Source: Candidatus Latescibacterota bacterium
Lineage (GTDB): Bacteria; Latescibacterota; UBA2968
Assembly: GCA_965198115.1 (NCBI GenBank)
Contig: OZ240241.1
Span: forward strand, 2,624,001 to 2,688,000
Reading direction: 5' to 3'
DNA: 64,000 bases
Shown here: in pieces, positions 1 to 64,000 of the stretch
Layout of the letters: each line of letters opens with the position of its first letter
Numbering within the stretch: the first letter of the stretch is position 1
Translations under genes and position numbers: made by a program
The notes under the pieces: generated by a model
The model's input: the letters and a program-made list of their open reading frames with translations, nothing else
Database searches by the model: none
Told to the model about the DNA's origin: nothing

Positions 1-106
1 CATTCGAACCTCCGCGCACAGGTAAGGATCATTCCTTCACGGCCGCTTTCGCAGCCCCAATCAATACGTCAGGAGCTGTCTCCCTCCGATAGAGTCTCGG
101 GCGAAA

Positions 107-1043
107 TTACGCTCCCAGCTTCTCCGCCAGCCAATCGAAGCCTGTTTCGCGCGTCTCGGGTGTGAATCCGTGACCCGCTTCGTGAAAGATCAGCTGGAAG
201 TCGTCGCCAGCGCCCGCCTCTTCCCAGGCAGGCTTCGCCTTGTCATACAATTCCTGCGTCGCCGCAACGGGGTCCTGGGGCTCTGTGGTGCCATTGATCA
301 TCAGGAATGGTCTCGGGGCAATCAGCCGAACCAGATCGTAGCTCGAGCCCGTGCTTGATCACATTCGGCAGGTGGTTCATAAAACAATGTTTAATCGGCG
401 GAGCGTAGAGTGCCTTGTAGGTGTAGAAGCTGGAGACGCCTACCAGGGCGCGTATCCGTGGCTCAACCATAGCCGACAACCAGGTGTGTCCCGACCCCAT
501 TGACACGCCCGTTGCTCCAATTCGGTCCCCGTTCACGTCATCCAGGCTCTGCAGAACGTCGCACTGCCGAATCGCGTCGAATACATACTGTCCCGCCATA
601 CACCTTCCCTCGGCCATCAGCCGCATTGCCACGACGCGCTCGTACATCACACCCGAAGGGTCACCCGCAGGGTTCTGTCGATCCCCCCAACAGATCGAGT
701 CTCCGCAAAGCACGACGAACCCTCGTTTCACCAGCTCCGGTCCCGAAGGAACGCGATCCTCTCGCACGACCACACCTGCCGTATCCTTCTTCCCCAACTC
801 CCACGGCCCGTGGCCGTGGAAGACCATTATACCCGGTCGGTCTCCATCCCGGTCCACCGGACGCAGAAGATAGCCCCGCACTCGCTCGGTCACTTCGTTG
901 TCCCACGCAATCAGCGACCGTGTGAAACCATCGCATTCCTCTTCCTCGAGGAACTCCACGTTCAGCGGCACGCGTTCAGGGAATGGTCCCAGGATGCTTC
1001 GGTAAAGCCTGTCGATTTCTTCCAGTTCCACAGGTTGCTCCAT
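107..1043 (-). CDS. Dienelactone hydrolase / alpha-beta hydrolase family protein (one frameshift near 342)
   Basis: ORF 243..1043 has FHGHG and the nucleophile elbow GATGVSMG. After HGLE the reading continues in another frame as YDLVRLIAPRPFLMING...FHEAGHGF (ORF 107..301), which supplies the catalytic His region. Confidence 0.8.
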
Positions 1044-1127
1044 CTGGCTTCGTCATTGGGCGCGCCGAAAACTCATCTCTTCCGACTGCACCTCACAGAG
1101 TCGGCGCCTGGGAGTGCTGTCGTTACG

Positions 1128-1175
1128 GACCCGGGGGGTTGCCCCGGGCTGAGAGACTCGACCCCTTCAGGGTCG
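1128..1175. repeat. REP-like palindromic element
   Basis: Intergenic hairpins CCCGGGGG-GTTG-CCCCGGG and GACCC-CTTCA-GGGTC. Confidence 0.45.
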
Positions 1176-1247
1176 GCCATCCAAAACCTTAGGAAACCAT
1201 TCCCATCGACATCAGGAAGGGAAATGACACGGGCTGCCTCTGCCCCA

Positions 1248-1267
1248 TCCCCGAATAGGGCCTCGAT
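1248..1267 (+). repeat. 20-bp direct repeat, copy 1 (copy 2 at 12213-12232)
   Basis: TCCCCGAATAGGGCCTCGAT occurs identically at both positions. Confidence 0.8.
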
Positions 1268-1282
1268 CACGGGGTGCCTCAC

Positions 1283-1312
1283 CATCCGTGTTCATCTGTG
1301 TCCATCTGTGGT
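1283..1312. repeat. Short tandem repeat, 10-bp unit x3
   Basis: CATCCGTGTT CATCTGTGTC CATCTGTGGT. Confidence 0.75.
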
Positions 1313-1341
1313 TCCCTGCCTCTAAATGGCCCTCACGCGAG

Positions 1342-2646
1342 CTATCCAAAATACGCCAACCGATCGCCCTCTGCTTCCCACAACTCCTTGAACATTTTCC
1401 GGATTTCAGGGAGAGACACCACCGACGCCGTCAGCGGATCGAGCGCGCAGGCGTGGAACGCCGCTTCCTTGTCACGATTCAACACAGCCTCCACGGCCAA
1501 TTCTTCAACAGCGATGTTCGTCATGTTCAACGCCGCGCACTGCGATGGCAGATCGCCGACGAACGTCGGATGGATGCCCTCACGATCGGCAAGGCACGGA
1601 ACCTCCACGCAACACCGTTCGGGCAGATTTGTAATCGACCCGTGGTTCATCACGTTCCCGTTGAAGGCGAAGGGTGTCCCAGTCATCCGCGCTTCGATGA
1701 TCAGCGAAGCGTATTCGTGCGACGACGTCATCGGCGGAATCTCGGCGTCCCCGTCATCCTCCACGCCCGAATCCTTCATCCTGGCACGCTGGCGGGTGTT
1801 CTCCATCGATACCGCTTGTCGATCGGGCGTGCCGTAGTAGTCCCGCAGCTCCTTCGTACGCCGAAAGTAAGGCAAGTACTCTGCATTGTGACGCGTGCTC
1901 TCCGTCACGAAATACCCGAACTGTCGCATCATTTCCACGCGGACCTTGTCCTCCACGAGGAAGTCGGGGTGATTGTCCACAACGTCACGCAACTTCGGAT
2001 ACAGATCCCTCTTACCCTTTCGGAGCCGTAAAACCCACGCCTGGTGATTGATGCCGGCCACGAGGTAGCTTACGTCGTCGTAGTCGACCCCGACCGCACT
2101 CGCCAGTTTCTTCGTCGTCCCCTGCACGCTGTGGCAGAGCCCCACGTTCTGGATCGACGATCCCACCGAGTGCAGCCACGTGAGCATGCACATCGGATTC
2201 GTGTAGTTGAGCAACAGCGCATCCGGACAGATGCGTTCCATATCCTTTGCAAAGTTCAGATGCTCGTCGGCGGTCCTCAGGAATCTGAAAATGCCGCCGA
2301 CTCCGATCGTATCCGCCACTGTCTGATGCACCCCGTACTTTAGTGGTATCTCCACTTCGGACCTGTAGGGCTCTCCCCAGTAGGCGGCCCCTCCAATGGA
2401 CACAGCCGTCACCACGCAATCCGCGTCCGGCAGCAACTCCTCGCGCTCGGTGCTCGACACGACCCTTCCAGGCAGGTTGTGACCGTCGATCGCGCGCTGA
2501 ACGTAATCGGTCACCTGCGCGAGGCGCTCTTCGTGGATATCGCACAGTGCAATCGTGGAATCCTTCAACGAATCCCGCGACAGGATATCGATGGACAGGC
2601 GGCTCCCGAACCCGCTGCCAGCGCCGATGATTACGATTTTCGCCAT
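1342..2646 (-). CDS. melA: Glycoside hydrolase family 4, alpha-galactosidase (NAD+/Mn2+-dependent)
   Basis: N-terminal KIVIIGAGS Rossmann motif, DTIGVGGIFR, LLNYTNP, GLCHSVQGT, GINH and LDPLT motifs typical of GH4 MelA. Confidence 0.88.
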   Translation of the reverse strand: MAKIVIIGAGSGFGSRLSIDILSRDSLKDSTIALCDIHEERLAQVTDYVQRAIDGHNLPGRVVSSTEREELLPDADCVVTAVSIGGAAYWGEPYRSEVEIPLKYGVHQTVADTIGVGGIFRFLRTADEHLNFAKDMERICPDALLLNYTNPMCMLTWLHSVGSSIQNVGLCHSVQGTTKKLASAVGVDYDDVSYLVAGINHQAWVLRLRKGKRDLYPKLRDVVDNHPDFLVEDKVRVEMMRQFGYFVTESTRHNAEYLPYFRRTKELRDYYGTPDRQAVSMENTRQRARMKDSGVEDDGDAEIPPMTSSHEYASLIIEARMTGTPFAFNGNVMNHGSITNLPERCCVEVPCLADREGIHPTFVGDLPSQCAALNMTNIAVEELAVEAVLNRDKEAAFHACALDPLTASVVSLPEIRKMFKELWEAEGDRLAYFG

Positions 2647-2672
2647 AGTCTCATCTCACCCCCAAACTTGAA

Positions 2673-3022
2673 CCACCAAGACGCCAAGACTCGAAGACAC
2701 GAAGAAAACCACTGGAAGAATAACACTCGCGGGCTCCGGGTGACTTTCAGACCCCTTCGGCCTACCTTCAGTCCGCCGATTCTACCCATTCGTGTATTTC
2801 GTGGTCTCTTTCCGTGTATTCCGTGGGTGGAACCTAACCCCGAGCGTAGTGGAGAGGTGGTCCACAATATTCGGGTCGACACGTGGGTCGACCCTTATCG
2901 TTCGAGTCCCGCTAGATCCACATCTCCAATGGAGCCACCACCGCCGGGGCCTGCCTGCACGTTCGTGTATTTCGTGGTTCTCTTTTACGTGTGTGGAGCC
3001 TGCCCCGAACGTATGTGAGGGG
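2673..3022. repeat. Intergenic cluster of short tandem repeats and REP-like units
   Basis: 8-mers CCACCAAG ACGCCAAG ACTCGAAG ACACGAAG (2673-2704); 9-mers TTCGTGTAT/TTCCGTGTA (2789-2826, 2962-2979); palindrome GGGTCGAC-N6-GTCGACCC (~2872-2893); 27-bp unit GAGCCTGCCCCGAACGTATGTGAGGGG (2996-3022). Confidence 0.75.
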
Positions 3023-3046
3023 TGGTCCCCAGTCTTTAGGTTTTCC

Positions 3047-4201
3047 GTGCTACGTGATCGACGATTCCTCGCCCTGTTGCTCGTCTCGTTCCTGATCAGC
3101 TTCCTCGCGGCTCCACGCTACGCGTTGTTGCCCGTCTATGTCGAAGCCGATCTTGCGCGCAGCCCCCTGTTTGCTGCCGGCCTACGCTCGACCTTTCTGA
3201 TCCTGGGCGGTGTCATCGCCATCCTCGCCGGCCGACTCTCCGATCGCTGGGGGCCGAAGCGCGTCTACGTCGTCGGCACGCTCGGTCCGCTCCTCGCAGG
3301 CGCAGTCTTTCTCACGCCGGACCCGACCTCGCTCGCCCTGCTTTGTCTCGGCATTGGCGTGACCTCCGGTTTCGACAGCGCGGGCGGACAGAGCTATCTC
3401 ATCTCAGCCGTCGGTGCAGCCAGGATCGGCACGGCGTCCGCCGGCTACTTCATCGGCAACACGCTCGGGACCGCCCTGGGCAATCTGCTCGCCGGCCCCA
3501 TCGCAGATGCACGCGGCTACGCGGATCTCGGTCGGCTGGCCATCGCCGGCTCGATCGCCCTCATCTTCGTCGCCTACCTGATCCTACCCAATATCGAAGT
3601 CCACCGACCGGACGGCAAAGAGGAGGAATCGCGCACGACTTTCGCTGCGAGACGGGAGGTCTGGCTCCTGCTCGGTCTTCGCTATCTCCCCACGAGCTAC
3701 TGGGGCGCTGTCACCCTCATCCTCCCTCTCCTCATCTACCGATTGAGCGGCTCGAATGCGGCCGTCTCGACGTTCAGTGCCGTCTATCTCTGCGTTGCGG
3801 CCGTCTGCCAGATCGCGACGGGTCACCTGTGCGACCGGATCGGCCGGTGGCGTCCCATCTTCGTCGCAACAGTCCTCGAAACGATCAGCGCCCTCGGTCT
3901 GGCCTTGTATTGTGATTCGGTCACAGGCATCTACGTTTTTGGCACCCTCGCTGCCGCATCAGCCTGGTCCCTGTCGACCACGATGCCGGGGCTCCTGCAG
4001 CTCGTGGCCAGACCCGGCGAACGAGGACGTCTCGTCGGCCTCGCCCACTTCGTCTGGAGCGCCGGGATGTTGACGGGCAATCTGGGTGGTGGCCGGCTAA
4101 TCGACGTGGATCCATCATTGTTGTTCTACATCTCGGTGGGCCTGATGGTCGGGGCGTTGGTGTGCGCGGTGGGACTGTGGGAAGAGCATAGGGGACGGTG
4201 A
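3047..4201 (+). CDS. MFS transporter
   Basis: About 12 hydrophobic segments with MFS motif A in both halves (GRLSDRWGPKR, GHLCDRIGRWR). Start placed at GTG 3047 because the upstream part of the ORF is repeat sequence. Confidence 0.88.
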   Translation: MLRDRRFLALLLVSFLISFLAAPRYALLPVYVEADLARSPLFAAGLRSTFLILGGVIAILAGRLSDRWGPKRVYVVGTLGPLLAGAVFLTPDPTSLALLCLGIGVTSGFDSAGGQSYLISAVGAARIGTASAGYFIGNTLGTALGNLLAGPIADARGYADLGRLAIAGSIALIFVAYLILPNIEVHRPDGKEEESRTTFAARREVWLLLGLRYLPTSYWGAVTLILPLLIYRLSGSNAAVSTFSAVYLCVAAVCQIATGHLCDRIGRWRPIFVATVLETISALGLALYCDSVTGIYVFGTLAAASAWSLSTTMPGLLQLVARPGERGRLVGLAHFVWSAGMLTGNLGGGRLIDVDPSLLFYISVGLMVGALVCAVGLWEEHRGR

Positions 4202-4209
4202 ACGGGTCG

Positions 4210-4449
4210 GTGGGAGCAGCCTCCCGGCTGCGAACAAGTAACGGTGGACGGTGGACGGGGAACCGGTCGGCGGTGGGCGGTGAGCAGTATGGGCGGCACC
4301 CGCTCCACCGCCCCGTTCCGTAGCAGCAAGTGTGCGGGAAAAACTGTCACCCCGGTACGCTTCTTGGCCGGGGTCCACTCGGGGTTTCAGCATTCGCAGG
4401 GAAACCGCGCTGACCGGCACTTCCCCTCACATTCAGTCGGGGCAGGCTC
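4210..4449. repeat. REP-like hairpin, heptamer array and inverted copy of the 27-bp unit
   Basis: GTGGGAGCAGCCTCCCGGCTGCGA (4210-4233); ACGGTGG-type 7-mers (4241-4290); 4423-4449 is the reverse complement of 2996-3022 at 24/27 identity. Confidence 0.65.
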
Positions 4450-4519
4450 CCGCTCAGTGCGACCTCTCGCGTTGGGACGAAGGGTTTGGTATCCGCCTTT
4501 AGACACATATCCTCATATT

Positions 4520-4532
4520 AATCAATAAGTTA
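4520..4532 (+). promoter_or_regulatory. IHF-binding consensus site
   Basis: AATCAATAAGTTA matches WATCAANNNNTTR exactly, in an AT-rich patch between convergent genes. Confidence 0.45.
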
Positions 4533-4584
4533 TCTAACTTAATCGCAAAAGTGGCCCCGGGGCCACTTTTGAGACGCGATCCGA

Positions 4585-5904
4585 TTAGACTCCTACGGCT
4601 TCTTCCCAACCGCGCAGTGATGGGGGCCACGTGATAAAAAAGGAACCGTCGGCCTCGGCCTGAGCGCGGGCGGCGGACCAGGCCGACTTTTCCTCGGGCG
4701 TGGCGTCCGCGAGACGGGATCCTTCCATAAATCTGATGACGACCGAGTCCGACCGGGTGAAGGGCGTCAGGTGGGGGAAGGTCACAACGTCCTTCAATCC
4801 GGCATCGCGGAATCGACGATACAGGCTCGCATCCGCACACCCGTGCTCTTCCACGCTGCCGACAGCCGTAGCTTCGATTTTGGCTCTCAGCTCCGCATCG
4901 ATGTGTGCGTTGGCCCAGGAAGTCAGATCGACCGCGCGGCAGATCACGCCGATCGACCCGCCCGGCTTCGTGACGCGGATCATCTCGTCGATCATCTTGT
5001 CCGCGTCGACCTCCTCGATCACGGTGACGGAGTAGGTGGTGTCGAAATGATTGTCGTCGAATGGAATCGATAACGCCGAGCCTTCTCTCGTCGCAATGAC
5101 ATCATGGAATTCCGCTTTTTGCGCCAGCGCTCGACCTTCTCCCAGCAGGTACGTACTGATGTCAACGCCTGTCAGTTCGTTGCGGCCCTGAGTCCGATCG
5201 ACGAGGCATCGCATCACGGCTCCCGACCCGCATCCGACTTCGAGGACTGAACCTCCTGTGGTCAGATCCATCTGGTCGAACATCGCGTTCAGCATCTGAC
5301 GATAGCCCACGGATTGCCCACGAGCTTCCAGCACAAGCACGGGACCCAGGAACGGTCCACCCAGCGTGATCGTTGTGAACTGTTCACTCAAGGCAGGAAC
5401 GATCGGTTCCCACTGAGATGGTGCCAGCATCAGTGGCAGGAGGACGAGCGGGGGACCCTTGCCTCGAACGCGATAACTCACCCCACCGACCTCGCCATCC
5501 GGTTCGTCGGGCGAATCCATCGGTGGCACGTCAAACGCCTCGAGAAAACCCGAGAGCTCCGTCAGGATCTCATCGGACCGCTCGGCAGCCACATCCGTCC
5601 AACCCATCGTTTCGAAGTCGGACAGGAGTGCGAAGCGAGCATCCGGCAGTCTGTCTCGCGGCAGAGCATCGAACGCGGAACCTTGGTCGCCGGAGAAGAT
5701 CAGCAGAGTGGATTCGATCGGATGAACCAGGTCGGATGGCACGTTGGCCGGACAGACCAGAGTCAGTGATGCGACTGCTTCCGGATGGTTCGTGACCAGT
5801 CCGGACCAGTCGGCCGGAACGCGACCGGCGATGTGTGCCCGATCGATTTTCAGGTTGGTGAAGAGGTCGAGGATGCGGTCTTCAAGTGGAGTATCAGAGG
5901 TCAT
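4585..5904 (-). CDS. Class I SAM-dependent methyltransferase fused to a degenerate alpha/beta-hydrolase-like N-terminal region
   Basis: VLEVGCGSG motif I, GVDIS, IPFDDNHFD and RVTKPGG. The N-terminus has hydrolase-like segments (SYRVRGKGPPLVLLP, LTLVCP). A probable extra base in the G5 run at 4622-4626 alters the tail; the alternative end is WPHHCAVGKKP* at 4593. Confidence 0.8.
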   Translation of the reverse strand: MTSDTPLEDRILDLFTNLKIDRAHIAGRVPADWSGLVTNHPEAVASLTLVCPANVPSDLVHPIESTLLIFSGDQGSAFDALPRDRLPDARFALLSDFETMGWTDVAAERSDEILTELSGFLEAFDVPPMDSPDEPDGEVGGVSYRVRGKGPPLVLLPLMLAPSQWEPIVPALSEQFTTITLGGPFLGPVLVLEARGQSVGYRQMLNAMFDQMDLTTGGSVLEVGCGSGAVMRCLVDRTQGRNELTGVDISTYLLGEGRALAQKAEFHDVIATREGSALSIPFDDNHFDTTYSVTVIEEVDADKMIDEMIRVTKPGGSIGVICRAVDLTSWANAHIDAELRAKIEATAVGSVEEHGCADASLYRRFRDAGLKDVVTFPHLTPFTRSDSVVIRFMEGSRLADATPEEKSAWSAARAQAEADGSFFITWPPSLRGWEEAVGV

Positions 5905-6031
5905 TGGGATCGCGGGAGATGTGGAAGGGATCTTACATCGCAGAAGGATGGTTGAACGATTTGTTCGAGCCGGGCTTCACTTTGAGAATCACAACCAGCT
6001 GTTTTTCGGCTGCTTGTGAGAGACAACTGAT

Positions 6032-6046
6032 GGGCACGTCCTTTGC
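6032..6046 (+). promoter_or_regulatory. Possible sigma54 promoter
   Basis: GGGCACGTCCTTTGC versus consensus TGGCACG-N4-TTGC (one mismatch), about 80 bp upstream of the coiled-coil gene. Confidence 0.4.
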
Positions 6047-6128
6047 GACACTGATTCTGCGCACCTACTTGAATTACCGAACCAGCTGGGCTAACTTAAC
6101 CGCAGATAATTCTGACAGGATGCGAATA

Positions 6129-6731
6129 ATGGCCGAGGAATTCGGGACAAAGGACGTACTTGAGCAAGTCGACACCCGACTTGGGACCTTAGAGCAGGAC
6201 GTACGGTCCTTGGATTCGAAGATGGATGTTCGATTCGACCCCGTGCACGAAGAGATCGTCGGCGTCCGCTCTGAGATGGGTGTTCGGTTCGACCGTGTGC
6301 ACGAAGAGATCGTCGGCGTCCGTTCGGAGATGGATGTTCGGTTCGACCGTGTGCACGAAGAGATCGTCGGCGTCCGCTCTGAGGTGGATGTTCGGTTCGA
6401 CCGTGTGCACGAAGAGATCGTCGGCGTCCGCTCTGAGATGGATGTTCGGTTCGACCGTGTGCACGAAGAGGTTGTCGGCGTCCGTTCGGAGATAGTCGGT
6501 GTGCGTTCAGAGATGGACAACCGTTTCGGCCGCGTCAACACCGATATCAACGGACTCCGGTCAGAGATGAACGCCCAGTTCGGTCGCGTCAACACCGATA
6601 TCAACGGACTCTGTTCAGAAATGACCGCCCGGTTCGATGCGGGGATTCGATGGGGTGTCGGTCTCATCTTCGGGAGCTGGATCACCGTGATGGGTGCGAT
6701 GGCTTCGATCTGGCTCAAGCTTGGGAACTAG
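6129..6731 (+). CDS. Membrane-anchored coiled-coil protein with 18-aa tandem repeats (DUF1640/CCDC90-like architecture)
   Basis: Short head with a GTKDVL neck-like motif, repeats MDVRFDRVHEEIVGVRSE, and a C-terminal hydrophobic anchor IRWGVGLIFGSWITVMGAMASIWL. Alternative ATG at 6120. Confidence 0.8.
   Translation: MAEEFGTKDVLEQVDTRLGTLEQDVRSLDSKMDVRFDPVHEEIVGVRSEMGVRFDRVHEEIVGVRSEMDVRFDRVHEEIVGVRSEVDVRFDRVHEEIVGVRSEMDVRFDRVHEEVVGVRSEIVGVRSEMDNRFGRVNTDINGLRSEMNAQFGRVNTDINGLCSEMTARFDAGIRWGVGLIFGSWITVMGAMASIWLKLGN
6222..6640 (+). repeat. Intragenic 54-bp tandem repeat
   Basis: Five near-identical units ATGGATGTTCGGTTCGACCGTGTGCACGAAGAGATCGTCGGCGTCCGCTCTGAG, a partial unit, then two units of a second 54-bp type (MDNRFGRVNTDINGLRSE). 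Confidence 0.92.
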
Positions 6732-6897
6732 CGTTTAATCGCACCCCGACGTGACACTTTCTGAGGATCGTCCAGACATTACACCGCAACCGGTGTGGTA
6801 ACGTCCGCGCCTTAAGACCCTGATGCGCTCGCTGCCGCACGATAGATCTCCCGACCCGGAGGGTCAGTCCTACGCAAACTGGCGCGGGAAGACCTTG

Positions 6898-9800
6898 TCA
6901 CGCCTGCGCGCCCGTTCGCCCATCGTATTCCGACGGAATCGTGATCGTAAACGTAGTCCCCTTCCCAACCTCACTCTCCACACTGGTTGATCCTCCAAGA
7001 AGCTCCGCGAATCTCTTGGTAATCGACAGCCCTAACCCCGTTCCCGCCTGAACTTCGCTCTCTGATCCACCTTTAACCTGCCTGTATTCATCAAACAGAG
7101 TCGGGATCTCTTCCGCCGGAATCCCCTTACCGGTATCACTTACAGATATCGTGAGAGACGGTTCTTCCGCCGACCGCCCACTGCCGACCGCCGACACAGT
7201 GACGCTTCCTTCATCCGTGAATTTGACCGCATTGCTCAGCAGATTGATAACCATCTGCTGCACCCGAGCCCGATCCGTATTCGCCTCCCCGACATTCTCC
7301 GCAACCTCCTGCCTCAACTCCACGCCTTCCTGAATCAACGGACTGACTGTGTCGCAGCACGACGCGATGAGGAGCCTCACATCGAAGGTCTCGACGTTCA
7401 CGTCCATCCGGCCCGCTTCGATCTTCGACAGATCGAGGAGATCGTTGATCATCGCCAGCAGGTGATCGCTCGCCTGGTCAACCTTCTGAAGGTTCTCTTT
7501 CTGCCGATCGGGTAGAACGTCGCCGGCCCGACGCAGGACCATATTCGTGAAGCCCTTGATCGCGTTCATCGGGGTGCGCAGCTCGTGAGACATCGACGCC
7601 AGGAACGCGCTCTTCCGCTGGGTCTGAGCCTGAATCTCACGGATGTCGAGATATCGAGCATAGCCAAGGGCAATCGCATTCGCAAACTCTCGAACTGTGG
7701 CGATCTCATCCTCCGTGAACTCGTCACGCTCGGTCGTGTGCATTCGCAAGCGACCGTAACTGCCGGCGGCAACCTCGAGGATGCTCCGGTCGCCGCTTCG
7801 GCCCTGCCACGGCTCCCCTTCGACGAAACGCTCGATCGTTTCACGGTTTACTGCCGGGAACGGCGCGAAGAGGTCGTAGGACTCTGTTGCCACATTTCCA
7901 TCCGGCGCGAGCGTAAAAGTCGTGTAGCGGAACCCTTCGTTCTCGAAGTGCTCCACCGAGGGTGATTCGGTCGGCTCATTGAGAAGGTCGATCTCGCACG
8001 ACGCGAAACCCAGCCCGAGCTCGTCCAGACTGGTCGTCACCAGCGACAGGATGCGTTCGAAATCTCTGGCCTCGTCCATCGACTGCACTTCTGCGCGCAA
8101 CCTCTGGACCAATGCCTCCACAGCCAACCGACGGTTCTGCGCCTCCTTCTCCTGAAGCTCCACGTACCGCGAATGCGCGTATCGGAAGACCTCCCCAAAC
8201 CGCTTGATCAGCATCAATGGGTCCTCGGGAACGGGGTCTTCCGACGCTAAGTTGACAGCGCCATTCTCGAACAACACGCGATAGGTCTCCCACCTTTCCG
8301 GCCAGAATTCCTCGGGACGGGCCACCATAGCCGGATTGCCCCTCTCAATCATGCCTCGAATGACTTCCTTGGCTTCCTCCCCTTCAAGATGTAAGTGCAC
8401 ATAATCGTCACCTCTTCTCCAGGCTTCCGCTGTGCGTGGCCCGGGCGCGTTGCCGTGGTGAACTGGCAACGCACGTCCATCTTCGGACACCGTCCAGACC
8501 TCGACGCCTGATTCGGAGGGATTGGTCCAGATGCTCAGATAGAGGAGCGGCAACCCGATCCCCGTCAGCTCTCGATGAACGGCCTCGACGACCGGTCCGA
8601 TGTCCTCGCTCGATTGCATCCCCTGTGCCTGACCCCGCAGCCGCTCGAGCACCTGCTCACGCTGAAGATCGACATTGACCTGGAACAGCTCATTGTTGGC
8701 GGCGGAGAGGGCCTCGTTGGACTGACTCAACCGTCGATCGCGACGGATGACACGACCGGTCTGCCACGCGATCAACACGATGGCGACACCGAGCCCCGTC
8801 CAGAGAGCGTATCGCTCGTAGGAAGATGAATGGTGAGCGCGACGATGGCGGGCGTCTCCGAGTAGACCAGATCTCGATCAACAGCCACGACCTCGAACAC
8901 GTAGTCGCCGTGAGGAAGGTTCTGATATTCGACGCGCTCCTGCCGTGTGTTGCGCCAGTCGTCGTAGCCTTTCAGCCTGTAGCGATACACGATCGCGCCC
9001 GGCCGTGTCTTGAGACTCTGCCCGTGAAACTCGAAGGCGGTCAGCGTGACGTCGGAGGACATCGTGATTTCCGATGGATCTTCGTAGCGTTGGTCGGCGA
9101 CGACCGCGTCCACGAATACCCCGGGCGAGTAGGGCTCCGGCTGGCGATAACGCACCAAGCCGTTGAGTGTCATCATCCAGATGTCGCCGTTGGTGTCTGC
9201 GTGCAACCCTCTCACGGCCTGCCCGGTGAGACCGTCTTCTCGCGTGAGCGTCTGGAAAACTTGCCCGTCGAAGCGACTGACCAAACCGGCGTCGGTCCCG
9301 AACCAGAGATGACCCTTTCTATCCTCAGCGATGGCCAGGACAGCGTTGTGGGCCAGCCCGTCTTCCTTGTTGTAAAACGTCCAGGCCGATCGATCCGCGG
9401 GTCCAGTGCCTGTCGAGGGAGCATAGCGTGCGACACCGTCCCCCCACGTGCCGAACCAGAGATCCCCATCCCGATCCTCCAGGCTCGACCATACGCGCTT
9501 CCGACCTATCGGATCAATCGGTGTGAAGGCGGCCTCTCCGGGAAGGGGGTCAGAGACGTGTTGATGCAGGCCCCCACTCGTGCCCACCCAGAGCGTGTTT
9601 CGGCGGTCTTCGAGGATGGTCTGCGCATCTCTGCCGTGGAGACCATCGGCGATCGAGTAGGCGGCAAAGGTACGTCCGTCGTACCGACCTACCCCGCCGC
9701 CGTTCCACAGCCCCAGCCACAGGTCACCGTTCCGGTCCTGGTGGATCGGATGGCCCCCACGGAGACCCGGAGCCCCCAGACCATCCTCCCGTGTATAGTG

Positions 9801-11362
9801 GGTGAACGACTTGCCGTCGTAGCGGACGAGACCACCCGTCATTGAAGCGGTCCACAGATCGCCTGAACGATCCTGGTAGAGCTTGCTTCCGCTAACGCCG
9901 TGGATCCTGAACCTCTGCCCATCGAATTGGGTCAGCCCCGGCCAGGCCGCGAACCAGAGGTTGCCATCCCGATCCCGCAGCGACGAATAGACGGGGTTGC
10001 CTGGAAGGCCATCGGCCGTGGTGAAGGTCGTAAACGTCTGCCCGCTGTAGCGGCTCACGCCCCCGTTGGTGCCGAACCACAGGTGGCCTTCCCTGTCCTC
10101 GCAAATGGATAACACTCTGTTGTCAGCCAGCCCGTCTTTCGTGGTATAGGTGATCCAGACTTCCTCTCCGGATGGCGATTGGGTCAGTCTGCTTACGCCT
10201 TCCCAGGTGGCAAACCAGAGATCGCCGTATCGGTCCTGGAGAATCGATTCGATGTAGTCATCGGCAAGCCCGTCGTCAGTGGTGAGTGTCCGCCATGTCT
10301 GGCCATCGTAGACCGACACCCCGTTGCGCCGCGTCCCGAACCACAAGTTTCCATCCCGATCCTCGAGAATCGCTCTCACGCGGTTCTCCGCCAAACCGTC
10401 CTCGGTGCTGAAGGTCTCCCACGTGTGGCCATCATAGCGACTGACGCCGACGAGGCCCGGTTCATTGCTGAACCCATTCAGTCCAAACCAGAGATGCCCT
10501 CACGATCCTGATGGATCGCGGCGACCCTGCCACCCAAATCGTCCCTGGCGAACAAGGTCCAGGCGGTCTCTGGGGGTGCAGAAGCGTCGTAGCGTACCAC
10601 ACCTTCGAACACTGCCAGCCAAAGACCACCCTCGCGATCCACGTAAGCCCGATACGCCTCTGAGAAAATCTCGTTCGTGATGTGTGTCCAGGACTGACCG
10701 TCGTACCGGCTGATTCTGCGACCGTCAGGAATCCAGATATTGCCTTCGCGATCTTCCACGATGGAGAAGACGCTTGGATCGAGGACTTCCTTTTTCGTGT
10801 AGGTCGTGAAGGTCCGTCCGTCGTAGCGGCTTACGCCACCTCCCCAGGTCCCGAACCAGAGATGGCCTCTGCCGTCCTGGATGACCGCGCGCACCTCAAC
10901 CGTGGCCAGACCGTCCGCTGCATCGTAGTTCCGCCACAGACCGAGCCCCCGGCCCGCGGGTACGTCCTTCGCGGGCCCTGTCTCGATGAGCTGTCCCGTG
11001 CCGGCCGGGGACGAGTACTGATTGAAGTAGTATCGACGCCTGAGACCGACTTCGTTCAACTGTTCCACCCACTTCTGGTCGTCACGCAAAGTCCGACGTG
11101 CCCCCTCAATTTGGCCCGGGGAGTCGAACTCGAACAGGCGGCTGAACACGCTGTCCACCGACGCACGCATCGATCGCGTCGATTCGATCAGCCCGTTGCC
11201 TTTCAGGATGGGCAGCAGCTTTTCCTGGTAGGTCTTTGCGAAAGCTTCGTGCTGTTCAGCGGGAAGCAGGAAAGAAAGACGGGCTAGGGACGGCTCGCTG
11301 GCAGATAGAGGAATCGAGAATTGAAGAGCGAGAATCGAGAATGTGAGGAGGCGCTTGATCAT
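6898..11362 (-). CDS. Large sensor histidine kinase: signal peptide, Reg_prop beta-propeller repeats, Y_Y_Y domain, TM helix, GAF-like region, HisKA and HATPase_c (two frameshifts, ~10497 and ~8821)
   Basis: ORFs 10478..11494, 8772..10394 and 6898..8778 join if one base is restored at each site (DREG-HLWFG; HLP-YERYALWTGLG). Many EDRDGNLWFGT repeats, YRYRLKGYD...VEYQNLPHGDYVFEV, H-box MSHELRTPMN, NLLSNAVKFT, DTGKGI and GTGLGL. Confidence 0.85.
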
Positions 11363-11629
11363 TGGCTTCAGATGAGAGTCGGGAAGACATCTCCCAAGGT
11401 CTTTCAAATGGCTTGAGGCGAACATCCTTTCAGCGAGGGTAGGAAACTGAAAGTTCTTTGTAGGTCTGAGACGGTCGCCACGGTAGCAACTCATTGTTTT
11501 TCAGCCCATTCTGACGTGCCCCAATTCACGGCACGTCGTTTTGCCTCGAAATTGGGTCGTCCGGTCCCATCAACTTGAAATGCACCGGGTGAGCTACCTT
11601 GTTCTCCTCCTTTTGAAGGAGAACATAAG

Positions 11630-11824
11630 CTACAAATAATGTTCAGGACATACGTAATAATATTTATGAAACCATGCACTTAGTTCAGGGAATCGGTTCC
11701 ATCGCCACGGCTCCAGGAAAGGATCGGGATGGACCGGGGTGTAGGGCGTGGCGGCCGAAACCGATGAGGCCGTGAATGCACAGTGCAAAATGAAAAATGC
11801 AAAGTTGAGGAGGTGTCGCGTCAT
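11630..11824 (-). pseudogene. Truncated 5' fragment of a secreted protein (signal peptide plus TPYTPVHPDPFLEPWRW), interrupted by an AT-rich insert
   Basis: A plausible signal peptide and mature start are followed by an abrupt switch to AT-rich sequence at ~11678 and a stop. Confidence 0.45.
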
Positions 11825-11994
11825 CAGCTATACCCTGGTTAAATCAGTGGTGCGTGGTGCAACCAAGATAGCGACCAGCCTTCGCTCGAAAAAGCCTGAG
11901 CTACGGCGGGCAAGGTGTCGAGGAACCGTGGGCAAGTGAGGGTGGCTGGGCGAGGGCGGGCGGGGCAAAGCCCTTGGCTGCTGGATATGAGCTT

Positions 11995-12370
11995 TGAGAT
12001 CTCTCATCCGTGGCTCGGGGCCTGCGGCGCGAGACGGATTCGAGATGACAGGCTGGCGTTGGCTCAAGGCAACCATCGCCCGTCTGGGCGCCCGTCTGTC
12101 ATTTCGACGTGGGCTGGTAAGACTCCCCAAGTCCCACCCATCTCATTCGTGCCTTCGCGTCTTCGCGCCTTCGTGTTCCTCATCCCCGGTCTACTTTTTC
12201 CACCGTACCTATTCCCCGAATAGGGCCTCGATTCCCAGGCAGCCATTCCCGTTCGTGTATTTCGTGTGAGCCTGCCCTGAGCGAAGTCGAAGGGTGGTTC
12301 TGGTTTTGACTTCCGTCCGTGTGTTCCGTGTATTCCGTGGTCTCTGGTTCTTTCGTGTTTTTCGTGGTTC
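11995..12370. repeat. Intergenic cluster of REP-like elements and short tandem repeats
   Basis: GAGATCTCTC...TTCGAGATGACA / TGTCATTTCGA elements; 8-mers TTCGTGCC TTCGCGTC TTCGCGCC TTCGTGTT (12146-12177); direct-repeat copy 2 (12213-12232); 9-mers (12252-12266, 12315-12368); GAGCCTGCCCTGAGCGAAGTCGAAGGG (12268-12294). Confidence 0.75.
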
Positions 12371-12394
12371 CGCTTTTCGGTGTACCTTGACCCT

Positions 12395-13207
12395 ATGCCC
12401 AACACCCTACGCATCCTCGTTTTTGGCGCCCACCCCGACGACTGTGACATCAAAGCCGGCGGGATCGCCATCAAGTACGCCGCCCTTGAGCACAACGTCC
12501 GCTTTGTGTCCGTCACGAACGGCGACGCGGGTCACCACGAGATCGGCGGCATCCAGCTTGCGCAACGCCGACGTGCAGAAGCGCAAGCGGCAGGAGCCGT
12601 CGCCGGAATCGAATACCACGTGATGGACAGTCACGACGGCGAGCTCGAACCCTCGCTCGACGTCCGCAAACGCATCATCCGAATGATCAGGAGCTTCACC
12701 CCCGACCTGATCCTCACGCATCGTCCCAACGACTACCATCCCGACCATCGCTATACATCGATCCTGGTCCAGGACTCGGCCTATATGGTCACCGTTCCCA
12801 ACATCTGCACCGATACACCCGCCCTTTCCTACAACCCGGTCATCGTCTACCTCAGCGACACGTTCACGAGGCCCTACCCCTTCGCCCCGACGCTCGCCAT
12901 CGACATCGACGACGTCGTGGAGAAGAAGCTCGATATGCTGCACTGCCACGCGTCGCAGATGTACGAGTGGCTGCCCTACAACTCGGGCAGGCTCGACGAG
13001 GTTCCTGAAGGCAATGCGGAGAGACGAAAGTGGCTGGAGCATCGGTTGGAGCGCTTCAGAAGCGTGGCCGATGCGTCCCGTGATCAGCTCGTGGAACGAT
13101 ACGGTGAGGAAAGAGGTGGGAAGGTGGAGTACGCGGAGGCGTTCGAGATGAGTGAGTATGGCGGGACGGCGTCAGAAGAGCGTATGGGGCAGTTGTTTCC
13201 GTTTTAA
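12395..13207 (+). CDS. PIG-L/LmbE family N-acetylglucosaminyl deacetylase
   Basis: Metal-binding motifs GAHPDD and DYHPDHR, plus VTNGDAG and EAFE. Confidence 0.9.
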   Translation: MPNTLRILVFGAHPDDCDIKAGGIAIKYAALEHNVRFVSVTNGDAGHHEIGGIQLAQRRRAEAQAAGAVAGIEYHVMDSHDGELEPSLDVRKRIIRMIRSFTPDLILTHRPNDYHPDHRYTSILVQDSAYMVTVPNICTDTPALSYNPVIVYLSDTFTRPYPFAPTLAIDIDDVVEKKLDMLHCHASQMYEWLPYNSGRLDEVPEGNAERRKWLEHRLERFRSVADASRDQLVERYGEERGGKVEYAEAFEMSEYGGTASEERMGQLFPF

Positions 13208-13243
13208 GTGCGAAGCCCGCTGAAGCGAGCTGGTGGCAATTGG

Positions 13244-13335
13244 TTGTCATCCCGGCAGTGTGTTGAGCCGGGATCCATTCTGACTTTCGCGTAAGTCAAA
13301 ATGGGCCTCGGCTAAAAAGCGTACCGAGGTGACAA
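13244..13335. repeat. About 92-bp palindromic REP/MITE-like element between convergent genes
   Basis: Terminal inverted arms TTGTCATCCCGG...CCGAGGTGACAA with an internal palindrome CCATTCTGACT...AGTCAAAATGG. Confidence 0.65.
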
Positions 13336-13430
13336 TCCTTCGCGATGGCAGGTTCTTGCCACTGCAATAAGAAATGCGTTACGCTCGCCCTTTTTCTCCG
13401 CACGAGGGCGCACTGATCTCAACGCGATCT

Positions 13431-15122
13431 TCAGAACGTGCTGATCAATCGCACGTGGACCTTCCCTCTGGACGGCGCGTCATCCTTGCTGAGGGCGTAT
13501 TCGACGCGCACGTCTCCCGAACGTACCGTCGACTGAATACCGACGCCGTAACCGAGGAGCGAGAACCAATCGCCATCCGTGCCTCGCAGCATCCCCGCAT
13601 CCGAGAAAGCGAATACGCGCGCACGCGGACCCATCAGCTTGCGCCATTCGAGTCTCGCCCATCCGGCCGCATCTGCCAGGAACTGTTCCTCGACATATCC
13701 CCGAATCGATTGCGCCCCACCCAGCCGCCACCAGGCGTCGGCCGTCGGGCCGCCTCGCTGCCAGACGCCACGCCCGTGCAGTGAAATCATCACGACGTGC
13801 TGTCCACCCACGGGATGTAGAGCCATCCCGTCCACGTTCGCTCGCAGGCGATCCGTCCGCGTAAGACCCGCCGATTCGCTCCAACGATCCCAGCTCAACA
13901 TCGTATCGAACCGGTAGCCCCTTCGTGGATGCCATTCGTTGTCCACGCGGTCCAGTCCGATTCCCATCGAAGTCACCCAGGCAGATCGATCGTCAATCAC
14001 GCCCAATCCCAGACTGTCGGGTCGTACGGCAGCTCGACCGCCACTCACAGAGACACGCATACCCGGAACAGGATGGTATCGCAGCCCCCCCTCGAAGCGG
14101 GACTCGGCATAGCCAGTTCGCTCACCCATCGCCACCATCACCGTCGCATCGAGCGGAAGATCCGCCAGGTAGGGCTCCCGGTAGTGAAACCGCAGATCCG
14201 AGGATAGCGGATCGGGGCGCTGCCAGTGCAAGCTCAGCTGACGCCCGGTCCCCAGCAGGTTCAGCGCTTCCGCATTCACGAGGCCGGAAACGCGATGTCC
14301 CCGGTTCGACCCCGGGAGCAGACCGAGGACGCCCTCGATCCGCGTCGACGGCATCTCCTCAACGTGAAAGTGCAGCCAGTAGCGTCCCGTCCGGACATCC
14401 TGCTCGAGCTCGGCGTCCTCGACCGAGGCGAGATAGGGAAGTCCCCGCAACGCACGCGTCGCCCCATCCACCGCGCGCCGATCGTAGGGATCGCCGATCT
14501 TCAACCCCGTTGTCCGTTGGAGGACGCGTCGATTCGTGCCTGCCAGACCCGAGAAGCGAATGCCGTCGATCGTCACGCGTGGACCCGGATCGACCGTGAG
14601 TTCGACCCGTGCGGTGGGAGATTCTCTTCCGATTGAGACGGCGGGATGGATCGAAGCGTAGGGATATCCGCCGCGCTCGAACAGACGCAGCAGGTTCTCC
14701 AAGTCCGCGTGGAGGTCCTCCGCCACGAGCACCGACCCACGGCGCACCGACAGGTGTGAGCGTGCCAAGGCCGCAGGAAACACGGTCTGGCCCGTAACAA
14801 TCACCGAATCGACGACAGTGGGATCGCCCTCTTCCACGAAGAACCGTAAGATCCCCTCGCCGTCCGGTCCGTCGACTCGCACACGCGTGTGCCAGTAGCC
14901 CTCGTCCTCGTACCGCGACAGCACGCGACGGGCGTCGTCCGCCACCGTTTTCGTTCGGATCGGGCGGCCGGGGCGCGTGACCATCCACGACATCACCTCA
15001 TCGGGACCGAACCGCCGCGTCCCCTCGACGCTCACGCGCTCGACGTGAGTCGCTTCTGGCATCTCGGCGGCGATAGCTGCCGATGCCAAGAGGGTGATGA
15101 GTAACGTCACGAGAAAACGCAT
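13431..15122 (-). CDS. Omp85/BamA-TamA family outer membrane protein with POTRA domains
   Basis: Signal peptide MRFLVTLLITLLASAAIA, about three POTRA-like repeats (YEDEGYW, FERGGYPYA), NLLGTG, lid-loop SIRGY and C-terminal Phe. Confidence 0.85.
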   Translation of the reverse strand: MRFLVTLLITLLASAAIAAEMPEATHVERVSVEGTRRFGPDEVMSWMVTRPGRPIRTKTVADDARRVLSRYEDEGYWHTRVRVDGPDGEGILRFFVEEGDPTVVDSVIVTGQTVFPAALARSHLSVRRGSVLVAEDLHADLENLLRLFERGGYPYASIHPAVSIGRESPTARVELTVDPGPRVTIDGIRFSGLAGTNRRVLQRTTGLKIGDPYDRRAVDGATRALRGLPYLASVEDAELEQDVRTGRYWLHFHVEEMPSTRIEGVLGLLPGSNRGHRVSGLVNAEALNLLGTGRQLSLHWQRPDPLSSDLRFHYREPYLADLPLDATVMVAMGERTGYAESRFEGGLRYHPVPGMRVSVSGGRAAVRPDSLGLGVIDDRSAWVTSMGIGLDRVDNEWHPRRGYRFDTMLSWDRWSESAGLTRTDRLRANVDGMALHPVGGQHVVMISLHGRGVWQRGGPTADAWWRLGGAQSIRGYVEEQFLADAAGWARLEWRKLMGPRARVFAFSDAGMLRGTDGDWFSLLGYGVGIQSTVRSGDVRVEYALSKDDAPSRGKVHVRLISTF

Positions 15123-15215
15123 TCGAGTTTCCCAGGAGTTCTGTACCCGTCCACAGGGTGAACCTGCTTCCCTGACCTCTGAGCTCTGACCTCTCTGGTG
15201 CGGCCGAACGCCCAT

Positions 15216-18200
15216 CTAGAACGAAGCCCTCATCTCCATCCGGCCGAAATGCAGGAGCGGTCGCTCAGGACGGAGCCGGCCATCGTAGGACGCATAGGCC
15301 GTCAGATACGACGAGAGGCGGTAGTCGAATCCCATCCGCCAATCGAGGTTGTTTCCACGCCGGTTGCCATCTGCCAGACCCAGAAACAAGGGCAAGACCT
15401 CGCCGGCCTCGACGTGCGTCCACCCCGCCCGTCCCGTAAGACGACCCCGGCCGGCCAACGGCTTTCGGAACTCCGGACCCACTGACAGCCGATCGGCTTC
15501 GATCGCTCGGGTCGACTCGACGTCCTTCCCCACAGTCATCGAGAGACCCGTCTGCCAACCGGACGTCAGCCGCATCAGGCCCCGTACGCGGAGCGTTCGC
15601 GAACGGATCACGTGGGCGAACGGTCCTTCACCCATTCGCAACCGCCGCTCGCCTTCCGCGTAAGTTTCAAGGTCGAACCGCCGACCGAATCGGAACCGGC
15701 CTTCCAACCGGCGGTGCAGCCGCTCGGATCGGCCGTCGTCCGACAACGCACGATCCAACCGATGCTCTCTCCGTTCATCCAGACGGAAAGAGGCCACACG
15801 GCTCCGCCGGAACAGGTGGAACGTCGAACGGACCTCTCGGCGCGCAGCCCACACCGCATCGTCGTCCCGGAACAGGCCGAGCGACCAGGGCGCGAGTCCC
15901 CCGTCGCCCGTCATCTGCCGACGCGACTCGATCGCACCTTCGTAGGCGATCATCGACGCCCATCGAGCAAGACCCTCGGCGTTGCGCCAAACCCGCGCCG
16001 GATCGATCGTCACACGCGCGCCGACGGTCGCCTCTCGCACCCGCTTCAGCGGAACCGCGAGAGAAGCATCGGGCAAAGCAAGCTCGTAGTCCCCTCCCCG
16101 ATCGAACACGAACTCCTCGGCGTCCTGCTCGCCATCGCCGTCCACGTCTTCCCACAGGTAGGAGCCACGTCCAGGCCCCACGAACTCATATGCGGCGTCC
16201 GCGGGGTTGACCCCTGTCGTGGCGATCCTGTAGGTCAGCTGCTGTGATACGGCGCCTCCCGCCGGTGTGTAGCCCAGACGCACCCTCCCCACGTCCGACG
16301 TCGACGTCCCCTGCCGCACGTCCCGGCGCCACGTTCGACCGACTTCGGCCGTCGCGTTCAAACCCGAGCGCGTACCGATCACCGCCCGATGATGGTGCGC
16401 CACGGTCGTCGTACTGTCCCGCCAGGCATCCACCCACTGGTCGATCCGGGTCACCGTCATCGTCGAAGTCAACGACCGTCGCGCGGATCCCACGACCATC
16501 TCGAGCCGTCCATCGCGACGTCGTATCCCTTCCGGTAATGCCCGCCCGAATCCGGCATAGAACAAGGAGGACGAGCCCACCGACGTGCCCCGCCCGGTTT
16601 CATCCCGCAGCGTCATCGACGGGCGAAACACGCCTGCCCGTCGCTCGACTTCCAGCGTATGGACGGCCAGCGACCCGCCTTCCTGCGTCAACCGCGATAC
16701 GGCCGCCTTGCCCGTGACCTCCGATCCACGATCGAACGAAGCAGACGCGGCCAAGCGCTGCGCGGAGGCCAGACCCGAACGACGACCGAAGCCGAATCGC
16801 AAACCGAGACCCGATACGTCCGCATAGTGTGCGCCCACCTCCGCTACCCGGCCGGTCAACAGATCGGATTCGGGCCGCCATCCCCATCGCCCCTCCTCGT
16901 TCACCCGTGTCACACGGTCCATCGCATCGAACGACTCGCCAATATCCTGGTAATTCGCCGACAGCCGGACGGCCCCCCTTCTCCCGAGAGGCTGTGACTC
17001 CGTCGAAACGCCCAGTCTCACAGCCCGACCGTTCCGGGCATCCGACCCGGCTCGGCTTCCACTCAACCCGACCTCGCCCGCGAGTCGGAAGCCGTGAACG
17101 GACGTCGCGGCATCGACGGCCAACACCTGGCGTGGGCCACCTCCCTCCTCGGCCACACCGGCCTCACGGAGGAACGTGGTGCCGATCCGCCCATCGGGAC
17201 CGAATTCCCGCCCGCCCTGGAAACCGAGCAATCGGCCCCGATCCTGCGGGTTCAGCGTCTGGACGTCGACCGTGATCTGACTTTCGCCCACGATCGGTTG
17301 ACTCGCCGTGAAGGTGATCTGTCCGCGATCGTAATCGATCACGTAGTCCTGTCCTTCACCCCGACGGAGGCGTCGGCCGTCGACATACACACGCTCCGAC
17401 CCTCCGGCCAATTCTCGCGACGTCGAGCCCACCCGGTAGGGCCCCTGATAGCCGTGGATGGCCGCGATTCTGCGCGACACGCGCCGGCCTCGCGCAACAG
17501 CGCCGAATCCCTCGAACCGGTAGCCGGCGTGTTCGCCCGTTACCTGGACGCCCTGCAAGCGGCGGCGGTATCTCCCGAACGTCGAACCATCGAAATCGAC
17601 CTCGAGATCGCCCACACCCGCGCTGGCGGTCGGCGACGTGACCCTGAACAGCACGCGATCGAGCTCGTCCAAACCCCGCGTCTGTCCTCCGGATCGCAAC
17701 GGAAGGTTGCGATCCGTCAGCAGCGCCTGCAGTTCGATTCCTTCCGCCAGTTCCCCTGCCATTTCCAGCCGCAGCGATTGCGTCACCGTTTGCGAGGATC
17801 CAACCTCGACCTGCAGGCGCTTGACGCCGCCGATCCGCAACCGTGCCGCATCGGTAGCAGATCGCCCGGGGGAAGGTGTGACGGTGGAAGATGAGACCCT
17901 GATCCGTCTGCCTGGCCCAGAGGCCACGATGCGCTCGCTCACTTCGGAGATCTGTCTGACACGGTAAACGCGTGTCGGAAGAACGTCGGGTTCTCGACGA
18001 CCTCGAAACACGATCCGACTCCCTCGCGGGGGTGGACTGTAAAACGTCACACTACCGGACGCATCGTTCACCGCGTAGTCGACGTCGCGGATCGCGCGCG
18101 CCCCGTCGACCCATAGCAGGCCGGAGCCTTCAAACACGGGCTGGTCCGAAACTCGAAACGGACCGGGGCTGCCGTCTGCTTCGAAAGCGAATTCGAAATC

Positions 18201-18299
18201 GAAAGACGAGAACCTCAGAGAAAGCGGCTCACCCGCAGCGTGTGAGAAGAAGATGATCGGGACCAAAAAAAAGGGGAGAATGCGACTCAGAGTCGCCAT
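15216..18299 (-). CDS. Large putative outer-membrane beta-barrel protein (conserved hypothetical)
   Basis: Signal peptide, GSERVYVDG...DYVIDYDRGQITF motif (with a related copy near the N-terminus), amphipathic beta-strands and C-terminal MEMRASF. Alternative GTG start at 18335. Confidence 0.7.
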   Translation of the reverse strand: MATLSRILPFFLVPIIFFSHAAGEPLSLRFSSFDFEFAFEADGSPGPFRVSDQPVFEGSGLLWVDGARAIRDVDYAVNDASGSVTFYSPPPRGSRIVFRGRREPDVLPTRVYRVRQISEVSERIVASGPGRRIRVSSSTVTPSPGRSATDAARLRIGGVKRLQVEVGSSQTVTQSLRLEMAGELAEGIELQALLTDRNLPLRSGGQTRGLDELDRVLFRVTSPTASAGVGDLEVDFDGSTFGRYRRRLQGVQVTGEHAGYRFEGFGAVARGRRVSRRIAAIHGYQGPYRVGSTSRELAGGSERVYVDGRRLRRGEGQDYVIDYDRGQITFTASQPIVGESQITVDVQTLNPQDRGRLLGFQGGREFGPDGRIGTTFLREAGVAEEGGGPRQVLAVDAATSVHGFRLAGEVGLSGSRAGSDARNGRAVRLGVSTESQPLGRRGAVRLSANYQDIGESFDAMDRVTRVNEEGRWGWRPESDLLTGRVAEVGAHYADVSGLGLRFGFGRRSGLASAQRLAASASFDRGSEVTGKAAVSRLTQEGGSLAVHTLEVERRAGVFRPSMTLRDETGRGTSVGSSSLFYAGFGRALPEGIRRRDGRLEMVVGSARRSLTSTMTVTRIDQWVDAWRDSTTTVAHHHRAVIGTRSGLNATAEVGRTWRRDVRQGTSTSDVGRVRLGYTPAGGAVSQQLTYRIATTGVNPADAAYEFVGPGRGSYLWEDVDGDGEQDAEEFVFDRGGDYELALPDASLAVPLKRVREATVGARVTIDPARVWRNAEGLARWASMIAYEGAIESRRQMTGDGGLAPWSLGLFRDDDAVWAARREVRSTFHLFRRSRVASFRLDERREHRLDRALSDDGRSERLHRRLEGRFRFGRRFDLETYAEGERRLRMGEGPFAHVIRSRTLRVRGLMRLTSGWQTGLSMTVGKDVESTRAIEADRLSVGPEFRKPLAGRGRLTGRAGWTHVEAGEVLPLFLGLADGNRRGNNLDWRMGFDYRLSSYLTAYASYDGRLRPERPLLHFGRMEMRASF

Positions 18300-18331
18300 C
18301 CTCCCGGTGGGCCAGCGGTGCAGATCGGTCG

Positions 18332-19267
18332 TCACTTGCGCAACACCATCACTTTGTAAATGACCACACGGTGATTACCCGAGTCGACGATGGCCAGATT
18401 TTCGTCATCGAACAGAGCGAGCCCTCGCGGTGTGTCGAAGCCTTCTCCGCCTTCCCCGGGCCGGGGGCCACCCGACCGGCCGACGACCCCGCCCGTGGCC
18501 AGGTCGAACGCCACGATCCGGTGGTTCCCCGTGTCCGACACGAACAGGACCCCCTTCGGGCCGAACACCACGCCGGAGGGCGTGTCCAGGACCTCCTCGC
18601 CGAACGCCCGATCGTAGTTGCCGAAACGATCAAAAAGGACGACCCGGTCGTTTCCCGTATCGCATACCGCGACCCGATCGTCCGAGGACACATCGATCGA
18701 CGTGGGCGCCCGAAGATCTCCAGCTCCATACCCGTAGCCACCGAACGATCGATCCGTCCGACTGAAGCTGCTAACCTGCACCACCTGGTCCAGATCCTGG
18801 TCGGTCACGTAGAGCTCGCCTTCACGCGAACCGGCGATACCACCCGGTCGCCCCAAACGCACGGCCCCCTCGACGTCCCGCCCCCCGACGGTTGCGAGTG
18901 TTCGAAGACGGGAGCTCAACACGACGAACCGCTGATTCTCACTGTCCGCCACGAACAACTCGAGCCCGATGGCCGCGATCCCAATCGGGCGGTTGAACTG
19001 CCCTTCCTCCCATCCGAAACCGCCGAGCTCTGACAGGTAGGCGCCGTCGTCGTCGAACTTGACCACACGATCGTTTCCCGTGTCGGCCACGTAAACGTGC
19101 CCGGTCGCATCGAAGACCAGATCGTGCGGCGACAGCAGCTCGCCCACGCCGCTCCCCTTTTGTCCGAACGCGCTCGAGTAACGTAGGGCGACGTGGACCG
19201 ACGACACTTGGTCGTCGCCACGCGCTTCCCCCATCCACAGGGCGGCCAGCAAACCAATCAGGATCAC
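18332..19267 (-). CDS. Secreted NHL-repeat beta-propeller protein
   Basis: Six NHL-like repeats (VYVADTGNDRVVKF, FVSDTGNHRI, VDSGNHRV). The GTG start overlaps the dapL stop. Confidence 0.85.
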   Translation of the reverse strand: MILIGLLAALWMGEARGDDQVSSVHVALRYSSAFGQKGSGVGELLSPHDLVFDATGHVYVADTGNDRVVKFDDDGAYLSELGGFGWEEGQFNRPIGIAAIGLELFVADSENQRFVVLSSRLRTLATVGGRDVEGAVRLGRPGGIAGSREGELYVTDQDLDQVVQVSSFSRTDRSFGGYGYGAGDLRAPTSIDVSSDDRVAVCDTGNDRVVLFDRFGNYDRAFGEEVLDTPSGVVFGPKGVLFVSDTGNHRIVAFDLATGGVVGRSGGPRPGEGGEGFDTPRGLALFDDENLAIVDSGNHRVVIYKVMVLRK

Positions 19268-20487
19268 AGCTCGAGATGGTCCCGAATACTCCGCACGGCA
19301 CGCGCGATGTCCGGCTCGTGACCGAAAGAGCTCAAACGAAAGTAACCTTCGCCACTCGGCCCGAAACCCGATCCTGGGGTGCCGACGACGTGCGCTTCGG
19401 AAAGCAGCTTGTCGAAAAAGGCCCACGAATCCATTCCGTCAGGCGTTTTCATCCATAGATAGGGCGCGTTCGAACCTCCGAACACGGTCAGACCGATGCT
19501 CTCCAGACAGTCACGAATCGTCTTCGCGTTGACCTTGTAGTAGGCCACCATCTCCTCCGACTGTTGTCGTCCTTCCTTCGAAAGAGCCGCCAACGCGCCC
19601 TCCTGCACGATGTTGGCGGGGCCATTGTAGAACGTGTTCTGACGCCGTCGCCACATCGTATTCAGCTTGCCCGCTTCGGCGTCCTCAGCCACCAGAGCCT
19701 GAGGAACGACGGACCATCCCAGACGAAGCCCCGTGAACCCGTTGTCTTTCGAAAAGCTGTTCAACTCGATCGCGCATTCGGCCGCTCCGTCCAGCTCGTA
19801 AATCGACCGCGGAAGGTCCGGATCGGTGATGTAGGCGCTGTAAGCCGCGTCGAAGATGATCACCGCCTTGTGTTCTCGCGCGTAGAATATGAACGTTTCG
19901 AGCTGTGATTTCGTTGCAACGGCGCCCGTCGGATTGTTCGGATTGCACAGGTAGATCAGATCGACATCCTCGGACGGTGGCTCGGGTACGAACCCGTTCG
20001 CCTCCGTGCAGGGCAGATAGACCAACCCTTCGTATTGACCGTCCACGGCGTCGCCCGTCCGCCCGCCGATCACGTTCGTGTCGACATACACCGGATACGC
20101 CGGGTCCTGAACGCAGATCACAGCATCGTTCGAGAACAGCGATTGGATGTTGGCCGAATCCGACTTCGCGCCATCCGATATGAAAACCTCGCTCGCGTCG
20201 AGCCGAACGCCCCGCTCGGCGTAGCGATCGGCCAGTCCCTGACGAAGCGACTCATTGCCTTCCCCGTCGCCGTAGCCCGTGTAGGTGTCCGGGTCGCTCA
20301 ACCGGTCTACGGCGGCGTGTAGGCCATCGACGACATTCGACGTCAGCGGCTCGGTCGTGTCTCCAATTCCCAGTCGCATCACTTCGACACCGGGGTTGGC
20401 GTCCGTGAACTCAGCCGTTCGACGAGCGATCTCGGGGAACAGATATCCTGCCGCCAGTTTGTTGTAATTTGCGTTGATTCGGGCCAT
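19264..20487 (-). CDS. dapL: LL-diaminopimelate aminotransferase
   Basis: AGYLFPEI, LGIGDTTEP, SDGAK, PNNPTG, PLP-lysine SFSK and TPGSGFGPSGEGYFRLS. Confidence 0.95.
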   Translation of the reverse strand: MARINANYNKLAAGYLFPEIARRTAEFTDANPGVEVMRLGIGDTTEPLTSNVVDGLHAAVDRLSDPDTYTGYGDGEGNESLRQGLADRYAERGVRLDASEVFISDGAKSDSANIQSLFSNDAVICVQDPAYPVYVDTNVIGGRTGDAVDGQYEGLVYLPCTEANGFVPEPPSEDVDLIYLCNPNNPTGAVATKSQLETFIFYAREHKAVIIFDAAYSAYITDPDLPRSIYELDGAAECAIELNSFSKDNGFTGLRLGWSVVPQALVAEDAEAGKLNTMWRRRQNTFYNGPANIVQEGALAALSKEGRQQSEEMVAYYKVNAKTIRDCLESIGLTVFGGSNAPYLWMKTPDGMDSWAFFDKLLSEAHVVGTPGSGFGPSGEGYFRLSSFGHEPDIARAVRSIRDHLEL

Positions 20488-20555
20488 GCCTCTCCTCGTT
20501 CATCGAGTTCGGGGTTTCGCGATCAATCTAAGTAGCTGCCCTACCGGAGCAAACG

Positions 20556-20588
20556 GAAACGCCGTCCCCACAAACGTGGGAACGGCGC
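20556..20588 (-). terminator. Hairpin downstream of frr
   Basis: CGCCGTCCCCAC-AAAC-GTGGGAACGGCG stem with a short U-tract on the minus strand. Confidence 0.5.
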
Positions 20589-20611
20589 GCTCCTCATTCG
20601 GTGGAGGAATT

Positions 20612-21169
20612 TCAGACTTCCATAATTTCTTCTTCTTTTATTTTCAAAATTTCGTCGATCAATTTGATGTGACCGTCCGTCAGCTCCTGCACCTGGCCCT
20701 GGCCGCGTTTGGCGTCGTCCTCGGGCACCTCACCCTCGCGTTGCACCTCTTTCAACATGTCGTTGGCATCTCGTCGATGGCTCCGGATCGACACCTTGCA
20801 TTCCTCACCCATCTGACGCACGACTTTGACGAGATCTCTGCGACGCTCTTCCGTCAGCTGTGGGATCGGTAGACGCACGAGGTTGCCATCGTTCGAGGGC
20901 GTCAACCCCAGGTTCGACGTTTGAATTGCCTTTTCGATCTCGGGAATCGCCGTCTTGTCGAACGCCTGGATGGTGATCAACCTCGGCTCTGGTGCAGCGA
21001 CGTTGGCCACCTGATTCAGCGGCACTTGGGAACCGTAATATTCAACCCGGATGGCGTCGAGAAGCGTCGTGCTTGCACGCCCTGTACGGACGGTGCTGAT
21101 TTCGTGTCGGAAGGCCTCGACCGCCTTGTCCATGCCGGACTTGGCTTCGGCCATGATTTCGTCAACCAC
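20612..21169 (-). CDS. frr: Ribosome recycling factor
   Basis: VRTGRAS, YYGS, LGLTPSNDG, LTEERRRDLVK and KEEEIMEV; AGGAGG RBS before the GTG at 21169. Confidence 0.97.
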   Translation of the reverse strand: MVDEIMAEAKSGMDKAVEAFRHEISTVRTGRASTTLLDAIRVEYYGSQVPLNQVANVAAPEPRLITIQAFDKTAIPEIEKAIQTSNLGLTPSNDGNLVRLPIPQLTEERRRDLVKVVRQMGEECKVSIRSHRRDANDMLKEVQREGEVPEDDAKRGQGQVQELTDGHIKLIDEILKIKEEEIMEV

Positions 21170-21191
21170 GAGTCCCTCCTTGTGTGGGACT

Positions 21192-21791
21192 TCAGCTTTC
21201 CTCACCCAATACGAACCGTACGAACCGCCGGATGTTGACGTTTTCGCCACTCTTGGCGCGGAGTGTGTCGAGCAGATCCCTGATCGTCTGATCCGGGTCT
21301 TTCACGAACGCCTGTTCCATGAGGCAGACGTCCTGAAAGTACTTGTCCATTCGACCCTCGACGATTCGGTCTACGACATTCTCCGGTTTGCCTTCCTGCA
21401 GGGCCTGCTCCTTGAAAATGCGCTGCTCACGTTCGACCAGGTTCTGGTCGAGGTCTTCGCGGTTCACGACCAGGGGCGCCGCCGCAGCGATGTGCATGGC
21501 CATATCCTTCGCGAACCCCTGAAACTCGTCGGTCCGTGCCACGAAGTCGGTTTCGGAATTGACCTCGAGCATCACACCTAGCTTGCTGCCGGCGTGAATG
21601 TAGGACGCGACGACGCCTTCCTCTGCGGCACGCGCGGAGCGATCCTCGGCCTTGGCGATCCCAGCTTTGCGGAGGATCTCGACGGCCGCGTCCACGTCGC
21701 CGTCGGCCTCCGTCAGCGCTTTCTTACAGTCCATCATGCCGACGTTGGTTTTCTTGCGCAACTCCTGCACCATCTGTGCTGTAATCGCCAT
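21192..21791 (-). CDS. tsf: Elongation factor Ts (short 199-aa form)
   Basis: ELRKKTNVGMMDCKKAL, EVNSETDFVA and IRRFVRF. Confidence 0.97.
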   Translation of the reverse strand: MAITAQMVQELRKKTNVGMMDCKKALTEADGDVDAAVEILRKAGIAKAEDRSARAAEEGVVASYIHAGSKLGVMLEVNSETDFVARTDEFQGFAKDMAMHIAAAAPLVVNREDLDQNLVEREQRIFKEQALQEGKPENVVDRIVEGRMDKYFQDVCLMEQAFVKDPDQTIRDLLDTLRAKSGENVNIRRFVRFVLGEES

Positions 21792-21836
21792 CTTCTCTAG
21801 TCCCGCCCTTTCAGCATCCCGTGCTCTGAGTCTGTC

Positions 21837-22643
21837 CTATCGGTTCTGTGCCGCGGTCGAAGTCGGGTTCGTCTCGACGATTTCGGTGATCTCCGGCTCC
21901 GATGCCACCTCCATCGGGCGCTGCTCTGAGACCTGCTCGGCTTCCTCGGCCGCGTCGTCGCGAGCGCTCTTGCCTTCGAGGACGGCATCCGACATCAGCC
22001 GCGTCACCAGCGTGATCGATCGGATGGCGTCGTCGTTCGCCGGGACCGGATAGTCGATCTCATCGGGGTTGCTGTTGGTATCGACGAGGGCGACAATCGG
22101 AATCTCGAGCCGTCGCGCCTCCGCCACCGCGATCCGCTCCTTCTTCGTGTCGACGACGAACACCAGCCCGGGCAAACGTCCCATGTCACGGATGCCGCCG
22201 AGTGAGGCCTGCAGCTTGCCGCGTTCCCTGTCCAGACGGAGACCCTCTTTCTTGGTCAGGCGTTCGTAAGTCCCATCCTGACTCATCTTGTCGAGGTTTT
22301 CCAGACGACGGATACTTTGGCGAATCGTCTGGTAGTTGGTCAGCATGCCACCCAGCCACCGTTCGGTCACGTTGAACATCTCGCACCGGTCTGCCTCGTT
22401 CCGCACGACGTCTCGGGCCTGCTTTTTCGTGCCCACGAAAAGAACGGGTTCACCGTTCTCGACAGCTTCGCGAACCACCTTGTAGGCCTCTTCGATCTGC
22501 CGAAGTGTCTTCTGCAGATCGATGATGTATATGCCGTTACGCTCAGTGAAGATGTACTTCTTCATCTTCGGGTTCCATCGTCGGGTCTGATGCCCGAAAT
22601 GAACGCCCGCCTCGAGCAACTCCTTCATCGATACGACTGCCAT
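21837..22643 (-). CDS. rpsB: 30S ribosomal protein S2
   Basis: [28 protein letters not shown] and [10 protein letters not shown]. Confidence 0.98.
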
Positions 22644-22804
22644 TCAATACCTCCTGGTGCGTCGACGACGCAATCGGGTTGGACCTGCGTGCCCGTCTGC
22701 CCGCCTCCGAACCGTCCCGGCCGAAACCGGAATCGGCACCCCGAACGCGGTCGGAGCACACGTGAATTCGGCCCTCGCACCCGAGCGCGAGGGCCGTTGA
22801 TGAC

Positions 22805-23197
22805 TCAGCGTTTGGAGAACTGGAAGCGCTTTCTGGCTCCAGGGCGCCCCGGCTTCTTCCTTTCAACCACTCTTGGATCCCGTGTCAACAGCCCTTGATC
22901 CCGGAGTGGCCTGCGATAGGTCTCGCTCAACGCGAGCAGGGTGCGTGAGAGACCCAGTCGAATCGCGCCCGCCTGGCCGCTCAGCCCGCCGCCCTTCGTG
23001 TGGGCCACGATGTCGTAGGTTCCGGCCGTTTCCGTGACCTCCATAGGCTGCTCGACGGTCATCACGAGTACTTCGCGCTTCAAATACTCGAGCGCGGGTT
23101 TGCCGTTGACCGTGATGTTCCCGCTGCCTGGAAACAGCCGCACGAAGGCCGACGAGGACTTTCGTCTTCCCGTCGCTGTTGCTAGAGGTTTTGCCAA
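22805..23197 (-). CDS. rpsI: 30S ribosomal protein S9
   Basis: TGRRKSS, GGGLSGQAGA and ERKKPG..ARKRFQFSKR; TTG start. Confidence 0.98.
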   Translation of the reverse strand: MAKPLATATGRRKSSSAFVRLFPGSGNITVNGKPALEYLKREVLVMTVEQPMEVTETAGTYDIVAHTKGGGLSGQAGAIRLGLSRTLLALSETYRRPLRDQGLLTRDPRVVERKKPGRPGARKRFQFSKR

Positions 23198-23210
23198 GAG
23201 ATCCTCCCGA

Positions 23211-23639
23211 TTACAAATCGATCGGTTCTGGTTTCTGACTCGCCTGCTTGTGCTCGCCGCCGGCGTAAATCCGAACCTTTTTCATCATCTTTCGTCCGAG
23301 CCTGTTCTTCGGCAACATTCCCCGGATCGCGTGCTCGAGCGCGTAAGTCGGACGCGAGTCGAGCACCTTTTGGAGGTTGCGCTTCTTGAGACCGCCCGGG
23401 TACCCGCTGTAGCGCGTATAGATCTTGCCCTGCAGCTTGTTTCCCGTCACCCGAACCTTGTCGGCATTGATGATCACCACGTGATCGCCCGTGTCGACGT
23501 GGGGCGTGTAGATCGGCTTGTGCTTGCCCTTCAAGATATGCGCGACTTCACTCGCAAAGCGACCGAGCACTTTGCCCTCTGCGTCGGCCAAAAACCACTT
23601 GCGGTGGATCTCACCCTTCTTTCCACTCACGGTCTTCAT
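23211..23639 (-). CDS. rplM: 50S ribosomal protein L13
   Basis: [23 protein letters not shown] and [10 protein letters not shown]. Confidence 0.98.
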
Positions 23640-23748
23640 GGGTCGTCGGGCGTGTTCGTGCGTGCGAACGTGCGCCTTCTTCTCCTTCGAGGTTGATCGA
23701 GAGCGAGATACGCCTCAAAAGGGCGTATTTCGCTCGATTGAGCCTCAA

Positions 23749-23777
23749 AAAGTATAAGAAGCCCGAATTCCTGTCAA
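23749..23777 (-). promoter_or_regulatory. sigma70-type promoter of the rplM operon
   Basis: TTGACA-N17-TACTTT on the minus strand. Confidence 0.7.
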
Positions 23778-23800
23778 GCAGTTTAAGTAATGAACGTGGA

Positions 23801-24337
23801 TCAGTCGGAGGTGTTTGTTTCGCGGATCTTGGTCAGAAACGTGGAGAGGGGAACCGTGTAGGCACCCGCATCGGTGGGCTTGAACGCTGCACCCTCGGGG
23901 ATCGGCGTGCTGCCCCGCAGAAGTTGCACCTGCGGCCCTTTCAGCACGCGATAGCACCCTTGAGACAACCCGACGGGCCAGGGCGACCCCTCGTCGTTCG
24001 GTTCCGACAGAAAGACTACCGTTTCCTGGCCTACGGAGAAGGTGGGCATACCGGGAACGGTCACGTGACGGTCCTCGAGTCGCCCCCCGGGGAGCGTCAC
24101 GACCAGTGTTGTCGTGGGCTCACCCTTCACCGACTCGAGCACTTCGAACGTGGTCTGCGTGTGGACACCCACTCGATCGTCCGTGGGAACGACCACGACC
24201 TCTGTGCATCGAACGTGGGCAATCGTACGCGCACGCTCGCACAGCGTATCGAACTCGAACCTCACGACGGACGTGGCCCGAGCCGGGTGCGGGCAACTTA
24301 GGACTGCGGCAAGTAGGGATAGTAAGGCGGTACGCAC
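23801..24337 (-). CDS. Secreted hypothetical protein
   Basis: Signal peptide ending ARA; beta-rich domain (FEVLESVKG, LPGG, PGMPTFSVGQETVVFL); collinear with its neighbours. Confidence 0.7.
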   Translation of the reverse strand: MRTALLSLLAAVLSCPHPARATSVVRFEFDTLCERARTIAHVRCTEVVVVPTDDRVGVHTQTTFEVLESVKGEPTTTLVVTLPGGRLEDRHVTVPGMPTFSVGQETVVFLSEPNDEGSPWPVGLSQGCYRVLKGPQVQLLRGSTPIPEGAAFKPTDAGAYTVPLSTFLTKIRETNTSD

Positions 24338-24403
24338 GGTCGGATCTCGCGACAGGTGTGGTCGTGACGTTCCTTTGAACGCACCTGTCTATCGAGCGTT
24401 CCC

Positions 24404-24963
24404 CTATTGGAGCACGAAGCTCTGGAAGTAGACCTCTTTGACCGCCTCGGGCGGCGGGTTCGGACTGAGGAATTCGTTCAGGACCATCTTCATCTCGGCC
24501 TTGATTTCATCGTGATACCTCGGATCCAGCTGATCGATCGTCTTTTCGGACAGCACGGCGATCAATCGATCCACGATCCGGGAAGCCAGCTTGTTTTCCT
24601 CGATCGTCGTGAAAACCGGTTCCGAGGACAGTCCCAGGTGCACCTGGACGCTCGCAAAACGAAGGCCCCGGTTCCTGCCGGGTTTACGACGATCGGATCG
24701 AGCTTGTCCCAGATCACTTCCTTCTGCTCGGGGATATCCATCTGGGCAGCGGAGACCATCTCCTCACCTTCGACCGCCTCGCCATCGGATCCCCCGAAGA
24801 ACCAGGCCCCAATCGCATAGCCGATGATGATCTGGACGACGAGGACCACCCCGATCAGGGGCAGATACCGCATGAGTGGTGAGCCTTCACCACTCTCCTC
24901 CTCTTCTCCCTCTTCATCTCCCAGATCGTCCATCGAGCCAAGTAGATCTTCTTCTTCTGCCAT
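24404..24963 (-). CDS. fliL: Flagellar basal body-associated protein FliL (frameshift in a G run near 24666)
   Basis: Acidic N-terminus, single TM helix, LDPIVVNPAG, then in the shifted frame LRFASVQVHLGL...IVDRLIAVLSEKT...VKEVYFQSFVLQ*, a typical FliL C-terminus. Confidence 0.85.
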
Positions 24964-25049
24964 AGCCTATCTCCTCGATGAGATCCTTCGCGAGCGGCCG
25001 GAACATCCGAAGTCACCGATCGTCGCGCTATGAAGCTCCCACACATCGA

Positions 25050-25076
25050 TTATCGACAAAACCGGGGCATTCTTCA
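25050..25076 (-). promoter_or_regulatory. sigma28 (FliA)-type promoter of fliL
   Basis: TGAA-N15-GTCGATAA versus consensus TAAA-N15-GCCGATAA, about 90 bp upstream of the fliL ATG. Confidence 0.55.
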
Positions 25077-26456
25077 ATGATTCGGCACGCTTCCCTCGTC
25101 CGACAGGAGCCGTTCGGCCAGCGCGAGGGCGGCCGAACGGCTTTTCAACCGACCGTCCAACTGCTCCTCTTCGACGTCGGCAAGCACGCGACCGAAGGCC
25201 GGTCCGGGACGATAGCCCAGCGCGATCAGGTCATCGCCGCCGATCAGCGGCGACGGACGGATCTCGTCCGGCTTCAACCGCTGGAGCGCCTCGACGCAGA
25301 AGCGGTAGTTGTCGAGGTTCCCGTGGCTGGCCAGGCAATCGATGCGATGGAGTACCAGATGATCTTCGAACCTCGGTGTTCGAAGCAGTCGCTTGAGCTT
25401 GGCGGGTCGCATTTCGTGAACGTGGGAGAAACGATGATGGTCTGCGACGAGCCGCACCACGTGCATCATCGCCTCGGTCGATAGCAGAAGACGACGGCAG
25501 ATTCGCTCGGCGATCTCCGCCCCCACGTGCGTGTGGAGGTTGAACCGAATCCGGTCCACCACGCGGTATGTCGGCGGTTTGCCCACGTCGTGCAGCAGAA
25601 GCCCGAGTGCCAGTTCAGGCGAAGGTGACTCCGAGATTCCGAGCATGATCAGCGTATGCGTGAACACATCCCCCTCGGGATGGAACTGGGGAGGCTGAGG
25701 CACGCCAGCCATCGCCGAGACTTCAGGCAAGATCACGTCCATCAGACCCGTGTCGAGCAGAAGGCGAAGACCCCACGGAGCCCCACCTTCTGTCAGTGTC
25801 CGCAGCAGCTCGTCACGAATCCTTTCCGGACTGATCGCTTCGATCGACGGTGCCGCCCGCCGGATCGCGGCGAGCGTTCCCGCATCGACAGACCAGTTCA
25901 GCCGTGCTGCAAATCGAACCGCGCGCAGCATCCTCAGACGGTCCTCATCGAACCGTGCATTCGGATCCCCAATCGTCCGAATCGTGCGGCGTTCGATGTC
26001 TTCGACCCCGCCCACGTGGTCGAGGAGACGGTCTTCGACCGGATCGTAGAACAACCCGTTGACCGTGAAGTCCCGACGACGTGCGTCTTCCTTCTCATCT
26101 GCGAAAACCACCTCGTCGGGATGACGTCCGTCGCTGTACGCGCCCTCCTTCCGGAACCGGGCGACCTCGTAGACCCGGTCCCCCATCGACACACGGACCA
26201 CACCGAACGCCGCCCCCACGTAACGAGCGTCCGCGCCCGGCGTGTTCGCGAACAGCCGGAGAACCTCATCGGGATCGGCATCCGACGCAATGTCGTAATC
26301 GGCGGGGCGATGGCCGAGTACGCGATCCCGCACGCACCCGCCCGCCCAGAGCGCGCGATGACCCGCATCGGACAGACGCCGAACGATTGCGAGGGCGCCC
26401 TCCTCGAGAGCGCCCTCGTCGACCGTACTGCGAGTAGGATTTTGAACGTCAACCAT
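25074..26456 (-). CDS. cca: CCA tRNA nucleotidyltransferase with HD domain
   Basis: [43 protein letters not shown] and LLHDVGKP. Confidence 0.92.
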
Positions 26457-27741
26457 GACGAGACGGAACGCGCTCGATGTGCGCGCCCAGGGATCGCAGT
26501 CGCTCGTCGATCCGTTCGTAGCCTCTGTCTATTTGCTCGATGTTGTCGATCACGCTCTTCCCCTCTGCACACAGGCTGGCGAGCAGCAACGCCATACCCG
26601 CCCGTACGTCGGGACTCATCAGGTGTTCGCCATACAGTTTGGACGGCCCCACGACCACCGCGCGGTGCGGGTCGCAAAGAATGATCTTGGCTCCCATTTC
26701 GATCAGCCGGTCGACCCAGAACAGACGAGACTCGAACATCTTTTCGAAAAACAGGACGGTCCCCCGCGACTGCGTGGCCACCACGATGGCGATGCTCATC
26801 AAGTCGGCCGGAAAACCGGGCCACGGATCGTCGTCGATCTTAGGAATCGCATCGCCAATATCGGGCACGATCTCGAGCTTTTGAAACTCCGGCACGACGA
26901 TGTCTTTGCCGTCGACCTCCACTTCGACCCCGAGCCGGCGGAACACCATCAACGACCGACGCATGTTTTCCGGGGCGGCGTCCTCGATGCGAATCGACCC
27001 GTTCGTCACGGCCGCCAGCCCGATGAAGCTCCCGACCTCCATGTAGTCCGGGCCGATCGTGTGATCCGTGCCCGTCAGCGTTTCCACGCCCTCGATCGTC
27101 AGCTCGTTCGTCCCGATGCCGCCGATCTGGGCACCCATGGCGTTCAGAAAATGGCAAAGCTCCTGGACGTGCGGCTCGCTCGCGGCATTCCGGATCGTCG
27201 TCTGACCCTTGGCCAGGACGGCCGCCATCAGGGCATTCTCGGTGCCCGTAACGCTCCGCTCGTCTAGAAAAATGTCTGCGCCTGCCAGACCGTCGGGGGC
27301 ACGCAGTTCGTAGATGTGATTCGTATAAACCCGCGCGCCCAGGGCCTCGAGCGCGAGGATATGCGTGTCAACACGACGCCGGCCGATCTTGTCGCCACCC
27401 GGGCGCGGAACGGTCGCCCGCCCGAACTTGGCGAGCAGCGGACCAGAAAACATGAAACCACCCCGAACCTGCCTGCACAGATCGGCGTTCAGAACGGTCT
27501 TATGGACGGAGCGGGCGCACAACGTAAGGGTGTGGGCGTCCAGCTCGGCAACCTCGACGCCGATATCGCGCATGATATCCAGAATCGTCGCGCGATCACG
27601 CGTCTCCGGCACGTTCCGGAGCGTAACCTTCTCTTCCGTCAGCAGGCTGGCCGCAAGAACCGCCTGGAGCGCGTTCTTGTTCCCGGCCACCCGTATCGTC
27701 CCGGAGAGCTGACGCCCTCCCTCGACGATGAACTGAGCCAT
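26449..27741 (-). CDS. murA: UDP-N-acetylglucosamine 1-carboxyvinyltransferase
   Basis: [41 protein letters not shown] and IDRGYE. Confidence 0.96.
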
Positions 27742-27804
27742 AAGCGGATTCGCCTCCAGCTTGAAGGCAGAGAGAATGGTGTGGGGTGACTGCGTCTAAG
27801 TCCA

Positions 27805-27833
27805 ACTATAACATATCCTTGCGGCTACTTCAA
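27805..27833 (-). promoter_or_regulatory. sigma70-type promoter of murA-cca
   Basis: TTGAAG-N17-TATAGT with an extended -10 TG. Confidence 0.55.
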
Positions 27834-27840
27834 GAGCAAT

Positions 27841-28923
27841 CTACGCGACACCGGCGCCCGGACTGGCCTGGTAGAGCTGTCCACACCCTGCGGTGATGTC
27901 CGTCCCCTTGCTGTATCGGACCGTGGCCGTCATCTGGGCCGACGCGATCGTCTCGACGAAGGCGTGGATCGTCGTTTCCGAGGGTCGATCGAAAGCCTCG
28001 CCGTCGATCGGATTCCACGGGATCACGTTGATCTTGCAGGGGATGGGCCGAACGAGATCGACGAGGGCGCGGGCGTCCGCCACCGAGTCGTTCACGCCCG
28101 CCAAAAGCACATACTCGAACGTGACATACCGACCGAACGCGCGCTGGTAGCCGGCGACCGTCCCCAGGAGGACACGGATCGGCCACCGGCGGTTGATCGG
28201 CATGATCTCGTCCCGCAGCGTATCCGTCGTCGCGTTCAGCGAGACGGCGAGCATCACGTGCGGTCCTTCCTCGGTCAGCGTCTGTATACCCGGCACGTGC
28301 CCTGCCGTCGAGAGCGTGATCCGGCGACGGCTGATAGCCGGGCCGTAGTCCAGGTTGATGATCCGAATCGCACGCGACACCGCCGGCAGGTTCAGCATCG
28401 GCTCGCCCATGCCCATCAGAACCACGTTCGTCAGATCCTCGTCCAGGACCGACAGATGCCGCCGGGCCGTCACCACCTGGTCCACGATCTCTCCCGCCGT
28501 CAGGTTGCGGACCAATCCCATTTTCCCCGTCGCGCAAAAAGTGCAGTCGAGAGGACACCCGACCTGTGACGACACGCACAACGTGCGACGCCTGCCTTCG
28601 GACATCAGGACGCTTTCGACACGGCGCCCGTCCTCCAGCTCGAACAGATACTTGGTCGCCTGACCCGTCGGATCGACGAGCGCTTCCGCCTCTCGCAGAT
28701 TCTGGATCTGCGCGCACTCAGCCAGCTTCCGCCGGTGCTCTTTCGACAGGTTGGTCATTGCGTCGAAGGACCGCGCGCCGTAGCCGTAGATCCATTGTGC
28801 GATCTGGCGGCCCCGGTAGCGTTCCAGACCGACGGAGACAGCGATGGTCTCCAGCTCGCTCGGTAGCAGACCCTTCAGTTCGGTCCGGGCGGAAACGTGC
28901 CCGCCGTTCTCGGTCAGGGTCAA
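27841..28923 (-). CDS. rlmN: 23S rRNA (adenine-2503-C2) methyltransferase RlmN, radical SAM
   Basis: CVSSQVGCPLDCTFCATG, MGMGEP and GTDITAGCGQL. Confidence 0.95.
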   Translation of the reverse strand: MTLTENGGHVSARTELKGLLPSELETIAVSVGLERYRGRQIAQWIYGYGARSFDAMTNLSKEHRRKLAECAQIQNLREAEALVDPTGQATKYLFELEDGRRVESVLMSEGRRRTLCVSSQVGCPLDCTFCATGKMGLVRNLTAGEIVDQVVTARRHLSVLDEDLTNVVLMGMGEPMLNLPAVSRAIRIINLDYGPAISRRRITLSTAGHVPGIQTLTEEGPHVMLAVSLNATTDTLRDEIMPINRRWPIRVLLGTVAGYQRAFGRYVTFEYVLLAGVNDSVADARALVDLVRPIPCKINVIPWNPIDGEAFDRPSETTIHAFVETIASAQMTATVRYSKGTDITAGCGQLYQASPGAGVA

Positions 28924-28945
28924 ACCGTGCTTTTTGAGATTGGAG

Positions 28946-28974
28946 TTGACACGTTGTGAGCTTTGGCCTAATTT
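28946..28974 (+). promoter_or_regulatory. sigma70-type promoter facing the M23 gene, now separated from it by the IS
   Basis: TTGACA-N17-TAATTT. Confidence 0.6.
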
Positions 28975-29011
28975 CGGGTTCCGTTGCGGGTAATAACCAT
29001 AAATTACAGGT

Positions 29012-29653
29012 AGTCATGACCTCCGGCAAAGCCGGAGGCTTGAAAACTTGTGAACCGCTCAAAGCGGTTGGAAACCAAGCGCCACCTAAAGGTGGCGATT
29101 ACCTGAAAATGTTGAGCTGGTCGAGACGCCGGTCCTCCCGCTCCTGGTTCTGGATATACTCCCGAACCGTCTGTTCATCCTTGCCAACGGTGGAGACCCA
29201 GTAGCCTCTTGCCCAGAAATGCTGCCCGGTGAAGTTCGACCTGCGTCCCAGATAGTTCCGAGCAATGTGAATCGCACTCTTTCCTTTGATGAACCCTACC
29301 GTCTGAGCTACTGAGTGCTTCGGCGGGATCGAAATCAGCATGTGCACATGGTCGGATCGCAGGTGACCCTCTTCCACACGGCATTCCTTCTGTGCGGCCA
29401 GATCCCGAATCACCTCGCCCAGATAGCAACGAATTTCACCATACAACACTTTCTACGATACTTCCGAACCCAAACAACGTGATACTTGCACTCCCATACC
29501 GTGTGACGTAGACTCCTTACGTTGTTCATTAGAGAGCCTTCCTTCCGTGTGCTTTGAGCGGTCCACGGCAAGGGAGGCTCTTACATATTTCTGGAACTGT
29601 CAAACTCTGGGAGTCTCCCCGGCAGAGCCGGGGGCTTACCAAGGTTTAGTTAG
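29012..29653 (-). mobile_element. IS200/IS605-family element (tnpA only)
   Basis: Related subterminal hairpins CCTCCGGC-AAA-GCCGGAGG (29020-29038) and CCCCGGC-AGA-GCCGGGG (29617-29633) flank a Y1 transposase; no tnpB. Exact ends are approximate. Confidence 0.88.
29099..29529 (-). CDS. tnpA: IS200-family Y1 (HUH) transposase TnpA (frameshift near 29452)
   Basis: HTVWECKYHVVW.RKYRRK, then VLYGEI...DHVHMLISIPP (HUH motif), KGKS, FWARGY and YIQNQ. Confidence 0.88.
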
Positions 29654-31073
29654 CGCTATTCTCCCCCGATCCAAACCCACCACTTTCGCGCGGCCCAACC
29701 CGAGCGGCCGCCCGCCTCTCTCCAGGGGGCCGGGTCTCATCATCCTGCTCCTCGGATTGGTCGCTTTGTGCGCCTCCAGGGCAGACCTCGCCGGCTCGGA
29801 ATGGCACGTTGCCACCCATCCCGTTCCTACAGCTCCGATCCTCACGCTGCAGGAACCCGAATCCGATGATCCCATACCGCCCTCGGAGCCTGCGCTGACC
29901 GAACTTACAGGGATCATCGGTCGGGGAGAAGTCTTTTCAGAAGCACTCAAACGCCAGGGCCTCGGACACGACGCCGTCTTCGAGCTCGTCCTTTCCCTCA
30001 GGAAGGGCATCCATCGCGCCGAGTTCAATCCGAACATCGTCCAGCGAGGCGATCGATACCGTGTCGGCCTCGACACGGCCGGCGTTGTCCAGACCTTCGA
30101 ATTCGTCAAGCGTGGGGCCATCGCGACTCGGTTTGTCGCCGTTCGCGAACAGGGTGAACTCGTCGCACGAAAAGAACAGGCCGTGCTCGATCGCCAGGTC
30201 GTCGTCGTATCGGGCGGTATCGAGGGCACGATCTGGAATGCCATCCGAACCGCGGGTGAGAACCCGGACCTTCTCAGTTCGCGGCTGATCGAGATTTTCG
30301 AATACGACATCGACTTCATGGTCGACTGTCGTCCCGACGACGCATTCGCCGTGGCCGTCGAAAAACTCTACAAAGACGGCGAGTTCGTCCGCTACGGCGA
30401 CGTCCTCGCGGCTCAGTACCGTGCGTCCCGCGACACCTACCACGCTTATCTGTTCGAAACACCCGAGGGCGACCGGGGCTACCACGACGCCGAGGGAAGA
30501 TCGCTGCGTGGCATTTTTCTCAAATCGCCGCTCAATTATCGACGCATCAACTCGGGCTACACGAGTCGACGGTTCCACCCCGTCCTCAAAAAGTATCTCG
30601 CCCACCACGGGATCGACTACGCAGCAGACTACGGCACACCTGTCTGGGCGACCGCCGACGGTGTCGTCGTGTTCTCCGGACGCAAGGGAGCGCTCGGGAC
30701 CTACGTCGAAGTGCAGCACAAGAACGGCTACAAGACCGGCTATGGCCACCTGAGCCGCATTTCCAGAACCATCCGCAAGGGGGCACGGATCAAGCAAAAG
30801 CAGATCGTCGGCTACGTCGGCGCGACGGGGCGGGCAACGGGTCCTCACCTGCACTACAACTTCTACTCGAAGGTCGGTGGCAAACATCGTCTCACGAACC
30901 CCTCCCGCGTCGTGAACCGCCCAACGGGTAAGACCGTTCCCCCGACGCTGCTCGAACGCTTCGCCGCCCATCGCGATCACCTCGACGCGCTCCTCGCGTG
31001 GGAAAGCGGGTCGATCGTGACCGCCCACATCGATCTGTCCATCGATTCCGCCCTCGACTACCCCACCGAATAG
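29547..31073 (+). CDS. M23 family peptidoglycan DD-metalloendopeptidase (start uncertain; the first ~35 codons lie inside the IS)
   Basis: RFHPVLKK..AHHGIDYAA, YGHLSR and TGPHLHY zinc motifs; N-terminal TM segment and OapA/Csd3-like domains. Confidence 0.88.
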   Translation: MCFERSTAREALTYFWNCQTLGVSPAEPGAYQGLVSAILPRSKPTTFARPNPSGRPPLSRGPGLIILLLGLVALCASRADLAGSEWHVATHPVPTAPILTLQEPESDDPIPPSEPALTELTGIIGRGEVFSEALKRQGLGHDAVFELVLSLRKGIHRAEFNPNIVQRGDRYRVGLDTAGVVQTFEFVKRGAIATRFVAVREQGELVARKEQAVLDRQVVVVSGGIEGTIWNAIRTAGENPDLLSSRLIEIFEYDIDFMVDCRPDDAFAVAVEKLYKDGEFVRYGDVLAAQYRASRDTYHAYLFETPEGDRGYHDAEGRSLRGIFLKSPLNYRRINSGYTSRRFHPVLKKYLAHHGIDYAADYGTPVWATADGVVVFSGRKGALGTYVEVQHKNGYKTGYGHLSRISRTIRKGARIKQKQIVGYVGATGRATGPHLHYNFYSKVGGKHRLTNPSRVVNRPTGKTVPPTLLERFAAHRDHLDALLAWESGSIVTAHIDLSIDSALDYPTE

Positions 31074-31075
31074 CG

Positions 31076-31501
31076 ATGACCGAGGACACCTCCTCTTTCT
31101 TCGACCAGATCGACGAACTCGCCCAGGCGCATCCACGCTTCCGGCGCGAGGCCTACCTCTTCATCTACTCTGCCCTCGACCATACCGTGCGCAGCCTCCA
31201 TCGCGATCGTACCGACGCGACGGCAGGACGGCACGTGACCGGACGGGAACTGTGCCTCGGCATCGCCGAATACGGACGTGCGCAATTTGGGCCCCTTGTC
31301 CGAAGCGTTTTCCACCACTGGGGCATCCACACGACCGCGGATTTTGGAGAAATCGTCTTCACCCTCGTCGACCGCGGGCTCATGAGCAAGACCGAAGACG
31401 ACCGTTGCGAGGATTTCGAGCACATCTACGACTTCGATGACGTCTTCGACCCCCGCAGGATCCAGAGCGACCTGCAGGAGCTCGACCTCGAAGCCTTCTG
31501 A
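31076..31501 (+). CDS. Minf_1886 / Verruco-Plancto conserved hypothetical protein (TIGR04138-like)
   Basis: REAYLF..SALD, HVTGRELC, FGPL..VFHHWGI.TTADFGEIVF and D..EDF..YDF. Confidence 0.8.
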   Translation: MTEDTSSFFDQIDELAQAHPRFRREAYLFIYSALDHTVRSLHRDRTDATAGRHVTGRELCLGIAEYGRAQFGPLVRSVFHHWGIHTTADFGEIVFTLVDRGLMSKTEDDRCEDFEHIYDFDDVFDPRRIQSDLQELDLEAF

Positions 31502-31504
31502 CCG

Positions 31505-32647
31505 ATGATCGCCTACTTCGACTGCTTCGCCGGCATCAGCGGAGACATGGTCCTCGGGGCCCTTGTCGACGCGGGCCTGCCCATCGACACCCTCCGTTCC
31601 GGCCTCGACCGACTCAACCTACCCGGCGAGTTCACCCTCACCGCACGAAAGGTCGAAAAGCACGGCATCGCCGCGACGAAGGTCGACGTCGACGCCCACG
31701 AGGGACACGTTCACCGACACCTCGGCGACATTCTGACGATCCTCGACGAGAGCGATCTCGACCCGGCGACCGCCGAGCGGGCTAGCGCCGTCTTTCGAAC
31801 GCTTGCCGAAGCCGAGGCCCGGGTCCACGGCACGACGCCGGAAAGCGTGCACTTCCACGAGGTCGGCGCGGTCGACGCCATCGTCGACATCGTCGGCGCC
31901 ATCGTCGGCCTCGACCTCCTCGGAGTCGACGAAGTCCACGCCAGCGCACTTTCCGTCGGCACGGGTGTGACCCGCAGCGCACACGGCCGAATCCCGATCC
32001 CCGTTCCCGCCGTCGTCGCCATGTGCGAAGGCGTGCCGCTCAGACGAACCGGCATCGAACGGGAACTCGTCACGCCCACCGGAGCCGCCCTCGTCACGAC
32101 ACTCGCGTCCTCCATTGGGCGCCCTCGCTCGCTCGTTTCTGCTAAGACAGGATACGGCGCCGGCACGCGGGACCTCGACGAAGTGCCGAACCTGCTACGC
32201 GTCGAAATCGCCGAATCCCCCCTCTCGAGGGACCGGGTCGCCATCATCGAGGCCACGATCGACGACATGTCGCCCGAAGCGTTCGGGTATCTCACCGAAC
32301 GCGTGCTCGCGGAAAGGGCGCGCGACGTCTACCTGACACCGGTCTACATGAAGAAGGGGCGACCGGGCACGCACATCACGATCCTCTGCGACGAAACGGA
32401 ATCCGAAAGGATCGGACGGATCCTGCTGGCCGAATCCACCACCTTGGGCTACAGGGTCACCGTGGCCGATCGGGTTGTCCTGCCCCGTCGCGAAGAGACC
32501 GTCGACACACCGTTCGGACCCGTTCGAGTCAAGTGGTCCGAGGTGGACGGCCGGGAACGATGCGCACCCGAGTACGAAGACTGCGCCCGAATCGCCCGGG
32601 AAAAGTCCGTCCCCCTCCTCGACGTCTACCGAGCAGCTCAGCGGTAG
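31505..32647 (+). CDS. larC: Nickel pincer cofactor biosynthesis protein LarC
   Basis: YFDCFAGISGDM, His-rich loop, VHFHEVGAVDAIVDI, ELVTPTGAA, MKKGRPG and PEYEDC. Confidence 0.93.
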   Translation: MIAYFDCFAGISGDMVLGALVDAGLPIDTLRSGLDRLNLPGEFTLTARKVEKHGIAATKVDVDAHEGHVHRHLGDILTILDESDLDPATAERASAVFRTLAEAEARVHGTTPESVHFHEVGAVDAIVDIVGAIVGLDLLGVDEVHASALSVGTGVTRSAHGRIPIPVPAVVAMCEGVPLRRTGIERELVTPTGAALVTTLASSIGRPRSLVSAKTGYGAGTRDLDEVPNLLRVEIAESPLSRDRVAIIEATIDDMSPEAFGYLTERVLAERARDVYLTPVYMKKGRPGTHITILCDETESERIGRILLAESTTLGYRVTVADRVVLPRREETVDTPFGPVRVKWSEVDGRERCAPEYEDCARIAREKSVPLLDVYRAAQR

Positions 32648-32684
32648 AAACAAAAAAACGGGCGCTGGCTCCTCGCCAGCGCCC
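32648..32684 (-). terminator. Intrinsic terminator for the glnA operon
   Basis: GGGCGCTGGC-N5-GCCAGCGCCC preceded by an A7 run (U-tract on the minus strand). Confidence 0.75.
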
Positions 32685-32704
32685 TCTGCATACGCCCAGG
32701 TTTA

Positions 32705-32935
32705 TCAGACCTCGGATTCGAGAATACGTAGCAACTCTTCCATGCTGGCGACCCCTTCGTGCACCTCTTCAACGCCGTCATCGAGGTCGTCCGCGAACAC
32801 GAACCACTCCAGATCTTTCAAGAACTTCAGGCAGTGCCAGATGCCCGTGCGCTCGAAGTCCTCGGAGCAAAGCTCTCTGGGTATCGGACAACCATTGTAG
32901 AGCCCCCGAGGGCAGGGCCGTTTCTTCTTTGCCAT
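32705..32935 (-). CDS. Small Cys-rich hypothetical protein co-transcribed with glnA
   Basis: ATG 3 bp after the glnA stop; 76 aa with four Cys and an acidic C-terminus; followed by the terminator. Confidence 0.7.
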   Translation of the reverse strand: MAKKKRPCPRGLYNGCPIPRELCSEDFERTGIWHCLKFLKDLEWFVFADDLDDGVEEVHEGVASMEELLRILESEV

Positions 32936-32938
32936 GAC

Positions 32939-34279
32939 TCAGAGCAGTTTCAGGTCGCGATCCAGTTCGTAGCCCGTCACTTGCGCCCGGTAGTTCGACC
33001 ACTCGATCTTCTTGTTCTCGATGAACTTGCCGAACACGTGGTCACCCAGGGCCCGGCGCAGCAGCTCGCTGCCTTCGGCAAGATCGATAGCCTGAGACAG
33101 ATCCTGGGGCAACATCGAGATCTTCAGCTTCGCCCGCTCGGCCACTGTCAGTGAGTGCGCATCTACCTCGACCGTCGCGGGCAGCTTACGTCGCTTTTCG
33201 ATCCCGTCCAGACCCGCGGCCAGCATGACGGCGAACGCGAGGTAAGGATTGCACGCTGGATCGGGTGAGCGGTACTCCACGCGAACGGCGCTCTCCTTGC
33301 CCGGCTTGTAGGCGGGCACACGGACCAGGTCCGACCGGTTGACCGAAGCCCACGTCGTGTAGACCGGCGCCTCGTAGCCCGGAACGAGGCGTTTGTACGA
33401 ATTGACCCACTGGTTCGTCACGAGGGTCATGTCCGGAGCGTGCTCCAGCAATCCAGCCATGTAGTATTTGGCCGTGCGCGAGAGATGAATCGGGTCGCGG
33501 GCGTTGTAGAACGCGTTCCGCTCCCCCTTGAACAAAGACATGTGCGTGTGCATGCCGTTTCCGTTCACACCATAAATCGGTTTTGGCATGAACGTTGCCC
33601 AGACGTCGTTCTTGAGGGCAATCTCTTTGACCACGAGGCGGTAGGTCATCGCGCTGTCCGCCATCGTCAGCGCGTCTGTGTAGAGAAGGTCGATTTCGTG
33701 CTGGCTCGGGGCGCCTTCGTGATGACTCGACGACACCTCGATGCCCATCTGTTCGAGCGTCAGGACCGTCTCGCGCCGAAGATCGCTCGCCACGTCAAGA
33801 GGCGTCTGATCGAAGTATCCGCCCTCGTCCAGACCTTCGAGCGGGGGTTCGGGTCGCCTGAAGTAGAAGTATTCCAATTCTGGACTGACGTAGAACGTGT
33901 AGCCCAGGTCGGCGGCTTTTTTGAGGTTCCGTTTGAGGACCTGGCGAGGATCCCCACGGTAGGGACGCCCACTGGGCTCGAGGATGTCGCAAAACATGCG
34001 AGCGACCGCTTGATCGCCCTGCGGCCTGAATGGCAGGATCTGGAAAGTGCTGGGATCCGGCATAGCGATCATGTCGCTCTCGTCGATGCGGGCAAAGCCC
34101 TCGACCGACGACCCATCGAACCCGACCCCTTCGTCGAGGGCCTCGTCGAGCTGGTCGACGGGAATGGCCACGCTCTTCAGGAATCCCAAAATGTCCGTGA
34201 ACCACAGCCGTATGAACTTGACCTGGCGGTCTTTGGCCGCGTTCAGCACGTATTCTTTGTTTCCTTCAGTTATTGCCAT
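32939..34279 (-). CDS. glnA: Glutamine synthetase type I (GSI-alpha-like)
   Basis: FDGSSVEGF.RIDESDM, HHEGAPSQHEI, ATFMPKP, NGNGMHTH, NSYKRLVPGYEAP and EYRSPDPACNPYL. Confidence 0.96.
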   Translation of the reverse strand: MAITEGNKEYVLNAAKDRQVKFIRLWFTDILGFLKSVAIPVDQLDEALDEGVGFDGSSVEGFARIDESDMIAMPDPSTFQILPFRPQGDQAVARMFCDILEPSGRPYRGDPRQVLKRNLKKAADLGYTFYVSPELEYFYFRRPEPPLEGLDEGGYFDQTPLDVASDLRRETVLTLEQMGIEVSSSHHEGAPSQHEIDLLYTDALTMADSAMTYRLVVKEIALKNDVWATFMPKPIYGVNGNGMHTHMSLFKGERNAFYNARDPIHLSRTAKYYMAGLLEHAPDMTLVTNQWVNSYKRLVPGYEAPVYTTWASVNRSDLVRVPAYKPGKESAVRVEYRSPDPACNPYLAFAVMLAAGLDGIEKRRKLPATVEVDAHSLTVAERAKLKISMLPQDLSQAIDLAEGSELLRRALGDHVFGKFIENKKIEWSNYRAQVTGYELDRDLKLL

Positions 34280-34396
34280 TGATCTGCTTGTTTATCAACT
34301 GTTTAGAACGAGGTTTCGTGGCCCGCAGACTCAGATGGCGTAACATACGCACCGATTGTTTCTCGAATGTTTCCGGGAGATTAAATGCAAAAAGAA

Positions 34397-34431
34397 AGAA
34401 GGGTCTCGGAGACACGCTCCGAGACCCTTTT
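34397..34431. terminator. Intrinsic terminator after hup
   Basis: AAGGGTCTCGGAG-N5-CTCCGAGACCCTT flanked by A and T runs. Confidence 0.75.
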
Positions 34432-34453
34432 GAAGACACTCAAGACCGACCGG

Positions 34454-34729
34454 CTACTGCACGGCGTCTTTCAACCCCTTGCCTGCCTTGAAGCGAACCG
34501 TCTTGCTGGCCGCAATCTGAATGACGGCGCCCGTTTGAGGGTTCCGTCCTTGGCGGGCAGCCCGACTCCCGACAGAGAAGGTGCCGAATCCAGCGATCGT
34601 CACACGCTCACCTTTGCTGAGCGCACCCGTGATTTGACTCAACACACTGTCTACGGCCGCGCCGGCATCCTTGGACGTCAGACCTGCTGAGCTAGCGACG
34701 GCGGAGATCAGTTCGGCTTTGTTCGGCAT
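34454..34729 (-). CDS. hup: DNA-binding protein HU
   Basis: [23 protein letters not shown] and [11 protein letters not shown]. Confidence 0.96.
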
Positions 34730-34783
34730 GGTTTCACCCCCTTTCGAAGAGCTTGTAATGCGTCAAAACACACGTGTCGAGGT

Positions 34784-35299
34784 ATGTCCCACCTACGAGG
34801 TCTTACCGTGATACAAAACCTGACCCGGAACGCCGCTTCTATCGCGGTTGTCGCTGTCGCAACGCTGATCGTCCGGATACCGGTGCCGGCAACACAGGGG
34901 TATGTCAACCTCGGTGATGCCGCCATCATCGTCTGTGCACTGCTGTGGGGACCGCGATCGGGGGCGTTCGCAGGAGGAGTCGGGTCGGCCCTGGCCGACC
35001 TAATGGGCGGCTACGCGCACTGGGCGCCCTTTACACTTCTCATCAAGGGGATCGAAGGCTTCGTCGTCGGATTCCTCGGCACGGGAAACCCGAGTGCGAT
35101 CAGGACCTTCGTAGCCGCCACAGCGGGGGGAGCCGTGATGGTGGCAGGCTACTTTGCCACAGAAACCGGGCTGTATGGTTGGCAACCCGCGTTGGTGGCA
35201 GCCTGGGCCAACGGAATCCAGGGCCTGGCGGGCGTGATCGTCGGAACGGGCGCGACGGTCCTGCTAAAACGTAGAGAACGCCGATCCGACCCAACTTGA
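34784..35299 (+). CDS. ECF transporter S component (solitary)
   Basis: RIPVPATQGYVNLGD, GGVGSALADL.GGY..WAPFTLLIKG; about six TM helices. Alternative GTG at 34808. Confidence 0.88.
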   Translation: MSHLRGLTVIQNLTRNAASIAVVAVATLIVRIPVPATQGYVNLGDAAIIVCALLWGPRSGAFAGGVGSALADLMGGYAHWAPFTLLIKGIEGFVVGFLGTGNPSAIRTFVAATAGGAVMVAGYFATETGLYGWQPALVAAWANGIQGLAGVIVGTGATVLLKRRERRSDPT

Positions 35300-35354
35300 C
35301 GGGAATATAGGGTCAACCCGGGGGACGGTCAACTGGCGTTCTGAAATACGGGAG

Positions 35355-35825
35355 CTACGAAACCTGCGGTGAGGGCTGGGAATCCTGCTGCAAGAGGTCC
35401 CAGACGGCCCGAGGCGACGGACACCGGGGCAGCTGCTGCCGCACGGTCTGTTGACGGAGAAGCCGCGCCAACTCCGCAATCGTCTGGAGGTAGGCCTGAT
35501 CGTGTTTTTCCGGCCATCCAACCAGGACCAGAATGTTTACCCTCCGCCCGTCGTCCCAGTCTACGCCCGCCTCCGAAACCCCCATACCCACGACGGGCTC
35601 CAGAATACAGGCGTCCCTGCAGTGCGGAAGGGCCACACCGTGATCGACACCACTGCCAAGGTGGGATTCCTGGCGGAAAACCGCGGACAGAAAGCGACGG
35701 AGATCGGGAACACCCGGATGACCCTCGAAATGCGATGCAACCTCCCGGATCGCAGACTTCTTTCGCTCCGTCGTCAACGGGGCAACAATCCGGTCCGGGG
35801 TCAATAACTGCAGGAGTCTGGCCAT
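35355..35825 (-). CDS. PTS EIIA (Ntr/Fru-type) domain protein
   Basis: FLSAVFRQE..GSGVDHGVALPHCR retains the phospho-acceptor His; YLQTIAELARLL. Confidence 0.88.
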   Translation of the reverse strand: MARLLQLLTPDRIVAPLTTERKKSAIREVASHFEGHPGVPDLRRFLSAVFRQESHLGSGVDHGVALPHCRDACILEPVVGMGVSEAGVDWDDGRRVNILVLVGWPEKHDQAYLQTIAELARLLRQQTVRQQLPRCPSPRAVWDLLQQDSQPSPQVS

Positions 35826-35867
35826 CGCCGTCCTTGGTCCGGCTCTCGCTCGACGCTGGAGTCGCGC

Positions 35868-36722
35868 TTATGCCGGTTCCATCAAAGGCTCGAGGAGCGC
35901 GGCTCGGCGTGGATGCCGGAGCCGACTCAGCGCCTTCTCTTTGATCTGTCTGATCCGCTCGCGCGTCAGGTTGAAACGCACGCCGATCTCTTCCAGCGTC
36001 ATCGGCTCGTCGTCGCCACCCAGCCCGAAGTAGAGCCGCAGTACTTCCTGCTCGCGATCGCCGAGGGACTCGAGCACCTCTTCGACCTGCGTCTTGACGG
36101 AGTCCTCTACGACCTCCGTGTCGGGTGCCTGAAGCGTCGGATCGGGCAGAACGTTCAGTAACGAATGATCGTCGTCCTCCTTGAACGTCGCGTCGAGCGA
36201 CCAGACGTCTCTCGCCCGCATGAGCGTGTCCTTTACCATCTCCTCCGACACACCCAGCTCCTTCGCGATCACTTCGGGTTCAGGCTCAGCCTCGGTCGTC
36301 TGACGCAGCTCGCGTGAGACCTTGGAAATGTTGTGGAGGAGATCGATCCGATTGATCGGTAGCCTGACCACGCGAGAATCCTGGGCGAGGCTCTGGTGGA
36401 TGGCTTGTCGAATCCACCAGACCGCATACGAAATGAACTTGAATCCCCGGTTCCCGTCAAATCGTTCTGCGGCCGTCATCAAACCGACGTTTCCAGCGCT
36501 TATCAGGTCGGAAAGAGGCACACCGTGGTTCTGATACTCCCTGGCAACACTCACGACAAACCGCAGGTTGGCTTGAACAAGCTCGTCGCGCGCCCTCTGG
36601 TTGCCCTTTCGGATCCGGCGGGCCAGTTCGACTTCCTCCTGGCCCGAGAGGGGCTCTGAACCCGAAATGTCCCGCAAGTAGAGATCGAGCGATTCGCTGT
36701 CCTGAATGGTAATGCTGGCCAA
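35868..36722 (-). CDS. RNA polymerase sigma factor, RpoD/SigA family lacking region 1.1 (Bacteroidota-type)
   Basis: SLDLYLRDI, ANLRFVVSVA, DLISAGNVGL, FKFISYAVWWIRQ, and TLEEIG..LTRERIRQIKEKAL; AGGAGG RBS before the TTG start. Confidence 0.93.
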   Translation of the reverse strand: MASITIQDSESLDLYLRDISGSEPLSGQEEVELARRIRKGNQRARDELVQANLRFVVSVAREYQNHGVPLSDLISAGNVGLMTAAERFDGNRGFKFISYAVWWIRQAIHQSLAQDSRVVRLPINRIDLLHNISKVSRELRQTTEAEPEPEVIAKELGVSEEMVKDTLMRARDVWSLDATFKEDDDHSLLNVLPDPTLQAPDTEVVEDSVKTQVEEVLESLGDREQEVLRLYFGLGGDDEPMTLEEIGVRFNLTRERIRQIKEKALSRLRHPRRAALLEPLMEPA

Positions 36723-36765
36723 AGCTGAAACCTCCTGAGTACCGTCCTGACGTTAGCCGTGTCTT

Positions 36766-37297
36766 TCAGGCCAACATCCCGTCACGGTGATTTGAGTTGA
36801 TCACGTGCTCATACATCGCTTCCGGCGTCGAACTGGCCACGAGGCCCGCTCTCAAGTCCGGGTCGGCGAAGCGGTGCGTCATCGCCGAAAGAAAGGGCAG
36901 ATACGATTCGGATTCCGTGTGTGGGAATGGCGAAAAGACAGATCAGGTGGACAACTCGCGGCTCTGCGACCGAACCGAGGTTGATGCCCTCGCGAGACAA
37001 TCCGACCGCGGCCCCCAGTCGTCGCACGGATCGACTCCGCGCGTGGGGAAACGCCACACCCGAATCGACGACCGTGCTCTGAAGATCTTCGCGTTCCAAA
37101 ACGGCTTGTAGAAAACCGAGACTGTCGTCCACCCATCCAGTTTCGTGCATCGGATCGACCAGCTCCTTGATCGCGCCCATGCGGTCCATTGACACGAGAT
37201 CGGGCACCATCAGTCGCGGGTCGACCCAGGCGCGCAAACCGTCGCTGGTGACCTCGGTCCGCGTCAGGTAGACTGGAGAATGTTCTAGATAGTGCAA
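36766..37297 (-). CDS. PTS EIIA (Ntr/Fru-type) domain protein (frameshift near 36915; start uncertain)
   Basis: FLQAVLERE...STVVDSGVAFPHARS retains the His. After AIPTH the shifted frame reads SESYLPFLSAMTHRFADPDLRAGL...* ending at 36766. Confidence 0.82.
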
Positions 37298-37419
37298 AAT
37301 TTGCGCTTTTGGGATGGGCGTGAGAGAAGTGGCGTCACGAATTCCACTGGTTTCGTGTCGAATCGGGCTGACTGAATAGGGTGGGGATTCGGGGCCGGAC
37401 CCGGTTCTCTACCACTCTC

Positions 37420-37434
37420 GCAAGTTTGGTGCCA
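37420..37434 (-). promoter_or_regulatory. sigma54 (-24/-12) promoter
   Basis: TGGCAC-CAAAC-TTGC on the minus strand with exact consensus spacing. Confidence 0.82.
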
Positions 37435-37453
37435 CGGATTGGACATATGCTCA

Positions 37454-37466
37454 TAAGTTATTGATA
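37454..37466 (-). promoter_or_regulatory. IHF-binding site
   Basis: TATCAATAACTTA matches WATCAANNNNTTR and lies between the sigma54 promoter and the UAS. Confidence 0.72.
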
Positions 37467-37533
37467 GATATAAAAATATCTCTTAGGGGCCCGATTTCAG
37501 CAGGTCCAGAAGAGGTCTCGATTCCTTCGGATC

Positions 37534-37580
37534 GTGCAAATTTTGCACCCTCCGAACAGAGTTCTTGCGCAATTATTGCA
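37534..37580. promoter_or_regulatory. Tandem palindromic upstream activator sites
   Basis: GTGCAAATTTTGCAC (37534-37548) and GCAATTATTGC (37569-37579) have cores 33 bp apart; a third copy GCAAAATTTGC is at 37294-37304. Confidence 0.7.
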
Positions 37581-37581
37581 T

Positions 37582-38940
37582 CTAATGGTCACTCTTCATT
37601 TTTTTAAGTTTGTATTGTAGACTTCGAACGCTGATCCCCAGAATCTCTGCGGCCTCCTTCCGGTTAGACGTCACGTGCTCGAGTGTCTCCTCGATCAGTC
37701 GACGCTCCATCTCCGCGATCGAGCTGCCGAGTTGTAGGGTCATCACGTCGGACTGCGGAGTTGCCGGCCGAATGTGGGACGGCAAACCCTCTGAACCCAC
37801 TTCCCGATCCTGACTCGTCACGACAAGACGCTCGATGGCGTTCTTCAGTTCACGCACGTTCCCCGGCCAGCCGTATTCGAGCATCTGTTGTGTCGCCTGT
37901 TCAGTCAAATGCTTGCGTGCTTTGTGATGCAATGCACAGAGCTGATCGAGAAAGGTCTCGATCAGAAAGGGCAGATCTTCCCTGCGGTCTCTGAGCGGGG
38001 GAATCCGAATCGGCACCACGTTGATCCGGTAATAGAGATCTTCACGAAATCGACCCTGCTCGACTTCGTGTTCAAGATCCCGGTTGGTGGCAAAGATGAT
38101 TCGTGCATCGAGCGACACAGACTTCGTCGACCCGACCGGCGTGAACGACCGCTCTTCCAGCACACGCAGCAGATCGACCTGATTGGGCAGGGGGATCTCG
38201 CCCACCTCGTCCAGGAACAACGTGCCTCTGTCTGCTTCGCCCAGGATCCCCCTCCTGTCCGCCACCGCACCCGTGAAGGCTCCTCGGACGTGACCGAACA
38301 ACTCGGCCGCGAACAGGGACTCGGGTATGGCACCACAGTTGGTCGGAACAAGGGGGCCGCCCGAGCGGCGTGATCGTTGATGGATGGCACGGGCGACCAA
38401 CTCCTTGCCCGTCCCCGTTTCGCCGTGCACGAGCACCGGGACGTCGGTCATCGCCGCCTGCTCGATCGTATCGCAGACCTCCTGCATGACCGAACTGCGT
38501 CGGACGATCACATCCAGCGCATCTCCCGAATCGAGGCGCGCGCGTAGCTCTTTGTTCTCCTCGACAAGAGCCTGGTGCTCCAAAAGACGACTGAGTGAGA
38601 GCCTGAGCCGCTTGATATCCACGGGCTTCGTTAAGAAATCGAAAGCTCCCAGCCGCATTGCGTCGACGGCTGTGGAAATCTCACCATACGCCGTAATCAT
38701 GATCACCCCGGTCTCGGGGGACCGTTCCACCACCCTCTTCAGCAGAGACAGACCGTCGACACCGGGCATGCGCAGGTCGAGGATGGCGGCGCTGTAGGTG
38801 CGCCGATCGAGCAGGTTCGTGGCCTCTCGTCCGTCGTGGGCGACCTCGACGCGATGGCCCTCCCTCTCGAGGCTTTCACGTAGCCCCTGGCAGATGTGAT
38901 ACTCGTCGTCGGCGATCAGGATGGGAGCGTCACCTGCCAC
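37582..38940 (-). CDS. sigma54-dependent response regulator (NtrC/AtoC family: REC-AAA+-Fis HTH)
   Basis: ILIADDE, LDLRMPG, GETGTGKE, ELFGH..GAFTGA, FLDEVGE, FREDLYYR, WPGNVREL and AAEILGIS. The GTG start overlaps the kinase stop. Confidence 0.95.
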   Translation of the reverse strand: MAGDAPILIADDEYHICQGLRESLEREGHRVEVAHDGREATNLLDRRTYSAAILDLRMPGVDGLSLLKRVVERSPETGVIMITAYGEISTAVDAMRLGAFDFLTKPVDIKRLRLSLSRLLEHQALVEENKELRARLDSGDALDVIVRRSSVMQEVCDTIEQAAMTDVPVLVHGETGTGKELVARAIHQRSRRSGGPLVPTNCGAIPESLFAAELFGHVRGAFTGAVADRRGILGEADRGTLFLDEVGEIPLPNQVDLLRVLEERSFTPVGSTKSVSLDARIIFATNRDLEHEVEQGRFREDLYYRINVVPIRIPPLRDRREDLPFLIETFLDQLCALHHKARKHLTEQATQQMLEYGWPGNVRELKNAIERLVVTSQDREVGSEGLPSHIRPATPQSDVMTLQLGSSIAEMERRLIEETLEHVTSNRKEAAEILGISVRSLQYKLKKMKSDH

Positions 38941-40033
38941 GTGTCCGCGCTCCAGTAAGGTCGGCGTCAGCACGGTGGTCGGCGCCGATCGGGAGGGTAA
39001 GCGTGAACCGTGTTCCCTCCGGTGGCTTGCTCTCGACTTCGATACGACCGCCGTGTTCGTAGATCACACGCTGGGCGATCGACAAACCCATTCCGGTACC
39101 TTCTGCTTTCGTCGTGTAGTAGAGCTCGAAAACCCGATCGAGATCGACCGGGTCGATGCCGTGGCCGTCGTCGACCAGCGTCACCTTGATCGTGCCAGTT
39201 TCACAGTCGAGCGACGTCGTCGCGCGGAGGCTGCCGGTTCCTTCGATCGCGTGGAAGGCGTTGACCGCGAGATTGAGGATCGCCTGGCCGAGCTGGTTCT
39301 CGTCCCCTTCGATCGGCGGCAGGTCCGACGCGAGATCCAGTTCGAGTCGAACGCCGTATTCTCTCGCCTCCGGAGTCACGAGCTCGAAGACACGACGAAT
39401 CACGTCGTTCAGGTTCAGCGAAGCGAGTTCGAGCTGCGGGCTGCGGGAAAACCGAAGAAAGTTTCCGACGATTCGATCCAGCCGCTTGATCTCGGCGTCC
39501 GCCACGGCCAGCCTCCGAAGAAGAGACGCACGAATCTCCTCGTCGAGACCGTCGGCATCTTCGGCCAGCAGCTGAAGCTGGATGTTGACCGCGCCCAACG
39601 GGTTTCGAACCTCGTGCGCAACCGAAGCGGCAAGACGACCCAGGGCATTCATCCTTTCTGCCTGAAACATCTCCCGTTCCAGCCGTCTGAGATCCGACAC
39701 ATCGCGAAGCACGACGACCACGCCCTCGTCGCCGTCAAAGTCGAGTGTCGAAGTGTTGACTCGCAGGGGGCAAGGGCCCGCAGGCCCCTCGAACGTCACG
39801 TCTCGATGGTTCGCGTGCCTTCCCTCGTTCAGCGCCGCAGCCACGGTCGTTTTGATCTCGTCGCATCCCTCGAACAAGATCTCATAGTCCATATTCTCGG
39901 GGTGCCCATCCATACCAGTCAGCTCAATCACGTAACGATTGGCGGAGAGAACACGGCCGCTGCTCGAAACGGCCAGTATCCCCTCGCTGAGACTGTCGAG
40001 AATCGTCTGGTTGCGGTCCTGGAGTGTTTTCAC
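38930..40033 (-). CDS. Cytoplasmic PAS-domain histidine kinase (NtrB/AtoS-like)
   Basis: ILDSLSEGIL PAS domain, VAHEVRNPL, QAILNLAVNA, DDGHGI and TTKAEGTGMGL; no TM segment. Confidence 0.92.
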   Translation of the reverse strand: MKTLQDRNQTILDSLSEGILAVSSSGRVLSANRYVIELTGMDGHPENMDYEILFEGCDEIKTTVAAALNEGRHANHRDVTFEGPAGPCPLRVNTSTLDFDGDEGVVVVLRDVSDLRRLEREMFQAERMNALGRLAASVAHEVRNPLGAVNIQLQLLAEDADGLDEEIRASLLRRLAVADAEIKRLDRIVGNFLRFSRSPQLELASLNLNDVIRRVFELVTPEAREYGVRLELDLASDLPPIEGDENQLGQAILNLAVNAFHAIEGTGSLRATTSLDCETGTIKVTLVDDGHGIDPVDLDRVFELYYTTKAEGTGMGLSIAQRVIYEHGGRIEVESKPPEGTRFTLTLPIGADHRADADLTGARTRGR

Positions 40034-40211
40034 GGGTTTAGACGCCTTCCATTGCAATGGTGTGCTGAAGCTACGGCCGGCATCGCACTCTGGCAAACCC
40101 CGCCAGCGTCCGGTAGATAGACACCCCATCGAAGGCCCGAAACGGTATATTGCATATATACGAGTCGGCCCCGACCCCCGATGTGCCGCAAGACCTCAAA
40201 CCATCCGTTGA

Positions 40212-43200
40212 ATGTCATTGAACAACGCTCTCACTCAGCCTGCGCGTCCTGAGCACCACACGGCAGGACCGACCGACCTGCCCGACCGAATCCGGGATGG
40301 CCGCTCCCACCTGATCGGCGCGTGGAAGCGTCGCATCCTCGAAGATCCGTCCATACAGAAACGCGAGGATCACGACGAGACCGGGCCCCCCGAGCACTTC
40401 CTCGGCCTCATCCTCGAAGGCCTGGAGCATCCCGACGACTACGCAAACCTGAGGCGGCGCATTCGTGAGGGCGCCCTCGGAGCGCTCACCCCCGACGCCG
40501 CCTGCCGCTTCCTCCTCACACTCAAAACGATCCTCATCGAGTCGGGATTCGACCCTCACGAAACCCACGCCCGATTCGACGAGCTGCTCGTCCGGATCGC
40601 GCAATTCACGCACGAGCGTCGCTACGAGGAAATCCGTCAACAGGAGGCCGAGCGATCGCGCGCTCTCAATTTCCATCAGGACAGGCTGCAGACGCTGCTG
40701 GAAACCATGAACGAGGGGTTCACCGGTGTCGACGGCCTAGAGATGATCACCATTTTCAACCGTCGCATGGAGCAACTGACCGGCTACAGCCGGAAGGAGA
40801 TCATCGGCAAGCACATCTACAACCTCTACGCACCCGAGGCCCACGACGACATCCGTCGGCACCTGGACCGACGGCGTGGCGGCGAATCGTCCTCCTACCA
40901 GACGTTCATGCTCCACAAAGACGGACACCGCGTCCCGGTCCGCATTTCGGGCGCCCCCCTGCGCGATCACCACGACCGCCACATTGGGGCCTTCGCCGTC
41001 GTCACCGACATCAGCGAACAGGTGGAAGCCGAGGCCAAGCTCCGAGGCATCAACGAAGAGATCGCCCACCTCCTCGATCGGGAACGCAAACGAGCCGCCC
41101 ACTTCGCCATCGTCAACCAGGTTGCGCGGCTCGTTCTGTCGACACTCGATCCGAACGAAATCTTCGACCGCATCGTCCGGGCGGTGCGGGGCCACTTCCG
41201 ATATCACCACGCCACGCTGTTCCTGCTCGAAGGCGATGAACTCGTGATGAATGCCCAGGCTGGCGCCTACGAGCCCTACTTCTCCAAGGGCTACCGTCAG
41301 GCGCTCGGGACCGGCATTGTCGGTCACGTCGTGGCGTCGGGGGAGCCCTTGCTCGCGAACGACGTCGACCAGGAGCCCCGACGTGTACTCGCCTTTGCCG
41401 AAGAGGCCAACACGGGGGCCGAACTCTGCGTGCCCGTAAAGATCGGTAGCCGTGTTCTCGGCGCCATCGATGTTCAGACCGTCGACCGCCACCAGTTCGA
41501 CGAAAGTGACCTGACGTCGCTCCAGATTCTGGCCGACCAGCTCGCGTGGGTGATTCACAACGCGCGGCTCTACCAGGAGACCCTGCAGCTCAAAGAGTTC
41601 AACGAACAGGTTCTCCGAAATACACCGCTCCCGATCATCCTGCTCACGCCCGACTACCGTGTCGTGTCGGCCAACCAGAGCTACCTGATGCATCGAGGGA
41701 TGAGCGCCGAAGACCTCCTTGGGAAATCCCTCGACGAAGCGGTGCCCGATTCATTTCTCGTCACCGATGAAGGGCGCGAAGCCGTCGCCCAGGCCCTCAA
41801 GACAGGCGAGCCGCTCACACTCGAACGCCGGACCGTACCCCGCGGGGCCTTCCAGAACAGGATCGTCGACATCCGGATCTCCCGCGTCGTCGCACCAGAG
41901 GGACCGCCCCTCGCCCTGGTCGTAATCGAGGACCTGACCGAAACCCTCGACAAAGCCTACGAATCGTCGCTGCTGCGTCGAGTCGGACAGGTCATGCAGG
42001 GTATTCTGGACCTGGATCGTCTGCTCTACGCGATCCTCACGTGCGTCACCGCAGGCACAGCCCTCCGGTTCAACCGGGCCGTCCTCCTCCTCGTGAACGA
42101 CGAGAACGGCGTCCTCGAAGGAAAGATCGGCGTCGGACCTTCCAGCCCCGATGAAGCTACACAGATCTGGACAGAACTCGGTCCCCGCAACCTGACGGTC
42201 GACGAGATCCTCGCCGACTACGACGCCGAACCGGGTCGTGCGGATTCGCCGCTCACCCGTGCCGCTCGCGGCATCCGAATCGCCACCGACGATCCCGACG
42301 ATCTCCTCGCCCGGGCGATTCAGACACGCGAAACCTGTCTCGTGACCGAAGAAGACTCGCTGTCGATCAGCCCGACCCTCTGGTCCGCCCTCGGAACGCA
42401 CCACTTCGTCGCCGTGCCTCTCGTCACGCGCGACAGGGTTCTCGGGCTGATCCTCGCCGACAATCTCTACAGCGGCGCGCCCATCACCGAGGACAGCGTC
42501 GACCTGCTCACCGCCTTCGCGGGACACGCCGCGTTGGCGCTCGACAACGCCGAGCTGTATCATCAGCTTGAGGAACAGGTCTACGAAGTCGAGCGGGCTT
42601 ACGTCGAGCTCGAACGGACACAGGGCGAACTCGTTCAATCCGAACGACTGGCCGTCATCGGACAGATGTCGGCGCGGATTGCTCACGAGATTCGGAATCC
42701 CCTCGCCACCATCGGTGGCTTCGCGAATTCGATCCTGAAAAGACCCGACCCCGATCGCGTGCACCGGGCAGCCTCGATAATCGCCGACGAGGTGACACGC
42801 CTCGAGGCCTTGCTACGCGACACGCTGACCTTCACCCGGCCGACTCAGCCGAGCCTGTCACCAACCGATCTTCGTGGCCTCGTCGGCGAAGTGCGCGATC
42901 TCCTTGAGGAAGACCTCGAAATCTTCGGCATCGACTACGACGAGGGGATAGACCCCGAAACGCCGTTCCTCCAGCTCGACGCCGGCCAGATCAAGCAGGT
43001 CCTGATTAACATCACGCAGAACGCTGTTCAGGCCATGCCATCGGGTGGCGTCCTGACCGTTCGCGTTCATCGCACCGACGAAGAGGGTGTCCGACGCGTG
43101 AGGTTGACGGTGCAAGACACGGGTGATGGCATCAAGGCCGACGATCTCGAATCGATCTTCAGCCCGTTCTTCACGACGAAAACCTACGGAACCGGACTCG

Positions 43201-43307
43201 GTCTCGTGATCTCCAAGCAGATCATCGAAGACCACGGTGGACAGATCGCCGCCACGAGCACCTTCGGGCAGGGTACGACGATCTGCATCGATCTGCCGGA
43301 GGCCTGA
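40212..43307 (+). CDS. Cytoplasmic multi-sensor histidine kinase (PAS-GAF-PAS-GAF-HisKA-HATPase)
   Basis: PAS (LLETMNEG...TGYSRKEIIGK), GAF (GIVGHV..SGEP, FDESD), second PAS and GAF, IAHEIRNPL, DTGDGI and FFTTK..GTGLGL. Confidence 0.92.
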   Translation: MSLNNALTQPARPEHHTAGPTDLPDRIRDGRSHLIGAWKRRILEDPSIQKREDHDETGPPEHFLGLILEGLEHPDDYANLRRRIREGALGALTPDAACRFLLTLKTILIESGFDPHETHARFDELLVRIAQFTHERRYEEIRQQEAERSRALNFHQDRLQTLLETMNEGFTGVDGLEMITIFNRRMEQLTGYSRKEIIGKHIYNLYAPEAHDDIRRHLDRRRGGESSSYQTFMLHKDGHRVPVRISGAPLRDHHDRHIGAFAVVTDISEQVEAEAKLRGINEEIAHLLDRERKRAAHFAIVNQVARLVLSTLDPNEIFDRIVRAVRGHFRYHHATLFLLEGDELVMNAQAGAYEPYFSKGYRQALGTGIVGHVVASGEPLLANDVDQEPRRVLAFAEEANTGAELCVPVKIGSRVLGAIDVQTVDRHQFDESDLTSLQILADQLAWVIHNARLYQETLQLKEFNEQVLRNTPLPIILLTPDYRVVSANQSYLMHRGMSAEDLLGKSLDEAVPDSFLVTDEGREAVAQALKTGEPLTLERRTVPRGAFQNRIVDIRISRVVAPEGPPLALVVIEDLTETLDKAYESSLLRRVGQVMQGILDLDRLLYAILTCVTAGTALRFNRAVLLLVNDENGVLEGKIGVGPSSPDEATQIWTELGPRNLTVDEILADYDAEPGRADSPLTRAARGIRIATDDPDDLLARAIQTRETCLVTEEDSLSISPTLWSALGTHHFVAVPLVTRDRVLGLILADNLYSGAPITEDSVDLLTAFAGHAALALDNAELYHQLEEQVYEVERAYVELERTQGELVQSERLAVIGQMSARIAHEIRNPLATIGGFANSILKRPDPDRVHRAASIIADEVTRLEALLRDTLTFTRPTQPSLSPTDLRGLVGEVRDLLEEDLEIFGIDYDEGIDPETPFLQLDAGQIKQVLINITQNAVQAMPSGGVLTVRVHRTDEEGVRRVRLTVQDTGDGIKADDLESIFSPFFTTKTYGTGLGLVISKQIIEDHGGQIAATSTFGQGTTICIDLPEA

Positions 43308-43326
43308 CTTTCCTAGGAGCATCACC

Positions 43327-43695
43327 ATGGCACGACTACTCGTTGCAGACGACGACAAAAACCTGGCCCTGCTCTACGAGCAGGAACTGACCGATGTGGG
43401 CTACGACGTCGATGTCGTGCACGACGCGCGGCAGGCGATCGCCCGGGTCGAGTCGGACCCGCCCGATCTGCTCATCCTGGACATTCAGATGCCGGGAATG
43501 GACGGGATCGAGGCGCTCAGCCACATCCTGGGGAAGAACAATCAGCTGCCCGTCATCCTCAACACCGCCTACAGCAACTATAAAGACAACTTCATGACCT
43601 GGTCGGCCGACGCGTATGTGGTGAAATCCTCGGACCTGACCGAGCTGAAGACCACGATCGAGAGCATCCTCGAGCAACGATCTAACCATGCCTGA
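43327..43695 (+). CDS. Single-domain response regulator (receiver only)
   Basis: LLVADDD, ILDIQMPGMDG, LNTAY and ADAYVVKS. Confidence 0.92.
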   Translation: MARLLVADDDKNLALLYEQELTDVGYDVDVVHDARQAIARVESDPPDLLILDIQMPGMDGIEALSHILGKNNQLPVILNTAYSNYKDNFMTWSADAYVVKSSDLTELKTTIESILEQRSNHA

Positions 43696-44916
43696 TGTGC
43701 CCGAACGAGCTCCCCTCCACCTCCTCCAGAACACGCTCACGTTCCTGCTCGCGGGCGGCCAGGGGGAACGACTCTACCCGCTCACCCGCGACAGGGCCAA
43801 GCCGGCGGTGCCTTTCGGGGGCGTCTACCGGATCGTCGACTTCACGCTCTCGAACTGCCTGAACTCGCATCTTCGCAAAATCTACGTGCTCACCCAGTAC
43901 CGCTCGAGCTCGCTCGACCACCACATTCAGGGTGGCTGGTCGATCCTTTCTCCGGAGCTCGGAGAATACGTGTTCACACTCCCCCCGCAGCTTCGACTGG
44001 CACAGAACTGGTATCGGGGAACGGCCGACGCCATCCTGCACAATCTCTACGTCCTCGAGCAGGAGCGTCCCGAGCGCGTCCTGATCGTGTCCGGCGATCA
44101 CGTCTACAAGATGGACTACGGTGCCATGGTGGCACGTCACCACGCCGCGCACGCCGAACTCACGATTGCCTGCATCGAGGTTCCTCTCGATGTAGCTCCG
44201 GAGCTCGGCATCATGCAGATCGATTCCGAAGGCCGAATCATCGGCTTCGAAGAAAAGCCCCAGAACCCGAAGCCCCTTCCCGGCAGCACCACGCACGCGC
44301 TGGCGTCCATGGGGGTCTACGTTTTCGAAACGGAGATCCTCGCCCGATACGTCTCCGAAGACGCCAAACGCGATACCGCCCACGATTTTGGAAAAAACAT
44401 CATCCCCGCCGTCGTAAAAAACGGGCAGGCCTTCGCATTCAACTTCAAAGACGGCAACCGCAACCCGACCGTCTACTGGCGAGACATCGGACTACTCGAC
44501 GCCTACTGGCAGGCCCACATGGACCTCGTCGAACCCGAACCGCCGTTCGACCTGTTCGATCCATCGTGGCCGATCCGGACCTACAATCCCCCGTGCCCGC
44601 CGACCGCCGCTCCGGCGAAGAAGGGGGCGTTCGTCACAGCATCATTTCGGGGGGGTGTATCATCCGGCGTGCCGACGTAACCCGATGCGTCCTGTCGAAC
44701 CGCGTCACCGTCGACCAGGGAGCCAAGCTGGAACAGTCCGTACTCTTGGAGGGCGCCAGAGTCGAACCGGGCGCGGAAGTGCGTCGCGCCATTCTCGACG
44801 AAGGCGTCAGGGTATCGTCGAACGCACGGATCGGGGTCGATCCGGCAAAGGACCGCGAACGCTTCACGACCACGCAGGGAGGTGTGGTCGTCGTTCCCAA
44901 GGGCATGGCGCTATAA
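43688..44916 (+). CDS. glgC: Glucose-1-phosphate adenylyltransferase (frameshift near 44603)
   Basis: LAGGQGERLYPLTRDRAKPAVPFGG, WYRGTADA, GDHVYKMDY, FEEKP and YWRDIG. The C-terminal beta-helix (SIISGGCII...GGVVVVPKG*) is in ORF 44566..44916. Confidence 0.92.
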
Positions 44917-47582
44917 TGGCGGAGACGACCGAAACCATACACGATCTGTCCCAGGCGCTTTCGAAGGCCAACCACGGACAGGCCAGGCTCGGCGCGCTCA
45001 GAAAGTTCGTCGACGACACGTGGGAAAGGGCCCAGAGTCGTCACGCCGCAGGGGAATCGGGACTCGAGGTCGTTACGTCCCTGACCGCGGCAATCGACCG
45101 ACTCGTACACACACTCTTCGTCGAGGCCGTCGAAACCCACGGCGTGCCCGACTCGGCCGGCTACGCCGTCATCGCGCTCGGTGGCTACGGCCGCGGCCAC
45201 CTCAGTCCAGGTTCAGACATCGACCTCCTCTTCCTGTTCGGTCGCGTCACCGAGGGCGACCCGGTCACACGGTCCATCCTCCACACATTGTGGGATCTAC
45301 GCTTCGAGGTCGGTTATAGCACGAGAACCGTTTCCGACTGCGTGACCGCCGGGCAGGAGGACGTGGAATCGCTCACGTCCATGCTCGAAAGCCGGCTACT
45401 CGCCGGCGACCCCGACCTTTTCGGCACCTACCGAACCACGATCGAATCGCGATTCACGGGACGCCGGGCGCGGGGCTTCGTACAGCAGAAAATTCGTGAA
45501 CGCGAGCAACGCCATCTTCGCGCTGGGCTTTCCGTCCAGCTCCAGGAGCCCAACCTGAAGGAGAATCCGGGTGGCCTCCGCGACACCCACACAGTCGGCT
45601 GGCTCCTGAAGGCCCGGCGAAACACCGTAGCCCCCGACGGACTGCTCCAAGAGCGACTGCTCAACAGAAGGAGCTACAACGCCTACGTCGAGGCCTTCGA
45701 CTTCCTGCTCCGCATCCGAAGCCAGCTGCATTTCCAAACCGGCAAGAAACACGATGTCCTGGATTACGATCTTCAACCACAGGTTGCTTCGGCGCTGGGC
45801 TACAGGAGTGAAGGTGAAGAACTCGCGGTCGAACGCTTCATGCGGGACTACTACCTTCACGCCAGGACCATCAACCACCTCACCGATCTCGTCTGCGAAC
45901 GACTGAAGACCCAGCCGTCGATGAACCGAGCCGTCGACCTCATCGTCCGAAGAGAACTGGACGATGGCGCTCTGCTCTCCCACACACGTGTCCAGCTGCC
46001 CAAGCGGCGAAGGACCTTCTTCGAAGACGACCCTCATCGCCTGCTCAGCCTGTTCCTCGACGCCCAGAGCTTCGGGGCTCACATCAACGAAGCGGCCCAG
46101 CAGGGCATCAAGGACAATCTTCACCTGATCGACGACACCCTCAGGACATCACCCAAGGCCGCCAAAATTTTCCTCGACATCCTGCGCGGGCCCTTAGCGG
46201 TCGCAGCGACACTGCGCCAGATGCACGAGCTCGGCGTCCTCGGCGCCTACATCCCGGAGTTCGGGGGGTTGACCTGCCTCGTACAGTACAACCTCTACCA
46301 CGTATACACGGCCGACGAACACACACTCGTCGCCCTGCAGAATCTCGAAAGACTCGGAGACGAGACCCAGCCGCAGGACTTACGCTCCCTCCATCGTGTT
46401 TTTCGCGAAGTCGCCCGCCCCGAGCTGCTCTACCTGGGCTTGCTGCTCCACGATGCGGGCAAGGCTGTCCGCGGCGAGGATCACAGCGTCGTTGGCGCCG
46501 AAATGGCCAGAAACTTCCTCACACGTCTGGGCATGCCCGAGGCCCACATCGCGACCGTCGAACGCCTGGTCCTCAAGCACCTGACCATGTCGCACATATC
46601 GCAGCGTCGCGACCTCGACGACGAAAGTCTGTTGCAGGAGTTCGCCGAGGAGGTGGACGACCCCCACACGCTTCGCATGCTGTATCTCCTGACGTATGCG
46701 GATCTGTCCGCGGTCACCCGCACCGCGTGGACGGCCTGGAAGGGGCACCTGCTCTGGGAACTGTTCGTCAAGGCCTTCAACCACCTGACGGGGCACGAGC
46801 GGTTGGGCGAAAGCCAGAGACATCAGGAGAACGTGACCGCGCTGGTCGAAGGGTTGTCCGACCGGTACGAGCCCAACGTGGTCCGCGATCATCTCGAACG
46901 TCTGCCGCCACGCTACGCCGAAACCAGCAGCGAGGAAGAGATCGCCCGCCACCTCGACATGATCGAGGAACTCGCTACCCACACGGCGTCCATCCGGTTC
47001 ACGCGGTCGGGGCTCTTTACCGAAGTCGTCCTCTGCACTCACGACCACCCCTATAGACTCTCCCAGATCTGCGGGGTGCTCGCCACGAATGACCTCAGCG
47101 TATTCAGCGCACAGGCCTACACACGAGCCGACGGGGCCGTGCTCGACACGTTCCAGGTCACCGGCCCCGATGGCACCGCCGAGGTCGAAGACACGCGAAA
47201 GAAGCGCTTCATCGAGCAGCTCATCGACGTCCTCGAGCAAAAAACGCCCGTCAGCGACCTCTTCGATCGCCACCGGGAGCGATGGTCACGCCGTCGGCGA
47301 CCCACATACGGTTCGAACGTGGAAGTTCGTGTGGAAAACGACGTCTCCGACGAGCACACAGTCATCGACATCTTCGCCCCCGACGAGACCGGTCTGCTCT
47401 TCAGGATCACGCAGGCCCTCTCCGACTTCGACCTGGATATCGCCACCGCCCGGATCGGGACTCAAGCCGACAGGGCCATCGACGCCTTCTACGTCCGCCA
47501 CAAGAGAGACGGCAAGATCGCCGACCCGGAGCGCCTTGAAGCGCTCCAAACACAACTCCTTCAAAAACTGACCGATACCTAA
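44916..47582 (+). CDS. glnD: [Protein-PII] uridylyltransferase / uridylyl-removing enzyme
   Basis: ALGGYGRG..SPGSDIDLLFL, EPNLKENPGGLRD, HVYTADEH, LLHDAGK (HD domain) and two C-terminal ACT domains. The ATG overlaps the glgC stop (TAATG). Confidence 0.95.
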   Translation: MAETTETIHDLSQALSKANHGQARLGALRKFVDDTWERAQSRHAAGESGLEVVTSLTAAIDRLVHTLFVEAVETHGVPDSAGYAVIALGGYGRGHLSPGSDIDLLFLFGRVTEGDPVTRSILHTLWDLRFEVGYSTRTVSDCVTAGQEDVESLTSMLESRLLAGDPDLFGTYRTTIESRFTGRRARGFVQQKIREREQRHLRAGLSVQLQEPNLKENPGGLRDTHTVGWLLKARRNTVAPDGLLQERLLNRRSYNAYVEAFDFLLRIRSQLHFQTGKKHDVLDYDLQPQVASALGYRSEGEELAVERFMRDYYLHARTINHLTDLVCERLKTQPSMNRAVDLIVRRELDDGALLSHTRVQLPKRRRTFFEDDPHRLLSLFLDAQSFGAHINEAAQQGIKDNLHLIDDTLRTSPKAAKIFLDILRGPLAVAATLRQMHELGVLGAYIPEFGGLTCLVQYNLYHVYTADEHTLVALQNLERLGDETQPQDLRSLHRVFREVARPELLYLGLLLHDAGKAVRGEDHSVVGAEMARNFLTRLGMPEAHIATVERLVLKHLTMSHISQRRDLDDESLLQEFAEEVDDPHTLRMLYLLTYADLSAVTRTAWTAWKGHLLWELFVKAFNHLTGHERLGESQRHQENVTALVEGLSDRYEPNVVRDHLERLPPRYAETSSEEEIARHLDMIEELATHTASIRFTRSGLFTEVVLCTHDHPYRLSQICGVLATNDLSVFSAQAYTRADGAVLDTFQVTGPDGTAEVEDTRKKRFIEQLIDVLEQKTPVSDLFDRHRERWSRRRRPTYGSNVEVRVENDVSDEHTVIDIFAPDETGLLFRITQALSDFDLDIATARIGTQADRAIDAFYVRHKRDGKIADPERLEALQTQLLQKLTDT

Positions 47583-47589
47583 AAAATCC

Positions 47590-47618
47590 TTGACAAGGCC
47601 CGACACATGCCTTACTTC
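47590..47618 (+). promoter_or_regulatory. sigma70-type promoter of rho
   Basis: Perfect -35 TTGACA, then N17 and TACTTC (weak -10). Confidence 0.5.
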
Positions 47619-47849
47619 TTTTGTATCTGTCTACCACCATATCTTAATTTTGAGGCTTGGGCCTCGCCCCCATCCGCATCAATCCTCCTGAATTTCAAAC
47701 CGATCCTCGCAGCCTAAATCGATCGATCCCCTGACCAACCTGACCTAGTCCGACAAACCGCTCGATTCCGAATCTGTCGCCATTCCCCGTTCCGGGGCAC
47801 CCCCTACCGGGACCGCATCGCTACGCGCAACACAGAAGGACCTTACGAG

Positions 47850-49136
47850 TTGCCTATGGAAAAGCAGAAACCCGATAAACTCGACATCCTCGAGCTTCAG
47901 GAAATGACCATTCCCGAGCTCAGCAAGCTGGCCGGAAACCTTGGGATCAACGGCTACAGCAGCCTCCGCAAGCAGGAGTTGATTTTCTCGATCTTGCAGG
48001 CGCAGACCGAGCGGAGCGGGCTCATATTCGCGCAGGGCGTCCTGGAGATCCTCGAGGACGGGTTTGGATTCCTCCGATCGCCCAAGTACAACTACCTGCC
48101 GGGCCCCGACGACATCTACGTCTCACACTCTCAGATCAAGCGGTTCAACCTCCGAACGGGCGATACCGTCTCCGGTCAAATCCGCCCTCCCAAGGGCGAC
48201 GAAAAATACTTCGCCCTCATCAGGGTCGAGGCCGTCAACCTCACCGACCCCGAAAAAGCCAAACAGAAGATCATCTTCGACAACCTCACCCCTCTGCATC
48301 CGACCGAGCAGATTAAACTCGAGCACAACAGGGGTGAGCTTTCAACCCGGGTTATGAACCTCCTCACGCCCATCGGGAAGGGCCAGCGAGGCATGATCGT
48401 CGCTCCCCCGTTCACGGGTAAGACGATGCTGCTGCAAAAAATCGCGAACGCGATCACGCACAATCATCCCGACATCTCGCTCATCGTATTGCTCATCGAC
48501 GAGCGACCGGAGGAAGTCACGGATATGCTCCGCTCGGTCAAGGGCGAGGTCATCAGCTCCACGTTCGACGAGCCCCCGACACGCCACGTCCAGGTCGCCG
48601 ACATGGTCATCGAGAAAGCCAAACGCCTGGTCGAACACCAGCAAGACGTCGTTATCCTTCTCGACAGCATCACGCGACTGGCGCGCGCCTACAACATGGT
48701 CGTTCCTCACAGCGGCCGGATCCTGACGGGCGGTCTGGATTCGAGCGCCATGCAATGGCCCAAACGGTTCTTCGGCGCCGCACGTAATATCGAGGAGGGA
48801 GGCAGCCTCACCATCGTGGCCACCGCCCTCGTCGAGACAGGCAGCCGGATGGACGACGTGATCTTCGAGGAATTCAAGGGCACGGGCAACATGGAGCTCA
48901 AGCTCGACCGTCGGCTCAGCAACAGGCGGGTGTTCCCAGCGATCGATGTCACGCAATCGAGCACGCGAAAGGAAGAGCTGCTCCTGGGCGAAAAGGAGCT
49001 GAACCGCGTCTGGATTCTGCGCAAGCTGCTCAACCAGATGCCCATCATCGAGGCGATGGAATTCCTTCAGGAACGGATGGGTCACAGCGAGACGAACGAA
49101 GAGTTCCTGGCCTCCATGAACGAACCCGTTTTGTAA
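47850..49136 (+). CDS. rho: Transcription termination factor Rho
   Basis: [53 protein letters not shown] and [10 protein letters not shown]. Start is TTG 47850 or ATG 47856. Confidence 0.98.
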
Positions 49137-49144
49137 CCCCAAAA

Positions 49145-49173
49145 TTGCGCAGAACATCCCGGTTGGCTATATT
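49145..49173 (+). promoter_or_regulatory. sigma70-type promoter of rpmE
   Basis: TTGCGC-N17-TATATT. Confidence 0.5.
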
Positions 49174-49221
49174 TCTCGCCTTGAGATTCACCAACTGCTG
49201 ATTCGTCGATCAGAGGCTTAT

Positions 49222-49581
49222 ATGAAAGATGCCATTCATCCGCAGTACCACGACGTCGTTTTCATGGACGCCAGTGTGACCCCCCCCTTTCGGATTCTCA
49301 CACGGTCCACTCGCACGTCGGAGGAAACCACCGAGTGGGAAGATGGAAACACCTACCCGCTCATTCGCGTGGAAATCTCCTCGGCTTCGCACCCCTTCTA
49401 CACGGGGAAGATGAAGCTCGTCGACTCGGCCGGCATGGTCGACCGATTCCGCCGCCGCTACGGAATCACCTCGGACGACGATGAGGCCGAAGCGGACACG
49501 CCTGACTCACCCGCGACGGACGATCAGCCGCAGGCCGAGACGCAACCCGAAGGGGAAGCTGCCACGCAGGCCGATAGCTAG
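49222..49581 (+). CDS. rpmE2: 50S ribosomal protein L31 type B (Zn-independent) with acidic C-terminal extension
   Basis: [22 protein letters not shown] and [10 protein letters not shown]; no Cys. Confidence 0.92.
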
Positions 49582-49600
49582 CCATCGCGTGTTGAACAGC

Positions 49601-49640
49601 AAGGTGGACGAGTGCCTTAGCGCACGCGTCCACCTTTTTT
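49601..49640 (+). terminator. Intrinsic terminator after rpmE
   Basis: AAGGTGGACG.GTGC...GCAC.CGTCCACCTT followed by a T run. Confidence 0.7.
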
Positions 49641-49643
49641 ATT

Positions 49644-51063
49644 GGCTCTATCCGGGTTTCTCAACGGTGAAACTATAGAATGACAAGGTCATAGATCGTT
49701 CCCTACGCTTGGTTGTGTGTGTAGGACAATCAAAGCGAAGGGGGTGCGACCTATGACCGGGAGCAGATTACTATCGAAACTGCTGAGATTCAAGGGGTTC
49801 CGTGTTGTCAGCTGGTGGTTTGAGGGGAGAAGCTGTTTCGTCATCGCCGTAAAGCCACATAAGAATGGTTGTTGTTGTCCGGAGTGCGGCCGTCGAGGTA
49901 AAATCGTCCGCACAATGCCCCATCCGCGTCGGTGGCGTGACATTCCGGTGTGCGGGTGGAGGGTCTGGCTTCTCTACCATCCTCGGGAGATTCGGTGTCC
50001 TACCCACGGTCGTGTGGTCGAGGAGATTCCGTGGGCGGAGCGGTTCTCTCGGGTGACGTATCGCTTCGAGTATGCCATGCTGCGCTACTGCCAGACCATG
50101 ACGCAGAAGGCGGCGTCCGAGTTGCTGCGCATCTCTGCCTCGACGCTGTCGGATCTCCTTCACCGATCCATCACGCGGCTTCGTGAAGGTCATCGTATCC
50201 GAGGGCTCAAAACCATCGGGATCGACGAGATCTCCTACGCCAAGCGTCACAGGTACGCCACGCTCGTTTACGATCTGGACCGCTCCTGCGTGGTGTGGGT
50301 TGGCCGCGGCAGGGCGCGTAAAACGATCGATCGGTTCTTCACAGAGGCTCTCAGTCCCTACCGGAGATCCAAGATCGAGTGGGCCTGCTGCGACATGAGC
50401 GAAGCTTACATCGGAGCCATCCAGGAACACTGTCCGAATGCCAAGCTGGTCCTCGATCGCTTTCACATCGTCAAGGCTCTCAATGCCGCCGTTGACGAGG
50501 TCCGTAAGGACCAGTGGCGTAAAGCTGCCCCGGATGAGCGCAAAGCCATGAAGGGCCTCCGATGGCTCCTCTACCGGCACTCAGCGACACGCTCCAGAGG
50601 GGATACTCGGACACTCAAAGCACTGGAGAAGGCGAACTACCGAATCTATAGAGCCTGGAGACTCAAGGACGAGTTCGAGCAGTTCTGGGAATACAAAGCG
50701 CCCTGGGCTGCCGAACGCTTCCTGAAATGCTGGACGACGTCCGCACTCAGAAGTCGACTTGAACCCCTGCGAAAGTTCGTCAGGACCCTGCGACAGCACT
50801 TCTTCGGCGTCCTCGCATTCGTGAACACGCGTCTTACCAACGCCATCGCCGAAGGCCTCAACCGAATCGTCCAAATCGTCAAGAACCGAGCCAGCGGATT
50901 CCGCACACTCGACGCATTCAACGATATGATCTTCCTTACCGTCGGAGACATAAACATCCCTGAGCAGATTCCGAAGAGGTTCCGCACACGCTAACCGCGC
51001 CCCCATGCCAGGAACCACGGCACCTTCACCCACTTCATCTCGTTGAGAGATCCGGATATAGCC
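49644..51063 (+). mobile_element. ISL3-family insertion sequence (1420 bp)
   Basis: Imperfect terminal IRs GGCTCTATCCGGGTTTCTCAACG / revcomp GGCTATATCCGGATCTCTCAACG; AT-rich 8-bp target duplication TTTTTATT / CTTTTATT. Confidence 0.92.
49753..50994 (+). CDS. ISL3-family DDE transposase
   Basis: Zn finger CPECG...CPTHG, IGIDE, CDMSEAY, LDRFHIV and TNAIAEGLN; intact ORF. Confidence 0.94.
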   Translation: MTGSRLLSKLLRFKGFRVVSWWFEGRSCFVIAVKPHKNGCCCPECGRRGKIVRTMPHPRRWRDIPVCGWRVWLLYHPREIRCPTHGRVVEEIPWAERFSRVTYRFEYAMLRYCQTMTQKAASELLRISASTLSDLLHRSITRLREGHRIRGLKTIGIDEISYAKRHRYATLVYDLDRSCVVWVGRGRARKTIDRFFTEALSPYRRSKIEWACCDMSEAYIGAIQEHCPNAKLVLDRFHIVKALNAAVDEVRKDQWRKAAPDERKAMKGLRWLLYRHSATRSRGDTRTLKALEKANYRIYRAWRLKDEFEQFWEYKAPWAAERFLKCWTTSALRSRLEPLRKFVRTLRQHFFGVLAFVNTRLTNAIAEGLNRIVQIVKNRASGFRTLDAFNDMIFLTVGDINIPEQIPKRFRTR

Positions 51064-51088
51064 CTTTTATTGACCCGGAAGGCACAGC

Positions 51089-52168
51089 ATGTTCGAACAG
51101 CTCGAAAAAGTCCTCGACCGCTACGACCAGATAACCACCGACATGACCACCCCCGAGGTCGCGACCAACCCTGAGAAGATTCGCGAGCTCTCGACGGAAC
51201 AGAGCGGCATGGAGGAACTCGTCCGGACCTACCGCACTTACCGTGACGTGGCCCGGGACCTCGACGAAGCCGACCAGATTCTGACCTCCTCGGATGACGA
51301 GGAACTTAAGGAAATGGCTGGCCTGGAGATCGAGGAACTGCGCCCACGCGAACAGGACCTGGCCGGTCGACTAAAGTTTCTGATGATCCCGAAAGACCCG
51401 AACGACGCCAAAAACACTCTCGTCGAAATCCGGGCCGGCACCGGGGGCGACGAGGCCGCTCTCTTTGCGAGCGATCTTTACCGGATGTATTGCAAGTTCG
51501 CGGAGGCGATTGGAGCCAAGGTCGAAACACTGTCATCGAACGCCACGGGCATCGGAGGCTTCAAAGAGATCATCTTCTCGGTCAACGGAAGGGACATCTT
51601 CAGCCATCTCAAGTTCGAGAGCGGTGTGCATCGCGTGCAGAGGGTACCCGAAACGGAGTCGAGTGGGCGCATCCACACCTCCACAGCCACGGTGGCCGTG
51701 CTTCCCGAAGCAGAGGAAGTCGATGTCGAGATCGACCCGGGCGACCTGAAGATTGACGTCTACCGATCATCGGGCCCCGGAGGTCAGAGCGTCAACACCA
51801 CCGACTCGGCTGTCCGGATCACCCACCAGCCCACCGGAATCGTCGTGCAAATCCAGGATGAGAAATCTCAGCACAAGAATCGAGCCAAGGCGCTCAAGGT
51901 GCTCCGATCCCGGCTTCTCGACGTAGCGATTCAGGAGCAGCACGCAAGAGAGTCGGCCAACCGGAAGCAGCAAGTTGGATCCGGCGATCGAAGCGCCAAA
52001 ATCCGAACTTACAACTATCCTCAAGGCCGGGTGACCGACCACCGCATCAAGCTGACGCTCCATCGGCTCGACGAAATCCTGAACGGCGATCTGAATGAAC
52101 TGATCGAAAAGCTACGTATCGCAGACCAAGCCGAAAAACTCGCCACTCAGGAAACCGCCGCGCCCTGA
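51089..52168 (+). CDS. prfA: Peptide chain release factor 1
   Basis: [20 protein letters not shown] (PxT motif), GPGGQSVN and [16 protein letters not shown]. Confidence 0.97.
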
Positions 52169-52182
52169 CCACCGGTGATTCC

Positions 52183-53031
52183 GTGTCCCATACGGTTCGG
52201 TCCATCTTGGAAACCACGCGGCAGCGCCTCGCTTCTGCCGGTGTTGAACCCGTCTCGTCCGAGGTCGAATGGATCCTGGGCGACATTCTTCACGTTTCCC
52301 GATCCGACCTGTATGCGTCACCCGACCGCATCCTCGATCCGGCCGAGGCCGCTCGCCTCGAAGAGGTGGTTTCCCGTCGCGAGCGTCGCGAACCCCTGCA
52401 ATACATCCTCGGCAAGACGGAATTCTTCTCCCTCGAGTTCGAAATCACACCCGATGTCCTGGTTCCCCGCCCGGAGACCGAAACGGTCGTCGAGAGGGCG
52501 CTCGACTGCCTGCCGTCACACCGTCACGCTCGCATTCTCGACGTGGGAACCGGATCGGGAGCCATCGCCGTTTCACTCGCCGTCCACCGTCCCGAAACCA
52601 GCGTCCACGGTGTCGATATCTCTACCCGCGCACTCGCGACGGCGCGCCGGAATGCGGTCCTTCACAGCACGCGCCTACGGGGGTTTTGCGCCCACTTCGC
52701 TTTCCTTCCCACCCCTTCCGGCGTTTTCGACCTCGTCGTTTCCAATCCTCCCTACGTGGCCGATGCCGACCTGGCGGGCCTCGAACCGGAGGTTCGGTGT
52801 TTCGAGCCCCGACTGGCGCTCGCCGCCGGCCAAGAGGGTCTCGACGCCTACACCGCCCTCGTCCCCGAGGCGCACCGGGTACTCAAACCGGGCGGATGTC
52901 TGGTTTTGGAACTGCCCGGCACACGGGCAGACCGGGTCGAGGCGATCGCCCACACCCACTTTCGCTCTACCCAGCGCTTCGACGATCTGACGGGCAAGCC
53001 ACGCGTACTCCTTGGGCGAAAACTGGCGTAA
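52183..53031 (+). CDS. prmC: Release factor glutamine N5-methyltransferase
   Basis: EPLQYILG, VLVPRPETE, LDVGTGSGAIA and SNPPY; follows prfA. Confidence 0.95.
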   Translation: MSHTVRSILETTRQRLASAGVEPVSSEVEWILGDILHVSRSDLYASPDRILDPAEAARLEEVVSRRERREPLQYILGKTEFFSLEFEITPDVLVPRPETETVVERALDCLPSHRHARILDVGTGSGAIAVSLAVHRPETSVHGVDISTRALATARRNAVLHSTRLRGFCAHFAFLPTPSGVFDLVVSNPPYVADADLAGLEPEVRCFEPRLALAAGQEGLDAYTALVPEAHRVLKPGGCLVLELPGTRADRVEAIAHTHFRSTQRFDDLTGKPRVLLGRKLA

Positions 53032-53080
53032 CGTCTTGTTTTAATAGACCGATGTGCCCAGATCCGACCCGGGAATTGGG

Positions 53081-53109
53081 TTGACTTACCGGGGCCTTTT
53101 TGTTAGGTT
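53081..53109 (+). promoter_or_regulatory. sigma70-type promoter
   Basis: TTGACT-N17-TAGGTT with an extended -10 TG. Confidence 0.55.
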
Positions 53110-53151
53110 GAAGCGATTTTCTCCCGGTTTTTGCTCGGATCAAGCCCCATC

Positions 53152-54135
53152 ATGCAACCCTCGACCATCACATTCGATCAAGTCATCGCGCCAGTCGTGG
53201 ACCAGGTTCGAGACTTCGAGGACCGATTCAACGCCGCCCTCAACGCAGACGTTGAAAAAGTCCAGATCATGTCCCGTTACCTTCACGACAACCGGGGCAA
53301 GCATTTTCGACCGGCGCTCGCCCTCCTGTCGGCGGAGTCCGTCGGCGAATGTTCGGCCGACGCCGTCGAAGCCGCCGTCGGAATCGAGATCCTCCAGACC
53401 GGCACGCTCATTCACGACGATGTGCTCGACTCGGCCGACGTTCGACGCGGCGCAGAGGGCCTCCACGTCAAGTGGGGCAATCACGCGGCCATTCTGATGG
53501 GCGATTTCATGCTCGTCAAGGCCATGGAGATCCTCGTCGGGCTTCGATCACTAGATGTGATGGACGCGGCGACGCGGGCCATTCGCCGAATGATCGAAGG
53601 TGAGATCCTCGAAGACGAGAAGGGCAGCGACGGGGAACTCAGCATCTACTTCACGATGATCGACAAGAAAACGGCCTCCCTGTATGCGCTGGCATGCGAA
53701 GTCGGAGCCCTGCTCGGGGGCGGGGGCGCCGACGAGGTGCGTTGCCTGTCGTCGTTCGGCAACAACCTGGGGATGGCCTTCCAAATCACCGACGATCTAC
53801 TCGACTTCATCGGAGACGAAGAAACGCTCGGAAAGCCCGTCGGCAACGACATTCGCGAAAAGAAGCTCACCCTGCCGATCATCCGCGCGTTGCGCAATTG
53901 CGAAAACGGGGACGCCGACCAGATTCATCGGAAGGTCCAAATGGGCGTCGAAACGAACGAGGATTGGCAGGAGATTCGGGCCTTCGTCGAGCGCTACGGC
54001 GGTATCGAGCTCGCACGCGAGGAGGCGCGGGGCTATGCTCGGGCGGCGGAGGTCTCCCTCGAGTCACTCGCGCCATCCGAGGCCACCGACGCCCTCAGGA
54101 TGTCGATCCATCTTCTCGTCGACCGTCAACGGTAG
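53152..54135 (+). CDS. Polyprenyl diphosphate synthase (IspB/HepT-like)
   Basis: GKHFRP, FARM LIHDDVLD..DVRRG, KTA, SARM FQITDDLLD and GKPVGND. Confidence 0.92.
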   Translation: MQPSTITFDQVIAPVVDQVRDFEDRFNAALNADVEKVQIMSRYLHDNRGKHFRPALALLSAESVGECSADAVEAAVGIEILQTGTLIHDDVLDSADVRRGAEGLHVKWGNHAAILMGDFMLVKAMEILVGLRSLDVMDAATRAIRRMIEGEILEDEKGSDGELSIYFTMIDKKTASLYALACEVGALLGGGGADEVRCLSSFGNNLGMAFQITDDLLDFIGDEETLGKPVGNDIREKKLTLPIIRALRNCENGDADQIHRKVQMGVETNEDWQEIRAFVERYGGIELAREEARGYARAAEVSLESLAPSEATDALRMSIHLLVDRQR

Positions 54136-54160
54136 ACAGCAACTCCAACGGACACGAGGC

Positions 54161-54196
54161 CGATCCAGGATCTGGGCGTCTGGATCGCTTTTTTTT
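54161..54196 (+). terminator. Terminator-like hairpin between the polyprenyl synthase gene and secDF
   Basis: CGATCCAG-N11-CTGGATCG followed by T8. Confidence 0.6.
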
Positions 54197-54229
54197 CCCT
54201 TCGGGGTTTAGGGAGCCACAGACAAAAAA

Positions 54230-56746
54230 ATGAAGCGAGATTCCTGGCGTTCACTCATCATCGTCGGCACCCTCCTGGTTGCCTTCTACTACCTCTACCC
54301 CACCTACCAGTTCTACTTTGCGCCCCCGAGGAATCCCGATCGGCTCGAACAGGTAAAAGAAAAGAGCATCAACCTCGGCCTCGACCTGCAGGGCGGCATC
54401 CATCTGGTGCTCGAAGTCGACCCGAGCAGGCTCTCCGTCGACGAGCGAAGCGACGTCGTCGAGCGCGCGAAGGAAGTCATCACCAACCGTATCGACCAGT
54501 TCGGTGTCGCCGAACCCATCATCCATCGCGAAGGTGAATGGCGCATCGTCGTCGAGCTGCCGGGCGTACAGGATGTCGAAAGAGCAAAGGACCTGATCGG
54601 CGAACGCGCCCGACTCGAGTTCAAGATCCTCAAGTCGTCGATCGAGCGAACGTCCATCCTCGATAAAATCGACACCTTCCTCGCCGCCACCCACGCCGAT
54701 AGCGGATCCAGCGCGGGGCTGGACGACATCTTCAGCAGCGAGGAGACACCCTCACTCAGACAATACATCCTGCAGAACTATGGAGGTGCCGACTGGATGG
54801 TTCCGGCCGACGACCTCCAGACCGTCGGTCGCATCCTCGGCGAGACGGCTCACCTTGTGCCCTCCGACGGGGACTTTGTGTGGGGCAGCAAGCTCGAAGA
54901 GATGGCCGACGGGAACCCGTATCGACGTCTCTACTACCTGCGGAAGAAAGTCGAGATGACGGGCGAAATCGTGAAGGATGCCAAGGTCACACGAGGCCAG
55001 AGCTTCGAGAACGCCGGACAGCCGATCATCAACTTTACGACCACCGACGAAGGTGTAAAAATCTTCTCCCGTGTGACGGGCGCCCACGTCGACGAACGGA
55101 TGGCCATCATCCTCGACAATCGTGTCTACTCTGCGCCAACGATCCAGGTCAAGATCCGGGACGGCCGATCCGTCATCACCGGCAGCGGCTCCATCGAAGA
55201 AGCCAAAGACCTCGCGATCGTCCTGCGCTCCGGGTCGTTGCCGGCCGACGTCAACATCGTCGAGGACCGCACGGTCGGCCCCTCACTCGGTCGCGACTCG
55301 ATCCTGCAGGGGCGGCAGGCCGCCACGATCGGGCTGGCCATCGTCCTCGTTTTCATGATCCTCTACTACGGCTTTTCCGGTATCGTCGCCGACCTGGCTC
55401 TCGTCCTCAACCTGGTCTTCGTACTGGCCGTTCTCGCAGGGTTCGGGGGCACGCTGACGCTGCCCGGAATCGCCGGCATCATTCTCACGATCGGCATGGC
55501 GGTCGATGCCAACGTTCTGATCTTCGAACGCGTCCGGGAAGAGTTGCGGGCGGGAAAGACGATCCGCGCCGCGCTCGAAAATGGCTACGGCCGGGCGTTT
55601 TTGACCATCTTCGACGCCAATCTCACGACCGTCATTACCGCCATCGTCCTCTATCAATTCGGTACCGGCCCGATCAAAGGATTCGCGCTCACCCTGATGA
55701 TCGGAATCGTCTCCAGCATGTTCACGTCCCTGTTCGTCACCCGAACGGTCTTCAACCTCGCGCTCGGGGACCGCAGCAGTCTCAGCATCGGCAGGTTCAC
55801 GATCTTTCGCGACCCCCAGATCAGATTCCTCAGGCTTCGCCGCGCCGGTTTTGCGGTTTCGCTTATCGTCATTCTGATCGGTCTCGGATCGACCGTCGTC
55901 AAGGGTGGCTACAATCTCGGCATCGACTTCCGCGGTGGTACCCTGCTGGAGCTCCACTTCGACCCACCCGTTTCGGTCGGCAACATCCGGGACGCCCTCT
56001 CCAGCGTGAGCGTCCAGGATCAGAACGTCGACCTGCGACAGAGCGAAATCAAAGAGTTCGGCACACCCAACGACATCCTGATCCGTGTCGAGGAAAGCGC
56101 ACAGGGGACGGCCATAGCCGACGGAATCAAAACAGCATTGTCCACGCGCTTCAGCGAGAGTGTGAACAACCCTGTCGATTGGCTGCGGCGTCAAGAAGCC
56201 GTCGGCCCCAAGATCGGTGAAGAGCTCAAGGGTGACGCGGTCAACGCCATCATCGTCTCGTTACTGCTGATCATCCTTTACATCTGGATCCGATTCAAAC
56301 GCATTCACTACGGTGTGGCCGCCGTCATCGCACTGTTCCACGACATTCTGATCACGCTCGGCGTGTTCTCGCTCCTCGAGAAGGAGATCTCGTTAGCCAT
56401 CGTCGCCGCGCTCCTCACGATCGTCGGCTACTCTCTCAACGATACGATCGTCGTCTTCGATCGTGTACGCGAAGACCTGAGGCTCTATCGCCGAGAGACG
56501 TTCAGAGAGATCCTGGACAGAAGCATCAACGAATGCCTGAACCGCACGCTCCTCACTTCTAGCACGACGCTCCTCGTGGTCGTTGCCCTCTTCGCCCTCG
56601 GGGGTGAAGTGATCCACGACTTCGCCCTCGCCCTGATCGTCGGTGTCATCGTCGGAACCTACTCGTCTTCTTTCGTTGCGAGCCCGATCGTCTACGAGTG
56701 GCTCGGACGCTCCGAGATCCGCGGCCGGAGGGCCGAAGCCGCGTAA
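54230..56746 (+). CDS. secDF: Fused protein translocase subunit SecDF
   Basis: LGLDLQGG, TVGPSLG, GMAVDANVLIFER (SecD); GIDFRGG, VGPKIG, GYSLNDTIVVFDR (SecF). Confidence 0.96.
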   Translation: MKRDSWRSLIIVGTLLVAFYYLYPTYQFYFAPPRNPDRLEQVKEKSINLGLDLQGGIHLVLEVDPSRLSVDERSDVVERAKEVITNRIDQFGVAEPIIHREGEWRIVVELPGVQDVERAKDLIGERARLEFKILKSSIERTSILDKIDTFLAATHADSGSSAGLDDIFSSEETPSLRQYILQNYGGADWMVPADDLQTVGRILGETAHLVPSDGDFVWGSKLEEMADGNPYRRLYYLRKKVEMTGEIVKDAKVTRGQSFENAGQPIINFTTTDEGVKIFSRVTGAHVDERMAIILDNRVYSAPTIQVKIRDGRSVITGSGSIEEAKDLAIVLRSGSLPADVNIVEDRTVGPSLGRDSILQGRQAATIGLAIVLVFMILYYGFSGIVADLALVLNLVFVLAVLAGFGGTLTLPGIAGIILTIGMAVDANVLIFERVREELRAGKTIRAALENGYGRAFLTIFDANLTTVITAIVLYQFGTGPIKGFALTLMIGIVSSMFTSLFVTRTVFNLALGDRSSLSIGRFTIFRDPQIRFLRLRRAGFAVSLIVILIGLGSTVVKGGYNLGIDFRGGTLLELHFDPPVSVGNIRDALSSVSVQDQNVDLRQSEIKEFGTPNDILIRVEESAQGTAIADGIKTALSTRFSESVNNPVDWLRRQEAVGPKIGEELKGDAVNAIIVSLLLIILYIWIRFKRIHYGVAAVIALFHDILITLGVFSLLEKEISLAIVAALLTIVGYSLNDTIVVFDRVREDLRLYRRETFREILDRSINECLNRTLLTSSTTLLVVVALFALGGEVIHDFALALIVGVIVGTYSSSFVASPIVYEWLGRSEIRGRRAEAA

Positions 56747-56771
56747 CGTCTAGACCCGCATCCCGAAACGC

Positions 56772-56807
56772 CAAAGGCCCCGGACATCCTTCGATGCTCG
56801 GGGCCTT
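56772..56807. terminator. Hairpin between convergent secDF and PBP1A genes
   Basis: AAGGCCCCG...CATC-TTC-GATG...CGGGGCCTT. Confidence 0.6.
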
Positions 56808-56824
56808 GCCGCGTTCTACTGAAC

Positions 56825-58954
56825 TCAGAACTGATAGCTGCCGCGAGGCTTGCTGTCTTTCTTTTTCCGCTTGGGGGGCGTCGAAACCGAGGCCTTCGAC
56901 GTATGCATCGGGCACGTTCTCGCGGGCTCTGTGCCCGGGATGAACACTTCTCGGAAAGGGCTCGGACAGTAGATGGTTGCCACGTCGTAGGTGTCGCTGC
57001 ACACCTCGACCCGCGGCACCGAAGCAGGCAATTCAAAATCCTCCGCCGACAGTTCGAGGGCCTCGTGCGCCCGCTTCATGAAGTTGGTCCAGATCGGCAG
57101 CGCGACGACGGCACCCGACATGCGGTCGCCCAGCGACACCTTCGCGTCGAACCCCACCCAGACACCGGCAACGAGCCGGGGCGTGAACCCCACGAACCAG
57201 GCGTCGGCAAAGTTCTGGGTCGTACCTGTCTTGCCCGCAGCGGGACGCCTGAATCGGTAGGGGAATCGTCTCGCGCCGTGACCCGTTCCTCGGGGCTCAT
57301 CCATGACCGATTGCATCATGCTGACCATCACGGCCGCAGTCTCGGTGCTCAGGGCAACCTCCTCTTTCCCCTGAACCTGCTCCTCCAGAACTTCGCCGCT
57401 CTTGCCGTAGATCCTCGTGATGCCGATGGGCGAGACGTGAATGCCGCGGTTGGGGTACACGCCGTAGGCGGAAACCATGTCCAGCAGGTAGACTTCGCTC
57501 GTACCCATGGCCAACGACAGATACGGCCGGATGCGACCGGAGATGCCAAGCCTTCGTGCGTATCTCACCCCCGTTCGGGGCCCGATGCGTTGAAGGACCT
57601 GGGTCGTCACGACGTTGCGAGACATGAAAAGCCCCTCGCGCATCGTCATCCAGCCCAGGAACTTTCGATCGTAATTCTCTGGCTGCCAATAGGTCCCATC
57701 GGCCATCTCGATCGACACGGCGGTGTCGGGCAGTCTGAGCGTCGGCTTGAGACCTTTGTCGATGGCTGCCGTGTAGATGAACGGCTTGAACGACGACCCG
57801 GGCTGTCGGAGGGCCTGCACGGCTCGGTTGAACTTGCTCTCCGTAAAGTCTCGCCCGCCCACCATCGCCAGAATGTGACCCGACTGAGGGTCGAGCGCCA
57901 CGAGCGCACCCTGGACAACGGTCGCCGCAACCGTGTCGGCCGCCGTCTCGATACCTGCCCAGAATATCGAATCGGGCGGGTTTCGGAGACGGCGTTCATC
58001 CACCATGCGCTGAATGTCCGCCAGCCGACGATCCAGCACTTGCTCGGCAATCCGTTGCACGCGGGAATCGAGGGTCGTGTAGACCGAAACCCCATCTCGG
58101 TAGAGCTGCTCGACGCCGTAGGTCTTCTCGATGTATTGCCGCACATACTCCGTAAAGTAGGGGGCCTCTCCCGTTTCTTCCTCCAGAGGCTTTAGCAGAA
58201 TCGGACGAAGACGCGCAGAACGATAGTCCGCCTGCCTCAGCCGACCCGACCGAAGCATCTGACGCAACACGAGATCGCGCCGGTCCTTCGCCCTGCGGGG
58301 ATGGTTCACGGGAGAATAAAAATAGGGCCCCTTGAGGAGCCCTACGAGAAGAGCACATTCATCGGCCGTCATCTCTTTGCTACGCTTGCCGAAAAAGCGC
58401 TGCGCGGCGGCTTCGATCCCGTGCGCGCCACGGCCGAACAGCATGCGATTGAAGTACTTTTCGATGATCTCCCGTTTCGTGTAGGTCCGTTCGAGCAGGA
58501 CGGCCGTCATCTGCTCCTGGATCTTACGCGAAAACGTCTGCTCTTGGGTCAGGAAGATGTTGCGAGCCAGCTGCTGGGTGATCGTGCTCGCGCCGTGGCC
58601 CTTGAGGCTGCCCTCCACCCACAGGTTTCGCACGACGACGCGAAAAATGTCGGGAATGCTCACACCCCAGTGATGCCAGAAGTGTTGATCCTCGGTCGCA
58701 ATCAGGGCGTCGATCGCCGCATCAGGCAGCAGGTCATAAGTAATCGGATCCCGTCGCTGAACCCAGAACTTTCGCAGGATCTTTCCATCCGCCGAATAGA
58801 TGTTCGTCGTTCGCGCAGGATCGACGTTTTCCAGCTCATCGAACGACGGCAGACCGCCCTTGAACCTCAAAATGACGGCGGCGGCGACGCCTGCGTAGAG
58901 TGTCGCGCAGATCGTGCAGTAGAGCAGAGCTCGAAGCAGGTAATGTCGGAACAT
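56825..58954 (-). CDS. Class A penicillin-binding protein (PBP1A family)
   Basis: EDQHFW.H.G, GASTITQQLARN (GT51); GSSFKP (SxxK), SRN and KTGTT transpeptidase motifs. Confidence 0.94.
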   Translation of the reverse strand: MFRHYLLRALLYCTICATLYAGVAAAVILRFKGGLPSFDELENVDPARTTNIYSADGKILRKFWVQRRDPITYDLLPDAAIDALIATEDQHFWHHWGVSIPDIFRVVVRNLWVEGSLKGHGASTITQQLARNIFLTQEQTFSRKIQEQMTAVLLERTYTKREIIEKYFNRMLFGRGAHGIEAAAQRFFGKRSKEMTADECALLVGLLKGPYFYSPVNHPRRAKDRRDLVLRQMLRSGRLRQADYRSARLRPILLKPLEEETGEAPYFTEYVRQYIEKTYGVEQLYRDGVSVYTTLDSRVQRIAEQVLDRRLADIQRMVDERRLRNPPDSIFWAGIETAADTVAATVVQGALVALDPQSGHILAMVGGRDFTESKFNRAVQALRQPGSSFKPFIYTAAIDKGLKPTLRLPDTAVSIEMADGTYWQPENYDRKFLGWMTMREGLFMSRNVVTTQVLQRIGPRTGVRYARRLGISGRIRPYLSLAMGTSEVYLLDMVSAYGVYPNRGIHVSPIGITRIYGKSGEVLEEQVQGKEEVALSTETAAVMVSMMQSVMDEPRGTGHGARRFPYRFRRPAAGKTGTTQNFADAWFVGFTPRLVAGVWVGFDAKVSLGDRMSGAVVALPIWTNFMKRAHEALELSAEDFELPASVPRVEVCSDTYDVATIYCPSPFREVFIPGTEPARTCPMHTSKASVSTPPKRKKKDSKPRGSYQF

Positions 58955-58971
58955 GCGTATCAGGATACCCG

Positions 58972-61644
58972 TTAGGACAGGGCAGCGAGGGTCTCACGCA
59001 AGCGCCCAGCCGTCGTCTCGTACTCGGCCTTTCGTCTCCGCTCGTTCTCGACGATATCGGCCGGTGCGTTTTGCAAGAAGCGCTCATTCGCCAGTTTCTT
59101 TTCTAGCCCCGTCAGCGCTTTCGACAACCGGTCCAGCTCCTTCTCCTGCCGCTGCCGCTCCACATCCAGGTCGATCAACCCCGCGAGCGGCACGTAGAGT
59201 TCGGCATCGGTCAGCACCGCCGTACCAGACGCCGGCGGACGCTCGGCGTCCGCGGCGATCTCGACACGGTCCAGACGGGCGAGTTCCCGGATCGCATCGG
59301 CCGCCGCGGCCAGGACCTCGCGACGTGCGTCGTCCGGCATCCTCACGACGAGATCCGCGCGCTTGGAGGGCGGCACGTGCATCGTCCCGCGAATGTTCCG
59401 GACCGCCCCCACAACTTCCTGAATCAAGCCGACCTCCGATTCCGCCGTCTCATCGTAAAACGACGTGTTCGCCTCCGGCCACTCGGCCACGATGAGGGCG
59501 TCGCCATCGTGCGGGCACTGTTGCCAGAGCTCCTCCGAAATAAACGGCACGACGGGATGCAGCATCCTCAGCGTTCCCTCGAGGACGTGCGCCAGAATGT
59601 TCTGGACCTCCTCGCGTGACTGCGCGTCTCCGCCATTCAGACGCACCTTCGCAAGCTCCACATACCAGTCGCAATAGCTGTTCCAGACGAATTCGTAGAG
59701 GGTTCGGGATGCCTCGTCGAATCGATACGCTTCGAGGGCGTGTGTCACCGTGTCGATCGTTCGGTGATACTGACTCAGGATCCACCGATCCGCCACGTCG
59801 GACGGAGCCGCGGGCGGCGACAGCAAAGCCGGATCGGACGCATCCCGATCGGAGAGGTTCATTAACACGAAGCGCGAGGCGTTCCAAACCTTGTTGCAAA
59901 AATTCCGGCACGACTCGGTTATCGGCGAATCCTGCAAGTGGTTGTCCACGACCTCGGCGTCGAATCGAATGTCCTGTGAGCTGCCGCACTGGTAGAGCAG
60001 CGACAGCCGAGTCGCGTCGGTGCCGTAGCGTTCGATCAACTCCCGCGGGTCGATGCCCGTGCCGAGGGACTTGCTCATGCGTTTTCCGTCGCGGGTCTGT
60101 ACGGTCGGGTGAACAAGAACCGTTCGGAACGGGATCTCCTTCACGAACTCCGTCGCCGTCATGATCATCCGAATCACCCAGAGGTAGAGAATTTGACGAT
60201 CGGTAATCATCACGTCGGTCGGATGGTAGGTCGCCAGGTCGTCCGTCTGATCCGGCCACCCCAGCGTGGCGAACGGCCAGAGTGCCGAGCTGAACCACGT
60301 ATCCAGCACGTCGGGATCCTGCTCGTAGGCTTCGACGTCCTCCGGTGGCTCGATCTGAACCTTCACTATTCCGGTCTGTTTGTGCGTCCACGCTGGGATG
60401 CGATGTCCCCACCAGATCTGGCGCGAGATGCACCAATCCCTGATGTTCTCGAGCCAGTCGATCGAGTATTCTCGAAAACGGTCGGGAACGTAGGTCACGT
60501 CCTTCCGACGAAGGGTGGGCAGAATCAGGTCCGCCAGGTCGCGCATGGACACGAACCACTGTTCCAGCAGAAGGGGTTCGATCACCGTGCCACATCGATC
60601 GTGGTGGGGCACGGCGTGATCGTGATCGTCGATCTTGACCAGCAACCCCTGCGCTTGGAGTTCGGCCACGACCGCCTCTCGACAGGCATAGCGGTCCTGC
60701 CCCGCAAATCGTCCAGCGTCCTCCGTCATCGCCCCGTCCAGCCCGATCACCTGGATTTCCGGCAGGTCGTGGCGTCGCCCGATCTCGTAGTCGTTCGGGT
60801 CGTGGGCGGGGGTCACCTTGACGGCGCCGCTCCCCATCTCCGGGTCAGCAGCGTCATCGGCCACGATCGGAATGGATCTGTCCATAAGAGGGAGTCGCAC
60901 CCGTTTGCCGATCGCGCCCTGCCACCTCCCGTCCGTTGGATGAACGGCCACCCCCGTGTCGCCGAGCATGGTCTCGGGACGTGTCGTGGCCACGACGACA
61001 TCGTGGTCACCTTCGATACCCGGGTATCGGATATGCCAGAGATGCCCGTGAACGTCGTTCTCCTCCAGCTCCAGGTCGGAAACCACGGATTCGCATTGCG
61101 GACACCAGTTCACGATCCGCCGCCCGCGGTAGATCCAACCCCGATCGTAAAACCGGACGAACGTCTGCAGCACGGCACGCACGTAACCTTCGTCCATCGT
61201 GTATCGCTCGCGCGACCAGTCGTAGCTGCACCCGAGATCCCTCAACTGCTGCAGGATGGTGTTCCCATAGTTTTCCTTCCACGCTTCGACCCTCTCGAGC
61301 ATTTCCTCTCGGCCGATGTCGTGCCGCGTCTTTCCTTCCTCTTCCTGAATCCGCTCCTCTACCTTCATCTGCGTTCCGATCCCGGCGTGATCCGTTCCGG
61401 GCAGGCAGAGGGTCCGGCGCCCCTGCATGCGCCGCCACCGAACGATCGTGTCGTGAATGGCGTGCTGGAGGGCGTGACCCATGTGAAGTTCCCCCGTCAC
61501 GTTGGGCGGAGGAATCGTGACCGAAAACGGTTCACCGTCCGGGTTCGACTCGGGCCGGAAATAGCCCCCCTCGTCCCAGAAGGTGTACCACTTTTTCTCT
61601 ACCGCATTCGGGTCGTAGGTCTTTTCGAGAAGTGCGTCCGTCAT
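58972..61644 (-). CDS. valS: Valine--tRNA ligase
   Basis: PPPNVTGELHMGHA, ATTRPETMLGD, DWCISRQIWWGH, KRMSKS and a C-terminal coiled-coil arm; start at MTDALLEKTY. Confidence 0.97.
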   Translation of the reverse strand: MTDALLEKTYDPNAVEKKWYTFWDEGGYFRPESNPDGEPFSVTIPPPNVTGELHMGHALQHAIHDTIVRWRRMQGRRTLCLPGTDHAGIGTQMKVEERIQEEEGKTRHDIGREEMLERVEAWKENYGNTILQQLRDLGCSYDWSRERYTMDEGYVRAVLQTFVRFYDRGWIYRGRRIVNWCPQCESVVSDLELEENDVHGHLWHIRYPGIEGDHDVVVATTRPETMLGDTGVAVHPTDGRWQGAIGKRVRLPLMDRSIPIVADDAADPEMGSGAVKVTPAHDPNDYEIGRRHDLPEIQVIGLDGAMTEDAGRFAGQDRYACREAVVAELQAQGLLVKIDDHDHAVPHHDRCGTVIEPLLLEQWFVSMRDLADLILPTLRRKDVTYVPDRFREYSIDWLENIRDWCISRQIWWGHRIPAWTHKQTGIVKVQIEPPEDVEAYEQDPDVLDTWFSSALWPFATLGWPDQTDDLATYHPTDVMITDRQILYLWVIRMIMTATEFVKEIPFRTVLVHPTVQTRDGKRMSKSLGTGIDPRELIERYGTDATRLSLLYQCGSSQDIRFDAEVVDNHLQDSPITESCRNFCNKVWNASRFVLMNLSDRDASDPALLSPPAAPSDVADRWILSQYHRTIDTVTHALEAYRFDEASRTLYEFVWNSYCDWYVELAKVRLNGGDAQSREEVQNILAHVLEGTLRMLHPVVPFISEELWQQCPHDGDALIVAEWPEANTSFYDETAESEVGLIQEVVGAVRNIRGTMHVPPSKRADLVVRMPDDARREVLAAAADAIRELARLDRVEIAADAERPPASGTAVLTDAELYVPLAGLIDLDVERQRQEKELDRLSKALTGLEKKLANERFLQNAPADIVENERRRKAEYETTAGRLRETLAALS

Positions 61645-61676
61645 GGGGTTCCGTTGGTCAATAGGTCCAGGGGACG

Positions 61677-63107
61677 TCAGGTGATAGAATAGCTGCGCAA
61701 CCCTTCGTAGATCGTCTGGACGGCCACCTTGATCACAGCCGTCATCGGGACGGCCAGGAGCATCCCCATGGCACCGAACATCTGACTTCCGACGAGGACG
61801 ACGAAGATCACGACGAGTGGATGGAGGTCGACGGCACGGGCGACGACGACCGGTTGCACGAAGACGTTGTCGAGCAGCTGGATCACGAGGAACACACCGA
61901 TGACCGGAAGGATCGTACCCCATCCCAGCGTCGAATACTGCAGCAGCGCCGAAACGGTCCCGGCGATGATCCCGATCAACGGCCCCAGATACGGAATCAC
62001 GTTCGCCACACCCGCGATCGTCCCAACCACCATGTAATCGCGCAGTCCGATCAGCCAGAGGCCACAGATCGACAAGGCGCTGATGATCACGACCGACATC
62101 ACCATACCGCGAATGTATCCCCCCAGTTGCTGGTCGATTCGATAGATCAGGTTCAGAACCATTTCAAAATATTTATTGGGGATGAGCTCGATGAAAGCTC
62201 GTTTGATCGCCCGACCCTCTGCCAGGAAGAAGAAGAGGACGAGCGGGACGATTACCACAAAGGTGATCCCCGACAGCAGGCTCCCTAGCATCGCCGGCGT
62301 TTCTTTGAGCACGTCCGTCGCAGCCCCCTGGACCTTGTCGCTCACCATCGAAGCTAGATCGACCCTGCCGAACTTAGGAAAGACTTTTTGAAGCTCCGGC
62401 TGGAGATCCTGGATTTGCATCCTGAGCTGTGACATATACCCCGTCTCCGCCATCCCGAACGCGTGTGCGCTGTCGGTCACGGCTACGGCAGCCTGCCCTA
62501 AATCCTTCATCTGTTCGGGCACATAGCGCTGCGTGTCGCGCTGCTTCGACAGGTTTCCGCTGACGCGCAGGATCAGCGGCGACACACCGGGATCACTCGA
62601 CCGCAGGACGACCGTCCCGATCGCGGGCCCGGGTCGGTCCGGGGCGAACTCGATCGAGATCGTGTCCTGGGAGCCCGGCGCGAGTTTTAGCGGGACGACA
62701 TCTTGCTCGACGACGAAGGGTGGACTGGCTTCCACTTCGTCAAAGGTCACCTCGCTCCAACCCCGGTTGGCGATCACGCATTCCCAGACGGGCCGATCGC
62801 CCAGAATCTGTGTCTTCATGTCGCCCATGCCCGTGATCAGCACGGGCATGAACGTCGCCACGGCCAGAATGAAGATCCCGATTATGGATACGAGCACGGC
62901 CGTCACGCTCGCCATCCGGTGGATGCGGTGGGATTCCATGTAATCGACGACCGGCACGAGGATGTAAGAAAGAACGAAAGCCAGCCCAAAAGGCAGGAGC
63001 GTCCCGCGAATGGAGTAGATCACCCACGCCACACCCAGGAGCACGGCGCCGATCAGGACCGCCCTGAGAAATTGTGAGACACTGATGTCGGCTCTTTGCT
63101 CTTCCAT
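61677..63107 (-). CDS. AI-2E family transporter with an inserted Ig-like (ASH/choice-of-anchor-D-like) domain
   Basis: LLPFGLAFVLSYIL.P, GGYIRG, NVIPYLGP and QLLDNVFVQP..V.LHPL; beta-sandwich insert at aa ~108-218. Confidence 0.88.
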   Translation of the reverse strand: MEEQRADISVSQFLRAVLIGAVLLGVAWVIYSIRGTLLPFGLAFVLSYILVPVVDYMESHRIHRMASVTAVLVSIIGIFILAVATFMPVLITGMGDMKTQILGDRPVWECVIANRGWSEVTFDEVEASPPFVVEQDVVPLKLAPGSQDTISIEFAPDRPGPAIGTVVLRSSDPGVSPLILRVSGNLSKQRDTQRYVPEQMKDLGQAAVAVTDSAHAFGMAETGYMSQLRMQIQDLQPELQKVFPKFGRVDLASMVSDKVQGAATDVLKETPAMLGSLLSGITFVVIVPLVLFFFLAEGRAIKRAFIELIPNKYFEMVLNLIYRIDQQLGGYIRGMVMSVVIISALSICGLWLIGLRDYMVVGTIAGVANVIPYLGPLIGIIAGTVSALLQYSTLGWGTILPVIGVFLVIQLLDNVFVQPVVVARAVDLHPLVVIFVVLVGSQMFGAMGMLLAVPMTAVIKVAVQTIYEGLRSYSIT

Positions 63108-63608
63108 CTAAGGCTCCACGCCGGTCGTTTCCGCTTCCAGTCGAACTTCCTTGAGAGACCGGTTGGTGCGACGGAGTCTCTCGGCGACGATCTGAGAGAG
63201 CTGCATCACGATCTTGACCCCGATACGGGGACGGGTTTCGGCAAGCTCGAGAAGGTCGGATCGATTCAGGAGGAGCAGCTCGGCATCTTCGGCAGCCACC
63301 GCAGAGGCCGATCGGGGCGCGTCACCCAGGAGAGCCATTTCTCCGAAGAACGCGCCCGTCCTGACCTCTGTGAGCTTGAGATGCGTCTCGTCTTTCTCCT
63401 GCTGAAAGATGCTGACCGATCCGGATGCGACGATATAGAGACCGTCACCGGGATCGCCCTGCGAGAACACCATCTCGCCCGCCTTCTTCGACAGGGGTTT
63501 CAGGATCCGCTCGATCTCGGCCTGCTCTCTCCGTCCGAGCTCGGAAAACATCGTGGCTTCCGCCCAGATCTTGTCGCTACTGTGGCTTGAAGAGAAGAAC
63601 TCGAACAC
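63108..63608 (-). CDS. Stand-alone cyclic nucleotide-binding domain protein
   Basis: VFSQGDPGDGLYIVASGSV and FFGEMALL..APRSASA; no HTH. Confidence 0.9.
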   Translation of the reverse strand: MFEFFSSSHSSDKIWAEATMFSELGRREQAEIERILKPLSKKAGEMVFSQGDPGDGLYIVASGSVSIFQQEKDETHLKLTEVRTGAFFGEMALLGDAPRSASAVAAEDAELLLLNRSDLLELAETRPRIGVKIVMQLSQIVAERLRRTNRSLKEVRLEAETTGVEP

Positions 63609-63617
63609 GCAGGACTC

Positions 63618-63998
63618 CTATTCCGAAGCTTTCCAGGGCGCATCGGCTGCCAGCGACAACCCACCGTCGAGCAGCTGATCCAATGCGACGAATGACTTGG
63701 GGGTCCGCTGGTTCTCGAGGTGTTCCATCTGAAAGAGTCTGAGCACCGTCCTCGCCTTCTGTCGATCGATCGCGTCGAAGGCCGACGGGTCGAACCGGTC
63801 GGGGGTCGCAACCTGGAGGGATTCGAGGAACCGACGGATGTCTCCGTCGATCCATTCGCCGGGCCCATCCACACGCCGGCCGACGGCTCCCCCTGCCTCG
63901 GGGCTGAACCAGACACGATCCTCACCAAGGGGCTCTCCGGTCAGAACACATCCGCTCAGGTGCGGGCGGTATCCCAGGCACCCCGCCGACTTGAGCTG
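63618..63998 (-). CDS. recO: DNA repair protein RecO, C-terminal part (5' end outside the window)
   Basis: The frame is open to the window edge: QLKSAGCLGYRPHLSGCVLTGEP...WFSPEAGGAV...HLE...PKSF, matching the RecO_C pattern. Confidence 0.72.
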   Translation of the reverse strand, partial: QLKSAGCLGYRPHLSGCVLTGEPLGEDRVWFSPEAGGAVGRRVDGPGEWIDGDIRRFLESLQVATPDRFDPSAFDAIDRQKARTVLRLFQMEHLENQRTPKSFVALDQLLDGGLSLAADAPWKASE

Positions 63999-64000
63999 AA

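What the first reader, a model, noticed from the sequence alone, without database searches (positions are those of the whole stretch)
35355..40033. Candidate new signalling cascade: two-component system to sigma54 promoter to EIIA-sigma70-EIIA operon
Seen: a PAS kinase and an NtrC-type activator with intact GAFTGA. Immediately downstream lie two GCAA-N3-TTGC palindromes 33 bp apart, a perfect IHF site and a perfect TGGCAC-N5-TTGC element. All face a three-gene operon in which a sigma factor is flanked by two PTS EIIA proteins that both keep the PH phospho-His. Known: this UAS-IHF-(-24/-12) layout is the standard sigma54 enhancer architecture, and EIIA(Ntr) proteins act by phosphorylation-dependent protein binding. 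Inference: a self-contained sigma54-to-sigma70 cascade in which the EIIA pair may modulate the sigma factor as anti-sigma-like or kinase-binding partners. I do not know of a described system with this layout.
Basis: partly seen in the sequence, partly recalled or inferred. Interest (0 to 1): 0.85.

Follow-up and report, generated by a model that had tools for sequence, protein, structure and literature searches.

The report
PTS-tuned kinase switch for sigma factor
Across most of one class of uncultured Latescibacterota bacteria, a sensor kinase and a sigma54 activator sit directly upstream of a conserved promoter that likely switches on a spare housekeeping-like sigma factor together with a small phosphotransferase (PTS EIIA) protein, and that protein is predicted to dock back onto the kinase, which would tie the switch to the cell's carbon/energy state.

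Summary
The promoter pattern (palindrome plus -24/-12) occurs in 107 of 168 phylum genomes, control 0. The conserved unit is kinase, activator, promoter, EIIA1, sigma. EIIA2 orthologues occur in only 9 genomes and lack the active-site Arg. In this window EIIA1 is frameshifted, and read contigs agree with the assembly.

EIIA1 tracks the kinase, not the sigma: 83 genomes have both, 41 neither, 10 are discordant (8 are contig breaks). The two were co-lost at least 6 times while activator, promoter and sigma stayed. The receiver motif is canonical in 35 of 35 intact loci and 2 of 11 loss loci. A kinase-core:EIIA1 model scored 0.66 (best control 0.00) through family-invariant EIIA1 surface residues.

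Best reading: a sigma54-to-sigma70 cascade whose own output EIIA1 likely feeds back on the kinase. Known parts (Borrelia Rrp2-RpoN-RpoS; PtsN-KdpD/PhoR), a combination not found in my searches. No expression or bench evidence.

The parts
38930..40033 (-). Soluble PAS-HisKA-HATPase histidine kinase, AtoS-like (best NCBIfam hit, below cut-off); start at 40033 inferred
   Evidence: orthologues in 87 genomes
37582..38973 (-). Sigma54 enhancer-binding response regulator (REC-AAA+ with GAFTGA-Fis HTH), AtoC-like (below cut-off)
37568..37580 (.). Palindrome 1 (TGCA-N5-TGCA type), likely activator site, 146 bp upstream of the -24 element
   Evidence: present in 18 of 18 own-order loci
37535..37547 (.). 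Palindrome 2, likely main upstream activator site, 113 bp upstream of the -24 element
   Evidence: at -109 to -114 in 52 of 66 pattern loci (the pattern itself limited the range)
37454..37466 (-). IHF-consensus site in an AT-rich stretch
   Evidence: at most 1 mismatch in 24 of 51 core loci against 2 of 50 control segments
37420..37434 (-). Sigma54 -24/-12 promoter element; start site predicted near 37408
37293..37305 (.).
   Evidence: a downstream copy in 51 of 51 core loci
36766..37297 (-). EIIA1, conserved PTS EIIA (Fru/Mtl/Ntr fold), predicted kinase-binding; frameshifted near 36915-36916 in this genome; start codon uncertain
35868..36722 (-). 284-aa RpoD-like sigma70 paralogue (regions 1.2, 2, 3, 4; no 1.1), separate from the likely housekeeping copy
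35355..35825 (-). EIIA2, accessory EIIA with PH but without the conserved Arg

Best explanation
This is likely a conserved Latescibacterota sigma-factor switch in which a kinase-activated sigma54 enhancer protein would turn on an operon for a spare RpoD-like sigma factor and a PTS EIIA protein (EIIA1) that is predicted to dock on the same kinase's ATPase domain and so feed back on its own activation. Steps: (1) shown: gene order, motifs and their conservation. (2) inferred: the kinase phosphorylates the activator, which binds the TGCA-N5-TGCA sites on both sides of the promoter and, helped by an IHF/HU-family bend, opens the sigma54 promoter. (3) inferred: the new sigma, whose regions 2.4 and 4.2 are near-identical to the likely housekeeping sigma, competes for RNA polymerase and shifts transcription. 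(4) predicted: EIIA1 binds the kinase catalytic domain through helices beside, not at, its phospho-His. (5) inferred: EI/HPr phosphorylation of EIIA1 gates that binding, so PEP/carbon status tunes the switch. By analogy with PtsN-KdpD and PtsN-PhoR I commit to stimulation by unphosphorylated EIIA1 (positive feedback, about 55% given binding), with the downstream site as a possible brake. EIIA2 is an accessory gene, and in this genome the EIIA1 arm is probably broken.
For: Promoter pattern in 107 of 168 phylum genomes, reversed control 0. Of 66 pattern loci examined, 51 are the core locus, 4 drive a duplicate sigma, 6 a short sigma-region-4-like protein, 5 nothing recognised. Up- and downstream palindromes in 51 of 51 core loci against about 0.015 expected per 270 bp in the flanks. 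Locus sigmas fall in one clade apart from the likely housekeeping copy (support 0.94, one window-genome paralogue inside). EIIA1 in 89 of 168 genomes. Among 134 genomes, 83 have EIIA1 and kinase, 41 neither, 6 and 4 discordant; 8 discordant cases are contig breaks and 1 has both with a split kinase. At least 6 independent co-losses on a 46-tip activator tree; receiver motif canonical in 35 of 35 against 2 of 11. EI is kept in 4 of 5 loss genomes tested, so PTS loss does not explain it. Four loci of two genera have a kinase with no sensor domain yet keep EIIA1. Complex model: score 0.66, best of 3 controls 0.00; the mark was reached by 116 of 157 solved and 2 of 215 mismatched pairs (roughly valid here); runs agree in at least 75% of contacts, partner pLDDT at least 82. 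Interface residues K21, L37, Q41, L44 are invariant in 31 of 31 EIIA1 and are not found as a set in EIIA2 or the other PH-bearing EIIAs compared. PH kept in 40 of 40 and 120 of 120 EIIA1 homologues. EI, HPr and HprK present, no PF02378 EIIC found.
Against: No transcript, start-site, DNA-binding or protein-binding data. The window's EIIA1 is frameshifted while its kinase is intact, and G134 has a broken kinase with intact EIIA1. Co-loss cannot separate kinase from receiver domain as partner. On the kinase side only 3 of 15 interface residues are family-specific against 14 of 153 overall, which is weak. The modelled surface is the ATPase domain, whereas PtsN is reported to bind HisKA (E. coli) or GAF (S. 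fredii) of KdpD (PMC9239096, passages). No gene passes the IHF-alpha cut-off, although five HU/IHF-family genes exist. EIIA1 has no conserved start codon or ribosome site. Related genomes are not independent, so the 2x2 p-value overstates.
Confidence: 0.6

Rival explanations
1. The cascade is as described, but EIIA1 acts on the activator's receiver domain (binding it, or passing or removing phosphate) and not on the kinase.
For: The receiver motif decays in the same lineages that lose EIIA1 (2 of 11 canonical). EIIA1 keeps its phospho-His and Arg.
Against: The kinase:EIIA1 model passes with controls at 0.00 and uses the invariant EIIA1 surface. G151 lost EIIA1 with a decayed kinase while its receiver is still canonical.
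Confidence: 0.12
2. EIIA1 is only an output gene with a target elsewhere (for example a transporter); co-loss reflects general decay of the signalling arm and the model reflects family likeness.
For: PtsN-type proteins have many partners (PMC13104625, passages). Two single-sided breaks exist (window, G134). Kinase-side specificity is weak.
Against: Six independent deletions remove exactly these two non-adjacent genes and spare the activator, promoter and sigma between and beside them. None of the 23 PDB hits is named as a kinase or kinase complex (molecule names only).
Confidence: 0.13
3. One reading: one or both EIIA proteins bind the sigma factor as phosphorylation-gated anti-sigma factors.
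For: Both genes flank the sigma with short gaps and no terminator-like site between. EIIA2 survives in genus g8, where kinase and EIIA1 are gone, so it is not tied to the kinase.
Against: The sigma persists without EIIA1 in 11 loci and without EIIA2 in most. EIIA2's closer relatives in other families lie in unrelated contexts.
Confidence: 0.1
4. The palindromes are bound by another regulator, not by the adjacent activator.
For: No binding data. Some copies lie within or far into the transcribed region.
Against: Position relative to -24 is tightly kept. The activator's recognition helix is nearly invariant. E. coli AtoC, the best-scoring family, binds a similar site with a spacer one base longer (PMC3118216, Table 5 passage).
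Confidence: 0.05

Closest known systems
Borrelia burgdorferi Hk2-Rrp2-RpoN-RpoS cascade (PMC7649798, passages read)
   Same: Adjacent kinase and sigma54 activator drive a sigma54 promoter for a sigma70-family factor; the kinase can be dispensable.
   Different: Here activator and target are neighbours, clear palindromic sites flank the promoter, the sigma is an RpoD-like paralogue below the RpoS cut-off, and an EIIA is co-encoded and co-lost with the kinase.
PtsN (EIIA-Ntr) regulation of KdpD and PhoR (PMC9239096, PMC13104625, passages read)
   Same: A stand-alone EIIA of the Fru/Mtl/Ntr fold, no sugar permease found, binding a histidine kinase; rhizobia also encode a ptsN copy in the kdp cluster.
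   Different: EIIA1 is its own subfamily, lies in the kinase's output operon (feedback), is predicted to bind the ATPase domain, and controls a sigma factor, not a transporter regulon.
E. coli AtoS-AtoC (PMC3118216, passages read)
   Same: Best NCBIfam hits for both proteins; TGCA half-site palindromes upstream of a sigma54 promoter.
   Different: Scores far below the family cut-offs, soluble kinase, spacer of 5 not 6, no ato genes, sites also downstream.
Pseudomonas syringae HrpR/S-RpoN-HrpL (search listing and recall only)
   Same: Sigma54 activators switch on an alternative sigma factor.
   Different: HrpL is an ECF sigma and HrpR/S have no receiver or kinase (recalled); no EIIA.

Membership tests
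Sigma54-dependent promoter with enhancer | -24/-12 element GG-N10-GC | tested here: met
   conserved in 51 core loci
Sigma54-dependent promoter with enhancer | rpoN in the genome | tested here: met
   TIGR02395 over cut-off
Sigma54-dependent promoter with enhancer | Activator with GAFTGA and conserved upstream sites about 100-150 bp away | tested here: met
Sigma54-dependent promoter with enhancer | IHF site and IHF protein | tested here: inconclusive
   site conserved; five HU/IHF-family genes, none over the himA cut-off
Sigma54-dependent promoter with enhancer | Transcription start 12 nt downstream, dependent on RpoN | not testable with these tools
   no RNA holder listed
AtoS/AtoC | NCBIfam equivalog cut-off | tested here: not met
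   281 of 646 and 446 of 714 bits
NtrB/NtrC | NCBIfam equivalog cut-off | tested here: not met
   108 of 240 and 393 of 559 bits
RpoS / Borrelia-type sigma54-sigmaS cascade | Target sigma is RpoS | tested here: not met
   TIGR02394 260 of 379 bits; RpoD models also below cut-off
PtsN (EIIA-Ntr) | TIGR01419 cut-off and linkage to rpoN | tested here: not met
   EIIA2 49 of 139 bits, EIIA1 no hit; no EIIA in the rpoN neighbourhood
PTS EIIA (Fru/Mtl/Ntr, PF00359) | Pfam match and phospho-His (PH) | tested here: met
PTS EIIA (Fru/Mtl/Ntr, PF00359) | Conserved Arg of the RE motif (role in holding the phosphate is recalled) | tested here: inconclusive
   invariant in 31 of 31 EIIA1; Gln or Lys in EIIA2
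PTS EIIA (Fru/Mtl/Ntr, PF00359) | Phosphorylation by EI/HPr | not testable with these tools
   EI and HPr genes present
EIIA-regulated histidine kinase (KdpD/PhoR type) | Direct EIIA-kinase binding | tested here: inconclusive
   model supports it, 0.66 against 0.00; co-loss; no measurement
Anti-sigma factor | Binds and inhibits the co-encoded sigma | not tested
   the single complex job went to the kinase pair; phyletic pattern disfavours it for EIIA1

The most novel reading that the evidence does not exclude
EIIA1 is a dedicated subfamily of PTS-derived kinase modulators: it docks on the ATPase domain of one cognate kinase through a surface beside its phospho-His, can be the kinase's only input where the PAS domain is gone, and is made from the operon that the kinase activates. 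That would be a PTS-gated feedback switch that swaps in a housekeeping-like sigma factor across most of a bacterial class, with activator sites on both sides of the promoter and a regulon made of sigma genes and sigma-region-4-only proteins.
Probability: 0.35. Interest if true: 0.8.

Novelty: new variant of a known kind. Interest (0 to 1): 0.62.

Why it matters
It gives a testable regulatory circuit for an uncultured phylum, kept across most of a class. It also offers a small, fully soluble EIIA-kinase pair with a predicted interface, a direct way to ask how PTS EIIA proteins switch histidine kinases; my search for such a structure listed none.

Tried and rejected
Sequencing error as the cause of the EIIA1 frameshift: contigs of X1 and X2 match with 0 gaps here and over the frameshifted glgC. 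They are one sample and may be the source; library type is not on record; X3 does not cover the site. The genome has other frameshifted paralogues and IS copies, so I take the break as probably real. A programmed frameshift is unlikely: the profile covers the orthologue in one piece in the other 88 genomes.
EIIA-sigma-EIIA as the conserved unit: rejected.
Loss of the PTS as the cause of EIIA1 loss: rejected.
A wider regulon in the window's genome: no other sigma54-like site has the flanking palindromes.
Expression: no RNA holder listed.
Spread outside the phylum: of 46 loci in the genome collection, 42 were close (31 titled Latescibacter-, 5 Gemmatimonad-, 5 unnamed, 1 Planctomycetota) and 4 distant. 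The Planctomycete variant was found in 1 of 401 genomes searched, and its kinase could not be placed because the contig is cut.
Literature: no paper on this system (listings only; subscription papers not held; no supplements opened). Earlier scan findings: none.
Full report
Observation. The genes are as described: a PAS-HisKA-HATPase kinase, a REC-AAA+-HTH activator with GAFTGA, two PF00359 EIIA frames and a 284-aa sigma70 without region 1.1. The two palindromes, the IHF match and the -24/-12 element are at the stated places. The strict palindrome occurs three times in the 8.4 Mb genome, all in this locus; the third (37293-37305) lies downstream of the promoter and was missed. The first EIIA is frameshifted near 36915, one base longer than three orthologues. 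Contigs from two runs of one sample match with no gaps, so the break is probably real. rpoN, EI, HPr and HprK are present and no PF02378 EIIC was found.

Organism. Of 46 loci found with the EIIA1 alignment, 31 carry titles naming Latescibacter-, so I call the phylum Latescibacterota.

Conservation. A palindrome 90-118 bases before a -24/-12 element matches 107 of 168 phylum genomes with a reversed control of 0. A few hits are chance matches in coding DNA, and shorter spacings are missed. I examined 66 loci with the pattern (the window, 5 and 60 chosen by hand to cover genera). Of these, 51 are the core locus, 4 drive a duplicate sigma, 6 a short protein resembling sigma region 4 (3 scanned: all hit PF04545, one over cut-off) and 5 nothing I recognised. 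All 51 core loci have palindromes both upstream and downstream, 41 have three or more, against about 0.015 expected per 270 bp of flank. The proximal site sits at -109 to -114 in 52 of 66, with side groups near -103 and -122, which fits helical phasing, though the pattern bounded the range and kin are not independent. An IHF-like site with at most one mismatch is in 24 of 51 loci against 2 of 50 control segments, but no gene passes the IHF-alpha cut-off. E. coli AtoC, the best-scoring family (below cut-off), binds a similar site with one more spacer base (PMC3118216, passages).

The sigma. The genome has about ten RpoD-like genes. The locus sigmas form one clade (support 0.94, with one window-genome paralogue inside) apart from the copy at G000:4393532, which I take as housekeeping from recall of FCB-type primary sigmas. 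Regions 2.4 and 4.2 are nearly the same in both, so overlapping promoter choice is likely.

Which EIIA matters. EIIA1 is in 89 of 168 genomes. EIIA2 orthologues at 43% identity or more beside the sigma are in 9, with a remnant in G007. EIIA2 has Gln or Lys where EIIA1 and PtsN have the Arg of the RE motif. I compared EIIA1 with the kinase, taking 87 of the 94 genomes hit and dropping 7 whose only hits were long, more distant paralogues. Among 134 genomes (own class plus family f9), 83 have both, 41 neither, 6 EIIA1 only, 4 kinase only. Of the 10 discordant, 8 are contig breaks, G097 has both with a split kinase, and G134 has a broken kinase with intact EIIA1. The window is the opposite single-sided case. 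I read 11 of the 41 'neither' genomes at DNA level: activator, promoter, palindromes and sigma remain, and both non-adjacent genes are deleted or decayed. These are at least 6 independent events on a 46-tip activator tree, and the receiver motif is canonical in 35 of 35 intact against 2 of 11 loss loci. EI remains in 4 of 5 loss genomes tested; the fifth is 78% complete. In four loci of two genera the kinase has no sensor domain but EIIA1 stays.

Complex model. The G001 kinase core (two copies) with EIIA1 scored 0.66 in three runs, best of 3 controls 0.00. The mark was reached by 116 of 157 solved and 2 of 215 mismatched pairs, counts that hold only roughly for this job; runs agree in at least 75% of contacts and partner pLDDT is at least 82. 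It supports binding and does not show it. EIIA1 uses residues 15-25, 36-48 and 86-88, away from H62 but around R46; K21, L37, Q41 and L44 are invariant in 31 of 31 and not found as a set in EIIA2 or the other PH-bearing EIIAs compared. The kinase surface is the ATPase domain; its family specificity is weak (3 of 15 against 14 of 153). None of 23 PDB hits is named as a kinase complex (names only), so a pass from memory is not excluded. A Planctomycete locus has a similar activator and sigma54 promoter before an EIIA1-like gene that keeps these four residues but has lost PH, with no sigma in the contig. This fits a module tied to the two-component pair, but its kinase is not on the contig.

Mechanism. 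Shown: anatomy, conservation, co-loss. Inferred: activator-driven sigma54 transcription of EIIA1 and sigma (about 90%). Predicted: EIIA1-kinase binding (about 70%). Inferred: gating by PTS phosphorylation, since PH is kept in 40 of 40 and 120 of 120 homologues. The sign is a guess by analogy: unphosphorylated PtsN binds KdpD and stimulates PhoR in E. coli, though the phosphorylated form is active in P. putida (PMC13104625, PMC9239096, passages). The signal sensed by the PAS domain and the sigma's regulon are unknown; glnA and glnD nearby are only a hint, as family f3 has other neighbours.

Comparison and novelty. A kinase-activator-RpoN-sigma cascade is known in Borrelia (PMC7649798, passages) and EIIA-kinase control is known for KdpD and PhoR. 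The system meets the cut-offs of none of these families. I found no description of the combination (listings only, open-access library, no supplements) or in earlier scan notes. Verdict: new variant of known kinds, interest 0.62.

Noticed in passing
L095, L110, L112, L114, L116, L118 (just downstream of the -24/-12 element): Second copies of the same promoter in family f3 drive 115-160 aa proteins resembling sigma70 region 4 alone, with a changed -35 recognition helix; possible decoys for RNA polymerase.
   Followed up: partly
L097, L099, L101, L102: Second promoter copies drive a duplicated full sigma without activator or EIIA beside it.
   Followed up: partly
L184:1-1546: Planctomycete locus: similar activator, sigma54 promoter, EIIA1-like gene lacking PH, then an HTH-EIIA fusion and membrane genes that look hydrogenase-4-like (label recalled); small family of 7 clusters.
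   Followed up: partly
G000:C1:6767136-6768046: Another sigma paralogue with a sigma54 element and an IHF match upstream; frameshifted near its end and followed by an IS-like gene.
   Followed up: no
window 43688-44916: glgC-like gene is split by a frameshift near 44650-44680; contigs of X1 and X2 agree.
   Followed up: partly
L201 / L079 (family f9): Same genes, but two genes lie between activator and promoter, a transglycosylase SLT gene follows the promoter, and the downstream palindromes sit about 900-1010 bp away, just before EIIA1.
   Followed up: partly
window 35304-35332 (-): Sigma70-like promoter (10 of 12) just after EIIA2, pointing antisense through the ECF S-component gene toward the HU-family gene; at chance level.
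   Followed up: no
L195 (G030): About 8.5 kb with its own sigma54-like element separates kinase and activator.
   Followed up: no
L037 (G051): The -24/-12 element is tandemly duplicated 20 bp apart.
   Followed up: no
L176: A record titled Planctomycetota carries the full layout with a sigma 90% identical to a family-f3 copy; mislabel or transfer.
   Followed up: no
L105, L108, L109, L119, L124, L137 (downstream of the sigma): Family f3 loci are followed by a convergent UVR-motif gene and a GAF-type sigma54 activator.
   Followed up: no
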